The notes under the pieces: model-generated
The model's input: only the letters and a program-made list of their open reading frames with translations
Databases searched by the model: none
Told to the model about the DNA's origin: nothing
Shown: piece by piece, positions 1 through 33,561 of the stretch
Numbering within the stretch: the stretch's first letter is position 1
Layout of the letters: each line of letters opens with the position of its first letter
Origin: an uncultured Candidatus Saccharibacteria bacterium
GTDB lineage: Bacteria > Patescibacteriota > Minisyncoccia > UBA11713 > 2-01-FULL-45-33
Assembly (NCBI GenBank): GCA_964422785.1
Contig: CAYRCJ010000004.1
Span: forward strand, 1-33,561
Direction: 5' to 3'
Length of the DNA: 33,561 nucleotides
Program-made: the position numbers and the translations under genes

Positions 1-579
1 CTTTGGATTTTCTTCGGCATTTATAAATATCGGCTTAACGGGGCCGCTCGGCCAACTAAATGGAACATAGTTTTCAAATCGGCGGAGATTTTGGAAGAAG
101 AAGCCGAATCCTCTGTAGGGGGCCACATATGGTCCGAAATCATAAAAATTATAGATTGCTTCCTCTTCGTCTAGGTAAGGATAAAGGTCGAGATTCTTTT
201 TTATAATTCTTTTTACCTTAGCAAGCGGCATATTATTGAAGTTCGCGAGCATTTGCTTTGCTTCATCGATTGTCAGCGGCCGCGAGTCAACAATATCCGC
301 GATTCCTATGATTACTTTGTGTTCGGACCGATCATCTTTGTATTCGTACGCATCTACTGCTCGTTTTTCAGTTCTCAAAGAATTGTAGAAAAGCACAGGC
401 CCGCGATAGTTCCATTGCCAGGATCTCGTTTTGACTCCCGCGTATTTTTCTACCCTCAGGTGTCCATCGAAGACCATGTTGTTATATGGATACCAATTTG
501 GAAATACCGGGATCATCCATTTTTGCCTCATCCCTTCGCCAAGTTCTTGTTCCTGAATGTGCCGTTGCTCTTGTCTCAC
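1..579 (-). CDS. hypothetical protein, partial (C-terminus lies beyond window start)
   Basis: Absent from the ORF track because it runs off the edge. By hand translation the reverse frame is open from 627 down to base 1 (...VRQEQRHIQEQELGEGMRQKWMIPVFPNWYPYNNMVFDGHLRVEKYAGVKTRSWQWNYRGPVLFYNS...). GTG at 579-577 has GGGAGG 5 nt upstream. ATG at 531-529 is an alternative start. No family recognised. Confidence 0.6.
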   Translation of the reverse strand, partial: MRQEQRHIQEQELGEGMRQKWMIPVFPNWYPYNNMVFDGHLRVEKYAGVKTRSWQWNYRGPVLFYNSLRTEKRAVDAYEYKDDRSEHKVIIGIADIVDSRPLTIDEAKQMLANFNNMPLAKVKRIIKKNLDLYPYLDEEEAIYNFYDFGPYVAPYRGFGFFFQNLRRFENYVPFSWPSGPVKPIFINAEENPK

Positions 580-988
580 TTTTTCCTCCCATTCTGCTAT
601 TGATGTAGCACTTAAGTTGTTGTAATGTCAAACAATGAACGAAACAGAAACAATAGACATCGAAGAAAAAGAAAAAATACTTTCTGATGATATAATCGCT
701 GAAGACCTCGACGGCGAAGTTGATCTTGACGATTTGCCGTTGTAGGCATAAAGTTTGTCACAGAGTTTGAAATTTTGAAAAGGGCGGTGCCGTGAAAATT
801 GTTTTTGACAAGACTAATTTTATTCGGAGCGCGCAAATGAATATTTTTGCTCCAAGATTTAATAAGCTCAGAGAAGGGAATGTCGGAGAATGGATCATTG
901 CTTTTCTTTTTATTTCAATTTTTGGCTGGTTTTGGTACCCGATGATTTTTCTAGGTCATCTATGCGTGAAGACGAAAGGAGACAATTG

Positions 989-1246
989 ATGGGTGAAAGA
1001 ACGTACAGGCTCAGTGAAAGCACCGAAGAAAGGATGAGAGAAGTCCAAACTCAAGTACAAAAAGTTTTGGATTTGCCGGAGCCGCCGACCGAGCATTTTG
1101 TTATGGCGGCGATTATTACCTTGGGATTGAGGGTTGTCAGTGAAAATATCAACAAGAATAGTCCGATTCAATATTCCCACCCGAATAACTTCCATGATTT
1201 TATGGCGCGTTTATACGAATTTTACAAAAGTCAGCCCCGACCATAG
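989..1246 (+). CDS. small hypothetical protein (85 aa)
   Basis: This is the 3' part of track ORF 890..1246. The internal ATG at 989 has AAGGAG 8 nt upstream, and a strong terminator hairpin overlaps the stop. No family recognised. Confidence 0.5.
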   Translation: MGERTYRLSESTEERMREVQTQVQKVLDLPEPPTEHFVMAAIITLGLRVVSENINKNSPIQYSHPNNFHDFMARLYEFYKSQPRP

Positions 1247-1262
1247 GTCGGGGCCATTTTTT
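1234..1262 (+). terminator. rho-independent terminator
   Basis: GCCCCGACC / ATA loop / GGTCGGGGC (9-bp GC-rich stem) followed by a T-run, overlapping the stop of the 989..1246 ORF. Confidence 0.75.
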
Positions 1263-1272
1263 ATCGGGGTTG

Positions 1273-1304
1273 ACCCTGTTAAATCGGAACAAATTTAACA
1301 GGGT
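1273..1304. repeat. inverted pair of the 12-nt motif ACCCTGTTAAAT (8-nt spacer), abutting a TTGACA hexamer
   Basis: ACCCTGTTAAAT at 1273-1284 and its reverse complement ATTTAACAGGGT at 1293-1304. TTGACA at 1304-1309 overlaps the right arm. The same 12-mer recurs at 3870 and 3994. Confidence 0.85.
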
Positions 1305-1389
1305 TGACACTGTTTGGGCTTTGATATAGACTTCTATCTATATCGCTTTAGAGCGAATTTTATTAGTTTTTAATATTTTAAACAAAGAT

Positions 1390-2583
1390 ATGGCAGAAAA
1401 ATTTGAACGTACAAAGCCGCACGTCAACGTCGGCACTATCGGACACGTCGACCACGGGAAAACCACTTTAACAGCGGCTATTTTAAATGTCCTTAACCTC
1501 GCCGGGAACAAAGCCCGCGTGGAAAAAGTTGAAGATATCGATAACGCGCCGGAGGAAAGACAACGAGGTATCACCATCGCTCTTCACCACTCTGAATACG
1601 AAACAGAAAAGCGGCACTACGCCCACATCGATGCCCCCGGGCACGCCGACTACATCAAAAACATGATCACGGGAGCCGCTCAGATGGACGGAGCTATTTT
1701 GGTCGTTTCCGCCACAGATGGTCCGATGCCACAGACAAGAGAACACATTCTTCTTGCCCGCCAGGTTGGAGTGCCTGCCATAATTGTATTTTTGAACAAA
1801 GTTGACGCAGTAGATGACAAAGAATTGGTAGACTTGGTAGAAACAGAAATCAGAGAACTGCTTTCAAAGTACGATTACCCGGGAGACAAAACTCCTGTCA
1901 TAAGGGGTTCAGCGCTCAAGGCTCTTGAGGCAAAATCAAAAGACGATGAATGGGCAAAGCCTATCTTGGAGCTTGCCAAGGCCTTGGATGAATATATTCC
2001 GGAGCCTGTTCGCGATATCGAAAAACCATTTTTGATGCCGGTTGAAGACGTTTTTTCAATTGAAGGCCGCGGAACTGTAGTAACCGGCCGTATTGAGCGT
2101 GGAAAAGTTAAATTAAACGATGAAGTAGAGATTGTTGGTCTAAAGGACACGGCTAAAACCACTGTCACAGGAATTGAAATGTTCAATAAACAATTGGACG
2201 AAGGTATGGCTGGAGACAACGCCGGTATTTTACTTCGCGGTGTTAAAAAAGAAGACGTAGAGCGAGGCCAGGTGCTTTCCAAGCCGGGATCAATTACCCC
2301 TCATACCGAATTTGACGCCGAGGTTTATATTTTGACCAAAGAAGAAGGTGGAAGACACACTCCATTTTTTGCAGGCTACAAACCGCAATTTTACATCAGA
2401 ACAACCGATGTCACCGGTGAAGTTACGCTTCCAACCGGAACGGAAATGGTAATGCCGGGAGACACAATTAAATTCGCGGTTAAGCTTATCGCGCCGGTGG
2501 CTTTGGAAGAAAAGCAAAGATTTGCCATTCGCGAAGGAGGAAAAACCGTAGGAGCCGGCGTAGTAACAAAGATCAGCAAGTAA
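1390..2583 (+). CDS. tuf: elongation factor Tu
   Basis: 397 aa with G motifs [14 protein letters not shown] and NKVD, a typical EF-Tu C-terminal half, and rpsJ immediately downstream. Confidence 0.98.
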
Positions 2584-2593
2584 TTTTAAAATA

Positions 2594-2932
2594 ATGGCCG
2601 CCAGCGCTAAAACAAAAGAGGCAGAGGTCGCGCAAAAGCTCAGAATCCGAGTGCGCGCGTATGATCACAAGATCCTGGATGCTTCCATTAAGCAGATAGT
2701 GGACACGGCCTTGAGGTACGGGGCGGAGATTTCCGGCCCCATGCCATTGCCGACGGAAATAAGAAAATATACCGTAAACCGATCTTCTTTTGTGCACAAA
2801 AACGCCCGTGAACAGTTTGAGATGCGTGTTCACAAGCGCTTGATTGATATTTTGAACCCAACCCCCAAAATTATTGATGCTTTGACCAATTTGAACCTGC
2901 CGGCCGGGGTTGATATTGAAGTAAAGATGTAG
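2594..2932 (+). CDS. rpsJ: 30S ribosomal protein S10
   Basis: 112 aa, [14 protein letters not shown]...[12 protein letters not shown]. First gene of the S10 operon, after tuf. Confidence 0.95.
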
Positions 2933-3056
2933 TAGAGTTGCGAAATTGAATTATTCATAAAACGCGCATAATTTTCTGCTGAAAATTTGCTATGCTCGCG
3001 CCGCCGCGCTGCGCAATGTTTTCTGAACAACTCAATATCGCAACCTAAACAAAATC

Positions 3057-3671
3057 ATGAACAAATTCATTTTAGCCAAAAAAGTAGAAATGTCGCAGAT
3101 TTTTGATGAAGCCGGGAAAGTTCACCCGGTTACTTGGCTTTTGGCGGGTCCTATTTTTGTGACTCAAGAAAAAACCAAAGAAAAAGACGGCTATATTGCT
3201 TTGCAGGTCGGTTTCGGAGAGAAAAAGGCCAAAAATATAAATAAAGCCCAGAAAGGACATTTTAAAGATTTGGGCAATTTTGCGTTTGTAAAAGAATTTA
3301 AGGCCGAAGGAGTAGATTTAAAGAGGGGAGACAAAATTGATGTTTCTGTATTTAAAGAAGGAGATAAAGTTATGGTAAGCGGAACATCAAAGGGTAGAGG
3401 ATTTCAGGGAGTGGTAAAAAGGCATGGATTTCATGGCGGATCACGCACTCACGGCCAGAAGCACTCCGAGCGCGAAGCTGGAACTATCAGCGGAGGAACC
3501 AGAGGAGGAGGCAGAGTTCCAAAGGGGCTTCGCATGGCCGGCCGCATGGGCGGGGAGCGAGTTTCAACCGAAAATCTTAAAGTAATCAAAATAATCCCGG
3601 AACAAAATCTAATGGCGATAGAAGGTGCGATCCCGGGGCACCGCGGAAGTTTGGTGGAAGTGAGAGGATAA
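3057..3671 (+). CDS. rplC: 50S ribosomal protein L3
   Basis: 204 aa, GTSKGRGFQGVVKRHGFHGG signature, operon position. Confidence 0.95.
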   Translation: MNKFILAKKVEMSQIFDEAGKVHPVTWLLAGPIFVTQEKTKEKDGYIALQVGFGEKKAKNINKAQKGHFKDLGNFAFVKEFKAEGVDLKRGDKIDVSVFKEGDKVMVSGTSKGRGFQGVVKRHGFHGGSRTHGQKHSEREAGTISGGTRGGGRVPKGLRMAGRMGGERVSTENLKVIKIIPEQNLMAIEGAIPGHRGSLVEVRG

Positions 3672-3672
3672 A

Positions 3673-3710
3673 AAAATGACGATCTTGCGATCGTCATTTT
3701 GGTTGTTTTT
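3673..3710 (+). terminator. terminator-like hairpin directly after rplC
   Basis: AAAATGACGATC / TTGC / GATCGTCATTTT (12-bp stem) followed by TTGGTTGTTTTT. It begins 2 nt after the rplC stop. Confidence 0.65.
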
Positions 3711-3825
3711 AGCTTAAAATCACAGCTATTGCATTTAAAAATAGGCATGCTAACATAGCAAATACTTGTGAGAATTCGAAAACAAATGGAAAAACAGAGG
3801 TCGGATTAGATCGCTTTTTTGGTTT

Positions 3826-3860
3826 TAAAAACCGGAGCGGGTATCCGCTACGGTTTTTTT
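3826..3860 (+). terminator. second terminator-like hairpin in the rplC-rplD spacer
   Basis: AAAAACCGGAGCGG / GTAT / CCGCTACGGTTTTTTT. The stem has one G-A mismatch and is followed by a T7 run. Confidence 0.6.
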
Positions 3861-3869
3861 ATTAAATTC

Positions 3870-4005
3870 ACCCTGTTAAATAATTTTAAATTATTATTAG
3901 GGGGTGTTTAATACAAAGTAACAAAGTCCACAAATAAGAGTATTTACAGAGAAAATTAATAGAAATAATTTAAAATTAAGATTTAAAAATCTTATTTAAC
4001 AGGGT
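3870..4005. repeat. 14-bp inverted repeat (ACCCTGTTAAATAA / TTATTTAACAGGGT) bracketing 108 nt and ending 2 nt before the rplD ATG
   Basis: Arms at 3870-3883 and 3992-4005 are perfectly complementary. The core 12-mer is identical to the pair at 1273-1304. Confidence 0.85.
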
Positions 4006-4007
4006 AA

Positions 4008-4667
4008 ATGAAAATAGAAACTTACAACATAAAGGGCGAAAAAGCAGGAACGGTAGAATTGCCGGGGCGGATTTTTGATGTCCAATGGAAACCGGCCTTG
4101 GTTAAACAGGTCTACGACGGCGAGCGAGCCAACTTGCGAAGACCTTGGGCCCACACAAAAACACGAGGCGAAGTAAGCGGCGGAGGCAAAAAGCCGTGGA
4201 AACAAAAAGGAACAGGCAGGGCCCGTCATGGATCTATCCGATCACCGCTTTGGGTCGGAGGAGGAGTCTCACACGGACCAAGAAATGAACGAAACTACGA
4301 AGTAAAAATAAATAAAAAAATGAAAAGAGGCGCATTTTTCTCTCTTATTTCCAGAAAGCTGAAAGAAAAAGAAATTGTTTTTGTGGATAATTTTTCTTTA
4401 ATTGCCCCCAAAACCAAAGAAGCTTTTTCTGTTTTTAAAAATCTGAGAAAAAACGGCGGTGTTTATAATCTGGGTATCAAGGGTGGAAGGGCGATTGTGG
4501 CCACGCCCAGAGAAGAAAGCGTACAACGCGCTATCCGCAATTTGCCGTTTGTATCTTATTCCGAGCCGAGAAATTTAAATACTTCGGCGCTTTTAAATAA
4601 TAAGTACGTTATTTTGGATAAATCATCCATAAAAGAATTAGAAAAAACATATGGCGGAAAAAATTAA
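4008..4667 (+). CDS. rplD: 50S ribosomal protein L4
   Basis: 219 aa, KPWKQKGTGRARHGSIRSPLWVGGGVSHGP signature. Confidence 0.95.
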   Translation: MKIETYNIKGEKAGTVELPGRIFDVQWKPALVKQVYDGERANLRRPWAHTKTRGEVSGGGKKPWKQKGTGRARHGSIRSPLWVGGGVSHGPRNERNYEVKINKKMKRGAFFSLISRKLKEKEIVFVDNFSLIAPKTKEAFSVFKNLRKNGGVYNLGIKGGRAIVATPREESVQRAIRNLPFVSYSEPRNLNTSALLNNKYVILDKSSIKELEKTYGGKN

Positions 4668-4950
4668 AAAATCTATTTCCTTGGAGCCATTGGTAATCGC
4701 TCCGCATATTTCCGAAAAAGCCTCCGCGCTTGAGGCCGATGGCTCTTATGTATTTAGGGTAACCGGCAATGCCACCAAAATTTTGCTTAAGAACGCTTTC
4801 GAAGGCCGCTTTGGCGTTAAAGTTGACTCTGTCAGGATACTCGGCGGGCACGCCAAGAAAATCCGCCGAGGCGCTACAATCGGACACAAGCCGGGCTTTA
4901 AAAAGGCCATAATTAAATTACAAAAAGGCCACACATTGCCTGAATTTTAA
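4651..4950 (+). CDS. rplW: 50S ribosomal protein L23
   Basis: 99 aa, lies between L4 and L2, 17-nt overlap with rplD, L23-like PHISEKAS...YVFRV. Confidence 0.9.
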   Translation: MAEKIKKSISLEPLVIAPHISEKASALEADGSYVFRVTGNATKILLKNAFEGRFGVKVDSVRILGGHAKKIRRGATIGHKPGFKKAIIKLQKGHTLPEF

Positions 4951-4953
4951 AAT

Positions 4954-5787
4954 ATGAAAACTTACGCACCAAGATCCCCATCGCGCAGACAATTAACCGG
5001 CATCAATTACCGGGAGCTTTTGACTCCGAATCGTGATCCTGAAAAGTCATTGATGCAGGGCAGAAAACGCCATGTGGGCAGAAATAATTTTGGCCGCATA
5101 ACGGTCCGCCACAAAGGAGGAGGCGCCAAAAGAATTATGAGGCTTGTTGATTTTAAATTGGATAAAAAAAATATTCCGGGACGGGTCGATTCGATTGAAT
5201 ACGATCCAAACAGAACCGCTTTTATCGGTCTGATAATTTACAGCGACGGAGAGAAGAGATATATGGTTTTACCCAAAGATATTCCTGCCGGCAGAGAGAT
5301 TTTAATATCCGATAACGCGCCGATGCTCCCGGGGAATCGTATGACTCTTTCAAAATTGCCCATTGGTACTCTAATTTACAATATTGCCATCTATCCCGAA
5401 GGCAAGGCCGCCCTAGTGCGCTCTGCCGGATCTTTTGCTACTGTAATCGCGCATGACGCCGGCTATGCCACTGTAAAATTGCCTTCCGGAGAAGTCAGAA
5501 AAATTTCAGAGAAAGCCTGGGCTTCCGTAGGCCAGGTTTCCAATGAAGAAAATAATTTGGTAGTAATCGGGAAGGCAGGCCGTTCGCGTTGGATGGGCAT
5601 TAGGCCTACAGTAAGAGGATCCGCCATGAATCCAGTCGACCATCCATATGGAGGAGGAGAGGGGCGCACAATGCGAGGGACAAGGCGTCCAAAGAACCTG
5701 TGGGGCAAGGGAACCCGCGGTGTAAAAACCAGGAACAAAAATAAATATTCCAAGAAATTTATTGTTAGTCGTAGAACTAAAAACTAA
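4954..5787 (+). CDS. rplB: 50S ribosomal protein L2
   Basis: 277 aa, [16 protein letters not shown] and [13 protein letters not shown] motifs. Confidence 0.97.
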
Positions 5788-5789
5788 TT

Positions 5790-6128
5790 ATGCCAAGAAG
5801 TTTAAAAAAAGGTCCTTATATAGATCCAAAATTGCTTAAGAAATTAAGCAGGTTTAAGGCCGGCACCGGCGCAGTAATAAAGACCTGGTCCAGGAGATCT
5901 ACGGTCAGTCCGGAGATGATAGGATACACATTCGGAGTACACAACGGAAAAGATTTTATTCCTGTTTCTATAAATGAAGAAATGGTGGGCCACAAGCTGG
6001 GAGAGTTTTCTCCAACCAGAAAATTCGTTCGTCATGGCGGTAAGATGCAAAAAGAACTGGAAATGCAGGCCAAAGAGGCGGAAAAAACCAAAACAGCGGC
6101 GCCCGCGGCCGCTCCGGCTAAAAAATAA
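5790..6128 (+). CDS. rpsS: 30S ribosomal protein S19 (with Ala/Pro/Lys-rich C-terminal tail)
   Basis: [11 protein letters not shown] ... [13 protein letters not shown], with an extra ~25-aa tail ...[18 protein letters not shown]. Confidence 0.95.
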
Positions 6129-6131
6129 AAT

Positions 6132-6467
6132 ATGAAAGAAATTAAAGCACATCTTAGATTTTTGAGAATGGCTCCACGAAAAGTGAGAGTTGTTGCCGAT
6201 TCTATAAAAGGAAAATCCGTAAAAGAAGCCGAAAACACTCTGAAGTTCCTGGGGCGTCGCCCGAAATTTCCTTTGGAGAAACTTCTTAAATCAGCGGTTT
6301 CCAACGCAAAGAACAATTTTAATATTGAGAGCGCCAAACTTTTTGTAAAAGATATCCGTGTTGACACCGGCCCGACGCTCAAGAGAAGATTGCCGCGCGC
6401 GAGAGGAATGGCGACCCCCATCAACAAAAGGTCCAGTCATGTTACTATTGTGCTTTCAGCAAAATAA
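6132..6467 (+). CDS. rplV: 50S ribosomal protein L22
   Basis: 111 aa, AHLRFLRMAPRKVRVVADSIKGKSV. Confidence 0.95.
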   Translation: MKEIKAHLRFLRMAPRKVRVVADSIKGKSVKEAENTLKFLGRRPKFPLEKLLKSAVSNAKNNFNIESAKLFVKDIRVDTGPTLKRRLPRARGMATPINKRSSHVTIVLSAK

Positions 6468-6468
6468 T

Positions 6469-7161
6469 ATGTCACACACAGTTCATCCATATTCAATGAG
6501 ATTGGGAATTCTCCGCGGATGGCGATCACGCTGGTTTAATGTGCGTGATTATAGGAAGCTCTTGGAAGAAGACATAAAATTAAGAGCATTTTTAGAAAAA
6601 CGGCTTCACGGAATGTTTGTTGATTCCACTGAGATAGAAAGATCTCCGGGAAATTTAAATATTATAGTCAAAACTGCCCGCCCGGGTGTTCTTATCGGAA
6701 GGGGAGGAGAAGGGATAGAAAAATTAAAGAACGAAATTAATGTTTTCATAAATAAAATAAGCAAGGAGCCGAAAAAGAAATTCGGATTAAAGCTGACTGT
6801 TGAAGAAGTTAAATCCCCGGAAACCCACGCCAGAGTAATGGTTGATCAGATCGCTCAGGATCTTGAGAAAAGATTGCCGTTCAGAAGGGTGATGAAGCAG
6901 ACGGTGGCCAAAATAATGGCGTCGCGCGAAGTAAACGGGGCGAAGATCAGTTTGTCCGGGCGGTTGGACGGCGCGGAAATGGCCAGATTTGAGTGGCTGA
7001 AAGAAGGACAGATCCCCCTTCAGACATTGCGCGCAGATGTGGATTTTGCCAGAGGACGGGCCCATTTGCCTTACGGAGATCTTGGTATAAAGGTCTGGAT
7101 TTATAAGGGTGAGGTTTTTAACAAAGACAAAAATGCTATTGCCAAAAAGAGTAAAATTTAG
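6469..7161 (+). CDS. rpsC: 30S ribosomal protein S3
   Basis: The track ORF starts at 6358 inside rplV. The ATG at 6469 ([23 protein letters not shown]) lies 2 nt after the rplV stop and gives the canonical S3 N-terminus. KH motif [15 protein letters not shown]. Confidence 0.93.
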
Positions 7162-7546
7162 AAAATGGCAGAGGGGCGCCACCAAGAGAAACCTCAAGGA
7201 AACGAGAGGTACGTCTTTGGCCTTTGGGGCATACGGCCTCAAGGCAGAGGAGCCGAAGTGGATAAATTCAAAGCAAATTGAAGCCGCCAGAAAAGCCATG
7301 ACCCATTATATCCAGCGCGGCGGAAAGATTTGGATACGGATTTTCCCGGACAAGCCGATTACTCAAAAGCCTCCTGAAGTAACGATGGGTGGCGGAAAGG
7401 GTGACCCGGTTGGATACGTTTTTCCGGTGCGCCCGGGCAGGATCTTGTTCGAGATGGACGGAGTAGAGAAGAGCGTCGCCCAGGAGGCATTGCGCCGCGC
7501 CGGAGCGAAACTCCCGATTAAAACCAAGTTTGTATCGAGAAACTAA
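7133..7546 (+). CDS. rplP: 50S ribosomal protein L16
   Basis: The internal ATG at 7133 gives the canonical [16 protein letters not shown]-terminus. The track start at 7109 is probably too far upstream. Confidence 0.93.
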
Positions 7547-7551
7547 ATTTT

Positions 7552-7740
7552 ATGAAACTTAAAACAAAAGATTTAAATAATATGTCGAAGGACGAGTTGC
7601 AGTCTCTTTATGGAGAAAACAAAGAGAAGCTTTTTGATGTGCGCCTCAAAATTCAGAAATCACAGCTTAAGAATGTGAAGGAAATGAAACAAGTCAAAAA
7701 AAATATCGCCAGAATTTTAACGGTTATAAAATCAAAATAA
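7552..7740 (+). CDS. rpmC: 50S ribosomal protein L29
   Basis: 62-aa helical Lys/Glu-rich ORF between L16 and S17. Confidence 0.9.
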   Translation: MKLKTKDLNNMSKDELQSLYGENKEKLFDVRLKIQKSQLKNVKEMKQVKKNIARILTVIKSK

Positions 7741-7970
7741 TGCCGCAGCAAAAATTAAAAGGAAAAATAGTTTCCAACAAAATGCAGAAGACTGTGGTTG
7801 TTGAGGTTGCCCGATTAACAAAACATCCTCTCTACGGGAAATATATGAAAACCTCAAAGAGATTCAAGGCGCACACTGACACAGCGATTCCGGAGGGCAG
7901 CACTGTTTTTATAGAGTCCACCAAGCCTTTATCCAAAGATAAAAGATGGAAAGTTATTAAAATATTATGA
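7740..7970 (+). CDS. rpsQ: 30S ribosomal protein S17
   Basis: 76 aa, [18 protein letters not shown]...HPLYGKY. Confidence 0.93.
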
Positions 7971-8332
7971 TTCAACATCGCACAATGTTAAATGTCGCCG
8001 ATAACTCCGGAGCAAAATTGGTCCAGTGTATTAAGGTTTTGGGAGGGACAAGAAAAAGATACGCTCAGATAGGAGATATCATTGTAGTTACCGTAAAATC
8101 CGCCGAGCCAAGAAAGGCGGTGAAGAAAAAAGAAGTTCACAAGGCTTTGATTGTGCGGCAAAGAAATGTTTTGAAAAGACCGGACGGATCTTATATCAGA
8201 TTTGATGATAACGCCGTGGTTATTATGGATGGAGAAGAGCCGAAAGGAGGCCGTATATTCGGCCCGGTGCCGCGGGAAATCAAAGAAAAAGGTTTTAATA
8301 AAATCGTATCTTTGGCGGAGGAAATTGTATAA
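7967..8332 (+). CDS. rplN: 50S ribosomal protein L14
   Basis: 121 aa, [18 protein letters not shown]-terminus. Confidence 0.97.
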
Positions 8333-8342
8333 AAATAAATAT

Positions 8343-8648
8343 ATGAAAATAAAAAAGGGAGATACAATTTATATAATTTCAGGAAAAGATCGCGGCAAAA
8401 CCGGGAAAGTTTTAAACGCGTTCCCGAAAATAGATAAAATTTTGGTAGAGGGAGCCGCTCTCCAAAAAAGACACCAAAAGCCCAGAAAAGGTGGGCAGAA
8501 AGGAGAGATAATAAGCGCGCCATCGAGAATTAATGTTTCAAATGTTCTGCTTTACTGCAACCACTGCGGGAAGGGGGTAAGATCCGGCTACAAAATTTCC
8601 GGAGACAAAAAAATCAGGATTTGTTCGAAATGTAAAAATGAAATTTAA
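8343..8648 (+). CDS. rplX: 50S ribosomal protein L24 (KOW domain plus C-terminal CxxC...CxxC ribbon)
   Basis: The ATG at 8343 gives MKIKKGDTIYIISGKDRGKTGKVL (KOW). The track start at 8202 lies inside rplN. C-terminus is CNHCGK...CSKCKNEI. Confidence 0.92.
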   Translation: MKIKKGDTIYIISGKDRGKTGKVLNAFPKIDKILVEGAALQKRHQKPRKGGQKGEIISAPSRINVSNVLLYCNHCGKGVRSGYKISGDKKIRICSKCKNEI

Positions 8649-8650
8649 AT

Positions 8651-9190
8651 ATGAAAAATCTTAAAGAAAAATACATAAAAGATGTGGCGCCCAAGATGAT
8701 GAAAGAATTCAAATATAAATCCCCGATGGCTGTGCCGAGGATTTTGAAGGTGGTCGTTAATATTGGAACCGGAAAAATGCGGGACAAAAAAGATTTTGTT
8801 GAGGGGGCGATAAATCAACTGGCTTTGATTACCGGACAGAAGGCCTCCCCCAGGGCGACCAAACAGGCCATCTCTTCTTTTAAAACCAGAATCGGAATGA
8901 TTGTGGGATACAAAACTACTTTGCGCGGAGAACGCATGTACGATTTTCTGGATAGAATGGTGAGCTTGGCTATTCCCAGAACGCGGGACTTCCGCGGAAT
9001 TTCTTTGAAATCTTTGGATAGAGGCAACAACTTGACTTTGGGCATAAAAGAGCATATTGTTTTTCCTGAGATGATCGGTGAGGATGTGAGGAATATTTTC
9101 GGACTCGAGGTCACCGTTGTCACAAACGCAAAGAAGAGAGAAGAAGCGATCGAGCTTTTTAAATTATTAGGTTTTCCTTTCGCAAGATAA
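8651..9190 (+). CDS. rplE: 50S ribosomal protein L5
   Basis: 179 aa, [14 protein letters not shown] ... [11 protein letters not shown]. Confidence 0.95.
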
Positions 9191-9375
9191 TGGCAAAAAC
9201 ATCAACATATGTAAGATCGCTGAAGACTCCGAAGTTCAAAAGCCGGGTGGTTAGAAGGTGTTTTAGATGCGGAAGGAAAAGAGGATTTATGAGAGATTTC
9301 GGGCTCTGCAGGATTTGTTTCAGAGAACTTGCCAACGAAGGGCTTATTCCGGGGATTAAAAAATCATCTTGGTAA
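9190..9375 (+). CDS. rpsN: 30S ribosomal protein S14 type Z (zinc-binding)
   Basis: 61 aa, [24 protein letters not shown] with two CxxC pairs. Confidence 0.95.
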
Positions 9376-9380
9376 AAATT

Positions 9381-9773
9381 ATGACCGATCCAATTTCAGA
9401 TATGTTAATAAGGGTAAAAAATGCCGGAGCCGTTCAAAAGAAGACGGCCACTTTCGGCTATTCAAAAATAAAATGGGAAATAGCCAAGGTCTTGGAACGG
9501 CATAACTATCTGGGAGAGGTCGCGAAGAAAGGAAAGAAAAATAAAAAATTGATAGAAGCCTCTTTGGTGTACGATGAAGACAGCTCTCCAAAAATTGCAA
9601 ACACCAAGAGAATTTCCAAGCCTTCGCGCCGGATGTATTTTGGTTACAGGCAGATTCATTCCGTAAAAAACGGCTATGGCATCGGAGTTTATTCAACCAC
9701 CAAAGGAATTTTAATAGACAAAGAAGCCCGAAAAGAAAAATTGGGCGGCGAGTTATTATTTGAGATCTGGTAA
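9381..9773 (+). CDS. rpsH: 30S ribosomal protein S8
   Basis: The ATG at 9381 gives MTDPISDMLIRVKNA. The track TTG at 9369 overlaps the rpsN stop. Confidence 0.93.
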   Translation: MTDPISDMLIRVKNAGAVQKKTATFGYSKIKWEIAKVLERHNYLGEVAKKGKKNKKLIEASLVYDEDSSPKIANTKRISKPSRRMYFGYRQIHSVKNGYGIGVYSTTKGILIDKEARKEKLGGELLFEIW

Positions 9774-9777
9774 TATT

Positions 9778-10323
9778 ATGAGCAGACTAGCAAAAAAACC
9801 TATTATTTTGCCGAAAGGAGTCACGGTATCAAACGACAACAACGCTTGGTCTTTTAAGGGTCCCAAGGGAGAAATTCATAAGCTGTTTCATCCCGCGGTA
9901 TCAATTGAGAAAAAAGATGATTCGTTGCTCGTCACTTTGCGCGCTCATTCAAAAAGCGAAAAGGCTCTTTTGGGCACCGCGGCTTCTCTCGTAAAGAACG
10001 CGATCAACGGCGTTGAGAACGGTTTTGAAAAGAAACTGGAAATAGAGGGGATCGGCTACAAGGCCCAGCTCGACGGAGGCAATCTGGTTCTTTCTTTGGG
10101 TTTTACCCATCCGGTAAGAGTCCCGGCGCCTACCGGCATATCTTTTAAAGTTGAAAAAAATGTTATTACCATAAACGGCGTAGACAAAGAAAAGGTTGGG
10201 GAGATAGCCGCGAAAATCAGGGATAAAAAACCACCGGAGCCGTACAAGGGCAAGGGAATACATTATATGGGAGAGGTTATCAGAAGAAAGGCCGGCAAGA
10301 AGGCGGTGGGCACAGCGGCTTAA
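9778..10323 (+). CDS. rplF: 50S ribosomal protein L6
   Basis: The ATG at 9778 gives MSRLAKKPIILPKGV. Two-domain L6 pattern. Confidence 0.93.
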   Translation: MSRLAKKPIILPKGVTVSNDNNAWSFKGPKGEIHKLFHPAVSIEKKDDSLLVTLRAHSKSEKALLGTAASLVKNAINGVENGFEKKLEIEGIGYKAQLDGGNLVLSLGFTHPVRVPAPTGISFKVEKNVITINGVDKEKVGEIAAKIRDKKPPEPYKGKGIHYMGEVIRRKAGKKAVGTAA

Positions 10324-10331
10324 ATTTAAAT

Positions 10332-10688
10332 ATGAAACAAAAAAGCTCAAAATTTAAAAGAGTAATCAGGCACCAAAGAGTCAGGTCAAAAATCTTGGGC
10401 ACTTCTTCCCGCCCGCGCCTTTCAGTTTACAGATCTTTGAAGCATGTTTTTCTGCAGTTAATTGACGATGAAAAAGGAAAGACCTTGCTTAGCGTTTCCG
10501 ATAAATCTCTAAAATCAAAAAAGAAAATGACAAAATCAGAATCCGCTAATGAGGCCGGAAAAGTTTTGGCAAAAAAAGCAATCGACTCCGGCATTAAAAA
10601 AATAGTTTTCGACAGAGGCGGTTATATTTATAAAGGCAGAGTCCAAAAAATTGCGGAAGGCGCAAGAGAGGGAGGGCTTAATTTTTAA
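10332..10688 (+). CDS. rplR: 50S ribosomal protein L18
   Basis: 118 aa, RPRLSVYRSLKHVFLQLIDD ... FDRGGYIYKGRVQKIAEGAREGGL. Confidence 0.95.
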   Translation: MKQKSSKFKRVIRHQRVRSKILGTSSRPRLSVYRSLKHVFLQLIDDEKGKTLLSVSDKSLKSKKKMTKSESANEAGKVLAKKAIDSGIKKIVFDRGGYIYKGRVQKIAEGAREGGLNF

Positions 10689-10697
10689 TTTTATTTT

Positions 10698-11171
10698 ATG
10701 GCTAGAGAACAAAGACAAAGACCAAAGAGCGATGTTGCCCAAAAGTTAATTGACTTAAGGCGCGTGGCGCGTGTAGTGGCTGGCGGAAGGCGTTTTACTT
10801 TTAGGGCGACTTTGGTTATCGGCAATCAAAAAGGAGAAGTTGGAATGGGAATAGGCAAGGCTTCCGATACTTCCTTGGCTATAGAAAAAGCAATGCGCCA
10901 GGCAAAAAAGAACTTGTTTTTGGTCCCGTTGACCCGAGATAAATCAGTTCCGCACGAAGTTTATGCGAAGTTTGGAAGCGGCAGAGTGATTATAAAACCT
11001 GCCAAGGCCGGCAAGGGATTAGTGGCAGGAGGCGCCGCGCGCGCGGTGCTTGCTTTGGCCGGAGTTGAGAACGCCAGCGTTAAAATTCTTTCGCATACAA
11101 AAAATAAAATTAACAATGCCAGGGCTACGATGGAAGCTCTGCAAAAACTAAAAAAGCCTAAAAAATCTTAA
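10698..11171 (+). CDS. rpsE: 30S ribosomal protein S5
   Basis: 157 aa, LIDLRRVARVVAGGRRFTFRA ... GKGLVAGGAARAVLALAG. Confidence 0.95.
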   Translation: MAREQRQRPKSDVAQKLIDLRRVARVVAGGRRFTFRATLVIGNQKGEVGMGIGKASDTSLAIEKAMRQAKKNLFLVPLTRDKSVPHEVYAKFGSGRVIIKPAKAGKGLVAGGAARAVLALAGVENASVKILSHTKNKINNARATMEALQKLKKPKKS

Positions 11172-11175
11172 TTCT

Positions 11176-11586
11176 ATGCAATCGCATCAATTACAAAAAT
11201 CAAAAAAGGTTCAAAGGCGCGTGGGGAGGGGCGGCAAGCGCGGCTCTTATTCGGGCAAGGGAATTAAGGGGCAAAAGGCCAGAGCCGGGAGAAGAATACG
11301 CCCGCAGATCAGGGAGGCGATTAAAAAAATCCACAAGCGCAGAGGATATTTTTCGAAGTCTCACCGTTCTAAGCCCGCGGTTGTTAATATTGCTTCAATC
11401 GAGAAAAAATTTAAAGAGGGAGAAAGGGTAACTCCGAAACTGCTTATTAAAGCCGGTCTTCTGAGAAGAGCTAAGGGGCAAGTTCCGGCGGTAAAAATCT
11501 TAGGAGACGGCAAGGTAAGCAAAAAATTTGTTTTTGATAAAGATATTTTGATATCGCTGTCTTTAAAATCTAAACTGGAAAAATAA
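11176..11586 (+). CDS. rplO: 50S ribosomal protein L15
   Basis: 136 aa, VGRGGKRGSYSGKGIKGQKARAG. It starts 4 nt after the rpsE stop, leaving no room for rpmD. Confidence 0.93.
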   Translation: MQSHQLQKSKKVQRRVGRGGKRGSYSGKGIKGQKARAGRRIRPQIREAIKKIHKRRGYFSKSHRSKPAVVNIASIEKKFKEGERVTPKLLIKAGLLRRAKGQVPAVKILGDGKVSKKFVFDKDILISLSLKSKLEK

Positions 11587-11587
11587 A

Positions 11588-12850
11588 ATGTGGAATAAAT
11601 TTATTCTCATCCTTAAAGATCAGAATTTGCGGAGAAAGTTTTTGTATCTCTTCGGTTTTTTGGCTTTTTTCAGATTAGCCGCTTCTGTTCCTGTCCCCGG
11701 GATTGATGTTGAAAGGTTGAGATCGTTTTTTTCTACCAATCAATTTCTGGGTCTTTTGAACCTTTTCTCCGGCGGACTACTCAGCAATCTTTCGATTATG
11801 ATGTTGGGCGTAGGCCCCTATATAACCTCCTCCATCATCATGCAGCTTTTGACAATGATTTTTCCTTCTCTTAAGGAAATTTATCAGGAAGAGGGAGAGG
11901 CCGGCCGTCAAAAATTTAACCAGTATTCCCGGCTTTTAACTTTTCCGCTGGCTTTAGTCCAAGGGTTCGGTCTTCTTACAATTTTGGAACGTCAAGGAAT
12001 TTTGCATTTTACCTTTTCGGAAAAAATGTTTGACCTTCTTATTGTAGCGGCCGGTTCCATACTGCTGATGTGGATCGGCGAGCTTATTTCCGAATATTCA
12101 ATAGGAAACGGCGTTTCCATTCTTATTTTTGCGGGTATTATATCCAGATTTCCAAATGACATCAGAGAAACTTTGATTTCTTATGATCCATCGCGGTTGG
12201 CGACTTATCTGGCCTATATATTTATTGCCGTAGTTACCGTGGCCGCGGTTATCATTATTTCTGAGGGTGAGCGCCAGCTTCCGGTATACTATGCTAAGCG
12301 TGTCCGGGGGATGAAAATGTACGGCGGATTTTCAACCCACCTGCCGCTAAGGGTAAATCAGGCGGGGGTGATCCCGATAATCTTCGCATTATCAATTCTT
12401 TTATTTCCCCAAATGATCGCAAATTTTTTATCCGCTTCCAGTAATTTTATTTTGCGGACGATTGCTTCCTCAATCATAAACTTCTTGGCCAGCCAATGGG
12501 CTTATGCCACCGCTTATTTCATTCTGGTTGTGTTGTTCACTTACTTTTACACCGCGGTAACCTTTGACCCGGAGGCCGTTTCCGGCAACTTACAGAAGAG
12601 CGGAGCATTTATTCCCGGCATAAGACCCGGACCATCCACTTCGGAATTTTTGTACAAAATTGTAAGCCGCGTTACTTTGGTTGGCGCTTTATTCTTGGGG
12701 GCGATCGCAGTCCTTCCTTTGATACTTAGGGCTATAACCGGAATCACAACTTTGACCATCGGCGGCACAGCGCTTTTGATCGTTGTCTCCGTTGTGCTGG
12801 AAACAGCCAAGCAGGTTGAGGGACAGCTCTCGTTGCGCGATTACGATTAA
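11588..12850 (+). CDS. secY: preprotein translocase subunit SecY
   Basis: 420 aa, polytopic membrane protein, GVGPYITSSIIMQLL and GNGVSILIFAGI motifs, position after rplO. Confidence 0.96.
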   Translation: MWNKFILILKDQNLRRKFLYLFGFLAFFRLAASVPVPGIDVERLRSFFSTNQFLGLLNLFSGGLLSNLSIMMLGVGPYITSSIIMQLLTMIFPSLKEIYQEEGEAGRQKFNQYSRLLTFPLALVQGFGLLTILERQGILHFTFSEKMFDLLIVAAGSILLMWIGELISEYSIGNGVSILIFAGIISRFPNDIRETLISYDPSRLATYLAYIFIAVVTVAAVIIISEGERQLPVYYAKRVRGMKMYGGFSTHLPLRVNQAGVIPIIFALSILLFPQMIANFLSASSNFILRTIASSIINFLASQWAYATAYFILVVLFTYFYTAVTFDPEAVSGNLQKSGAFIPGIRPGPSTSEFLYKIVSRVTLVGALFLGAIAVLPLILRAITGITTLTIGGTALLIVVSVVLETAKQVEGQLSLRDYD

Positions 12851-12887
12851 CCTGGTACTCTCTTTTTAGATAATGTAGAGTGAAGGT

Positions 12888-13481
12888 ATGAAAAACCCGT
12901 TTAATATTATTTTTACCGGGCGGTCCGGATCCGGAAAAGGCACTCAAGCACAACTTCTCAAAGAAAGATTTTTAGCAATGGGCGAAGAAGTCCACTTGGT
13001 GAACACAGGCGCGTTTTTACGGGAACTGACAACTCATGAAGAACTCCTTACCGGCAGATTAATTGATACCAAAATTATGAAAGCCGGGGTAAAGGCGCCG
13101 GACGCATTGGCATTGTGGGCGTGGGTCAACGAACTGATACACGGCATTAATGATCGGAATCATTTTATATTGGACGGCTCGCCGCGTACCGTGGCTGAGG
13201 CAAAAGCACTTGATGAGCTTTTGGAGTTTTACGAACGCAGCAATGTTTTCCCGATTTTTATCGATGTAAGCGATGATTGGGCTTATGATCGAATGATCGC
13301 GCGCGGTCGTGCTGACGATATTCATGAAAACATAAAAAACAGATTGGCGTACTATCCGGTGTTTGTTGAGCCGATAATGGATTTTTACGAGAAAGAAAGT
13401 AAAAACAAGCTAATTCGAATCAACGGCGAGCAATCTATTGTGGCAGTACATTCCGATATTATGAAAGCGCTTGGTTTATGA
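12888..13481 (+). CDS. adk: adenylate kinase
   Basis: 197 aa, P-loop GRSGSGKGTQAQLL, conserved position between secY and map. The sequence is divergent. Confidence 0.8.
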   Translation: MKNPFNIIFTGRSGSGKGTQAQLLKERFLAMGEEVHLVNTGAFLRELTTHEELLTGRLIDTKIMKAGVKAPDALALWAWVNELIHGINDRNHFILDGSPRTVAEAKALDELLEFYERSNVFPIFIDVSDDWAYDRMIARGRADDIHENIKNRLAYYPVFVEPIMDFYEKESKNKLIRINGEQSIVAVHSDIMKALGL

Positions 13482-14230
13482 TTATAAAAAATAAAAAAGA
13501 ATTGGACATATTGCGAACATGCGGCAAGAAACTTGCCGCTGTTTTGTATGAGGTTTCAAAAAATGCCAAGGCCGGGGTTTCCACTTTGGATCTAGATCGC
13601 ATGGCAGAAAAATTAATTTTAGAATCCGGCGGGAAACCGTCTTTCAAGGGATATAAAATCCCGATGGCGCCCCGCGCTTATCCCGGGACTCTTTGCGTAT
13701 CTGTAAATGAAGAAGTTGTCCATGGAATCCCATCAGAGAGGATTTTAAAAGATGGAGACATTGTCGGGCTTGATATCGGGATGTGGTATGAAGGTCTTTG
13801 CACTGACACTGCGTTGACGGTTGTGGTGGGCGGAGGAGAATCAAAAATCGTGGAAGCCACGAAAAAATCTTTGGACATCGGAATAAAAAAAGTGAGACCG
13901 GGAGTTAGAATCGGCAGCATAGGCTTTGCGATTCAAAACTATTTGGAAGGAGAGGGCTTCGGGGTAGTGCGCGAGCTGGTGGGGCATGGCGTGGGCCGCG
14001 CCGTTCACGAAGACCCGGAGATCCCAAACTGGGGCAAAGAAAACACGGGAGATGAACTTTTCGAAAATTTAGTAATTGCAATCGAGCCGATGGCCACTGA
14101 GGGGAGTCCAAAAGTAAAAGTTTTGTCAGACGGCTGGACATGGGCCACCCGCGACGGCTCCCGATCAGCCCATTTTGAACACACCCTCATTGTCACCAAA
14201 AACGGAGCGGAAATTTTAACTTTGCCATGA
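13478..14230 (+). CDS. map: type I methionine aminopeptidase
   Basis: 250 aa, VHGIP, DIVGLDIG, GHGVGRAVHEDP, IEPM and FEHT metal-ligand blocks. Confidence 0.95.
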   Translation: MIIKNKKELDILRTCGKKLAAVLYEVSKNAKAGVSTLDLDRMAEKLILESGGKPSFKGYKIPMAPRAYPGTLCVSVNEEVVHGIPSERILKDGDIVGLDIGMWYEGLCTDTALTVVVGGGESKIVEATKKSLDIGIKKVRPGVRIGSIGFAIQNYLEGEGFGVVRELVGHGVGRAVHEDPEIPNWGKENTGDELFENLVIAIEPMATEGSPKVKVLSDGWTWATRDGSRSAHFEHTLIVTKNGAEILTLP

Positions 14231-14613
14231 GGTGCCTCGGCATAGACTATGGCAATAAACATATCGGTATTGCCGTCTCAGATGATGACGGCAATTTTGC
14301 GTTTCCAAGGATTGTTTTAGATAACGATATAAAAAAAGTTTTATTTTTTTTGCGCGATATTATTGAAAAAGAAAAAATCGGTACGGTTGTTTTGGGCTTG
14401 CCGTTTAATTTTTCCGGAGAGGATACGGTTCAGACAAAAAAAGTCAGGGATTTTGGAGAGTTGATCAAAAAAGAATTACCAGCCGATATTATATTTCAAA
14501 ACGAAATTTTGAGCACCAAAGAAGCGCAAAAAAGCGGCGGATCCACAAAAGAAATGATCGACGCGTCTTCAGCCGCTTTGATTCTCCAAAGCTTTTTGGA
14601 TAACAAGCGTTAG
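14227..14613 (+). CDS. ruvX: Holliday junction resolvase-like protein RuvX/YqgF
   Basis: 128 aa, CLGIDYGNKHIGIAVSD ... VVLGLPFNFSGEDT ... DASSAALILQSFLD. Confidence 0.88.
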   Translation: MRCLGIDYGNKHIGIAVSDDDGNFAFPRIVLDNDIKKVLFFLRDIIEKEKIGTVVLGLPFNFSGEDTVQTKKVRDFGELIKKELPADIIFQNEILSTKEAQKSGGSTKEMIDASSAALILQSFLDNKR

Positions 14614-14632
14614 AATATGCTAAAATCAATTT

Positions 14633-15373
14633 ATGCCGCAATTAGACGTTTATCTATCTGTTATTGTTCCCGCTTATAATGAAGCGGAGAGGATTGCCAA
14701 AACTCTTTTGCGTTTCAATGAATATTTGTCTCCACAGCCGTATAATTATGAAATTTTGGTGGTAAATGACGGCTCGACAGATAAAACCGCGGAAGTGGTG
14801 GAGGATTTAAAGGGGCAGATAAAAAATATTGATTTTTTTGATCGCAAAGAAAATTGTGGTAAGGGGTTTACTGTGCGGGAGGGGATGCTAAAGGCTCACG
14901 GAAAAATTCGTCTTTTCGCGGACGCGGATAATGCCACGGATATTTCACATTTTGAGAAAATGCGCCCATTTTTTGATCAAGGATATGATATTGTAATCTG
15001 CTCCCGCGATCCGAAAGACGCCAAGGGGGCGGCGCAGTCAGTCTCTCAACCTCTTTTGAAAAGATTTTTAGGCCGCCTCGGCAATCTTTTTATACAGTAT
15101 ATGGCGGTACCCGGAATCTGGGACACACAATGCGGATTCAAAGCATTTAGAAATTACGCGGCTGATAAAATCTTTGTGAAAACGTTGGTTTCCAGATGGG
15201 CTTTTGATGTTGAGGCCCTGGCATTGGCGCGTTTATTTAATTATAAAATCGGAATAATACCCGCGCACTGGATAAATGATCCGAAAACTCATGTGACCGG
15301 TTCCGGGTATCTGAAATCTTTGTGGGAGGTTTTTAAAATAAACAGAAATCTAAAAACAAAAAAATATGAATAA
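14633..15373 (+). CDS. family 2 glycosyltransferase (dolichyl-phosphate glucosyl/mannosyl-transferase-like)
   Basis: 246 aa, SVIVPAYNEAERI ... VVNDGSTDKT ... FADADNAT. Confidence 0.85.
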   Translation: MPQLDVYLSVIVPAYNEAERIAKTLLRFNEYLSPQPYNYEILVVNDGSTDKTAEVVEDLKGQIKNIDFFDRKENCGKGFTVREGMLKAHGKIRLFADADNATDISHFEKMRPFFDQGYDIVICSRDPKDAKGAAQSVSQPLLKRFLGRLGNLFIQYMAVPGIWDTQCGFKAFRNYAADKIFVKTLVSRWAFDVEALALARLFNYKIGIIPAHWINDPKTHVTGSGYLKSLWEVFKINRNLKTKKYE

Positions 15374-16367
15374 AGACAAAATAGAATTCAGAAAGGATCC
15401 GGTTTCAGGAGATTGGGTTTTGGTTTCTCCAAAGGCTAAAAAGAAACCTGTTTTTTTCAGACAAGACCGGTATGTGCCTCTTCCAAAATCCGCTTGTCCG
15501 TTTGAAGGGCGCAGGCTTTTGGAACAAGGCGAGCCCCTTTTGTGGCTTCCGAAACCAGGAAAAAACGACATAAAAGATTGGTGGGTCCAGATTTTTTCAA
15601 ATAGATATCCGGTTGTTAAAGCCTCAAGGATCTGCCCGCCGCTCGAAACCGACGGAATGTATGATTACAAAGAGGGCGTTGGATTTCAGGAGGTAGTTCT
15701 CACCAGAGATCATGCGCGTCCAATCGGGCTTATGGAAAAAAAGGAAATTGAATTGATAATTGAAGCCTATATGACCAGATTTCAGGCGCTTCAAAATGAA
15801 TCTTGCGTCGAATATGTTTTTATTTTTCACAATTCCGGCGCTTCCGCCGGAGCCACTGTTCCGCATCCTCACTCTCAAATTTTGGCGATGCCAATTATCC
15901 CGCCGGATGTCGCCAAGAGCCTTGCGTACTCACGGTCCTACCATACGAAACACAGTCGTTGTGTTCATTGCGATATCATAAAACTGGAATTAAAGAAGAA
16001 AATCAGGGTGATTTTTGAAAATGAATCTTTTGTAGCGGTGGCTCCCTACGCGTCACATGTGTCTTTTGAGATACGAATTTTTCCAAAAAAGCACGAGGCT
16101 CATTTCGAAGCCATTGACTCTAAGCAGCTCTCTGATTTTGCAGAGGCGATGGCGTTTGTTTTTTCGAGGCTCCACTCCAAAATTAAAAATCCTGACTATA
16201 ATTTTTTTATCCACACGGCGCCGCCCAAAGGGAAGGACTTCAGGCACTATCATTGGCATATGGAGATTTTGCCTAGGATTTCTGTTTGGGGGGGCGTGGA
16301 ACTTGGGGTTGGAATTGATATAATTAAAATCTCCCCGGAGGAGGCAACAAAGATTTTAAGGAAATAG
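15366..16367 (+). CDS. galT: galactose-1-phosphate uridylyltransferase-like HIT-superfamily nucleotidyltransferase
   Basis: 333 aa, FRKDPVSGDWVLVSP N-terminus, CPFEG, catalytic HPHSQI block. Exact substrate is not inferable. Confidence 0.75.
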   Translation: MNKDKIEFRKDPVSGDWVLVSPKAKKKPVFFRQDRYVPLPKSACPFEGRRLLEQGEPLLWLPKPGKNDIKDWWVQIFSNRYPVVKASRICPPLETDGMYDYKEGVGFQEVVLTRDHARPIGLMEKKEIELIIEAYMTRFQALQNESCVEYVFIFHNSGASAGATVPHPHSQILAMPIIPPDVAKSLAYSRSYHTKHSRCVHCDIIKLELKKKIRVIFENESFVAVAPYASHVSFEIRIFPKKHEAHFEAIDSKQLSDFAEAMAFVFSRLHSKIKNPDYNFFIHTAPPKGKDFRHYHWHMEILPRISVWGGVELGVGIDIIKISPEEATKILRK

Positions 16368-16372
16368 ATAAT

Positions 16373-17182
16373 ATGATTATAGATTCTCATTTGCACATAG
16401 GAAGACTCCCAAACTCTAAGTTCGCGGACATTAGTTTAGAAAAATGCCTGCGCCTTCTTTTGGAAGAAATGTCCAGAAATAAAATTAATAGATCTTTTGT
16501 TTTGGCAAATTGCCAAGAAAGCTACGACTCTCCCGGGTTACAAACAATTTTAAAATTAATTTCCGGCGTAAAAAATATAAGCGTTATCGGAAGCATTGAT
16601 ATTTTGAATTACAAAAAAACAGATTTACAAAACTTGGAAAAACTACTATCGGAGAAAAAAATCTTAGGATTAAAGCTATACACCGGCTACCAATATTTTT
16701 ATCCCAATGACCCAAGGTGTACTCCCGTCTATAATCTGTGTTTAAAATTTAACGTTCCTGTAATTTTTCATTCCGGAGATACTTTGAGCAGTTTTGAAGA
16801 AAAGGCTAAGGTTAAATATTCTCATCCATTGCACATTGATGAAGTTGCCACGGATTTTCCAAAGTTAAAAATTATTATCGCCCATCTCGGTAATCCGTGG
16901 GTTTTAGATTGCGCGGAAGTTTTATACAAAAATGACAATGTGTACGCGGATATATCCGGCCTGGTTGTTAACGAAGGATTAAATACTCCTTATGGCCGCC
17001 TGATGAAGAAAAGAATCCAAGAGTTAATTATTTACAGTTCGCCAAGGAAATTGCTCTACGGAACAGATTGGCCATTGGTTTCAATGAAATCCTATCTTAA
17101 TTTTGTTAAAACTTTAGGTTTATCAAAAAGTGATTTAGACTATATTTTGTATAAAAACGCCGCCACTTTATTTAATTTATAA
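16373..17182 (+). CDS. amidohydrolase-family metal-dependent hydrolase (TIM barrel)
   Basis: 269 aa, IIDSHLHIG, FHSGD, AHLGNPW, GTDWP blocks. Confidence 0.8.
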   Translation: MIIDSHLHIGRLPNSKFADISLEKCLRLLLEEMSRNKINRSFVLANCQESYDSPGLQTILKLISGVKNISVIGSIDILNYKKTDLQNLEKLLSEKKILGLKLYTGYQYFYPNDPRCTPVYNLCLKFNVPVIFHSGDTLSSFEEKAKVKYSHPLHIDEVATDFPKLKIIIAHLGNPWVLDCAEVLYKNDNVYADISGLVVNEGLNTPYGRLMKKRIQELIIYSSPRKLLYGTDWPLVSMKSYLNFVKTLGLSKSDLDYILYKNAATLFNL

Positions 17183-17191
17183 AATATATTT

Positions 17192-17947
17192 ATGAAAAAA
17201 ATAATTATTGCCAATTGGAAAATGAATCCGTCTACGGCGGGTGAGGCGGTTAAGCTCGTTAAAGAAGTTTCCAAAGGCATCCGCGGTCAAAAGGGGGTTG
17301 ATATTGTTTTGGCCCCGCCCTTTATTTATTTAGCGTCGGCAAAACAAGCCGTTTCCGCGTCTTCCGTTAAATTGGCGGCTCAAGATTCTTTTTGGGAGGG
17401 CGGAGGCGCCTATACCGGAGAGATTTCGCCCAAACAGCTTAAGTCGCTTGGCGTGCAATTTGTTATTTTGGGGCATTCCGAAAGAAGGGTAATGGGAGAG
17501 ACAAACGCTGAAATTCAAAAGAAATTAAAGGCGGTTTTGGGCGCGGGAATGAAGGCAATTTTGTGCGTCGGCGAAAGAGAGAAAAAACATGACGAAGCCC
17601 TCCCCTTGGTCATAAAAGAGGAGCTTCGCGATAGTTTAAGCAAAATAAAAAAATCTCTTTTCGGAAATCTTATTTTGGCGTACGAGCCCGTTTGGGCCAT
17701 CGGGACCGGCGGCGCAGACACGCCTAAAAATGTTTTTGAAATTTCTGTTTTGCTAAGGAGGGAACTTTACAGAATGGCGGGGAAAAAACTGGCTTTCAGG
17801 ATCCCGATAATTTATGGGGGCTCGGTCGATGATAAAAACGCCAAAGATTTTGTGAGTCTGGGCAATGTAGACGGCTTGTTGGTCGGCGGCGCTTCGCTAA
17901 ATGCCAAAAAATTTGTGAACATAGTCAAAAGCGTATCCGATATATGA
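17192..17947 (+). CDS. tpiA: triosephosphate isomerase
   Basis: 251 aa, IIANWKMN, GHSERR, AYEPVWAIGTG. Confidence 0.96.
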   Translation: MKKIIIANWKMNPSTAGEAVKLVKEVSKGIRGQKGVDIVLAPPFIYLASAKQAVSASSVKLAAQDSFWEGGGAYTGEISPKQLKSLGVQFVILGHSERRVMGETNAEIQKKLKAVLGAGMKAILCVGEREKKHDEALPLVIKEELRDSLSKIKKSLFGNLILAYEPVWAIGTGGADTPKNVFEISVLLRRELYRMAGKKLAFRIPIIYGGSVDDKNAKDFVSLGNVDGLLVGGASLNAKKFVNIVKSVSDI

Positions 17948-19002
17948 TTCTAAAAAATAAAAAAGTTTTATTAAGGGCGGATTTTAATGTCCCAATAGCT
18001 CATGGCCGCGTCGCAGATGATTTTAGAATTCGCGCTACAGTTCCCACAATTAAAAAAATTTTATCAGAGGGCGCAAAAATTTTTTTAATCTCTCATCTTG
18101 AAGAGTCCGGGAAAATTCCACATCTCGATGCGGTATACAAGAAATTAAAAACATTACTAAAATCGGATGTTAAATTTTGGCGCGGAAAACTTGATAAATT
18201 TCCTAAAAATACGGAGGGTAGAATCGTATTGTTGGACAATATCCGGTTAAATCCCGGAGAGAAAAAAAATGATCCTAAATTCGCAGAAAGGCTGGCTTCT
18301 ATCGGGGATATTTTTATAAATGACGCTTTTTCAGACTCTCACAGGAGGCACGCTTCCATCGTCGGGATTCCTAAGTTTCTAACCTCTTTTTTGGGAGATC
18401 TTTTTCACAAAGAAATAAATATGCTTTCCCGGGCATTTCGCCCTCCGCATCCTTTTTTATTGATCGTTGCCGGCAATAAGTTCGAAACCAAAGAACCTCT
18501 TTTGAACAAATTTCTGAAAATTGCCGATCATGTTTTTATCGGCGGAGCGTTGGCAAACACTTTTTTGCGCCAGCGCGGGTTTGACATTGGAAAATCAGAA
18601 ACAGAAAAAATTAAGATTCCCAAAAATATTTTGTGGCACAAAAAGATATTGCTCCCGGTTGATTATATAGAGAAAAACAATATTATTTATGATGCCGGTC
18701 CAAAAACTATTAAAATATTAAACAATATTGCGCAAAAATCCAAATTTATTTTATGGAACGGCACATTGGGTCTTTGTGAAAAAGGTTTCAATTCAGGAAC
18801 CAGAGAGTTGGCAAAATCTTTAGGAAAATCCAAGGCCTACAAAATAGTTGGAGGAGGGGACACGGTGGCTGCGATAAGAAAGTTCAAACTTGAGAAAAAT
18901 TTTAATTTTGTTTCAACCGGGGGAGGTGCGATGCTTGAATTTCTGGCCACCGGTACCTTGCCGGGGATTGACGCAATAAAGAATTCCACAAAAAATATAT
19001 AA
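17944..19002 (+). CDS. pgk: phosphoglycerate kinase (short, 352 aa)
   Basis: LLRADFNVP, NDAFSDSHRRHAS, GGGDTVAA, STGGGAMLEFL. Shorter than typical ~395-aa bacterial PGK. Confidence 0.9.
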   Translation: MILKNKKVLLRADFNVPIAHGRVADDFRIRATVPTIKKILSEGAKIFLISHLEESGKIPHLDAVYKKLKTLLKSDVKFWRGKLDKFPKNTEGRIVLLDNIRLNPGEKKNDPKFAERLASIGDIFINDAFSDSHRRHASIVGIPKFLTSFLGDLFHKEINMLSRAFRPPHPFLLIVAGNKFETKEPLLNKFLKIADHVFIGGALANTFLRQRGFDIGKSETEKIKIPKNILWHKKILLPVDYIEKNNIIYDAGPKTIKILNNIAQKSKFILWNGTLGLCEKGFNSGTRELAKSLGKSKAYKIVGGGDTVAAIRKFKLEKNFNFVSTGGGAMLEFLATGTLPGIDAIKNSTKNI

Positions 19003-19018
19003 ATGCTACACTGCTTTA

Positions 19019-19813
19019 ATGTGGTTTAGAGACGCTAATCATTTCAAGAAAGAGTGCGGGCATATGGTGAACGGATTTTGGTATCCCAGGGTTACCAAAA
19101 TTTTGGATGTTAAATCAAAGCCGGCGATTGATGCGTTTTTGAAGGAGATGGAAAGTTATTCCGCGGCCGACGCTGTTAAAAATAAATCCGCCGAGGAGGG
19201 GACAATAGTCCACGAAACAATTCAGGGGTTGGCGGTGGGGGAGCCGATAATTATTCCAAAGGAAGTCGAGCCGGCCGCCCGCGCGTTTTTAAAATTTATG
19301 GAAGGCAAAGAAATTTTTTTTCATCCGGAATTTATAGAGCGGTCTATCTGGTCGGGGATTCATAAATACTCCGGCACTGTGGACGCGCTCGCCACAATCG
19401 GCGGAAAATTCGGTGTGCTTGATATAAAAACTTCAACAGGTTTTTTTCCAGAATACAATTTGCAGACGGCGGCGTATGTTTTGGCCCTCCAGGAGCCCGG
19501 AGTAATGAAGGTCCTTGCTTTGCCTCGGGCAATTCAAACCCGCTGGATTTTAAGGATAGATCAGCATAGAATATGCAGGGTGTGCGGTTCTCGCCTCCGG
19601 GAGAAGGGAGGCAGGCTGAAGGTAAGGAATGGGAGGCATAATACCGCCAAGGCTTGCGCTGATGCCGCGCATGATTGGGGAGAGCCGGTTGGCGATGTGG
19701 AGATGAGGGAATTTCCTTATCTTCCTCACGATATAAAGGCCTTCCTGGCCGCCAAAACTTTATGGGAATGGGAAAATGATTATTGGCTCAGGCAAATAGG
19801 TTATTTTAATTAA
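19019..19813 (+). CDS. PD-(D/E)XK (RecB/Cas4-like) nuclease family protein
   Basis: 264 aa, GTIVHE, GTVDAL...GVLDIKTS (D...DxK), QTAAYVLAL (QxxxY). Carries an Arg/Cys-rich insert RICRVCGSRLREKGGRLKVRNGRHNTAKAC. Confidence 0.6.
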   Translation: MWFRDANHFKKECGHMVNGFWYPRVTKILDVKSKPAIDAFLKEMESYSAADAVKNKSAEEGTIVHETIQGLAVGEPIIIPKEVEPAARAFLKFMEGKEIFFHPEFIERSIWSGIHKYSGTVDALATIGGKFGVLDIKTSTGFFPEYNLQTAAYVLALQEPGVMKVLALPRAIQTRWILRIDQHRICRVCGSRLREKGGRLKVRNGRHNTAKACADAAHDWGEPVGDVEMREFPYLPHDIKAFLAAKTLWEWENDYWLRQIGYFN

Positions 19814-19817
19814 GAAT

Positions 19818-20657
19818 ATGGCAAAAAATATTGTTATCTTATATCACAATAAGTGCGACGACGGCTTCGGCGCCGCTTGGGCTGCTTGGAAAAAATTTGG
19901 CAATAAGGCCGAATATATCGGCATAAATCCGGGGGATAGTCCTGTAAAAGGACTCGCCGGTAAAAATATTTATATGGTGGATGTGAGTTACGGCTTAGAA
20001 GACATTAAGCGGCTGCTTAAAATTACAAAATCCTTGACTGTGATAGATCATCATATTACAGCGAAACAAATTTCTCATCTTTTGCCGAATAGTCTTTTTA
20101 ATTTTGATTTTACAATTTCCGGCGCGGTGCTTTCTTGGCAATACTTTCACCCCGGCAAAAAAGTTCCAATGCTTTTGCGCTATATCCAAGATCAAGATTT
20201 ATGGCATTGGAGACTTCCTTTTGCTCAGGAAATAATGTCGTCGCTAAAATTATATGACTTTGATTTTAAGGTGTGGAGCAAAATTGCTATCGGCTGCGAA
20301 AATAAAAAAAGTATAAAAAAATATATAAATGAAGGAAATATTTTATTTACTCAAAGAAAAATAGGAGTGCGAGAAGCTTTAAAAGATGCCACGAAAGTAA
20401 AATTTTGCGGACATACAACGCTTGCGGTAAACACACGCAGTGCGGTGTCTGACATCGGCGAGGCTCTATGCAAAAAATTACCGCCCATAGGAATTATTTG
20501 GTCCGTCAGAGGAGACAAGATAGTCGTCAGTTTGCGTTCAAACGGAAAGGCAGACGTTTCAAAATTGGCCGCTAAATTTGGGGGAGGGGGGCACAAGGTG
20601 TCCGCTGCGTTTAGGTTGCCCCTTTCGTCCAAATTCCCCTGGACAGTAGTAAAATAA
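19818..20657 (+). CDS. DHH-family phosphoesterase (NrnA-like)
   Basis: 279 aa, HNKCDDGFGAAWA, VIDHHIT, FGGGGHKVSAAF (DHHA1-type GGGH). Confidence 0.8.
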   Translation: MAKNIVILYHNKCDDGFGAAWAAWKKFGNKAEYIGINPGDSPVKGLAGKNIYMVDVSYGLEDIKRLLKITKSLTVIDHHITAKQISHLLPNSLFNFDFTISGAVLSWQYFHPGKKVPMLLRYIQDQDLWHWRLPFAQEIMSSLKLYDFDFKVWSKIAIGCENKKSIKKYINEGNILFTQRKIGVREALKDATKVKFCGHTTLAVNTRSAVSDIGEALCKKLPPIGIIWSVRGDKIVVSLRSNGKADVSKLAAKFGGGGHKVSAAFRLPLSSKFPWTVVK

Positions 20658-20662
20658 TAAGC

Positions 20663-20691
20663 TTGACAAATAGTTAAGCACATGATAGTCT
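20663..20691 (+). promoter_or_regulatory. candidate sigma70-type promoter (TTGACA-N17-TAGTCT with upstream TG)
   Basis: TTGACA at 20663-20668, TG at 20683-20684, TAGTCT at 20686-20691. It lies in a 231-nt intergenic region. Confidence 0.35.
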
Positions 20692-20825
20692 TTAAATATT
20701 ATGCGAAAGTATAAATGGTCACACATGAATATCGGTCTCGATGCCCAAGTTACTTTGGAGCCGATTTTTGCTGTGGCGATTTATGCACCTCTTTTAAGTT
20801 AAAGACAATTCTAGAGATGTAGAGA

Positions 20826-20857
20826 CCGCCTCAGCAATTTTGCTGAGGCGGTTTTGT
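20826..20857 (+). terminator. rho-independent terminator
   Basis: CCGCCTCAGCA / ATTT / TGCTGAGGCGG (11-bp stem) followed by TTTTGT. Confidence 0.75.
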
Positions 20858-20888
20858 AACTTGAAAATTTAAAACAAAAGGAGAAAAG

Positions 20889-21473
20889 ATGGAAGAACAA
20901 AATAGAATCATTTTTCTGAAAGGCAAAAAGGTTATACTGAGGCCGCTGAATAAAGAAAAAGATCTGCAAAAATTTCTTTGCTGGCTGAATGATCCTGAGA
21001 TCAGGCAGTATCTGAAAATATTTATGCCGATTACAGAGCAGGGAGAAATTGAATGGTTTGATTCTCTGCCCAAAAGAACCAATGATATGGTTTTGGGGAT
21101 CGAAACGCTCGAGGGTGTTCTTATTGGTAATATGGGCTTGCACAGAATTGACTTTAAAAATAGAACAGCAACGACCGGCGCGGTGATCGGCGATAAAGAG
21201 TATTGGGGCAAGGGTTATGGCACTGACGCCAAGATGATTCTTTTGAAATACGCGTTTGATGAGCTCAATCTTCATAAGATTTGTTCGAGCGTATATGAGT
21301 ACAACGAACGCAGTTTGCGGTATAGCCTTCATTGCGGGTACAAAATAGAAGGCCGTCGCAGGAATCAAATCTTTAAGAATGGTCATCGTTGGGATGTTAT
21401 AGAGCTCGGTTTGTTCCGGAGCGAATGGGCTCCGGTTTGGAAAAAATATCAGGAGACAGGAAAAGTGAAATAA
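20889..21473 (+). CDS. GNAT family N-acetyltransferase (RimJ/RimL-like)
   Basis: 194 aa, VILRPLNKEKDLQKFLCWLNDPEIRQYL ... GDKEYWGKGYGTDA ... GYKIEGRRRNQIFKNGHRWDV. AAGGAG RBS upstream. Confidence 0.88.
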   Translation: MEEQNRIIFLKGKKVILRPLNKEKDLQKFLCWLNDPEIRQYLKIFMPITEQGEIEWFDSLPKRTNDMVLGIETLEGVLIGNMGLHRIDFKNRTATTGAVIGDKEYWGKGYGTDAKMILLKYAFDELNLHKICSSVYEYNERSLRYSLHCGYKIEGRRRNQIFKNGHRWDVIELGLFRSEWAPVWKKYQETGKVK

Positions 21474-21480
21474 ATATTGA

Positions 21481-21511
21481 GCCCCGACTTATCGTCGGGG
21501 CTTTTGTTTTT
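21481..21511 (+). terminator. rho-independent terminator
   Basis: GCCCCGAC / TTATC / GTCGGGGC followed by TTTTGTTTTT. The stem sequence resembles the terminator at 1234. Confidence 0.75.
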
Positions 21512-21539
21512 AGATTGTCGTTATACTATACTACGAAAT

Positions 21540-21992
21540 ATGCCAGCGAATTTTAAACCGGATATTATTACTTATACCGATGGCGGATCGCGCGGGAACC
21601 CCGGGAAGGCCGCTTTGGGTGTTGTTATCAAAGACGCCGAGGGAAATTTAATAAAAGAGTATGGAGAGGGTTTGGGGATTAAAACAAACAACGAAGCGGA
21701 ATACGCGGCGGTTGTTTCCGCGCTAAAAAAATTGAATCAAATTTTCGGGAAAGAAAAAACCAAAAAATTTAAAGTGGAAATGCGGATGGATTCGGAATTT
21801 GTTTCCAAGCAGCTGAACGGAGAATATAAAATCGAAAAAGAGCATCTTTTCCCGTTTTTTATCGCGGTATGGAATTTAAAAATGGATTTTGCTAGCATTC
21901 GCTTTGTCCATGTCCGCCGAGAGCAGAATAAAGAAGCTGACCGGATGGTCAACGAAGCTCTCGATGCCGAGCAAGGGCGATTGTGGCCTTAA
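21540..21992 (+). CDS. rnhA: ribonuclease HI
   Basis: The ATG at 21540 (MPANFKPDIITYTDGGSRGNPGKAALGVV) avoids reading through the terminator, unlike the track TTG at 21477. D-E-D-D blocks: TDGGSRGNPG, NNEAEY, MDSEFV, NKEADRM. Confidence 0.9.
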   Translation: MPANFKPDIITYTDGGSRGNPGKAALGVVIKDAEGNLIKEYGEGLGIKTNNEAEYAAVVSALKKLNQIFGKEKTKKFKVEMRMDSEFVSKQLNGEYKIEKEHLFPFFIAVWNLKMDFASIRFVHVRREQNKEADRMVNEALDAEQGRLWP

Positions 21993-23374
21993 AATACACT
22001 CCATTTTTGGTCGTATCTTTTTTGGGCGGGGTGTTCACCCGCTCGTTTTTTAATCTGCCTATGAATATAGTTTTGGTAATTTTTGGACTTTCATTTGGCT
22101 TGTTTATTGTTCTTGTTGTCAGTAAAGAATTTCCCAAGTTCATGGTTTGGATATTGGTTGTAACAGCTTTCACCTTAGGCATTTTTAGATATTCATTTTT
22201 TGAAAACAAAATCAACGATGACCGATTGCATAAAATGTACGGCCAAAAAATCTCTATTCAGGGCAATGTTATTTCTTGGGAGGCAAAAACAAAATCTTCT
22301 AAAATTATTTTGGATACTCCGGACGGCGAATTATCGGTTGTCACCCAAATATATCCGCAATATAAATATGGAGACCTGCTTTCCGTAAACGGCATCCCGA
22401 TTGGAGATAATATTTATTCCGAAATGCTTTTTCCTCGGATTGAAAAAATAGGTTATGCTCCCGGGAGTAAAATTTTAAGCGCGCTTTTTGCTCTCAGAAA
22501 TAAATTTGAAGAAAATTTAAAACTCATTCTGCCGTCGGACAATGCCGCCTTGGCCGATGGGATGCTCTTGGGAAACCAGGGGTCTGCCGATGCGAGTCTG
22601 GTGGACGCCTTCAGGAAAACCGGGACGATTCATATCCTGGTTTTATCCGGATACAACATAACGGTTGTGGGGGCATTTCTTGTTTTATTCTTTGGATATT
22701 TTTTGCCTCCCTTGGCCGCGTTTTTTGTTTCCGCTTCCGGAATTATTTTGTTTACTTTGATGACGGGCGCCACGGCTTCCGCGGTACGCGCGGCGATTAT
22801 GGCGATTATCGGTCTTATTGCCGCGAGAAGCGGAAGGCTAAACTTGTCTTTAAATTCACTTTTTTTATCGGCCGCTATTATGGTTTCGGCGAATCCCATG
22901 CTTATGAGATTTGATAGGGGATTTCAGCTTTCATTTTTGGCGACTCTCGGTTTGATTTTGGCTTCGCCTCAGATTTCAAAATGGCTGAAATTTTTGCCGG
23001 ATTTTTTATCAATCAGAGAAAACGCCGCCTCCTCCATATCGGTGGAATTATTTGTAATACCGATACTTCTTTCTTGGGGCGGAGGAATTTCGCTTTTAAG
23101 CCCCATAGCCAATATACTCATCGTCGGCGCCGTCCCCGTCGTTATGCTGTTTAGTTTTATCGGAGTTTTATTTTCCTTTTTATCTGTTAACTTGGGAACC
23201 ATCTTGGCTTCTCCGGCCTATGTTCTTACCGGTTTTCAGATCTTTGTGGCGAAATTTTTAGCGGGGTTTGAGCGGGCGATCGTAAGTTTCAATTATATTC
23301 CGATATTTTTATTGATTTTAATTTACTCTTTAATATTTTACTGGGCGATAAAACGTTATGCCGAAGTTTATTAA
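21983..23374 (+). CDS. comEC: ComEC/Rec2 competence channel domain protein
   Basis: 463 aa, polytopic, FRKTGTIHILVLSGYNITVV motif. GTG start overlaps the rnhA stop. Confidence 0.85.
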   Translation: MALKYTPFLVVSFLGGVFTRSFFNLPMNIVLVIFGLSFGLFIVLVVSKEFPKFMVWILVVTAFTLGIFRYSFFENKINDDRLHKMYGQKISIQGNVISWEAKTKSSKIILDTPDGELSVVTQIYPQYKYGDLLSVNGIPIGDNIYSEMLFPRIEKIGYAPGSKILSALFALRNKFEENLKLILPSDNAALADGMLLGNQGSADASLVDAFRKTGTIHILVLSGYNITVVGAFLVLFFGYFLPPLAAFFVSASGIILFTLMTGATASAVRAAIMAIIGLIAARSGRLNLSLNSLFLSAAIMVSANPMLMRFDRGFQLSFLATLGLILASPQISKWLKFLPDFLSIRENAASSISVELFVIPILLSWGGGISLLSPIANILIVGAVPVVMLFSFIGVLFSFLSVNLGTILASPAYVLTGFQIFVAKFLAGFERAIVSFNYIPIFLLILIYSLIFYWAIKRYAEVY

Positions 23375-24239
23375 AATTTATTCTCAACAGATAATTTGGG
23401 GAGCGGTGACGCTTCTTATCAGTATAAACTTTCTGATCTGGTCTGATGTTTTCGGGCGTCGAAACCAGGCGGATATCGAAGTTTCTTTTTTTGACGTGGG
23501 CCAGGGGGATTCCATTTTTTTAAAATCCAAGGATGGAGCTGATATTCTTATAGACGGCGGGCCCAACAATAAAGTTATTTCTTTATTGGCCCGCTCGCTG
23601 CCATTTTATGACCGCTCTATAGACGTTGTATTGCTGACGCATCCTCATTCAGATCATGTTACCGGGCTCATTGATGTTCTTAAGCAATATCATGTAGGCA
23701 TGGTTTTGGAATCGGGGGCGGACTACAACACTCCTGAGGCCAAGGAATTTGAACGGATTATAAAAGAAAAAAATATAAAAAGAGTGGTCATAGACCGTCC
23801 CGCCTCTTTGTCTTTCTCGGACGGCGCGCTGCTCAAAATTCTTTTGCCGGGTGAATCGTTTGAAAACAAGATTTTAAAGAACGTTCACGATTCAATGGTG
23901 GTAAGCGAGCTGGATTACGAGAACAAAAAGATTCTTTTTATGGGGGACGCGGAGAAAAAACTGGAACAAAAATTAATCAGTGAAGATAAAATCGGCAACA
24001 CAGATATTTTAAAAATCGGTCATCATGGTTCGAAAACCTCAAGTACTCAAAATTTTATTGATGTCGTGCGGCCCAAATACGCGATTATATCCGTCGGGAG
24101 GAATAAATTCGGCCATCCGAATCAGGAGGTTTTATCCAGACTTTTAAATTTTGGAGTTAAAACTTTTCGCACAGACATGAGCGGGACTATACGCGCGAAA
24201 ATTACCAACGGAGTCTTAACTTTAAAATCCGAAAAATAA
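23358..24239 (+). CDS. metallo-beta-lactamase domain protein (ComEC C-terminal-domain-like, separate ORF)
   Basis: 293 aa, N-terminal TM helix, FFDVGQGDSIFL, THPHSDHVTG, GDAE, GHHGS. Overlaps comEC by 17 nt. Confidence 0.85.
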   Translation: MPKFIKIYSQQIIWGAVTLLISINFLIWSDVFGRRNQADIEVSFFDVGQGDSIFLKSKDGADILIDGGPNNKVISLLARSLPFYDRSIDVVLLTHPHSDHVTGLIDVLKQYHVGMVLESGADYNTPEAKEFERIIKEKNIKRVVIDRPASLSFSDGALLKILLPGESFENKILKNVHDSMVVSELDYENKKILFMGDAEKKLEQKLISEDKIGNTDILKIGHHGSKTSSTQNFIDVVRPKYAIISVGRNKFGHPNQEVLSRLLNFGVKTFRTDMSGTIRAKITNGVLTLKSEK

Positions 24240-24244
24240 AAAAT

Positions 24245-24267
24245 CCCCCTCCTTACGAAGGAGGGGG
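24245..24267. terminator. hairpin between convergent genes (possible bidirectional terminator)
   Basis: CCCCCTCCTT / ACG / AAGGAGGGGG (10-bp stem), with an A-run upstream and a T-rich stretch downstream. Confidence 0.6.
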
Positions 24268-24281
24268 CTGGGGGAGGTTAT

Positions 24282-24677
24282 TTATTTTGATTTTTGGAGC
24301 AATTCATATCCGTAAGCGTCATTATTTTTTAAGAATTCTTCTACTTCCTGAAGATCCTGAAGCCTTAGTTGGATATTGCTCTCTGAGGCAACTTTTACTT
24401 CGCGTACCATTCCCTTGGAATACGATCCGTCTTCATTGGGGAATACCCATACTTCTTTACATTCTTTGAGCCGCTCTATTCCTTGCCGCATGCCGATTTC
24501 CCGCTCTTCCGGTTTAAAATCGCTTAAAAATTGGCAATAATATATCCCGGTGGCTTCGGGCTCGTAACCTTTCCATAGAACGTATCTGGCAAAAGCCCGG
24601 TATCTGTTCAAATTTTTTTCGAATTGTTCTTTTGTTTCAGCGCCTATCCGTCCGCAGACAAAAACTTTTTTTAACAT
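24282..24677 (-). CDS. hypothetical protein (possibly nucleoside 2-deoxyribosyltransferase-like/DUF4406 fold, weak)
   Basis: 131 aa and the only sizeable minus-strand gene in the central region. The N-terminal KKVFVCGRIG pattern is the only hint of function. Confidence 0.5.
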   Translation of the reverse strand: MLKKVFVCGRIGAETKEQFEKNLNRYRAFARYVLWKGYEPEATGIYYCQFLSDFKPEEREIGMRQGIERLKECKEVWVFPNEDGSYSKGMVREVKVASESNIQLRLQDLQEVEEFLKNNDAYGYELLQKSK

Positions 24678-24756
24678 TCATCGCCCCCGATCTTTTATAA
24701 AATTAGCAAGGGCAAAATGCCTTGTCAAACAAGCCATAAAGTCCTAAACTGTTTTT

Positions 24757-25350
24757 ATGAATGATTCAAAAAAAGAAAAAACACTTGTGCTGGTAAAGCC
24801 CGATGGAGTAAGGCGCGGCATTGTTGGAGAAGTTATTAGCCGCTTCGAGAAGGCGGGCCTTAAAATTATAGGTCTTAAACTTGTATGGGTGGGGGATGAT
24901 ATTGTTACCAAACATTATCCGGAATCCAGAATTGAGCTTTTACGGGGCATCGGAGAAAAAACTCTAAAAGTTTATCAGGAGTTTGGAAAAGATCCGGGAG
25001 AATCGTTCGGCACTATGGACCCGGTAGAAATCGGGAGGCTAATTAATAAGTGGAATATCGAGTATCTAACCTCCGGCCCAGTCGTGGCAATGCTTTTGGA
25101 GGGTCACCAGGCAATCGCCAGCGTTCGAAGAATCACCGGCTTCACACTCCCAAATTTAGCTCAACCGGGTACTATTCGCGGAGATTACTCAATAGATTCC
25201 ACGGTGCTCGCGAATGAAAGAAAGCGTCCCGTTAGAAATATTATTCACGCCTCTGGCACAGTGGAAGAAGCTAAATACGAAGAGGAGCTATGGTTCAAGA
25301 AAAATGAAATTCATGATTACAAGCGCGCCGATGAGGACATAATGTTTTAA
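24757..25350 (+). CDS. ndk: nucleoside diphosphate kinase (long form with internal insert)
   Basis: 197 aa, KTLVLVKPDGVRRGIVGEVISRFEKAGLKI, SGPVVAMLLEG, GTIRGDY, NIIHAS (catalytic His). Confidence 0.88.
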   Translation: MNDSKKEKTLVLVKPDGVRRGIVGEVISRFEKAGLKIIGLKLVWVGDDIVTKHYPESRIELLRGIGEKTLKVYQEFGKDPGESFGTMDPVEIGRLINKWNIEYLTSGPVVAMLLEGHQAIASVRRITGFTLPNLAQPGTIRGDYSIDSTVLANERKRPVRNIIHASGTVEEAKYEEELWFKKNEIHDYKRADEDIMF

Positions 25351-25352
25351 AA

Positions 25353-26693
25353 ATGAAGTTGTCTTTTTTTGGGGCGTCGCAGGAAGTAACCGGAAGCTGC
25401 TTTTTATTGGATGATGGAGAAAACAAAATTCTTATTGATTGCGGGCTTTTCCAGAGCCCCAAGTTTTCTAATCCCAAAAATCAGGAAAAATTTTCTTTTG
25501 ATCCAAAAGAAATAAGCGCGCTTTTTGTCACTCACGCGCATGTGGACCACACCGGCCGGATACCCAAGCTGGTAAAGGAGGGATTTAAAGGGGTTATTTA
25601 TTCAACATATCCCACGCGCGATCTTTCGGAGCTGATGCTAAAAGATAGCGTAGGCGTTTTATCGAAAGAAGCGTTAAGGGAAAATCAGCCAATCATTTAC
25701 ACTGAAGAAGACGTGGATTTGGCGATGAAATTATGGCAGGGGAAAAATTATGGCGAGAAGATTTCAGTGGGAAATTTTTCTATAACTCTGCGCGATGCCG
25801 GGCATGTACTTGGCTCAGCGATGATATTGGCGGAAAACAAAGGAAAGAAGATTCTTTTCTCCGGAGATTTAGGCAATCCTGACAATCCGCTTCTGGGATT
25901 TACCGACAAAGTAAATGAAGTTGATGTATTGGTTGTTGAGTCCACTTATGGCGACCGCTCGCACGAAGACAAATCTGAAAAAAAATTAAAACTGGAAAGA
26001 GTAATAGAGAAAAGCGTGTCGGCCGGAGGGGTTCTTATGATCCCGGCATTTTCAATGGAAAGAACGCAGGAGGTATTGGAGGAAATAGCCAGCATGCTTA
26101 AAGAAAAACAAATTCCAAACATTCCAATCTATCTGGACAGCCCGTTGGCCATCAAAGCTACAGAAATTTACCAAAAATATATAAGTTATTTAAATAACTC
26201 TTATGTAAACAAAGATTCTTTTTCTTTTTTGAAATTACCGTCCGTTCATTTCACTCTGGCGACAGAAGAATCAAAAAAAATAAACAATGTTCCTCCGCCG
26301 AAGATTGTTATTGCCGGCTCCGGGATGTCCACCGGCGGAAGGATTTTGCATCACGAGCAAAGATATTTGAGCGATCCTAAGAACACTATACTTTTTATCG
26401 GTTACCAGGCGCCCGGGTCTCTGGGACGGCGCATCCAAGATGGGGCTGATACCGTAAAAATTTTCGGAGAAGATATTCCGGTGCGCTGCCACAAGGAAGT
26501 TATTTATGGATACTCCGCGCATCCCGACGAAGAAGAGCTTTTTGAATTTGTGCGGGAAAAATCCGATACCCTAAAAAAGGTTTTTGCGGTTCATGGCGAG
26601 CCGAAGTCACTTTTCGCGTTTGTCCAAAAACTCCGAGACTATTTGGGCGTAGAAGCCTCCGCTCCCAAATATGGGGATAGTGTGCTACTATAA
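25353..26693 (+). CDS. MBL-fold beta-CASP family RNA-metabolising hydrolase
   Basis: 446 aa, GSCFLLDDGENKILIDCG, THAHVDHTG, VVESTYGDR, YSAHPD. Confidence 0.82.
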   Translation: MKLSFFGASQEVTGSCFLLDDGENKILIDCGLFQSPKFSNPKNQEKFSFDPKEISALFVTHAHVDHTGRIPKLVKEGFKGVIYSTYPTRDLSELMLKDSVGVLSKEALRENQPIIYTEEDVDLAMKLWQGKNYGEKISVGNFSITLRDAGHVLGSAMILAENKGKKILFSGDLGNPDNPLLGFTDKVNEVDVLVVESTYGDRSHEDKSEKKLKLERVIEKSVSAGGVLMIPAFSMERTQEVLEEIASMLKEKQIPNIPIYLDSPLAIKATEIYQKYISYLNNSYVNKDSFSFLKLPSVHFTLATEESKKINNVPPPKIVIAGSGMSTGGRILHHEQRYLSDPKNTILFIGYQAPGSLGRRIQDGADTVKIFGEDIPVRCHKEVIYGYSAHPDEEELFEFVREKSDTLKKVFAVHGEPKSLFAFVQKLRDYLGVEASAPKYGDSVLL

Positions 26694-26749
26694 CGCTCAG
26701 AAAAATTGAAAGCTAAATAACCCGCTAGAGGCGGGCATGGGAGAAAAAT

Positions 26750-27634
26750 ATGAAAGTATTGCTTGTTGGGCTAGGTCAAATTGGTCTTGGTCTGATCGTC
26801 CCGGTTTTTAAAAAAGCGGGCTATACAATAGTGGGCACCGACGCAAGCTCGGAGCGCCTAGACAAACTTAAGAATGAATACCTTTTAAGAACCCCGGGCG
26901 GAGTGTCAACCATCGAAATTGACGTTGCCGGCATGGACGATATAAATGGAGAATTTGATCTGATTATTACTTCGGTCGGACGGCAGCATCTCCCAAGTGT
27001 TTCCGAGTGGCTCCTGAAAAAGAATTTGTCCGCGCCGGTTTTAATGGCGGAAAATTTGCCAGATCCTGTAAATCTTTTTCCAAAACAAATTCCGATTGTT
27101 GTTGATCGCATATGTCCGAGGATAAAAATGGAAGGAACTTTTTTGACTGTGGTGGCGGAAGATTATTATAAAATTATAGTTTTGGATACCCAGCTTACTC
27201 GCCGGCTCGGAGTTTTAAGCGGCGTGGATCTGGAAAAATCTGAAGCGGTTCTGGAGTATAAGCGACGGCTGAAAATGTTTACGGTAAATACTTCGCATGT
27301 AATCACGGCCCTTTATGGCCAGCGGTTTAATTGTTCGTTGGTTGAGGAAGCGGCCGCGAGACCGGAAGTCGCCGGCAAGATTCGCTCAGCGATCGGCGAA
27401 GTCAGCCCTTGGCTCAGTTTTGGTAATCGTGAGGCCGAGATCAAGGCAAGGGAGATCATTGAGCGGTTTTCCAGTCCGATTAAGGATCCGCTTTCAAGAA
27501 TTCTTGGACCCACAAATCGTAAATCCGCCCTTCGATATATCGAAGTTCCGCTTCGGGCCGTTAAAGCATCTGGCTTTCCTGCCCCTACATTGGAGGAAGC
27601 TTATAGGATTATTAATAGCGAGCCGATTAATTAA
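26750..27634 (+). CDS. mannitol-1-phosphate 5-dehydrogenase-family (MtlD-like) oxidoreductase, compact
   Basis: 294 aa. From memory of E. coli MtlD these blocks correspond: GLGQIGLG~GAGNIGRG, MAENL~ACENM, VVDRICP~AVDRIVP, FTVNTSHVITALYG~FTLNTGHAITAYLG, RFSSPIKDP~RFENPYLKD. Confidence 0.6.
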   Translation: MKVLLVGLGQIGLGLIVPVFKKAGYTIVGTDASSERLDKLKNEYLLRTPGGVSTIEIDVAGMDDINGEFDLIITSVGRQHLPSVSEWLLKKNLSAPVLMAENLPDPVNLFPKQIPIVVDRICPRIKMEGTFLTVVAEDYYKIIVLDTQLTRRLGVLSGVDLEKSEAVLEYKRRLKMFTVNTSHVITALYGQRFNCSLVEEAAARPEVAGKIRSAIGEVSPWLSFGNREAEIKAREIIERFSSPIKDPLSRILGPTNRKSALRYIEVPLRAVKASGFPAPTLEEAYRIINSEPIN

Positions 27635-27640
27635 ATTAAA

Positions 27641-27666
27641 AGAGGGGAAATTACCCCTCTTTTTTG
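27641..27666 (+). terminator. rho-independent terminator
   Basis: AGAGGGG / AAATTA / CCCCTCT followed by TTTTTG. Confidence 0.7.
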
Positions 27667-27686
27667 TTTATGTTATACTCCATAGT

Positions 27687-28262
27687 ATGGACGGAAAGCA
27701 TATACATCTGAAATATAAGATTTGCGTTTCTGGAGCGGCCGAGACCGATTTTTGCGCTCCCGATTCTTTAGAGAAAGGCAAAGAGCTGGGAAAGGAAATA
27801 GCTTCGCATAATTCCGTTTTAGTTACCGGGGCTACCACCGGTTTTCCGATGTGGGCGGCGATGGGCGCTAAAGAAGCCGGAGGATTTTCTATTGGTTTGT
27901 CTCCGGCGGGCTCCGAAAAAGAACATATAGAAAATTATAAACTGCCGATAGATTTTATGGATGTAATTATTTATACCGGCTTTGGATATTCCGGCAGAAA
28001 TCTTTTGCTTACCAGATCGGCGGATGCGGTAATCTTCGGATGTGGCCGCTGGGGCACTCTAAATGAGTTTACAATCGCGCTTGAAGACGGAAAGCCAATG
28101 GGGGTTTTGGAAGGAGAAGAAGAGGGGAGCATGGACTTGGTGAAAGATATTTTGGAAAAATCTCACCGCGGTCCCGGAAATATTGTTTATGATAAAGATC
28201 CAAAGGCTTTGGTGGAAAAAGTTTTGGAACTTATTAAAAAAGAAAAAATTATTAAAGTTTAA
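27687..28262 (+). CDS. TIGR00725/LOG-like (SLOG Rossmann) family protein
   Basis: The ATG at 27687 (MDGKHIHLKYKICVSGAA...) follows the terminator. The track ORF from 27315 reads through mtlD-like and the terminator. LVTGATTGFPMWAAMGAKEAGG and GRWGTLNEF blocks. Confidence 0.7.
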   Translation: MDGKHIHLKYKICVSGAAETDFCAPDSLEKGKELGKEIASHNSVLVTGATTGFPMWAAMGAKEAGGFSIGLSPAGSEKEHIENYKLPIDFMDVIIYTGFGYSGRNLLLTRSADAVIFGCGRWGTLNEFTIALEDGKPMGVLEGEEEGSMDLVKDILEKSHRGPGNIVYDKDPKALVEKVLELIKKEKIIKV

Positions 28263-28271
28263 TTTTAATTT

Positions 28272-28721
28272 ATGTTTGCCCCAGAAACATTAGAGATTAT
28301 TTATAGAATTACGTTGGCGGCCGTTTTAGGAATGATTATAGGATTTGAGAGAGAGCGTAAAAATAAGCCCGCCGGGCTTCGCACCTTCACTTTGGTGACA
28401 ATCGGCGCGGCCCTTTTTACCGTGATATCTATTGCCGCTTACCGCATTTTTCCATCGGTTAGCGGCGTCGCCGGATATGATTATCACTTAGTTGCTAATA
28501 TTGTTGTCGGGATAGGATTTATCGGAGGCGGCCTCATCTTTCAGAAAGGAGATCACATGGAAGGCTTAACTACCGCAGCCGGCCTTTGGGCGATGGCCGC
28601 GATAGGCATGGCCGTGGGATTTGGTTTTTACGCCCTCGGGGTTTACGCAACTATTTTGACGCTTTTTGTTTTACTGGCTCTAAGGGCTTTGGAAAATAAA
28701 ATTCACGAGCACGATGCCTAA
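28272..28721 (+). CDS. mgtC: MgtC/SapB family membrane protein
   Basis: 149 aa, LAAVLGMIIGFERE...AGLRTFTLV...TAAGLWAMAAIGMAVG. Confidence 0.85.
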   Translation: MFAPETLEIIYRITLAAVLGMIIGFERERKNKPAGLRTFTLVTIGAALFTVISIAAYRIFPSVSGVAGYDYHLVANIVVGIGFIGGGLIFQKGDHMEGLTTAAGLWAMAAIGMAVGFGFYALGVYATILTLFVLLALRALENKIHEHDA

Positions 28722-29859
28722 ATTAAATTCTCCTTACTGGAAGGCTGTTGGAATAATTCTCGGGATGATCGTAGGGTCGGGTATGTTCGCATTGCCATAC
28801 GCTGTCGGGGTCTCGGGAGTATTGTGGTCTTCGCTCATTGGCGCTTTGGCTTTTTTCTCAGTCCTTTCGCTTCATATTGTTTACGGAGAAATTGTATCAA
28901 ACACGGATTCATCGCATCGTTTACCAGGTTACGCGGCTATGTATCTCGGCAGATGGGCCGGAGAAGTGGAGAAGGCAAGTCAGTTTCTGGGGTTTAATAC
29001 GGCCCTCGCCATTTACGGTTCTCTTGGGGGAATTTTCCTCTCAATGATTTTTGGCGTTTCACCGATGATTTGCTCAATAATTTTTTTCGGTCTGGGATCG
29101 GCCATTTTTTTCTTTAGCAGTTCGGAAAAAATAGGTTTTATAGATCTTATTCTTGCATTGCCGCTCATGGCCATAATTTTATACGTCGCGGCGCTTTCTT
29201 TTTCGAACGGACATTTTTCAAATGTGCCTTTATTCGGAAGAGATCCGTTTTTTTCTTTCAGCATTTTTATTTTTTCTCTCACGGGCCTTTCTGCGGTGGC
29301 CGATGCCAGGGATTTCCTGAGAGGCCCGGACAATGTAGAATCAGCCTCTTTGTTAAAGTCCGCCATAACCGTAGCGACATCTATTCCTCTTTTTTTGTAC
29401 ATCGCTTTTGTTATTCCGGTTCTGATGTCATTGGGTTCAGGAGTTACCAAAGACGCTCTTTCGGGGCTCGCTCAGATTTTGGGGCACAAAATAATTATTT
29501 TGGGGGGCGCCATCGGATTTATAGCCACCTTCACTTCTTATTTGGCGCTAGGTAATGATCTCAAAAAGGTTTATCAGCTCGATATAGGAATAAGTAAGTC
29601 TCTTTCATGGCTGGCTGTTTTTTTGTTTCCAATTTTAATTTTTATTTTTTCCGCAAATAACTTTGTAAAGTTAATTTCTTTGGTAGGAGGTTTTTTCATA
29701 TCTGTTGACGGGCTGTTTGTGATCTCAATTTTAAGGAAGATGAGAAAAAATAAACTGTCAAAAATACACTTTCTGGAATTTGGAGGGAAATATCAGTTTT
29801 TTTTGAGCGCGATTTTTATCGCCAGCATGATCTACGAATTTGTTTATCAATTTTTTTAA
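28714..29859 (+). CDS. amino acid permease-like polytopic membrane protein (aromatic amino acid/Aa_trans-like)
   Basis: 381 aa, ~10-11 hydrophobic segments, N-terminal GMIVGSGMFALPYAV. Confidence 0.6.
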   Translation: MPKLNSPYWKAVGIILGMIVGSGMFALPYAVGVSGVLWSSLIGALAFFSVLSLHIVYGEIVSNTDSSHRLPGYAAMYLGRWAGEVEKASQFLGFNTALAIYGSLGGIFLSMIFGVSPMICSIIFFGLGSAIFFFSSSEKIGFIDLILALPLMAIILYVAALSFSNGHFSNVPLFGRDPFFSFSIFIFSLTGLSAVADARDFLRGPDNVESASLLKSAITVATSIPLFLYIAFVIPVLMSLGSGVTKDALSGLAQILGHKIIILGGAIGFIATFTSYLALGNDLKKVYQLDIGISKSLSWLAVFLFPILIFIFSANNFVKLISLVGGFFISVDGLFVISILRKMRKNKLSKIHFLEFGGKYQFFLSAIFIASMIYEFVYQFF

Positions 29860-29871
29860 CCCCTATCGCCT

Positions 29872-30462
29872 ATGTTCGATTTAGTTTCACTAATAAAAAC
29901 TGCCGGATACTTGGGGATTTTCGCGATTATCTTTGCTGAATCTGGAGTTTTGGTGGGTATTTTTTTTCCGGGAGATTCTTTGCTTTTTACAGCAGGCCTT
30001 TTGGCTTCCCAGGGATTTTTAAATATTTTTATACTAATACCAGTCATTTTTTTAGCCGCGGTCTTGGGGGATAATTTTGGTTACTTTTTTGGAAAAAAGA
30101 TAGGGCCGAAAATCTTTACCAAAGAAGACTCCTTTTTCTTCAGCAAAGATCATATTGTAAGAGCCGAAAGTTTTTATGAAAAGTATGGCAAAAAGACTAT
30201 AGTCATTGTGCGCTTTATTCCTGTCATCAGAACTATTGCTCCGATATTGGCGGGAGTGGGTAGGATGAAATACTCTGTTTTTTTTATTTTTAATATCATG
30301 GGCGCTTTTCTTTGGGGTGTAGCAATCACATGGGCCGGATACTATTTGGGAAAAGTATTGCCCAATTTTGATAAACTTATTTTGCCCATCGTTTTGGGGA
30401 TTATTATTGTTTCTACAATTCCCGCGATTTTCTTTGCCAGGGGAGCCAAAAAGACCCATTGA
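29872..30462 (+). CDS. dedA: DedA family (SNARE-associated) membrane protein
   Basis: 196 aa, GYLGIFAIIFAESGVLVGIFFPGDSLLFTAG ... FIPVIRT. Confidence 0.88.
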   Translation: MFDLVSLIKTAGYLGIFAIIFAESGVLVGIFFPGDSLLFTAGLLASQGFLNIFILIPVIFLAAVLGDNFGYFFGKKIGPKIFTKEDSFFFSKDHIVRAESFYEKYGKKTIVIVRFIPVIRTIAPILAGVGRMKYSVFFIFNIMGAFLWGVAITWAGYYLGKVLPNFDKLILPIVLGIIIVSTIPAIFFARGAKKTH

Positions 30463-30486
30463 CAAATATTTTAAAAGGAGTATAAT
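30459..30486 (+). promoter_or_regulatory. near-consensus sigma70 promoter for the DGR target gene (TTGACA-N16-TATAAT)
   Basis: TTGACA at 30459-30464 overlaps the dedA stop. TATAAT at 30481-30486. Both hexamers are perfect consensus. Confidence 0.65.
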
Positions 30487-30516
30487 CAAAACAAAGTTCT
30501 TTACACAAACTTGCGC

Positions 30517-30568
30517 TTCGCCACAGCAAAAAGAGGCTTACTTATAAGCAGTTTTTTGCTGTGGCGAA
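30517..30568 (+). promoter_or_regulatory. long hairpin in the 5' leader of the DGR target gene
   Basis: TTCGCCACAGCAAAAA (30517-30532) pairs perfectly with TTTTTGCTGTGGCGAA (30553-30568), 16 bp. The 20-nt loop contains a further GCTTA/TAAGC 5-bp stem. No T-run follows. Confidence 0.6.
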
Positions 30569-30628
30569 AGCCAAAATCAAACAGCAAAAGGACAAAGTTC
30601 GAAAGAACATGTCTAGAAGGAGAAAACA

Positions 30629-31291
30629 ATGAGCGATGATTTGATGCTCGATGTTGGACAAGCAAACGAATTAAAACTTTCTTTCCGCCGGAATGGGTGG
30701 AAGACAAATGAGGAAATCAAGCGTTTGAGTGAAGGAAGTTTGCTCGCCGGCGTTTTGAGTGTCCTCAACGGCACCGCCAAGATCAAACCCATCACCGAAG
30801 ACGCCTCTCGCTGGATCACTCTCAACGAAACCACCATCGCTGTAAACCTCGCCGCCACTCCGAACCTTCCGTTCAACGAAGCAAAAATCGAAAAACATAT
30901 CGGCGAAGGTTGGGTAATTGTTGAAAAACGACCCGACGGACTCTACATCAGCGGCCGCAAAGTAATCATCCACCTCTCCAAACGCCAAAGGGGCGCAAAA
31001 TCACTGGGTGGCCATGAACTTCGCGATGAACTTACAGGAAAACCAGTCCTCAATTCCAACATCCTGGACGCTCTTTATGGGAATCCGCATTTGATTCCCG
31101 AAGACTGGAAGAAAGATGAAAATGGAAACACCATCTACATTTTCTTCTGGGGCACCCTCTACCGCGACTCGGACGTCAATCTCTACGTTCGTTGCTTATA
31201 CTTCTTCGGTGGCAGGTGGTACCGGCTCTACGGTTGGCTTGACTACGGTTGGAGTGGCAATAACCCTGCGGCTTTGCTCGCAAGTATTTAG
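30629..31291 (+). CDS. DGR variable (target) protein, 220 aa, VR at the extreme C-terminus
   Basis: AGGAG RBS 7 nt upstream. The last ~41 codons are the VR copy of the downstream TR. No signal peptide or TM segment visible. N-terminal ~175 aa unrecognised. Confidence 0.88.
   Translation: MSDDLMLDVGQANELKLSFRRNGWKTNEEIKRLSEGSLLAGVLSVLNGTAKIKPITEDASRWITLNETTIAVNLAATPNLPFNEAKIEKHIGEGWVIVEKRPDGLYISGRKVIIHLSKRQRGAKSLGGHELRDELTGKPVLNSNILDALYGNPHLIPEDWKKDENGNTIYIFFWGTLYRDSDVNLYVRCLYFFGGRWYRLYGWLDYGWSGNNPAALLASI
31160..31283 (+). repeat. DGR variable region (VR)
   Basis: 124 nt aligning without gaps to 31644-31767. There are 14 mismatches, all where TR has A. It ends 5 nt before the stop codon. Confidence 0.92.
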
Positions 31292-31297
31292 TTCTTC

Positions 31298-31340
31298 GGA
31301 CTAGGCCACTTTGACCTTTTTGAAACTTTGGCCTTAGTCC
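31298..31340 (+). other. hairpin 15 nt downstream of VR (candidate DGR target-recognition cruciform)
   Basis: GGACTAGGCC (31298-31307) pairs with GGCCTTAGTCC (31330-31340), 10 bp with a 1-nt bulge and a 22-nt loop. Confidence 0.45.
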
Positions 31341-31379
31341 TTTGATTCCGAATTTTGGGAAATATAAATTTGTTTCCAG

Positions 31380-31405
31380 CCCCGCATCTTGCGGGGCCTT
31401 TTTTT
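31380..31405 (+). terminator. rho-independent terminator of the target gene
   Basis: CCCCGCA / TCT / TGCGGGG, then CC and a T7 run. Confidence 0.8.
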
Positions 31406-31643
31406 GTGATAAAATAAAAAAGGCAGTAGGTGAATACGCGAGAGACTACGGTTTCTCGCTACCGAAACCAGTATCCATACATCGAGAGTATCTACGACTA
31501 AGGTTTTGGATAGAGTGGTGTATGCAGAAACTTCATCAAAAAATGAAAATACTTGGTGTAAGGCACTATCGCATTACGATGCGGAATTCTATACAATCCT
31601 GAGAGTATTCGAAGGATGGTGGCCCGGGAGGTGCTTTACACGC

Positions 31644-31767
31644 AAACCGCAACTCGGACGACAATCTCTACGTTCGTTACTTATACTTCAACGATGGCAG
31701 GTGGTACCGGAACTACAATTGGCTTGACAACGATTGGAATGGCAATAACCCTGCGGCTTTGCTCGCA
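31644..31767 (+). repeat. DGR template repeat (TR), non-coding
   Basis: Invariant master copy of VR. In the VR reading frame it is rich in AAC/AAT codons (N R N S D D N L Y V R Y L Y F N D G R W Y R N Y N W L D N D W N G N N P A A L L A). Confidence 0.92.
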
Positions 31768-31774
31768 ACTCTTT

Positions 31775-32080
31775 TCATTTCTCTCCCAGCTTTTTGTTGG
31801 GAGAGTTTTGTTTACCATGAATTTGTTGAAGATCTTTCGCAAGCTGCCCGCTCCATCCTCCGAGCATACGCCCGATCTCATCTATTTTTACCGAAAGTGC
31901 TATATATTTTTTGTTGTCTATTGATTTTGTTTCCCATAAAACCATGAGCAATATTTTTAGAGTATCCATTTTTCTTATTGCCAATCTCACCCAGGGATGT
32001 TTCTCTTCTCTAGATAAAAAACTTGCAATAGATACGGCTTCTATTGTTTCTACAAAAAGAACGTCAATCCGCTGACCCAA
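31775..32080 (-). CDS. avd: DGR accessory variability determinant (Avd-like four-helix-bundle protein), 5' end uncertain
   Basis: The C-terminal helix KIDEIGRMLGGWSGQL matches the EVGRILGSWI helix of Bordetella phage BPP-1 Avd. LPKIHRHSLGQRIDVLF aligns with IPRKHGVAREMF. The frame stays open upstream to 32206 and encodes a plausible helix 1 (LLQKIKSAYLVWYGYYQALPK). No ATG/GTG/TTG occurs there, and the listed start at 32080 is a TTG. Confidence 0.8.
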   Translation of the reverse strand: MGQRIDVLFVETIEAVSIASFLSREEKHPWVRLAIRKMDTLKILLMVLWETKSIDNKKYIALSVKIDEIGRMLGGWSGQLAKDLQQIHGKQNSPNKKLGEK

Positions 32081-32172
32081 AGAATGCCGATGTATTTTTG
32101 GCAGAGCCTGATAGTATCCATACCAAACAAGATATGCACTTTTTATTTTTTGAAGAAGAGGTAGAACAGTGC

Positions 32173-32182
32173 GGGGGGGGGG
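32173..32182. repeat. G10 homopolymer (C10 on the avd strand)
   Basis: Ten consecutive G in an AT-rich genome. The tract lies inside the open upstream extension of avd and 13 nt upstream of the RT ATG. Confidence 0.9.
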
Positions 32183-32195
32183 TATTATATGGAAT

Positions 32196-33188
32196 ATGGC
32201 TTTGATTCAATTCGCCCATACATATAAGGATATCATTTCCTTGGAAAATCTACTCGAGGCCTGGAAAGAATTTATAAATGGCAAAAGATCTCGCAAAGAT
32301 GTCCAAGAGTTTGAGAGAAATTTAATGAATAATATAATTTCGCTACATCTGGATCTTGCGACAAAAATCTACAAACACTCTTCGTACGAGGCTTTCAACA
32401 TCTCCGACCCGAAGCCGAGAAACATTCACAAAGCAAGGGTGAGAGATAGATTGTTGCATCACGCAATCTATAGAAAATTTTATCCTTTTTTTGAAAGAAC
32501 ATTCATTGCAGATTCCTATTCATGCCGATTAAGAAAGGGTACACATAAAGCAATCAACGTATTTCACTCGTTTATAGGCAAAGAATCAAAAAATCATACA
32601 AAGACCGTCTTTGTCCTAAAGTGCGATATAAAAAAGTTTTTTGCAAATATTGATCACGGCATACTTCTGGAAATAATCAGAAGTTGTATCCCGGACCGCG
32701 ATATTCAGCGGCTTATATCGGAAGTTGTGGAGAGCTTTCATTCAACAAGCGTCGGCGTTGGGCTTCCTTTGGGAAATCTTACTTCCCAGCTTTTGGTGAA
32801 TATTTATATGAACAGATTTGACCAATTCGTGAAGCATAAGCTCAAAGCAAAATACTATATTCGCTATGCGGATGACTTTGTTATATTGTCGCAAGATAAA
32901 AAATGGCTTGAAGATATATTGCTTCGCATAAAAGATTTTTTATTGACTAATCTAAAACTAGAGCTTCATCCCGATAAAGTTTCCATTAAAACAGCGGCGT
33001 CCGGTATTGATTTTTTGGGGTGGGTTCATTTTTCCGATCACCGAGTTTTACGAACAACAACCAAAAAGAGAATGTTTAAGCGACTCGAAACATATTCTAA
33101 AAAGCCGGAGATGGTCAATTCATATCGCGGATTATTACAGCATGGCAATGCCTATAAAATTCTACAATTGATTGATGAAACAGGTTAA
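32196..33188 (+). CDS. DGR reverse transcriptase
   Basis: 330 aa from the ATG at 32196 (the track GTG at 32169 adds 9 aa across the G-tract). RT motifs: PKPRNIHKARVRDRLLHHAI, SYSCRLRKGTHKA, LKCDIKKFFANIDH, GLPLGNLTSQLLVNIYMNRFD (DGR-type [I/L]GxxxSQ), YIRYADDFVIL (YxDD), LELHPDKVSI, GIDFLGW. Confidence 0.95.
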   Translation: MALIQFAHTYKDIISLENLLEAWKEFINGKRSRKDVQEFERNLMNNIISLHLDLATKIYKHSSYEAFNISDPKPRNIHKARVRDRLLHHAIYRKFYPFFERTFIADSYSCRLRKGTHKAINVFHSFIGKESKNHTKTVFVLKCDIKKFFANIDHGILLEIIRSCIPDRDIQRLISEVVESFHSTSVGVGLPLGNLTSQLLVNIYMNRFDQFVKHKLKAKYYIRYADDFVILSQDKKWLEDILLRIKDFLLTNLKLELHPDKVSIKTAASGIDFLGWVHFSDHRVLRTTTKKRMFKRLETYSKKPEMVNSYRGLLQHGNAYKILQLIDETG

Positions 33189-33203
33189 CTTATCATAAGC
33201 CTT

Positions 33204-33561
33204 ATGGAATCAAAAGCTGAAATGCTTAATGCGCTAAAAAAAGAAATTGAGGCGGATAAATCACTTCCGCTGTATGGCGCAGCGAATTTGGTTTTTGGAG
33301 AGGGCGATCCGGACGCTAAGGTTATGTTTATCGGCGAAGCTCCCGGATTTTATGAAGACCGAGAGATGAGGCCGTTTGTGGGCCGGGCCGGGCAACTTTT
33401 AAATAAAATGCTTTTGGGTATCGGGTGGCCGAGAGAAAGTGTTTACATAACTAATATTGTAAAAAGACGGCCGCCGGAAAATCGCGATCCGTTACCGGAT
33501 GAAATTGAATCATACAAACCTTATCTTAAAAAACAAATTGAAATTATAAATCCAAAAATCA
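33204..33561 (+). CDS. udg: family 4 uracil-DNA glycosylase, partial (runs off window end)
   Basis: Absent from the ORF track. Hand translation from the ATG at 33204: MESKAEMLNALKKEIEADKSLPLYGAANLVFGEGDPDAKVMFIGEAPGFYEDREMRPFVGRAGQLLNKML...NIVKRRPPENRDP. GEAPG...PFVGRAG is the family-4 UDG signature. Confidence 0.88.
   Translation, partial: MESKAEMLNALKKEIEADKSLPLYGAANLVFGEGDPDAKVMFIGEAPGFYEDREMRPFVGRAGQLLNKMLLGIGWPRESVYITNIVKRRPPENRDPLPDEIESYKPYLKKQIEIINPKI

Follow-up and report, generated by a model that had tools for sequence, protein, structure and literature searches.

The window (the whole 33,561-nt stretch of DNA that was analyzed) contains, near its end, a target gene with a variable region (VR), a non-coding template repeat (TR), a reverse transcriptase (RT) of the type found in diversity-generating retroelements (DGRs), an Avd homologue, and covarying RNA structure around the TR, all of which were directly seen. 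The genes and DNA elements are as follows.

30459 to 30486, plus strand: putative target-gene promoter, TTGACA-16-TATAAT, matching the consensus at 12 of 12 positions
30629 to 31291, plus strand: target (variable-protein) gene, an ORF of 220 aa
31161 to 31283, plus strand: VR, final 41 codons of the target gene, from alignment to the TR; may start at 31159
31255 to 31283, plus strand: invariant G+C-rich 3' segment of the VR, equal to the TR 3' end, putatively IMH-like
31298 to 31340, plus strand: imperfect hairpin with an 11-bp stem (DNA fold of -7.5 kcal/mol, z = -3.0)
31379 to 31407, plus strand: hairpin and T-run resembling an intrinsic terminator, predicted from sequence to close the target transcript
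31646 to 31768, plus strand: TR, non-coding, from alignment to the VR
31775 to 32219, minus strand: avd (accessory variability determinant), from Avd profile matches, with the start assigned from relatives
32196 to 33188, plus strand: DGR RT, 330 aa from the ATG at 32196 (Pfam RVT_1, E = 7.5e-24)
32769 to 32789, plus strand: LGNLTSQ (motif-4 block), located in the RT
32865 to 32876, plus strand: YADD, located in the RT

We obtained a gapless 123-nt alignment of the VR with the TR, offset by 485 nt, confirming that the repeat in the preliminary description is real, although its length had been given as 124 nt and its offset as 484 nt. Machine alignment also upheld the claims that the 220-aa ORF ends in the VR and that the two copies differ only at TR adenines: all 13 of the 13 mismatches lie at TR adenines (33 of the 123 TR nucleotides are A; hypergeometric P = 4.7e-9), and all fall at codon positions 1 or 2. 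The TR adenines are clustered in equivalents of AAC, AAT, GAC, GAT, and TAC codons. Two extra A-type mismatches at 31159 and 31160 may extend the pair. The homology breaks off sharply after ...GCTCGCAA, a ...CGCAA boundary common to most related loci, and the invariant segment at 31255 to 31283 would act as the IMH. A search of the whole window found no second VR. Inverted repeats like the hairpin at 31298 to 31340 were noticed by eye in relatives. Lying just 3' of the VR and the stop codon, this hairpin is a candidate DGR target-site hairpin or cruciform.

The best PDB match of the RT, whose longest ORF begins at GTG 32169, was 8ub7_A (E = 3e-43), which we take from the aligned sequence to be the bRT of the Bordetella phage (328 aa). 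Among RTs of other kinds, group II intron RTs reached 7.7e-18 at best and retron-named RT chains 1.1e-17 (5hhl), and defence RTs likewise scored no better than 7.7e-18. The block LGNLTSQ corresponds to IGSLTSQ of the BPP-1 bRT. By these PDB sequence-match scores the RT groups with DGR RTs and not with group II intron or retron RTs, and the 330-aa length and both motifs reported earlier were confirmed. Homologues of this RT number in the thousands in Patescibacteria at about 70% identity, the nearest being 73% identical.

It is hardly credible that the RT represents a retron, group II intron, or defence RT system with a coincidental repeat, or that the cassette is carried by a phage or mobile element. 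Source annotations of the homologues do read "retron-type" or "group II intron" RT, and NCBIfam returned sub-threshold matches to group II, Drt, and retron models, whereas these are all far under the cut-offs (e.g., 143 versus 300 bits), the BPP-1 bRT tops the structural-database matches by 25 orders of magnitude, and neither intron RNA domains nor Rfam matches were detected. A retron, group II intron, or defence RT identity is refuted by bRT as the best match together with the A-only mismatch pattern (P = 5e-9). Regarding carriage, the nearest relatives in IMG/VR are just 47 to 62% identical, synteny with host genes is kept among relatives, and no integrase, transposase, or phage genes occur in the 30 kb upstream (the downstream sequence spans only about 370 nt), in agreement with the earlier statement that housekeeping genes flank the element. 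Indeed, its neighbours encode a DedA/VTT-domain protein and UDG, and further upstream lie genes for MgtC, a permease, NDK, an RNase J-like protein, ComEC, PGK, SecY, ribosomal proteins, and EF-Tu. UDG also adjoins the DGR in locus L002, and in L012 it lies in the same stretch, some 1 kb upstream from the VR. The element resides in a cellular chromosome.

In 61 related loci the order of target with VR, TR, avd (minus strand), and RT is the same throughout, and in each of them at least 80% of the VR/TR mismatches are at TR adenines. We therefore have high confidence that the locus is a chromosomal DGR belonging to a very large Patescibacteria-specific DGR clade; the A-restricted mismatches, the DGR-like RT, the Avd homologue, and the Patescibacteria relatives all bear out the original call of a genuine DGR. 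The element itself is ordinary, being a new member of a DGR clade with a literature record: "DGR clade 2" comprises cellular, CPR-restricted DGRs with targets without known domains (Roux et al. 2021, PMC8144416), so that the surprise first attached to the locus was too high. The first survey of Patescibacteria DGRs was that of Paul et al. 2017, cited in Roux et al. 2021 (PMC8144416). Like that clade, the element has a cellular and not a viral context, an RT with thousands of Patescibacteria counterparts at about 70% identity, and a small target without a recognizable domain or transmembrane segment, and no feature at the locus distinguishes it from the rest of the Patescibacteria clade.

Sequence searches of the target protein against Pfam, NCBIfam, and PDB gave no match and no known domain. 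Its 328 homologues are all Patescibacteria hypothetical proteins of about 220 aa, the nearest with 77% identity. An AlphaFold2 model of the target (pLDDT 91) gave no significant match in a Foldseek search, nor did its fold significantly match C-type lectin DGR targets. VR turnover was visible in a relative population with RT P0061, in which TR and RT protein are identical across samples, yet three different VRs occur, differing almost exclusively at TR-adenine positions.

Around the TR, we identified the following elements of a putative DGR RNA.

31407 to 31415, plus strand: extended -10 element TGnTAAAAT of the putative TR-RNA promoter, from conservation among relatives
31422 to 31641, plus strand: structured 5' domain of the DGR RNA, from RNAalifold and covariation
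31439-46/31451-58, 31476-83/31517-24, and 31489-98/31503-12, plus strand: 5' domain helices, first set, from the alignment fold
31556-67/31630-41, 31570-74/31579-83, and 31596-603/31610-17, plus strand: 5' domain helices, second set, from the alignment fold
31541 to 31549, plus strand: 5' arm of the TR-closing helix (AAATGAAAA), partner of 31772 to 31780, from predicted fold and covariation
31772 to 31780, plus strand: 3' arm of the TR-closing helix (TTTTCATTT), directly 3' of the TR, from predicted fold and covariation
31781 to 31813, plus strand: conserved, terminator-like stem-loop (CTCTCCCA...TGGGAGAG), then TTTTGTTT, from covariation

Alignment A4 of 43 loci shows a conserved TGnTAnAAT motif about 7 nt before a conserved GGnAGTAGGTG, which points to a transcription start near 31422. 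The TR would thus be carried on a separate RNA of about 390 nt (about 31422 to 31813, both ends predicted). For the 5' domain, RNAalifold gave 48 pairs with compensatory changes in 42; 96.9% of cells were paired versus 33 to 52% with slid partners, and the observed values were reached in 0 of 500 shuffles. A single-sequence fold recovered the same helices, and comparison of the domain with Rfam yielded no family match. The TR-closing helix was 90% paired versus about 50% when slid, with compensatory changes in six of its nine pairs, including an A-U in the window that replaces a consensus G-C. The stem-loop at 31781 to 31813 (seven pairs, five with compensatory changes) is a candidate Avd-binding stem-loop; it overlaps the avd 3' end on the opposite strand, and its 3' arm and U-tract, read on the minus strand, code for KQNSP, the conserved tail of Avd. 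A conserved structured RNA adjoining an RT gene recalls the Rfam RT-1 to RT-19 motifs, which are structured RNAs beside bacterial RT genes (Weinberg et al. 2017, PMC5737381). Membership of RT-7 or another RT motif was rejected: the weak local match to RT-7 scored 18.4 bits, far under the gathering score of 116.8, and 16 related loci gave no Rfam match at gathering thresholds.

The Avd homologue was confirmed in the frame at 31778 to 32170 (Pfam bAvd, 43.4 bits with a cut-off of 40; NCBIfam DivGenRetAVD, E = 1.3e-16, model positions 1 to 102 of 104). The start codon assigned to avd is the ATG at 32219 to 32217, antisense to RT codon 8, and avd and the RT start therefore overlap head to head. 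In the assembly the Avd body (32170 to 31778) is not in frame with this ATG. The Avd-like ORF noted at the outset thus holds as a homologue, although it lies on the minus strand, has just 101 aa from its canonical start (TTG 32080), and is unjoined to the ATG; full Avd homology needs the frame to be read up to 32170. Likewise, all four parts of the DGR that had been called complete are present, whereas avd is out of frame at the following tract.

32173 to 32182, no strand assigned: homopolymer tract seen in the sequence, a G10 run on the RT strand that reads as C10 (poly-Pro codons) in the avd 5' end

The tract lies 13 nt upstream of the RT ATG. With G10 the avd product is 51 aa, and with G9 or G12 a full Avd of 147/148 aa. 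Of 85 loci, about 80 carry a repeat where avd and the RT gene meet, usually a poly-G tract of 7 to 14, with (GGCT)n in four loci, (GATTGCT)n in one, and (GT)n in one; 92 of the 95 G/C runs of at least 8 nt in 748 kb are at this junction. All 7 of the 7 outgroup loci that lack the repeat carry an in-frame ATG at the homologous position. In the repeat-bearing loci the frame from ATG to tract is open in 60 of 60, and the Avd body is in frame in only 13 (13/60 versus 7/7, Fisher P = 9e-5, for loci that are phylogenetically related). Matched antisense 13-codon blocks within the RT are stop-free 58% of the time, and the open frame is less striking than it appears. Among contigs with 100% identical RT, tract length differs in 4 of 4 sets, three of which combine full-length avd alleles (132 to 134 aa) with truncated ones, as natural ON and OFF forms. 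In one relative each of the three frames has an ATG, by which an on/off switch would be defeated there.

We consider it probable that the C10 tract is a slipped-strand on/off switch of Avd and hence of mutagenesis. Simple-sequence contingency loci undergo slipped-strand phase variation, e.g., at poly-G/C ORF tracts in Neisseria, Haemophilus, and Campylobacter. As in such loci, the avd repeat has a unit that is not a multiple of three, lies within the first ~20 codons of the ORF, differs in type at one site across lineages, and varies in length between sequences that are otherwise the same, so that some alleles are in frame and others are not. In most known cases, from host-associated pathogens, contingency loci gate surface structures, restriction-modification systems, or methyltransferases, whereas the gated gene here is a targeted-mutator cofactor in free-living or episymbiotic groundwater bacteria, and the alleles seen are those of separate contigs, reversible switching within a clone being a proposal.

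The out-of-frame avd might instead be an assembly or sequencing error, the true tract being in frame (e.g., G9) and the element constitutively competent without regulation. Homopolymers of 8 to 14 G are error-prone and their length is a base call prone to assembly mistakes, the tract differences among contigs are mostly 1 to 3 nt, and Avd is clearly under purifying selection among relatives (60 to 80% identical, no internal stops). We regard this as unlikely, since about 80 loci, sequenced in many projects and different years, have the repeat at exactly the same site, 2-, 4-, or 7-nt repeats replace the homopolymer in six loci, the consensus is in frame in only 13 of 60 repeat-bearing loci but in 7 of 7 repeat-less relatives, and relatives show G10 in agreement in eight independent assemblies and G11 in two. 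Nor does a decaying DGR remnant, with avd pseudogenized and the VR/TR differences as fossils of earlier activity, seem at all probable. Beyond the broken frame, it could draw on two other relative populations in which the VR is constant across samples while tract length varies, which also means that tract variation alone is no sign of activity. Against it, the locus retains an intact and conserved RT, Avd body, TR, and RNA structure as well as intact, conserved promoter and terminator elements, a one-nucleotide change in a hypermutable tract restores avd, and the VR turns over in a close relative.

Poly-G/C tracts tune expression at the Neisseria porA and opc and the Bordetella fim promoters. 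The repeat could similarly be a spacer of an RT promoter, its length tuning RT expression rather than the avd frame, which we find possible, if doubtful. Of 59 poly-G loci, 33 have a TAnnnT hexamer directly after the tract; in 15 of these 33 the hexamer stops 7 nt short of the RT ATG, suggesting a leaderless mRNA, and in 22 of them it is 17 to 19 nt from a conserved CTGGYA. The window itself shows G10-TATTAT-N7-ATG. CTGGYA also encodes a conserved Leu-Pro codon pair of Avd, however, so that its conservation needs no promoter; moreover, flank and tract length show no clear compensation (r = -0.19), and the 24- to 77-nt repeats of six loci are unfit as a 17-nt spacer. Promoter and frame-shift readings are compatible, and both could act. 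RNA polymerase slippage is promoted by long homopolymers in other reduced genomes, and most consensus alleles are out of frame despite avd conservation, as expected if the tract were a programmed transcriptional slippage or ribosomal frameshift site that yields some full-length Avd from every allele, a low-Avd rheostat without a heritable switch. This is improbable, given that tetra-, hepta-, and dinucleotide repeats are no classical polymerase or ribosome slippage sites and that heritable length differences between populations are observed.

The element resembles the BPP-1 DGR (mtd-avd-TR-brt) in full-length RT homology, including the motif-4 [LIV]GxxxSQ block, in the presence of an Avd family member, and in adenine-specific VR/TR differences that fall at codon positions 1 and 2, with an invariant VR 3' segment. 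Its predicted, covarying TR-closing helix and stem-loop 3' of the TR also have counterparts in the BPP-1 DGR RNA, with its duplex of TR-upstream and TR-downstream sequences and a stem-loop just 3' of the TR (bioRxiv 10.1101/2023.10.23.563531). Unlike the phage-borne BPP-1 DGR, it is chromosomal; avd lies downstream of the TR but on the opposite strand, overlapping the RT start and interrupted by a repeat tract; the TR RNA apparently forms a transcript of its own, antisense in its 3' part to the 3' end of avd; a structured 5' RNA domain of ~220 nt stands where BPP-1 has avd coding sequence; and the target is no tail-fibre protein, nor could a C-type lectin match be detected for it. The whole clade shares the head-to-head overlap of avd and the RT, the repeat within avd, and the structured 5' RNA domain, features for which no description was found in the searchable literature, Paul et al. 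2017 being outside its scope.

By analogy with the BPP-1 DGR, we propose that the TR RNA would be transcribed from its own extended -10 promoter to the terminator-like stem-loop, and that its 5' domain, TR-closing helix, and 3' stem-loop would dock the RT-Avd complex. The RT would copy the TR into cDNA with misincorporation opposite adenines, and this cDNA would replace the VR, with the invariant 3' segment and perhaps also the post-VR hairpin as guides, rewriting up to about 20 codons of the 220-aa target protein. Translation of avd would begin at the ATG antisense to RT codon 8 and pass through the C10 tract, where slipped-strand length changes would turn Avd, and with it mutagenesis, on or off. 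The assembled tract would be of an OFF length, at which only 51 aa would be made. If the tract is indeed such a switch, the element is poised, not active, in the majority genotype.

The reverse transcriptase (RT) is assigned to the diversity-generating retroelement (DGR) lineage by its ranking of PDB chains and by its motifs. Its best match among all PDB chains was the 328-aa reverse transcriptase of 8ub7 (8ub7_A; E = 3e-43), whose aligned sequence (IGSLTSQ, YMDD) we take to be Bordetella phage BPP-1 bRT. Next came group II intron RTs (7.7e-18 or weaker) and a retron-named RT chain (1.1e-17), with retron Ec83, Cas1-fused, and Drt RTs lower in the list. LGNLTSQ at 32769-32789 aligns with IGSLTSQ of bRT, the motif-4 [LIV]GxxxSQ block, and the catalytic YxDD is YADD at 32865-32876; both motifs had been named in the preliminary description and are located here. 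Three other RT classes were rejected on NCBIfam scores, namely, group II intron RT (group_II_RT_mat, 143 bits against a cut-off of 300), defence RT (Drt3a, 76 against 200), and retron RT (retron St85, 65 against 235), and no Rfam intron or retron RNA was found in the window.

Features of the DGR in the window
30459-30486, plus strand: consensus promoter of the target gene (predicted)
31379-31407, plus strand: terminator of the target gene (predicted)
31407-31641, plus strand: extended -10 promoter, then a conserved ~220-nt RNA domain that adjoins the template repeat on its upstream side
starting at 32196, plus strand: RT, 330 aa, best read from the ATG at 32196, with a Pfam RVT_1 match

A repeat search of the window detected a direct repeat of ~129 nt (31161-31289 versus 31646-31774), and machine alignment in register placed the variable region (VR) at 31161-31283 and the template repeat (TR) at 31646-31768, i.e., 123 nt with an offset of 485 and 13 mismatches. 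The VR had been described as 124 nt long and repeated 484 nt downstream; each of these values was off by one, and the description was otherwise accurate. All 13 mismatches carry A in the TR copy, which has 33 A in 123 nt (hypergeometric P = 4.7e-9), and the claim that VR and TR differ only at TR adenines is upheld by this alignment. Five mismatches fall at codon position 1, eight at position 2, and none at position 3, converting TR-encoded Asn, Asp, and Tyr codons (AAC, AAT, GAC, GAT, and TAC) to other residues. Two further A-type mismatches at 31159-31160 may lengthen the pair. The 3' 29 nt of VR and TR are identical and G+C-rich, with divergence starting directly after ...GCAA, and are a candidate IMH/IMH*, and a hairpin downstream of VR at 31298-31340 (z = -3.0) is a candidate DGR target-site hairpin or cruciform. 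Self-comparison of the whole window revealed no second VR. With a DGR-type RT, an A-restricted TR/VR pair, and VR at the 3' end of the target gene, the DGR interpretation of the preliminary description was correct, and the element is a genuine DGR, ordinary for Patescibacteria.

VR covers codons 178 to 218 of the 220-aa target ORF (30629-31291). The family of this target comprises hypothetical proteins of ~220 aa, and the columns that vary in their alignment are those of the TR adenine codons. The target had no sequence match in Pfam, NCBIfam, or PDB. A confident AlphaFold2 model of the full-length protein (pLDDT 91) is helical in its N-terminal part and beta-rich in the middle, with VR on a C-terminal unit of two helices and four strands (helix-helix-four-strand). 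In Foldseek searches, this model had no match with E < 0.1 in PDB or BFVD, with C-type lectins appearing only at E > 1 (TM 0.3 to 0.4), and the C-terminal 109 residues modelled alone (poor, pLDDT 67) had no significant PDB match. A C-type lectin or any other fold is therefore unassignable from the two models; it has been suggested that such target domains may be new C-Lec variants (Roux et al. 2021, PMC8144416). The 5' untranslated region of the gene, just downstream of the perfect consensus promoter at 30459-30486, contains a 24-nt inverted repeat (30517-30568; 88% complementary, 4-nt loop) that could be a regulatory hairpin or operator.

The genes upstream of the DGR encode EF-Tu, ribosomal proteins, SecY, adenylate kinase, Map, PGK, GalT, ComEC, an RNase J-like enzyme, NDK, MgtC, a permease, and DedA, and UDG lies downstream. 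We found no phage, integrase, or transposase genes in the window, in agreement with the earlier statement that the neighbours are housekeeping genes. Among related DGR loci, L002 repeats the order beta-CASP nuclease, SLOG-cluster-4 protein, permease, UDG, and DGR, L012 has the shorter run of SLOG-cluster-4 protein, permease, UDG, and DGR, and the DGR of L001 is flanked by DedA, GalT, and PGK. This recurring host-gene order argues for the DGR being a stable chromosomal resident. Two further observations concern the upstream region. An RNase H/RVT_3-type gene, probably housekeeping, lies 10 kb upstream of the DGR (21477-21992), and its RNase H activity could be relevant to cDNA processing. Besides, the ORFs 26750-27634 and 27315-28262, one with weak mannitol-dehydrogenase matches and the other with a SLOG cluster-4 domain, overlap by ~320 nt on the same strand in different frames, which may be due to a frameshift or to a start called at the wrong place.

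The RT has at least 8,000 homologues at E < 1e-20, the best of which, the window's own protein aside, are 65 to 74% identical and, where named, almost all from Patescibacteria. Relatives in IMG/VR were more distant (best 47 to 62% identical). There was no near-identical relative of the window genome, the best being 73% (RT) and 77% (target) identical. Scanning a single genome for each species gave 80 loci, most of them labelled Patescibacteria or unclassified bacterium and a few assigned to other phyla. We applied a detector based on simple self-alignment to 85 sequences (84 related loci and the window), and 61 of them had VR, a same-strand TR ~470 nt downstream, avd (accessory variability determinant) on the opposite strand, and then RT, each with at least 80% of VR/TR mismatches at TR adenines. 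DGR clade 2 of Roux et al. 2021 (PMC8144416) is almost entirely cellular, restricted to Patescibacteria/CPR, and has targets without recognisable domains; the window element matches this description and is thus a further member of an already known DGR group. A DGR in a CPR genome by itself adds nothing new, since CPR genomes are known to be rich in DGRs, and the interest lies in clade-wide features that the window exemplifies, i.e., a head-to-head avd/RT overlap, a repeat within avd, and an apparently separate TR RNA. One relative, L014, has a second A-biased TR/VR pair (TR/VR at 5791/5009) and two extra G10 tracts (3404-3413 and 5253-5262) away from the avd/RT junction, and may carry a second DGR or more repeat-gated genes.

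Alignment of 43 loci revealed that ~240 nt upstream of TR is conserved, opening with TGnTAnAAT ~7 nt before a conserved GGnAGTAGGTG. In this 5' domain, RNAalifold predicted six helices with 48 pairs in total, and compensatory changes occurred at 42 of these pairs; 96.9% of cells were paired versus 33 to 52% with partners slid by 1 to 3 columns, double changes numbered 378 versus at most 95 in the slid controls, and none of 500 shuffles reached the observed values. Directly 3' of TR, all loci share a CTCTCTTCATTTCTCTCCC-loop-GGGAGAGTTTTGTTTT element, and the window copy was scored as an intrinsic terminator (31781-31805, with a T-rich tail). In addition, a closing helix is formed between the 5'-domain block AAATGAAGA (window 31541-31549, AAATGAAAA) and TCTTCATTT just past TR (window 31772-31780, TTTTCATTT), with 90% of cells paired versus ~50% when slid and compensatory changes at 6 of 9 pairs; the window has A-U where the consensus has G-C. 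The option that the AAAAATGAAG block pairs instead with the U-tract of the terminator was rejected, as it depends on G-U pairs. Since the target-gene promoter and terminator bracket the target, TR appears to be transcribed separately, as an RNA of ~390 nt with predicted ends. [quoted passage not shown] Rfam gave nothing at gathering thresholds in the window or 16 relatives, and no family covers the template RNA; permissive matches at 31280-31451, in the target-gene terminator region, reflected hairpin-plus-T-run similarity and were dismissed, as was an RT-7 match of 18 bits. The compact, strongly covarying TR RNA would offer a defined RNA-protein system to compare with the only DGR whose structure has been characterised.

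On the other strand (31775-31815, minus strand), the 3' stem and U-tract of this RNA (31772-31813, plus strand) also code for KQNSP, the conserved tail of Avd, so the stretch has two functions; among relatives, the avd stop codon shifts position within the 3' hairpin. Read from its first canonical start, the Avd-like ORF on the minus strand is 101 aa long, and its match to the bAvd profile is limited to the C-terminal two thirds. The frame is open further upstream, and a 131-aa reading (32170-31778) matches the whole bAvd profile (43.4 against a cut-off of 40) and NCBIfam DivGenRetAVD from end to end (E = 1.3e-16, yet below the cut-off of 80). An Avd homologue is clearly present; its family assignment comes from Pfam and NCBIfam only, and searches with the single sequence and with a 17-sequence profile gave no match to solved structures.

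We considered whether any upstream ATG in any frame could serve avd, and rejected this idea because the required tract change was inconsistent between loci; about one third of loci were in frame, which is the chance expectation. It was replaced by a conserved ATG that was identified via repeat-less outgroups. All seven of these distant relatives (L105, L106, L108, L109, and L111 to L113) start avd on the opposite strand at an ATG that lies a few codons into the RT gene and shares the frame of the Avd body. In the repeat-bearing clade, the window included, the homologous avd ATG lies opposite the His codon at position 8 of RT (CAT), which is conserved in most relatives, and in the window avd and RT overlap head to head by 24 nt (32196-32219). 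As assembled, the window has the Avd body out of frame with this start codon.

Between the Avd body and the RT ATG lies a run of G10 on the RT strand (32173-32182; C10 within the 5' end of avd, a repeat whose unit is not divisible by three), at about codons 13 to 17 of avd counted from the ATG at 32219. Nearly all related DGRs (loci L001 to L104 and L185 to L195) have a simple repeat at the avd/RT junction: by locus, poly-G of 7 to 14 in 73, (GGCT)n in 4, (GATTGCT)n in 1, and (GT)n in 1. The 748 kb of sequence fetched contained 95 G/C runs of at least 8, and 92 of these were at this junction, always with G on the RT strand. In a rival reading that we find suggestive but not compelling, the tract acts as a promoter spacer on RT. 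Also in support of the avd start codon, the frame from the ATG to the repeat was free of stops in all 60 loci having the RT His-8 codon, and the other two frames were open in 10 and 4 of them; as a caveat, matched antisense blocks inside RT, used as a control, were stop-free 58% of the time. This ATG frame leads into the Avd body in 13 of the 60 loci, and the other 47 are one or two nucleotides out of frame, compared with 7/7 in frame in the repeat-less outgroup (Fisher P = 9e-5). In the window, G10 leads to a 51-aa out-of-frame peptide, and G9 and G12 would give an Avd of 147 and 148 aa, respectively. Transcriptional slippage at the tract is another rival reading.

We further compared tract lengths within four sets of contigs encoding an identical RT protein, which are relatives and not the window's own population. 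The length differed in all four sets, from G8 to G11 overall.

Tract lengths (number of contigs) in sets with an identical RT protein
P0091: G10 (8), G11 (2)
P0018: G8 (4), G9 (2), G10 (1), G11 (3)
P0061: G9 (3), G10 (1), G11 (2)
P0069: G8 (1), G10 (1), G11 (3)

In three of the four sets, one length gives an Avd of 132 to 134 aa and the other lengths give products of 21 to 46 aa; the remaining set has ATGs in all three frames. An assembly error at the tract is a rival explanation for these length differences and for the frame of the window. We infer from the comparative data that the tract may be a contingency-type (phase-variation) switch on avd. Separately, L091 has a G9 run in the target-gene region (1265-1273) that is absent from other contigs of the P0091 set.

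In the P0061 contigs (L185 to L190, from GROS21-1 samples), TR and the RT protein are the same throughout, and three VR alleles occur between samples, one of them with a length difference of 2 nt. The alleles differ almost exclusively at TR-adenine positions, which indicates that the clade is active in nature. In P0091 and P0018, VR is identical across samples and tract length varies, which fits long silent periods. The P0061 contigs are a natural series for relating VR turnover to tract length.

Tentatively, and with confidence a little short of even, we propose that throughout this clade a hypermutable repeat in the first ~20 codons gates avd, that a stochastic, heritable switch would pick the cells able to hypermutate, and that the tract of the window has an OFF length. 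In the searchable literature, such gating is undescribed, like the avd/RT overlap and the self-contained structured TR RNA. No paper in that literature, to which the primary CPR DGR survey (Paul et al. 2017) does not belong, ties phase variation or simple-sequence repeats to DGRs.

On sampling, DGRs mostly look silent, and to our knowledge little has been established about how cells control DGR activity. If our reading of the tract as a switch is true, a slippery repeat in avd would be a simple genetic explanation for silent DGRs, in which VR would stay stable in most cells and diversification would start again in a minority.

Follow-up and report, generated by a model that had tools for sequence, protein, structure and literature searches.

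The locus lies in a window of 33,561 nt, which is the whole stretch of DNA analysed here, and is made up, in this order, of a target gene ending in a variable repeat (VR), a template repeat (TR), an antisense avd gene and a reverse transcriptase (RT) gene. The target gene (30629–31291, + strand) codes for a variable protein of 220 amino acids whose family is widespread in Patescibacteria. Upstream of it there is a promoter-like site of the sigma-70 type (TTGACA-16-TATAAT, 12/12; 30459–30486, + strand), and the 5′ UTR contains an inverted repeat predicted to form a long hairpin lacking a trailing U-run (30511–30574, + strand); the fold of 30487–30628 has a calculated energy of −46.5 kcal/mol. 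On the same strand an imperfect hairpin follows 15 nt 3′ of VR (31298–31340), comparable post-VR hairpins being found in most related loci, and the gene is closed by a predicted intrinsic terminator with an 8-bp GC stem and a T-run (31379–31405).

VR (31160–31283, + strand) covers codons 178–219 of the target gene, i.e., about 42 C-terminal codons, with only the final two codons and the stop codon lying outside, and TR, 124 nt with 34 A, is located on the same strand at 31645–31768. The first-pass annotation had placed VR correctly and TR at 31644–31767; the latter is a slip of one nucleotide, giving 93 mismatches as written. Aligned without gaps at the offset of 485, the two intervals share 110 identities and differ at 14 positions with no indels, and a scan of the offsets 470–499 yielded at most 38 identities for any other offset. 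At all 14 mismatches the TR base is A (VR having G seven times, T six times and C once), no mismatch falling on a C, G or T of TR. Thus 41% of the 34 template adenines are substituted and none of the 90 other positions differs, in agreement with the 14 adenine differences, the about 40 percent and the roughly 90 unchanged positions counted by hand before. For 14 random positions to fall all on A the hypergeometric P is 1.3e-9. As the first mismatch (31160/31645) is at the extreme edge of the homology, a repeat defined so as to start after it would contain 13 mismatches instead of 14.

Position 31160 is in phase 0 of the open reading frame 30629–31291. Six of the substitutions affect codon position 1, eight position 2 and none position 3, and the codon table returns exactly the 11 codon changes which had been listed: AAC>TAC, AAC>GAC, GAC>GTC, TAC>TGC, AAC>TTC, GAT>GGT, AAC>CTC, AAT>GGT, AAC>TAC, GAT>GGT and AAT>AGT. 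The table also confirms the AAY-codon design that had been proposed, as from none of the A-containing TR codons can a stop codon be reached by mutation of A. The last 29 nt of VR (31255–31283, + strand) are identical to 31740–31768 despite containing six A, as the first-pass annotation had it. Since this segment is invariant and relatively GC-rich and the homology ends at 31284, 5 nt ahead of the target stop codon, it is plausible that the segment is IMH-like with a putative function in homing. VR and TR form the sole long repeat within the window, and their 3′ 22-mer occurs there twice, in VR and in TR alone. Exact-sequence look-ups of the target and RT of the window found no sibling contig or allele of this exact locus on record.

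The RT gene (32196–33188, + strand; 330 amino acids) starts 428 nt 3′ of TR on the same strand, and its first eight codons are antisense to the first eight of avd. The protein matches the Pfam domain RVT_1. Its closest solved relative is the RT of the Bordetella phage diversity-generating retroelement (DGR; 8ub7_A, E 3e-43 over residues 12–307); group II intron RTs, which come next in the PDB, reach about 1e-17. In the alignment with bRT the motif LGNLTSQ is matched to I181-G182...S186-Q187 and YADD to YMDD, so that equivalents of the bRT residues I181, G182 and Q187 named by Handa et al. (preprint) are present. The RT was placed in the DGR clade by PDB similarity and motif alignment rather than by a tree; it shares 60–72% identity with over 500 loci, almost all of them titled Patescibacteria/CPR MAGs.

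Between TR and RT there is a homolog of the accessory variability determinant, avd (31775–32219, − strand), with its ATG at 32219 and the Avd domain at 31775–32172. As sequenced the gene is in two parts lying in different frames and matches Pfam bAvd with E 2.3e-6. When the frame is restored by setting the homopolymer described below to nine C, the match rises to 42.8 bits, over the gathering score of 40, and NCBIfam DivGenRetAVD is matched over positions 1–102 of 104 with E 1.9e-16, under its 80-bit cutoff. A phmmer search of the Avd sequence against the PDB gave no match.

Taken together, the two intervals are very probably the VR and TR of a chromosomal DGR of the Patescibacteria (CPR) clade. 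The TR/VR differences are restricted to A, an RT of the DGR clade lies near TR, and VR is part of a coding gene in which codon positions 1 and 2 are recoded; an accessory gene (Avd or HRDC in such cassettes) is also present in the form of avd, out of frame as sequenced. The first-pass annotation's reading of the repeats as a DGR pair is thus supported by the DGR-type RT, the Avd homolog, the position of VR at the C-terminus of the open reading frame and the same pattern in related loci. About 160 related loci from Patescibacteria MAGs show the same arrangement of target-VR, TR, antisense avd and RT, and the order target-TR-(avd reversed)-RT was found in 152 of the 152 related loci examined. 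Among 62 related loci, 1021 of 1076 VR/TR mismatches (about 95%) are at a TR adenine, and in 97 loci A accounts for 80% or more of the mismatches between the paired repeats. That the repeats arose by an ordinary partial gene duplication or gene conversion and diverged by point mutation, unrelated to reverse transcription, has nothing in its favour except that a direct repeat of 124 nt exists. Differences confined to the adenines of one copy, with three replacement bases and a P value as given above, an adjoining RT and Avd, and the same asymmetry in about 100 related loci effectively refute this explanation, to which we attach next to no credence. Direct repeats of the kind flanking the cassette of one related locus (L004) were not found in the window.

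Nothing separates the locus from the known clade of CPR DGRs, of which it is an ordinary representative. Paul et al. 2017 are said to have treated the DGRs of CPR / Patescibacteria. DGR clade 2 is restricted to Patescibacteria (Roux et al. 2021, PMC8144416), and Wu et al. (2018, PMC5758913) give a CPR-specific architecture, B3, for 90% of CPR DGRs. Component order and spacing in CPR DGRs are the same as in the window. The target likewise belongs to the pool lacking known domains, corresponding to the ‘unknown VR’ classes of Wu et al. (2018, PMC5758913). As the abundance of this clade in the ultra-small CPR bacteria had been established before and the locus adds one more member, the finding of the DGR as such is confirmatory.

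The region between the target gene and avd appears to code for an RNA containing TR. An extended −10-like element, TGaTAAAAT (31407–31415, + strand), whose conserved form among the related loci is TGnTAnAAT, is its putative promoter. Immediately 5′ of TR covariation demonstrates a structured leader of about 215 nt with seven helices (31421–31641, + strand). In the alignment of related loci 96.1% of the cells of the leader are paired, compared to 40–46% in slid controls; compensatory changes were observed in 36 of the 41 pairs, and none of 500 shuffles matched the observed values. All 41 pairs are formed by the sequence of the window. A long-range helix (31556–31567 / 31630–31641) finishes 4 nt short of TR, and this terminal helix abutting TR may be the counterpart of the ‘stop’ duplex of BPP-1. 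Rfam gave no family at gathering score over the whole window, the leader remaining unmatched, and at E up to 1 there were chance-level matches alone, including a weak RT-7 (18 bits compared to the 117 needed). On the other side of TR, 12 nt downstream and overlapping the 3′ end of avd, a 10-bp stem–loop is followed by a U-run (31781–31813, + strand); it is conserved across the related loci with compensatory changes in the stem. An ‘Avd-binding stem–loop’ has been described 3′ of TRs (Handa et al. preprint), and the stem–loop of the window may be the counterpart of this element, the terminator of the TR RNA, or both. The covarying leader provides a defined RNA for reconstituting a non-Bordetella DGR.

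The course that we infer for the element, including the ends of the transcript, the sites of priming and termination, the mechanism of homing and the present activity, is as follows. A small RNA consisting of the leader, TR and the short 3′ stem–loop with its U-run would be transcribed from the promoter right after the target terminator. RT and Avd would copy TR into cDNA with misincorporation opposite the template adenines, and the cDNA would replace VR and hence the last approximately 42 codons of the target. Homing would be steered by the invariant 3′ segment, probably aided by the post-VR hairpin. The TR adenines are mostly found in AAY, GAY and TAY codons; because they occupy codon positions 1 and 2, up to 22 residues could be recoded with no stop possible.

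The element resembles the prototype, the BPP-1 DGR (mtd-avd-TR-brt), in the adenine-specific transfer from TR to a C-terminal VR in the target, in adenines at codon positions 1 and 2 (AAY design), in an invariant GC-rich, IMH-like 3′ segment with a post-VR hairpin, in an RT clearly homologous to bRT, in an Avd homolog and in a structured RNA flanking the template. There are, however, several differences. The avd gene of the window is on the opposite strand between TR and RT, with a 24-nt antisense overlap with the start of RT, and it bears a frame-shifting homopolymer. The 140-nt spacer RNA 3′ of TR is absent; instead the covarying leader lies 5′ and only the 10-bp stem–loop and U-run 3′. The target has no detectable C-type lectin fold, and the element is chromosomal beside housekeeping genes and not phage-borne.

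The target protein had no family match in Pfam, NCBIfam or PADLOC, and its profile searched against PDB sequences gave no match at E up to 1. AF2 returned a confident model (pLDDT 88.5, pTM 0.75), for which the best Foldseek hits of the full model were at E 0.37 (PDB) and 0.085 (BFVD), with TM of about 0.1–0.2. Going by this model the fold seems to have no detectable relative, and neither the C-type lectin nor the Ig fold typical of DGR targets could be recognized. It may be a very divergent CLec-like alpha-alpha-beta4 topology; for the last 105 residues predicted by themselves the model was poor (pLDDT 65). The family comprises more than 300 unannotated relatives. When these were grouped into clusters of 90% identity, the variable columns were almost exclusively in the C-terminal VR: clusters 1, 5 and 8, for example, have no variable column among the first 156–170 columns and 13–28 among the last 60. 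Diversification in sister lineages of this family is thus restricted to VR. Several of the variable target residues alternate along predicted beta-strands, and the family is a candidate for a new scaffold for tolerated hypervariation.

The homopolymer in avd is a run of G10 (C10 in the sense of avd; 32173–32182) which falls within avd codons 14–17 and is situated 13 nt 5′ of the start codon of RT. It lies between the avd ATG and the Avd domain, which begins 3–4 codons past the tract. With ten bases avd is out of frame; with nine or 12 it is in frame. A tract of C6–C14 is present at the same avd site in 126 of 152 related loci, and in about 90% of loci a single open ATG frame runs into it. Among 115 distinct sequences 32 are ON and 83 OFF or ambiguous, i.e., about 28% are in frame, which is indistinguishable from one third. 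Where the homopolymer is lacking, this site is occupied by di- or tetranucleotide repeats, such as (CA)n, (GA)n and (CT)n, some of them out of frame, and relatives free of any SSR have the same N-terminal extension of avd in frame. Three of eight same-strain sets differ by one base in the tract (G8, seen four times, against G9, and in two sets G9 against G10). We considered whether the real avd start is located just past the tract, and rejected this as a general explanation: the window has no start there, and of the 115 loci just 62 have one, for the most part a TTG codon for Leu.

The tract has the properties of the repeats in SSR contingency genes. Its repeat unit is not a multiple of three, it is located in the 5′ coding part and its length sets the frame; its length is polymorphic among close strains, where ON as well as OFF alleles occur. 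Given the tract in 126 of 152 loci, the in-frame fraction of about 28%, the alternative repeats and the one-base differences within strains, we lean, if only somewhat, towards the reading that avd is a contingency gene in the window and in the majority of the related Patescibacteria elements, slippage at the repeat switching Avd and the hypermutation of VR on and off. A hypermutable repeat, G/C6–14 in most loci, would be placed between the avd start codon and the first Avd helix, and slipped-strand mispairing there would turn Avd, and with it VR hypermutation, ON or OFF. The window would represent the OFF state (G10) and either G9 or G12 the ON state; as avd is out of frame at G10, the element is likely to be off at the moment, and this state is likely to be reversible. 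If the mutator were turned off once a useful VR variant had appeared, this variant would be locked in, from which it would follow that most consensus genomes are OFF.

The same frame break could instead mark a fossil, in which the VR/TR differences are the traces of past mutagenic homing and the avd frameshift is an inactivating mutation of a decaying element rather than a switch. A start at TTG 32080, the next canonical one in the frame of Avd, would cost about 30 residues of the domain, and the look-ups found no sibling contig of the locus; both points fit with decay. The RT frame is, however, intact with its catalytic motifs, every covarying leader pair still forms, and TR and VR do not show a single difference outside the adenines. 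Moreover, one and the same avd site carries a tract variable in length and frame in 126 of 152 loci, which disfavours independent decay, and we regard a fossil as unlikely.

It could also be that the tract is in truth always in frame and its length has been miscalled in short-read metagenome assemblies. G/C homopolymers of 9–10 nt are error-prone in sequencing, and the differences between same-strain assemblies are single bases, both of which speak for such an artefact. With only 28% of the 115 distinct sequences in frame, however, most of the consensus calls would need to be wrong. The identical out-of-frame G8 is found in four independent assemblies and the identical G6 in six. The di- and tetranucleotide repeats which take the place of the homopolymer in other loci, and of which some are out of frame too, are not prone to homopolymer error, and elsewhere in these contigs coding genes with G7–G8 runs keep their frame. 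An artefact therefore seems to us quite improbable.

A phase-variable avd would have much in common with the SSR contingency genes of Neisseria, Haemophilus, Campylobacter and Mycobacterium: a G/C homopolymer of 8–12 nt in the 5′ coding part, repeat units of 1, 2 or 4 but never 3, in-frame and out-of-frame alleles among relatives, and near-identical strains one unit apart. It would differ from them in that the switched gene codes for the accessory factor of a targeted-mutagenesis retroelement and not for a surface antigen or a restriction-modification system, and in that the hosts are uncultured CPR bacteria, for which switching is proposed from assemblies. Our literature search for DGR or Avd in connection with phase variation, homopolymers, SSRs or frameshifts gave no relevant paper. 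Neither the simple-repeat tract in avd nor the structured 5′ leader was found in the CPR DGR literature that we searched (including PMC5758913 and PMC8144416); Paul et al. 2017 lay outside this search, and an earlier description may exist. The restraint and timing of DGR mutagenesis by the cell are, as far as we are aware, largely unknown. If phase variation holds true, the conserved frame-shifting repeat in avd would give a simple and testable answer for the whole clade, namely that a targeted mutator is turned on and off stochastically.

Transcriptional or ribosomal slippage at the run could possibly supply a low constitutive level of Avd. A role of the tract depending on G, such as a Shine-Dalgarno sequence for RT or a G-quadruplex, is unlikely to be its main function, since CA, GA, CT or tetranucleotide repeats occupy the same site in other lineages. 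The tract may affect the 5′ UTR of RT.

The first-pass annotation had proposed that the window carries the variable region (VR) and the template repeat (TR) of a diversity-generating retroelement (DGR). The repeat pair is real; its TR interval, however, was one base off and is corrected here to 31645-31768. Compared literally, the intervals as first written give 93 mismatches, whereas the VR (31160-31283) aligns with the corrected TR without gaps at an offset of 485 with 14 mismatches; at all other offsets from 470 to 499 at most 38 positions are identical. The TR has A at all 14 differing positions, while the VR shows seven G, six T and one C there. Of the 124 nt of the TR 34 are A, and the other 90 positions are the same in both repeats. 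For 14 random TR positions the probability of all being A is 1.3e-9. The VR starts in phase with the open reading frame 30629-31291, and the substitutions fall on first (6) and second (8) codon positions and never on the third, thereby recoding exactly the 11 codons named in the annotation. It had also been correctly noticed that stop codons cannot be reached from any A-bearing TR codon and that the final 29 nt of VR and TR are identical despite six A. The pair is the sole long repeat within the window, and its 3′ 22-mer occurs only twice. As this A-specific asymmetry and the recoded coding VR are accompanied by a DGR-type reverse transcriptase (RT) and by Avd, the product of the accessory variability determinant gene avd, the locus is a DGR as had been proposed, and it would work like the prototype DGR of the Bordetella phage BPP-1.

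The cassette begins with the target gene (30629-31291), which encodes the diversified protein of 220 amino acids with the VR as its C-terminus. Upstream of this gene there is a sigma-70-type promoter-like site with a perfect consensus (12 of 12; 30459-30486), followed in the 5′ UTR by a very stable hairpin of about 64 nt without a U-run (within 30459-30574). A sequence with partial similarity lies at 20750-20779 in the window, and an inverted repeat is also found upstream of the closest target homologs (loci L001 and L002). An imperfect hairpin (31298-31340) lies 3′ of the VR and is followed by an intrinsic terminator (31379-31405), a non-coding stretch and the TR. The avd reading frame as listed, a match to the bAvd family, is on the minus strand (31775-32080), and the RT is encoded on the plus strand from its likely start, the ATG at 32196, to 33188. 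The starts of RT and avd overlap antisense by 24 nt (32196-32219) with matching codon registers, so that the first eight codons are exactly antisense (MGELNQSH in Avd, MALIQFAH in the RT) with ATG opposite CAT; in both genes the conserved codon of His8 (CAT) is the ATG of the partner gene.

The best solved relative of the RT is 8ub7_A (E 3e-43, residues 12-307), group II intron and retron-type RTs reaching only about 1e-17. We identify 8ub7_A as the Bordetella phage enzyme bRT because it has I181, G182 and Q187 exactly as named by Handa et al. (preprint). The motifs LGNLTSQ and YADD of the window RT correspond to those of bRT.

Searches of species-representative genomes and metagenome contigs gave more than 500 relatives of the RT with 60-72% identity, and nearly all of the species-representative genomes among them are titled as MAGs of Patescibacteria/CPR. 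The target has 328 detectable relatives, none of them annotated; those with a named host come from Patescibacteria (Nomura-, Giovannoni-, Yanofskybacteria, Paceibacterota). Every related locus that could be scored has the order target with C-terminal VR, spacer (250-450 nt), TR, reversed avd and RT. A VR/TR pair with at least 80% of the mismatches at A was found in 97 loci, and in 62 loci 1021 of 1076 mismatches are at TR adenines. The element belongs to a catalogued clade of Patescibacteria, described as the CPR set, typically with architecture B3 (Wu et al., PMC5758913), and as DGR clade 2 (Roux et al., PMC8144416). A sibling contig of the window locus was looked for and not found. In sister lineages, the members of 90%-identity clusters of the target family differ almost only within the VR; clusters 1, 5 and 8 have no variable column in the first 156-170 and 13-28 variable columns in the last 60. 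At the population level, this confinement is the mark of active DGRs in the target family.

Three properties are notable beyond the window locus and are clade-wide, namely a repeat tract in avd, a covarying leader 5′ of the TR and a target fold that cannot be assigned. The listed avd frame covers only positions 37-104 of the 107 of the Pfam model. Further upstream, this frame also encodes the first Avd helix but has no start codon, and the ATG at 32219 is in another frame; the two frames join at a run of ten C (G10 on the plus strand, 32173-32182) in the 5′ part of the gene, and the avd of the window is therefore out of frame. With nine C a single product of 148 amino acids would result, which passes the Pfam gathering score and matches NCBIfam DivGenRetAVD at positions 1-102 of 104, beginning 3-4 residues past the tract.

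We compared this site in the related loci L004-L169 and L205-L207. A run of C6 to C14 is present at the same site in 126 of 152 loci and absent in 26. In 32 (28%) of 115 distinct sequences the frames of the ATG and of Avd agree (ON), 45 need one base fewer and 33 one base more, and 5 are ambiguous; the ON share is indistinguishable from one third (p = 0.24, 115 distinct sequences). Among the loci without a homopolymer, five have (CA)7-12 at this site, and (GA)12, (CT)10, (AGCC)7, (AACC)7, (ACGA)9, (CAGC)5, (GCCA)10 and (GTCA)13 occur in one locus each; a few loci have no repeat and a plain in-frame ATG. Hence the repeat units have a size of 1, 2 or 4, but never 3. Nearly all of the 78 G/C runs of at least 7 in the 595 kb of fetched loci are at the avd site, and exactly one open ATG frame leads into the tract in about 90% of the loci. 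Tract length varies within strains: one set has G8 in four assemblies and G9 in a 99.4%-identical one, a second has G9 and G10, and in a third, with identical target protein, G10 stands against a G9 that gives a full Avd of 133 amino acids. A short G6 tract is the same in six assemblies.

The simplest reading of these comparisons is that the tract is probably a contingency locus, at which slipped-strand changes would turn Avd, and DGR activity with it, on or off; the avd of the window would then probably be in the OFF state. We infer this role from comparative data only. An assembly error could also produce a broken frame; it is, however, unlikely as the main cause, since the tract lengths are reproduced across assemblies and repeats other than homopolymers occupy the same site. 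A start of avd just after the tract was considered and rejected as the general rule; start codons at this place are found in 62 of the 115 sequences, are mostly Leu TTG codons and are not conserved, and the avd of the window has none. Slippage of the RNA polymerase or of the ribosome at the tract may operate alongside switching at the DNA level, and it is possible that the tract acts on the 5′ UTR of the RT. We found no mention of the tract in the DGR literature covered, which leaves out Paul et al. 2017.

The spacer between the target terminator and the TR is conserved across loci. It contains a conserved TGnTAnAAT element (31407-31415) and after it a conserved structured leader of about 215 nt (31421-31641), which lies immediately 5′ of the TR. 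RNAalifold analysis of 61 loci gave a structure of 41 pairs in 7 helices, with compensatory double changes in 36 of the 41 pairs. Pairing is possible in 96.1% of the cells; controls in which the partners were displaced by 1-3 columns gave 40-46%. The covariation score reached 0.725 versus about 0.13 in these controls, and none of 500 shuffles attained the observed values. The window sequence forms all 41 pairs. No Rfam family reached its gathering score across the whole window; a sub-threshold match to RT-7 RNA inside the leader (31482-31537; E 0.13), with 18.4 bits where the gathering score is 116.8, is probably due to chance.

In BPP-1 the essential RNA comprises 20 nt 5′ of the TR and a 140-nt spacer 3′ of it (Handa et al. 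preprint); the large structured RNA of the window locus in contrast is 5′ of the TR. A long-range helix (31556-31567 with 31630-31641) ends 4 nt short of the first TR base, and by analogy we infer that it would take the part of the 'stop' duplex of BPP-1. A 10-bp stem–loop with a U-run (31781-31813), located 12 nt 3′ of the TR, overlaps with the final codons of avd on the opposite strand and is kept in essentially all loci with compensatory changes in the stem. Putative 'Avd-binding stem-loops' just 3′ of the TR have been described for 207 of 278 DGRs, CPR members included (Handa et al. preprint), and our stem–loop matches this description but also resembles an intrinsic terminator; it would be such an element, the terminator of a separate TR RNA, or both. 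If it is a terminator, the RT needs a promoter of its own; none was identified in the window.

A confident AlphaFold2 model of the target based on an alignment of 60 sequences (pLDDT 88.5, pTM 0.75) predicts three N-terminal helices, a beta-rich middle part, three helices and four beta-strands which bear the VR. Variable residues, e.g., 189/193 and 200/202, alternate along the predicted strands, as expected if they line one face of a sheet. The C-terminal part modelled alone folds poorly, which suggests that in the full-length protein it is packed onto the other parts. Neither a signal peptide nor a membrane segment is obvious in the target. Foldseek with the model found nothing in PDB (best E 0.37) or BFVD (best E 0.085), the sequence profile found nothing in PDB, and family searches in Pfam, NCBIfam and PADLOC were empty; none of these searches detected the C-type lectin or Ig fold that DGR targets usually have. 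A very divergent CLec-like topology is possible. Most CPR DGR targets have been placed in 'unknown' VR classes (Wu et al., PMC5758913).

Some target homologs have no adjacent RT or TR (L001-L003, L170-L178, L189-L190) and are situated, for example, between secY and adk (L003) or beside glycosyltransferases (L170). These may be diversified in trans or may be fixed paralogs. Many contigs of the target family (L191-L204, L208-L210) are just 1.3-2 kb long and break off soon after the target gene, as would be expected if the VR/TR repeats and VR heterogeneity fragment assemblies.

In a Giovannonibacteria-like lineage (L004 4766-4805 and 7511-7550; L007 1610-2629 and 4359-5378) the whole 2.75-kb cassette directly follows glmS and is flanked by a direct repeat of about 40 nt of the glmS 3′ end. 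Owing to this repeat the RT frame ends there in ARNLAKSVTVE, the C-terminus of GlmS. One contig of this lineage has the tandem order target-TR-avd-RT-target. Judged from these arrangements, such cassettes may have been inserted or duplicated as a unit. The cassette of the window is without a flanking direct repeat of this type, and the window is otherwise ordinary chromosome with genes for EF-Tu, SecY, adenylate kinase, methionine aminopeptidase, PGK, ComEC, a beta-CASP RNase and a DedA/VTT protein. A reading frame that by eye resembles a family-4 uracil-DNA glycosylase (33206-33561) starts 18 nt past the RT stop codon; because the downstream neighbour of the RT differs among the related loci (NUDIX in L004), this linkage is probably fortuitous.

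Follow-up and report, generated by a model that had tools for sequence, protein, structure and literature searches.

The protein encoded at positions 30629 to 31291 (+) of the window, by which we mean the whole 33,561-nucleotide stretch of DNA that was analyzed, is in the reading that we favor the variable protein of a complete Patescibacteria/CPR-type DGR. By analogy with other DGR targets, we consider it moderately probable that this protein acts as a stand-alone diversified ligand binder without an export signal, most likely situated in the cytoplasm or else leaving the cell by a route that is not written in its N terminus. Hardly any other group carries as many DGRs as Patescibacteria, and the window provides a clean, complete example of their dominant small target family.

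Target gene, variable repeat, and template repeat

The target gene, recognized as an open reading frame (ORF) together with its translation, encodes 220 amino acids and has a Shine-Dalgarno-like AGGAG 8 nt upstream of its ATG. A promoter-like site (TTGACA-16-TATAAT; 30459 to 30486, +), proposed purely for its match to the sigma-70 consensus at 12 of 12 positions, may drive its transcription, and an intrinsic-terminator-like hairpin followed by a T-run (31379 to 31405, +) would end the target transcript. We also observe an inverted repeat with 24-nt arms (30517 to 30568, +; 88% complementary, 4-nt loop), which sits between the consensus promoter and the target start codon, in the predicted 5′ untranslated region of the target mRNA.

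The last 42 codons of the target protein constitute a variable repeat (VR) of 129 nt (31161 to 31289, +), which repeat comparison pairs with a template repeat (TR) of 129 nt (31646 to 31774, +) containing 33 adenines and 21 diversifiable codons. VR and TR are 88% identical (blastn E = 1e-43), and 13 of their 15 mismatches fall on TR adenines, all 13 of these being at codon position 1 or 2; with adenine occupying 33 of the 129 TR positions, the binomial probability that at least 13 of 15 mismatches fall on A is approximately 1e-6. The 13 adenine-directed differences show that the DGR has been active at this locus in the past. Together with the reverse transcriptase (RT) and the Avd-like frame alongside, the VR/TR pair and its adenine bias bear out the original prediction that this ORF is a DGR target. 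Nine of the 21 diversifiable codons are AAY, and approximately 2.4e17 different proteins are possible in total. No second VR was found within the window.

The adenine-directed differences span positions 31166 to 31254 and are followed by an invariant, GC-rich VR segment of 29 nt (31255 to 31283), which we infer to act as the IMH. The remaining two mismatches, at 31284 and 31286, do not involve TR adenines; they are the final ones and come directly after this invariant stretch, and the VR-specific bases at these positions look like the distinction between IMH and IMH*. From the stop codon on, a reading of the sequence alone reveals a small hairpin (TAGTTC-TTCG-GACTA; 31289 to 31303, +), which occupies the position of the DGR target-site hairpin and is a candidate for that element. 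The diversified segment had been described as ending two codons before the stop, a boundary that needs to be drawn more finely: the part mutated at adenines ends at codon 209, codons 211 and 212 are still diversifiable, codons 213 to 218 are invariant, and the VR/TR homology reaches the stop codon.

A large target family of Patescibacteria

The target protein has 328 relatives among 90%-identity clusters (E ≤ 1e-3), and all named relatives among these belong to Nomura-, Giovannoni-, Yanofsky-, Azam-, and Paceibacteria and similar lineages. A family profile retrieves 3,378 50%-cluster representatives at E ≤ 1e-3 and 2,242 at E ≤ 1e-10, and a scan of one genome per species yields 305 family loci; the 80 of these loci that were listed come nearly all from Patescibacteria lineages, with four carrying other or mislabeled names. 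Groundwater and aquatic metagenome-assembled genomes contain the family in abundance, and a Pfam annotation was found on none of the family relatives. Judged by these searches, the window protein is an ordinary member of a very large, unnamed, Patescibacteria-specific family of DGR targets.

In the family alignment and its entropy profile, the N-terminal ~58 residues are variable, and a conserved core (residues ~60 to 178) and a hypervariable C terminus come after them. Hypervariable and conserved positions alternate across residues 180 to 212, and the C-terminal family consensus reads YRxxxGxLxVRxLxFxxGxWxRxYxWLxxxWxGxxPAALLAS. Among sequences that cluster at 90% identity or more, nearly all differences are found in the last 45 residues (24 of 24, 17 of 22, 14 of 18, and 13 of 16), which indicates that diversification takes place in natural populations. 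The N-terminal domain type of the window protein is the commonest one in the family and, in the sequences examined, recurs only at the N terminus of family members, at 35 to 71% identity.

Export signals and localization

Signal sequences and transmembrane (TM) helices were assessed with Kyte-Doolittle hydropathy and lipobox-pattern heuristics. No 19-residue segment of the window protein reaches the Kyte-Doolittle value of 1.6 (the maximum is 1.07), its N terminus is acidic, no 9-mer within the first 30 residues exceeds a hydrophobicity of 0.51, and the first 40 residues contain no lipobox pattern. The protein had been described as showing no signal peptide, lipobox, or TM helix, and these heuristics agree, detecting no recognizable Sec, Tat, or lipoprotein signal and no TM helix. 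A Tat signal around “FRRNGW” was considered and rejected, since the family does not conserve the RR, which is moreover not followed by a hydrophobic region.

The same picture holds for the family at large, as 231 of 264 family sequences (~87%) have soluble N termini (21 are truncated), and on these heuristics the signal-less state is the rule for the family. There are rare departures from it in the same set of 264 sequences: the heuristic scan finds a Sec-type signal peptide in P0136, a lipobox in P0150 and P0253, and a TM anchor in P0257, while a subfamily of about 20 sequences with the motif “DWK..GQFV..” has a hydrophobic N-terminal helix. All of these elements are fused directly to the same core, in place of the soluble N-terminal domain. 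Going by these predicted N termini, the core can evidently function beyond the membrane or outside the cell, which weakens a cytoplasmic reading; since exported and anchored members exist, an intracellular role is not to be assumed for the core module itself. The locus L089 (5001 to 5588) goes with these rare N-terminal variants (P0136, P0150, P0253, and P0257).

These variants are also the first argument for the strongest of the competing explanations, which we hold to be possible without considering it probable, namely, an adhesin that an episymbiont exposes on its surface or releases, and that would bind a changing host or particle surface after export without an N-terminal signal. Such export might proceed through a type IV pilus or type IV secretion-like machinery, through vesicles, or by lysis, with the N-terminal helical domain as an export or docking element. 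An adhesin would also be in keeping with the members P0121, P0125, P0167, and P0238, which are tandem arrays of two to four cores of ~150 residues separated by Pro-rich linkers, an arrangement that is common in surface proteins, and the literature favors host-interaction roles for the DGRs of this group (PMC8632793, PMC10907252). However, the great majority of the family sequences examined have soluble, signal-less N termini, and the lipoprotein variant P0253 is a singleton, flanked by rpoC and dnaG and without a DGR in its vicinity, for which a search for relatives returned only P0253 itself. The gene neighborhoods speak against an adhesin as well: the 134 neighbors of the 80 loci fall into 118 clusters, the largest of which has 3 members, so that there is no conserved neighbor gene, let alone a linked secretion gene, and the protein appears to be one without a linked secretion or effector partner. 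Our preferred reading remains that of a stand-alone binder without an export signal, with the location worded as broadly as above.

Predicted structure and fold of the target protein

Sequence searches with the window protein gave no usable match in Pfam, NCBIfam, PHROGs, or PADLOC (the best PHROGs match, of unknown function, has E = 0.013), and the same searches with 48 relatives and with the multi-repeat relatives gave nothing usable either. Neither phmmer nor the family profile found a match among PDB sequences, and no FGE-sulfatase or DUF1566 match in Pfam was obtained for the 48 members at E ≤ 10. The N-terminal domain, which had been called unrecognizable, is indeed without a match in Pfam, NCBIfam, PHROGs, PADLOC, or PDB sequences, whether it is taken as a domain or as part of the whole protein, and no whole-protein homology to a characterized DGR target family emerged.

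An AlphaFold2 model built on a 48-sequence alignment has a mean pLDDT of 90.8 and a pTM of 0.79. In this model, residues 1 to 58 form a three-helix N-terminal domain (helices at 9 to 21, 27 to 34, and 38 to 46), which precedes the conserved core of about 160 amino acids (residues ~60 to 220). The first part of the core is predicted as a beta-rich subdomain of six strands (62 to 115), and the second part (118 to 217) as alpha/beta; from the last strand of the first part on, the DSSP order is E110-115, H128-135, H143-151, E171-179, E185-193, E196-203, and E214-217. When residues 104 to 220 are modeled alone, the pLDDT drops to 67.6 and the terminal strands lose confidence, which suggests that residues 60 to 220 are one cooperative unit.

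The diversifiable residues map to the loop 180 to 184, to alternate positions of the strands 185 to 193 and 196 to 203, and to the loop 205 to 212, while the final strand (214 to 217) is encoded by the invariant segment. Along the two predicted antiparallel beta-strands, variable residues alternate with conserved Leu, Val, Phe, Trp, Tyr, and Arg, and this alternation suggests a single diversified face on a fixed scaffold. This placement of the variable residues agrees with the way in which they are presented in known DGR proteins (PMC5006420).

With respect to the fold, Foldseek comparison of the full model with PDB and BFVD (viral protein structures) gave no match below E = 0.1 (best E = 0.2 in PDB and 0.1 in BFVD), the TM-scores of the full-model matches being ~0.1 to 0.3, and no C-type-lectin protein is among the Foldseek matches listed. 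The XLF/XRCC4 and BAH-domain matches, with TM-scores of 0.09 to 0.17, are regarded as noise. The model of residues 104 to 220 had no Foldseek match in PDB below E = 0.1, and hhalign comparison with Mtd and with a 121-sequence Mtd-family alignment was not significant (probability <1%); a 14-column local match of GKPVLNSNILDALY to GKRLPNYNEFQALA, at 0.4% probability, was set aside as a lead only. The original prediction had found the protein unassignable to the FGE/C-type-lectin consensus by eye, and sequence-profile searches and Foldseek alike leave it without such a match. The predicted order of elements is nevertheless compatible with the CLec topology beta1-alpha1-alpha2-beta2-beta3-beta4-beta5, in which, in the core of DGR proteins, beta1 is paired with the IMH-encoded beta5 (PMC5006420). 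Since the modeled fold has no structural neighbor, the designation of the core as a binding scaffold rests on analogy with other DGR targets.

A bolder interpretation takes the ~160-residue core as a new, non-CLec DGR scaffold and the signal-less majority of the family as intracellular, antibody-like binders in ultra-small episymbionts, which might bind phage or host-derived molecules, with the N-terminal three-helix domain docking them to a constant partner. We consider this interpretation rather unlikely. In the favored reading of a stand-alone diversified binder, the three-helix domain (residues 1 to 58) is likewise a separate, family-specific module that would dock the binder to a constant partner.

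Comparison with known DGR targets

None of the known DGR variable proteins is among the sequence or Foldseek matches listed for the window protein, and comparison with them therefore concerns host, size, and architecture. The survey published by Paul et al. in 2017 is said to have been the first of DGR targets in Patescibacteria. In the DGR targets of Patescibacteria, TM and conserved domains are typically absent according to Roux et al. (2021), who add “as previously reported” and leave it open whether such targets are genuinely non-membrane-bound; they expect new C-Lec variants among uncharacterized VR-overlapping domains (PMC8144416). The Patescibacteria “clade 2” targets of that study share with the window protein the host group, a small size, and a C-terminal VR, and both are devoid of a TM helix, a signal peptide, and a recognizable domain (PMC8144416). 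By host group and target features, the window protein is one of these “clade 2”-type targets, with no difference of kind. As summarized in PMC10907252, the commonest architecture that Paul et al. describe for this bacterial group is CLec fused to an AAA ATPase; the window protein differs from the architecture given there in having no AAA ATPase.

A further comparison is with AvpA of Nanoarchaeota (Handa et al. 2016; PMC5006420), which is also small (256 amino acids), also comes from an ultra-small presumed symbiont, and likewise has a fold that is unassignable from sequence and an invariant last strand encoded by the IMH. The VR of AvpA, however, is near the C terminus but internal, with 46 residues after it, whereas that of the window protein runs to the end of the ORF, and AvpA does not have the separate N-terminal helical domain that is present here (PMC5006420). 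The window protein can also be compared with Mtd of Bordetella phage BPP-1 and TvpA of Treponema denticola, where the VR also extends to the end of the ORF, the terminal strand is invariant, and AAY codons are the main diversified codons. Furthermore, the helix-helix-strand-strand-strand-strand order predicted for residues 128 to 217 is compatible with the FGE-type C-type-lectin fold of these two proteins. In contrast, Mtd is a trimeric tail-fiber protein and TvpA is a lipoprotein, and the window protein is found in neither context.

Predicted cytoplasmic DGR targets have been described from multicellular bacteria and from cyanobacteria, where CLec is combined with STAND NTPase, kinase, or MoxR-associated domains (PMC10907252; PMC7517822). 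The STAND NTPase/kinase-CLec targets resemble the window protein in having no export signals (PMC10907252). They differ from it in that cytoplasmic CLec targets carry or neighbor signaling or effector domains, whereas neither Pfam nor PADLOC finds an NTPase, kinase, or effector domain in the window protein, and the 80 loci show no conserved neighbor.

The cytoplasmic diversified binder is thus an established concept (PMC10907252). The idea that an intracellular binder of this kind would be functionally novel is not upheld, because signal-less targets of Patescibacteria (PMC8144416) and cytoplasmic targets elsewhere (PMC10907252) have already been described, and because the window protein is a typical representative of a huge target family found across Patescibacteria. 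The window instance alone establishes no new principle. What it adds is a confident model without a known structural neighbor, a family-wide alignment from which the variable face is defined, and an overview of the N-terminal variants, the rare exported ones included, and it makes two questions concrete, namely, whether these targets are truly non-membrane proteins and whether they have a CLec fold.

Reverse transcriptase, avd, and the state of the cassette

The DGR RT is encoded at 32196 to 33188 (+), in an ORF that opens with GTG at 32169 and has its likely start at the ATG at 32196. It matches RVT_1 (E = 7.5e-24) and phrog_1423 (E = 1e-102), and its translation contains the motifs LGNLTSQ and YADD, the SQ motif being a mark of DGR RTs. 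Profile matches and motifs together identify the enzyme predicted beside the TR as one of DGR type.

Between TR and RT, on the opposite strand, lies the frame of the accessory gene avd (31775 to 32164, −), which is uninterrupted from end to end and corresponds to the Avd model in its entirety, matching positions 1 to 102 of the 104 of DivGenRetAVD (E = 1.3e-16; 60.8 bits, which is below the NCBIfam cutoff of 80 bits) and a PHROG annotated as “Avd protein of DGR” (E = 1.4e-15). At its N terminus, no ATG, GTG, or TTG is found in the window; the codon at 32162 to 32164 is CTA, where the related locus L001 has TTG, and the first canonical start, a TTG at 32080, would yield a truncated protein of 101 amino acids. 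A homopolymer of ten G residues (32173 to 32182) is located in the short divergent intergenic region of avd and RT, beside the CTA codon.

Across the 80 related loci, the order target(+), ~450 nt, TR, avd(−), RT(+) is seen in 27, with avd on the opposite strand between TR and RT in all 27, and in 34 there is, downstream of the target, a TR whose mismatches are almost exclusively at adenines (e.g., 22 of 22, 17 of 17, and 21 of 21). Because the same order and adenine-biased TRs recur in related loci, the cassette of the window is the standard type of its lineage. Roughly 40 of the 80 loci (within L007 to L086) have neither TR nor RT within 4 kb on either side, which indicates remote or orphan copies of the family.

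The avd frame without a canonical start means that the DGR copy in the window may no longer be active, and it is an argument for regarding the cassette as decaying and the target as a frozen relic that retains one historical VR after diversification has ended. Related loci that keep a TR without an RT (L005 and L006), as well as those lacking both TR and RT within 4 kb, would fit such decay. We nevertheless judge it very unlikely, as the target ORF, TR, and RT are intact, as are the structured RNA, the hairpins, and the promoters, the frame of avd is uninterrupted and matched throughout, a non-canonical start or an error in the G10 homopolymer could explain the missing avd start, and the adenine-directed differences document past activity. 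In L005 and L006 (7057 to 7177), where the adenine-biased TR is kept, the next gene is an intein-containing gyrB and not avd or RT.

A conserved structured RNA and the proposed mechanism

Directly 5′ of the TR, RNAalifold predicts a conserved structured RNA domain (31429 to 31641, +) from an alignment of the window and 33 related loci. It comprises three helices, one of which is long-range and encloses two hairpins, and 43 of its 51 predicted pairs are accompanied by compensatory double changes in these 34 loci. No Rfam 15 family reached the gathering score when the RNA of the window and of 16 related loci was searched. The sub-threshold matches of the cassette were rejected: the terminator accounts for those to Trp_leader and GcvB, and the one to RT-7 is weak and partial (18 bits, compared with a gathering score of 116.8). 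Upstream of the TR RNA, a putative extended −10-like element (TG-n-TAAAAT; 31407 to 31415, +) corresponds to the consensus TGnTAnAAT that the alignment shows to be conserved at this place in related loci, and directly 3′ of the TR there is a 10-bp hairpin with a T-run (31781 to 31812, +), supported by compensatory changes in L001 and L005, which probably ends the TR RNA. If it does so, the cDNA-priming spacer would be very short and would overlap the antisense of the avd 3′ end.

According to bioRxiv 10.1101/2023.10.23.563531, the BPP-1 DGR needs RNA segments on both sides of its TR. By analogy, the structured domain is most likely the Patescibacteria-cassette equivalent of the TR-flanking RNA of BPP-1, and this conserved RNA 5′ of the TR, absent from Rfam, is a useful by-product of the analysis.

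Following the analogy with the BPP-1 DGR, we propose that a TR RNA of ~390 nt, composed of the structured 5′ domain, the 129-nt TR, and the terminal hairpin, would arise from a promoter of its own. On this RNA, the RT and Avd would synthesize cDNA, misincorporating nucleotides opposite template adenines, and the mutagenized cDNA would take the place of the final 129 nt of the target gene. Up to 21 codons could be changed in this way, and the resulting variable face would be displayed on the fixed, family-specific core of ~160 residues, where it may bind its ligand.

Genomic context

The flanks of the window are made up of housekeeping genes, encoding DedA/VTT, permease, MgtC, uracil-DNA glycosylase, ComEC, and NDK. 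We regard it as highly improbable that the target is a phage or prophage receptor-binding protein. Such a protein would need no signal peptide, since it would become part of virions in the cytoplasm, as does Mtd, which like many phage DGR targets has no signal peptide. The DGR cassette does occur in varied genomic contexts, as if mobile, but housekeeping genes flank the target in the window, the protein has no significant PHROGs match and no BFVD neighbor, and the neighbors in the 80 loci are mostly housekeeping genes, with no conserved phage genes among them.

Elsewhere in the window, the ORF at 26750 to 27634 has a weak match to the mannitol-dehydrogenase C-terminal domain, and its 3′ end is overlapped by the ORF at 27315 to 28262, which is SLOG cluster4/LOG-like over residues 133 to 299 and whose true start is probably located much further downstream than the one given.

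Follow-up and report, generated by a model that had tools for sequence, protein, structure and literature searches.

A length-variable simple repeat in the 5′ coding region of avd, a candidate phase-variation switch in DGRs of Patescibacteria

How can a DGR produce its accessory factor Avd from a gene whose reading frame lacks an ordinary start codon and carries a run of ten identical bases? The question is raised by a cassette near one end of the window (the whole stretch of 33,561 nt analysed here). The original prediction offered three explanations for the run: a homopolymer assembly error, non-canonical initiation, or slipped-strand phase variation that switches Avd, and with it mutagenic retrohoming, on and off.

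The DGR cassette and its inverted avd gene

Along the cassette come VR, TR, an inverted avd and RT, in that order. The target gene (30629–31291, + strand) encodes a protein of 220 aa without a match in Pfam, carries the VR at its 3′ end (31161–31283), and is followed by a terminator-like hairpin and T-run (31379–31397, + strand; an 8 bp stem with 7 GC pairs, then CTTTTTTTGT). The template repeat (TR; 31646–31768, + strand) is 88% identical to the VR, and all 13 of the 13 mismatches between them over 123 nt are A in the TR; a weaker similarity extends past 31768 to 31774. The RT gene (32196–33188, + strand; 330 aa) is divergent from avd and matches PF00078 (RVT_1, E = 7e-24). Its translation includes LGNLTSQ, which we take to fit the DGR-type (I/L)GxxxSQ motif. 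Differences at TR adenines, a DGR-type RT adjoining the TR, and a VR at the 3′ end of the target gene identify the element as a DGR. The 160 closest RT relatives (60–72% identity) all lie in cassettes of this TR/avd/RT type. No record came back when the exact RT protein (from either possible start) or the exact target protein was looked up, a metagenome DNA-pattern scan for the flanks of the tract, allowing a tract of any length, gave no near-identical copy, and Rfam gave nothing above threshold in the region 31200–32400.

The avd gene lies on the minus strand. As originally described, its stop codon (31775–31777) is close to the end of the TR, 6 nt beyond the last clean TR/VR match (31768), and the gene fills the gap between TR and RT, taking up all 427 nt before the RT ATG (32196). 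The inverted orientation had been regarded as an oddity; it is real but ordinary. The survey by Wu et al. (2018, Nucleic Acids Res 46:11, PMC5758913) defines architecture B3, TR-(avd)-RT, and assigns 90% of CPR DGRs to it; the cassette, in which avd sits reversed between TR and RT, has this layout. The likeness covers the order and strands of the genes, the Patescibacteria chromosome context and the A-to-N mutagenesis pattern. The same divergent layout was found in 76 of 76 genome loci with sufficient upstream DNA.

Thirteen nt after the TR there is another terminator-like hairpin (31781–31805, + strand; CTCTCCCAGC / GTTGGGAGAG, then TTTTGTTT), which shares positions with codons for the C-terminal tail of Avd on the opposite strand. 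An equivalent post-TR hairpin, with varied stem sequences, is present in 91 of 129 related loci, compared with 1.8 of 129 in shuffles. The earlier concern that a TR-RT co-transcript would be antisense to avd is probably moot, because this hairpin and its T-run follow the TR. A sigma-70 scan of the minus strand gave no promoter-like site for avd, a result that is uninformative for this phylum.

The avd reading frame and the C10 tract

The predicted Avd four-helix domain is encoded by positions 31775–32172 (− strand), from just past the tract to the stop codon. The first ATG, GTG or TTG in this frame is the TTG at 32078–32080, giving an ORF of 101 aa, and the frame is open further upstream to 32206 with no ATG, GTG or TTG before 32080, reading IKAIFHIIPPPRTVLPLLQKIKSAYLVWYGYYQALPKIHRHS; ORF reading bears out the original prediction on both points. 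The tract (32173–32182, − strand; C10 on the avd strand and G10 on the + strand, length as assembled) starts 37 nt downstream of the A of an avd ATG (32219–32217) and precedes the RT ATG by 13 nt. It is the sole G/C run of at least 8 nt in the 33.5 kb window, the next longest being a G7 at 16288. The avd 5′ coding segment (32183–32219, − strand) consists of this ATG, which is the antisense of RT codon His8 (CAT), and of GELNQSHIPYNT, which reaches to the tract. The peptide encoded from the ATG begins MGELNQSHIPYNTPP..., and the overlap between the avd ATG and the RT start is 24 nt (32196–32219), as had been calculated.

To join the Avd body, the frame of ATG 32219–32217 needs a 1 nt deletion or a 2 nt insertion in the tract. 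At C10 it is out of frame and opens an ORF of 51 codons (32064–32219, − strand); at C9 or C12 it is in frame and gives an Avd of 147 or 148 aa. The proposal that removal of one base would link ATG 32219 to a 147 aa Avd agrees with this frame reading. Contingency genes carry a repeat in their 5′ coding region that sets the reading frame, and the C10 between ATG 32219 and the Avd domain is such a repeat. In short-read assemblies homopolymer lengths carry some error, and the length in the window (10 versus 9 or 11) is an assembly call.

Two readings of the tract in relation to RT were considered and set aside. An RT start at GTG 32169, which reads through the tract as MRGGG, was judged to be an artefact of the ORF caller: the RT frame is open back through the tract in 88 of 110 loci, but this is expected by chance (about 5 non-GGG codons), and the homologues align from the ATG. 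The G10 was also rejected as a Shine-Dalgarno sequence for RT; most genes of the window have no such motif, and the non-G repeats of relatives do not resemble one.

Alignment to Avd profiles had been proposed as a way to locate the true N-terminus, and the repaired 147 aa protein matches them from their first positions. Its residues 19–122 match positions 1–102 of the 104 in NF033474 (Avd), and it scores 42.9 bits on PF22296 (bAvd; cut-off 40) and 60.3 bits on NF033474 (cut-off 80). The TTG-started version of 101 aa matches only from position 31 (NF033474) or 37 (PF22296) and scores below both cut-offs. An AlphaFold single-sequence model of the 143 aa open frame (pLDDT 71.5) has helices at residues 12–33, 37–65, 71–92 and 98–133, with helix 1 beginning directly after PPP. 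The best PDB matches found by Foldseek are Bordetella phage Avd structures (4DWL, 8UB8), and they are weak (E 0.18–0.8, TM 0.34–0.43); a phmmer search of the repaired Avd against PDB sequences gave no match.

The repeat in related loci

Relatives with no homopolymer and an ordinary in-frame start codon had been named as the finding that would speak against the original prediction. The opposite was found: among 134 evaluable, non-duplicate related loci (RT 60–72% identical), 125 (about 93%) have a simple repeat at exactly the avd site. It is poly-C in 112 loci, with lengths of 7 nt (4 loci), 8 (15), 9 (34), 10 (40), 11 (13), 12 (4) and 14 (2). The range of C7–C14, with a mode of 9–10, resembles that of the poly-G tracts of phase-variable Campylobacter and Neisseria genes. 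Other loci carry (CA)n (four cases), (GA)n, (CT)n or one of seven tetranucleotide arrays with GCCA, AGCC, AACC, ACGA, CAGC or GTCA as the unit; in addition, locus L096 has a heptamer array. The different units encode different peptides at the site (PPP, THTH, NQPT, SQPA, ERER), a sign that selection favours mutability here and not a particular peptide motif.

The repeats are concentrated at this one position. Poly-G/C runs of at least 8 nt occur 61 times in 100 nt windows around the site (8.1 kb in total) versus 6 times in the other ~726 kb, and one of these six is the avd site of a locus with different spacing; repeat enrichment at the site is roughly 1000-fold over flanking DNA. Other G/C runs in the flanks of relatives, e.g., the G10 at 1576–1585 of L080, which lies in an ORF-free palindromic stretch, were dropped.

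The avd ATG is conserved in 104 of 123 relatives. Its frame is free of stops up to the repeat in 104 of 104 loci, and the other two frames in 16 and 10 of the 104, which marks the stretch before the repeat as coding sequence. No constraint on the frame is apparent across the repeat itself, and its state looks random: 37 loci are in frame, 35 need +1, 45 need −1 and 8 are ambiguous, a distribution that does not depart from uniform (chi-square p = 0.49). The same uniformity is equally expected of a non-coding repeat, or of one rescued at the RNA or ribosome level. After the repeat, the Avd frame is intact in all 83 scorable out-of-frame loci (median 121 aa, minimum 110), indicating that these are not pseudogenes.

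Contingency genes also differ in tract length among close relatives, and such differences were seen among the relatives of the window locus. L060 and L129 have C9 and L130 and L131 have C10, at 99.3% identity over 1 kb and with identical flanks in the 155 nt compared. Four more pairs differ in the same way: (CA)10 in L049 and (CA)7 in L125, (AGCC)8 in L007 and (AGCC)6 in L020, C9 (OFF) in L016 and C10 (ON) in L095, and C9 in L031 and C14 in L051. No tract change was seen within the near-identical groups L075/L145 and L087/L090/L091, and no close relative of the window itself was found by protein look-ups, by the metagenome scan or among the RT relatives.

Seven of the nine clade loci without a repeat have an uninterrupted, ATG-started avd, and several carry interrupted tracts such as CCCCTCCCCC. 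The outgroup loci L161–L164, which are on viral contigs and have the same divergent layout with RTs 46–50% identical, all four have an uninterrupted, ATG-started avd. Taken together, avd is uninterrupted in 11 of 13 repeat-free loci, versus one third by chance (p = 2e-4).

Explanations for the repeat and relation to known systems

The missing start codon and the G10 tract are one phenomenon. The repeat is probably a random on/off switch, because a length-variable repeat occupies the same spot in about 93% of the relatives. Judged from the sequence comparisons, G10/C10 is probably a hypermutable contingency locus that causes slipped-strand phase variation of Avd, and hence of mutagenic retrohoming. 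Of the three explanations given at the outset, slipped-strand phase variation is the one favoured by the comparative data (125/134); a one-off assembly error cannot explain the existence of the tract, and non-canonical initiation is opposed by the open ATG frame (104/104) and by the repeat-free relatives, which mostly start at ATG.

The proposed switch would work as follows. Within the first ~20 codons of avd, the repeat would separate helix 1 of the predicted four-helix bundle from the ATG, which overlaps the start of the divergent RT gene. Slipped-strand mispairing at replication would shift the tract length and so bring the Avd domain into or out of frame with the ATG. The C10 of the window would be an OFF state, giving a 51 aa product without an Avd fold, and C9 or C12 would give the full Avd (147 or 148 aa); RT, TR and the Avd body would remain intact in either state. 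In the Bordetella phage DGR both Avd and RT are required for cDNA synthesis, and for this reason the tract would gate mutagenic retrohoming, toggling that of the target gene (30629–31291) at random in a subpopulation. By extrapolation from the phage system, the RT of the window presumably depends on Avd as well. We infer switching within populations, its reversibility and rate, and its effect on DGR activity; a modest excess of contig ends at the tract is the one hint of such switching. For the large Patescibacteria (CPR) DGR clade it seems, on a fine balance, that there is a second heritable, reversible stochastic switch, in which the avd repeat may turn A-to-N diversification on in a minority of cells only, most cells keeping the current target variant.

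It is unlikely, in our judgement, that the repeat acts instead at the level of expression. RNA polymerase slippage on the homopolymer, or a ribosome shift on the CCC-C proline codons, would then set a low, tunable dose of Avd, with every allele yielding some full-length protein. Transcriptional slippage is favoured by long homopolymers, and +1 shifts are prone to occur at CCC-C; most of the tracts are at least 9 nt long, and a uniform frame state (37/35/45) together with an intact Avd body in 83 of 83 loci is expected if the DNA frame is neutral. Recoding would also be compatible with coexisting DNA-level variation. However, a programmed shift normally has one fixed direction across homologues, and here the needs for +1 and −1 are about equal (35 and 45, with 37 in frame). 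Nineteen of the 112 poly-C tracts are only 7–8 nt long, and the tetra-, di- and heptanucleotide arrays at the site are classic substrates of DNA slippage, not known recoding signals. For bacterial RNA polymerase, the best-documented slippage is on A/T rather than G/C runs, and DNA-level length differences are seen directly between near-identical loci.

There is only a slim chance that the repeat is outside the translated part of avd, with translation starting downstream at a GTG, TTG or non-canonical codon and the repeat lying in a shared avd/RT 5′ UTR or promoter region, where it would tune transcription or have no function. The uniform frame state would fit, as would the occurrence of an ATG, GTG or TTG within 6 codons past the repeat in 42 of 83 out-of-frame loci versus 12 of 37 in-frame loci, and since only 13 nt separate the tract from the RT ATG, it could conceivably influence RT expression. 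On the other hand, the ATG frame is open in 104 of 104 loci versus 10–15% for the other frames, a contrast partly confounded by the span encoding part of the RT N-terminus on the other strand, and 11 of the 13 repeat-free relatives and outgroups read from the ATG straight into Avd. In the window and in 29 of the 83 out-of-frame loci there is no ATG, GTG or TTG within 12 codons past the tract, and a downstream start would truncate helix 1, since this helix begins immediately after the tract.

A homopolymer miscall, or an inactivating frameshift in a dying DGR, is very improbable: G/C homopolymers are error-prone in short-read data and there is a modest excess of contig ends near the tract, but neither error nor decay explains a repeat at one site in 125 of 134 loci from many studies and assemblers, tetranucleotide arrays, or intact Avd bodies in 83 of 83 out-of-frame loci, and the window has an intact RT and a clean A-only TR/VR pattern.

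Several known systems can be set beside the proposed phase variation of avd by strand slippage. The Bordetella phage BPP-1 DGR (avd-TR-brt; Avd pentamer, PDB 4DWL; RT-Avd-RNA complex, 8UB7/8UB8) has the same set of components; by HMM the avd product of the window is a probable member of the Avd family, and its model is a predicted four-helix bundle with BPP-1 Avd as the best, though weak, PDB match. Unlike in BPP-1, avd of the window is on the opposite strand and divergent from RT, with overlapping starts, and there is a repeat-encoded linker before helix 1 and a terminator-like hairpin directly after the TR. The contingency loci of Campylobacter jejuni and Neisseria (poly-G) and of Haemophilus influenzae (lic and mod tetranucleotides) are alike in their 5′ coding position, unit types and tract lengths, in the mixed frame states among relatives, and in the interrupted tracts locked in one phase. 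They differ in that the gene under proposed control here encodes neither a surface structure nor a methyltransferase but the accessory factor of a machine for targeted hypermutation, and in that the hosts are uncultivated groundwater Patescibacteria. Phasevarions, built on phase-variable Type III mod genes, offer a parallel in that switching at a repeat in one enzyme or factor gene gates a downstream source of population-wide phenotypic variation, but the variation here would be sequence diversification of one target protein rather than epigenetic control of a regulon.

No description of an avd repeat switch was found in the part of the DGR and Avd literature on CPR/Patescibacteria that was searched, and a literature search gave no reports of phase variation in Patescibacteria. 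As far as it was covered, the B3 survey (PMC5758913) mentions no simple repeat or avd frameshift, and the terms 'frameshift' and 'slippage' there concern TR/VR indels.

Unceasing mutagenesis of a functional ligand-binding protein should carry a cost, so that some control of DGR activity is to be expected, and a conserved avd repeat switch, if confirmed, would be a simple and testable mechanism of DGR control. VR diversity in metagenomic time series should then follow the proportion of avd alleles that are in frame. The switch would also be the first contingency locus proposed in uncultivated, reduced-genome Patescibacteria, within the literature searched. Automatic gene prediction will shorten avd or overlook it altogether in roughly two thirds of the cassettes, and surveys will therefore score them as Avd-less or degraded. 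Assemblies also tend to break at the tract: seven contig ends fall in the 0–70 nt bin nearest to it, versus 0–4 in each of the next eight 70 nt bins.

The DGR cassette and the avd reading frame

A complete diversity-generating retroelement (DGR) occupies the last 3 kb of the window, in a cellular chromosome setting with genes for EF-Tu, SecY, PGK, ComEC and UDG flanking it. The 3′ end of the target gene (30629–31291) is the variable repeat (VR, 31161–31283), which differs from the template repeat (TR, 31646–31768) at 13 positions, all 13 of them adenine in TR. The reverse transcriptase gene (RT; PF00078, E = 7e-24) starts at ATG 32196, and the minus strand of the TR–RT interval carries the accessory gene avd (stop codon 31775–31777). 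Most gene leaders in the window are A/T-rich (e.g., TAAAAT before the ATG) and carry no Shine-Dalgarno motif (30 nt upstream of 33 start codons); that of the DGR target gene (AGAAGGAG) is among the few exceptions.

When re-checked, all sequence observations of the original prediction were correct. The first ATG, GTG or TTG of the avd frame is a TTG at 32080, and the frame is nonetheless open up to 32206. The G10 tract (C10 on the avd strand) is present at 32173–32182, and is the sole G/C run of at least 8 nt across the 33.5 kb window. Read as it stands, the frame from ATG 32219 stops after 51 codons; deletion of 1 nt joins it to Avd and gives a protein of 147 aa. Residues 19–122 of this repaired protein match positions 1–102 of the 104 in the NCBIfam Avd model, and it scores above the Pfam bAvd threshold, while Avd started at the TTG misses the first 30–36 profile positions (NCBIfam and Pfam Avd models). 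An AlphaFold single-sequence model of the avd open frame has four helices, the first directly after the tract-encoded PPP, and places the TTG start inside helix 2. In the PDB, the folds that match it best are Avd chains of Bordetella phage, with weak scores.

The inverted avd is real, but it is the ordinary layout of CPR DGRs and not the oddity it was taken for: architecture B3, TR-(avd)-RT, is put at 90% of CPR DGRs by Wu et al. (2018, PMC5758913). An RT scan of one genome per species gave 80 Patescibacteria loci (RT identity 60–72%), and wherever the upstream DNA sufficed (76 loci), avd is always on the opposite strand, directly upstream of RT. A terminator-like hairpin with a T-run at 31781–31805 (+ strand, the TR strand), 13 nt past TR, makes the expected TR–RT co-transcript antisense to avd less likely; it overlaps the part of avd that encodes the conserved C-terminal tail (KQNSPNKKLGEK). 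Equivalent hairpins, with perfect stems and differing sequences, follow TR in 91 of 129 relatives versus 1.8 of 129 in shuffles. As this hairpin closely follows TR and recurs in relatives, the TR RNA may be transcribed separately, as a short RNA. The start regions of avd and RT overlap in head-to-head orientation (32196–32219 in the window; 21–24 nt in most relatives), so the promoter of each gene must lie inside the other. In 104 of 123 loci the avd ATG is present; it lies antisense to a conserved RT codon, His8 (CAT).

A simple repeat in the 5′ region of avd

Metagenome contigs, scanned next, contributed 80 more loci, and removal of identical duplicates left 134 evaluable loci. Far from lacking a homopolymer, relatives have a simple repeat at the same 5′ place of avd in 125 cases. 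On the avd strand, 112 are poly-C of 7–14 nt (four of 7, 15 of 8, 34 of 9, 40 of 10, 13 of 11, four of 12 and two of 14 nt), four are (CA)n, one is (GA)n, one is (CT)n, and seven are tetranucleotide arrays of up to 13 units (GCCA, AGCC, AACC, ACGA, CAGC, GTCA). In the genome set, poly-G/C runs of at least 8 nt number 61 in the 100-nt site windows versus six in the other ~726 kb, a roughly 1000-fold enrichment; one of the six is itself an avd site, in a locus whose spacing differs. A second G10 occurs in L080, in an ORF-free, partly palindromic stretch (1560–1590, CCCTCATGAGGGGGGGGGGAGGG) ~1.9 kb upstream of the RT start.

Differing units encode differing peptides (PPP, THTH, NQPT, SQPA, ERER), and the conserved property of the site is repetitiveness, not a peptide motif. 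One sub-clade (L007, L009, L014, L020, L037, L084, L096, L102) shares the 5′ sequence ATGTTGAAATCTAATTTTGG and has poly-C replaced by tetra- or heptanucleotide arrays (AGCC, AACC, ACGA, GCCA, GTCA, CAGACAT); the contig of L096, outside the 134 loci, ends within its heptanucleotide array. Its close relatives L050 and L061 lack the repeat. Thus, the site is fixed while the type of repeat changes rapidly.

The frame from the avd ATG is stop-free to the repeat in 104 of 104 loci, versus 16 and 10 for the other two frames, a large contrast partly confounded by the RT N-terminus encoded on the other strand of part of the span. Of nine clade loci without the repeat, seven read from the ATG directly into Avd, several of them through an interrupted tract (e.g., CCCCTCCCCC), and two with short C5–C6 runs are out of frame. 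Four outgroup loci on IMG/VR viral contigs (L161–L164; RT 46–50% identical) share the divergent layout, all lack the repeat, and have an in-frame avd ATG overlapping the estimated RT start by 4–21 nt. Altogether, 11 of 13 repeat-free loci are in frame, against one third by chance (p = 2e-4). The open ATG frame and these loci indicate that ancestral avd starts at the ATG, with the repeat in its coding region; from this distribution, the repeat seems a derived trait of the Patescibacteria clade. Most repeat-free loci keep C-rich remnants that are short or interrupted, such as CCCCTCCCCC or ACCCCACCAGCC (L002, L050, L061, L085 and L133 in frame; L138 and L153 out of frame), which look like tracts locked by substitutions.

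Frame states and changes in repeat length

Relative to the ATG frame, the 125 repeat loci comprise 37 with Avd in frame, 35 that require +1 nt, 45 that require −1 nt (the class of the window tract) and eight ambiguous ones; these counts do not depart from a uniform distribution (chi-square p = 0.49). Loci that are out of frame show no decay: past the repeat, all 83 that could be scored keep an intact Avd frame (median 121 aa, minimum 110).

Tract length differs between close relatives. L060/L129 and L130/L131 (99.3% nt identity over 1 kb, no flank differences in the 155 nt compared) have C9 and C10, respectively; L049 and L125 (94.8%) have (CA)10 and (CA)7; L007 and L020 (91.6%) have (AGCC)8 and (AGCC)6; L016 and L095 (88%) have C9, out of frame, and C10, in frame; and the close relatives L031 and L051 have C9 and C14. 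Tract change was absent in two near-identical groups compared (L075/L145 and L087/L090/L091).

Contig ends show a modest excess near the tract, with seven in the 0–70 nt bin and 0–4 in any of the eight 70-nt bins that follow, as would fit assemblies breaking where sequence is variable or repeated. Contigs ending at the repeat, or up to a few tens of bases from it, are those of L045, L064, L072, L086, L089, L096, L099, L110, L120 and L160. Ends are also frequent ~630–700 nt upstream of RT, where TR or VR would lie.

Probable phase variation and its alternatives

The pattern is that of a contingency locus, since the repeat has a fixed place in the 5′ coding region, its unit turns over, its length differs between close relatives, frame states are mixed while the downstream gene is intact, and interrupted tracts are locked in one phase. 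Among the explanations offered by the original prediction, this comparative pattern tips the balance towards phase variation. Slipped-strand changes in tract length would place the Avd domain in or out of frame with the ATG and so, rather probably, switch Avd on and off, and mutagenic retrohoming with it, the dependence of retrohoming on Avd being extrapolated from the Bordetella phage system. A full-text literature search found no paper linking Avd or DGRs to simple repeats, homopolymers or phase variation, a mention in the CPR DGR literature (Paul et al. 2017) being possible; in the portions of the large DGR survey (PMC5758913) dealing with frameshifts, these are mentioned only for TR/VR indels. 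Repeat switches and DGRs are each already known, and the new element is quite likely the placement of a repeat-driven phase switch on an accessory gene of a DGR.

The main competing explanation, recoding of a long homopolymer at the level of RNA or ribosome, would likewise make the DNA frame neutral, but it fits poorly with equally common +1 and −1 shifts, with tracts of only 7–8 nt and with tetranucleotide arrays. A non-coding repeat with avd starting downstream is disfavoured: a GTG or TTG does lie just past the repeat in about half of the out-of-frame loci, but not in the window, and the open-frame test and repeat-free relatives oppose it. A one-off assembly error may affect the exact tract length in the window but cannot account for a clade-wide repeat.

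A role of the G10 as the RT ribosome-binding site is unlikely, window genes mostly lacking Shine-Dalgarno motifs. Upstream of its ATG (32169–32195), the RT frame can be read across the G-run from a GTG at 32169, so ORF callers will extend RT over the tract; an RT start there (MRGGGIIWN...) is probably an artefact, and 88 of 110 relatives have an RT frame without stops across the tract, about chance level.
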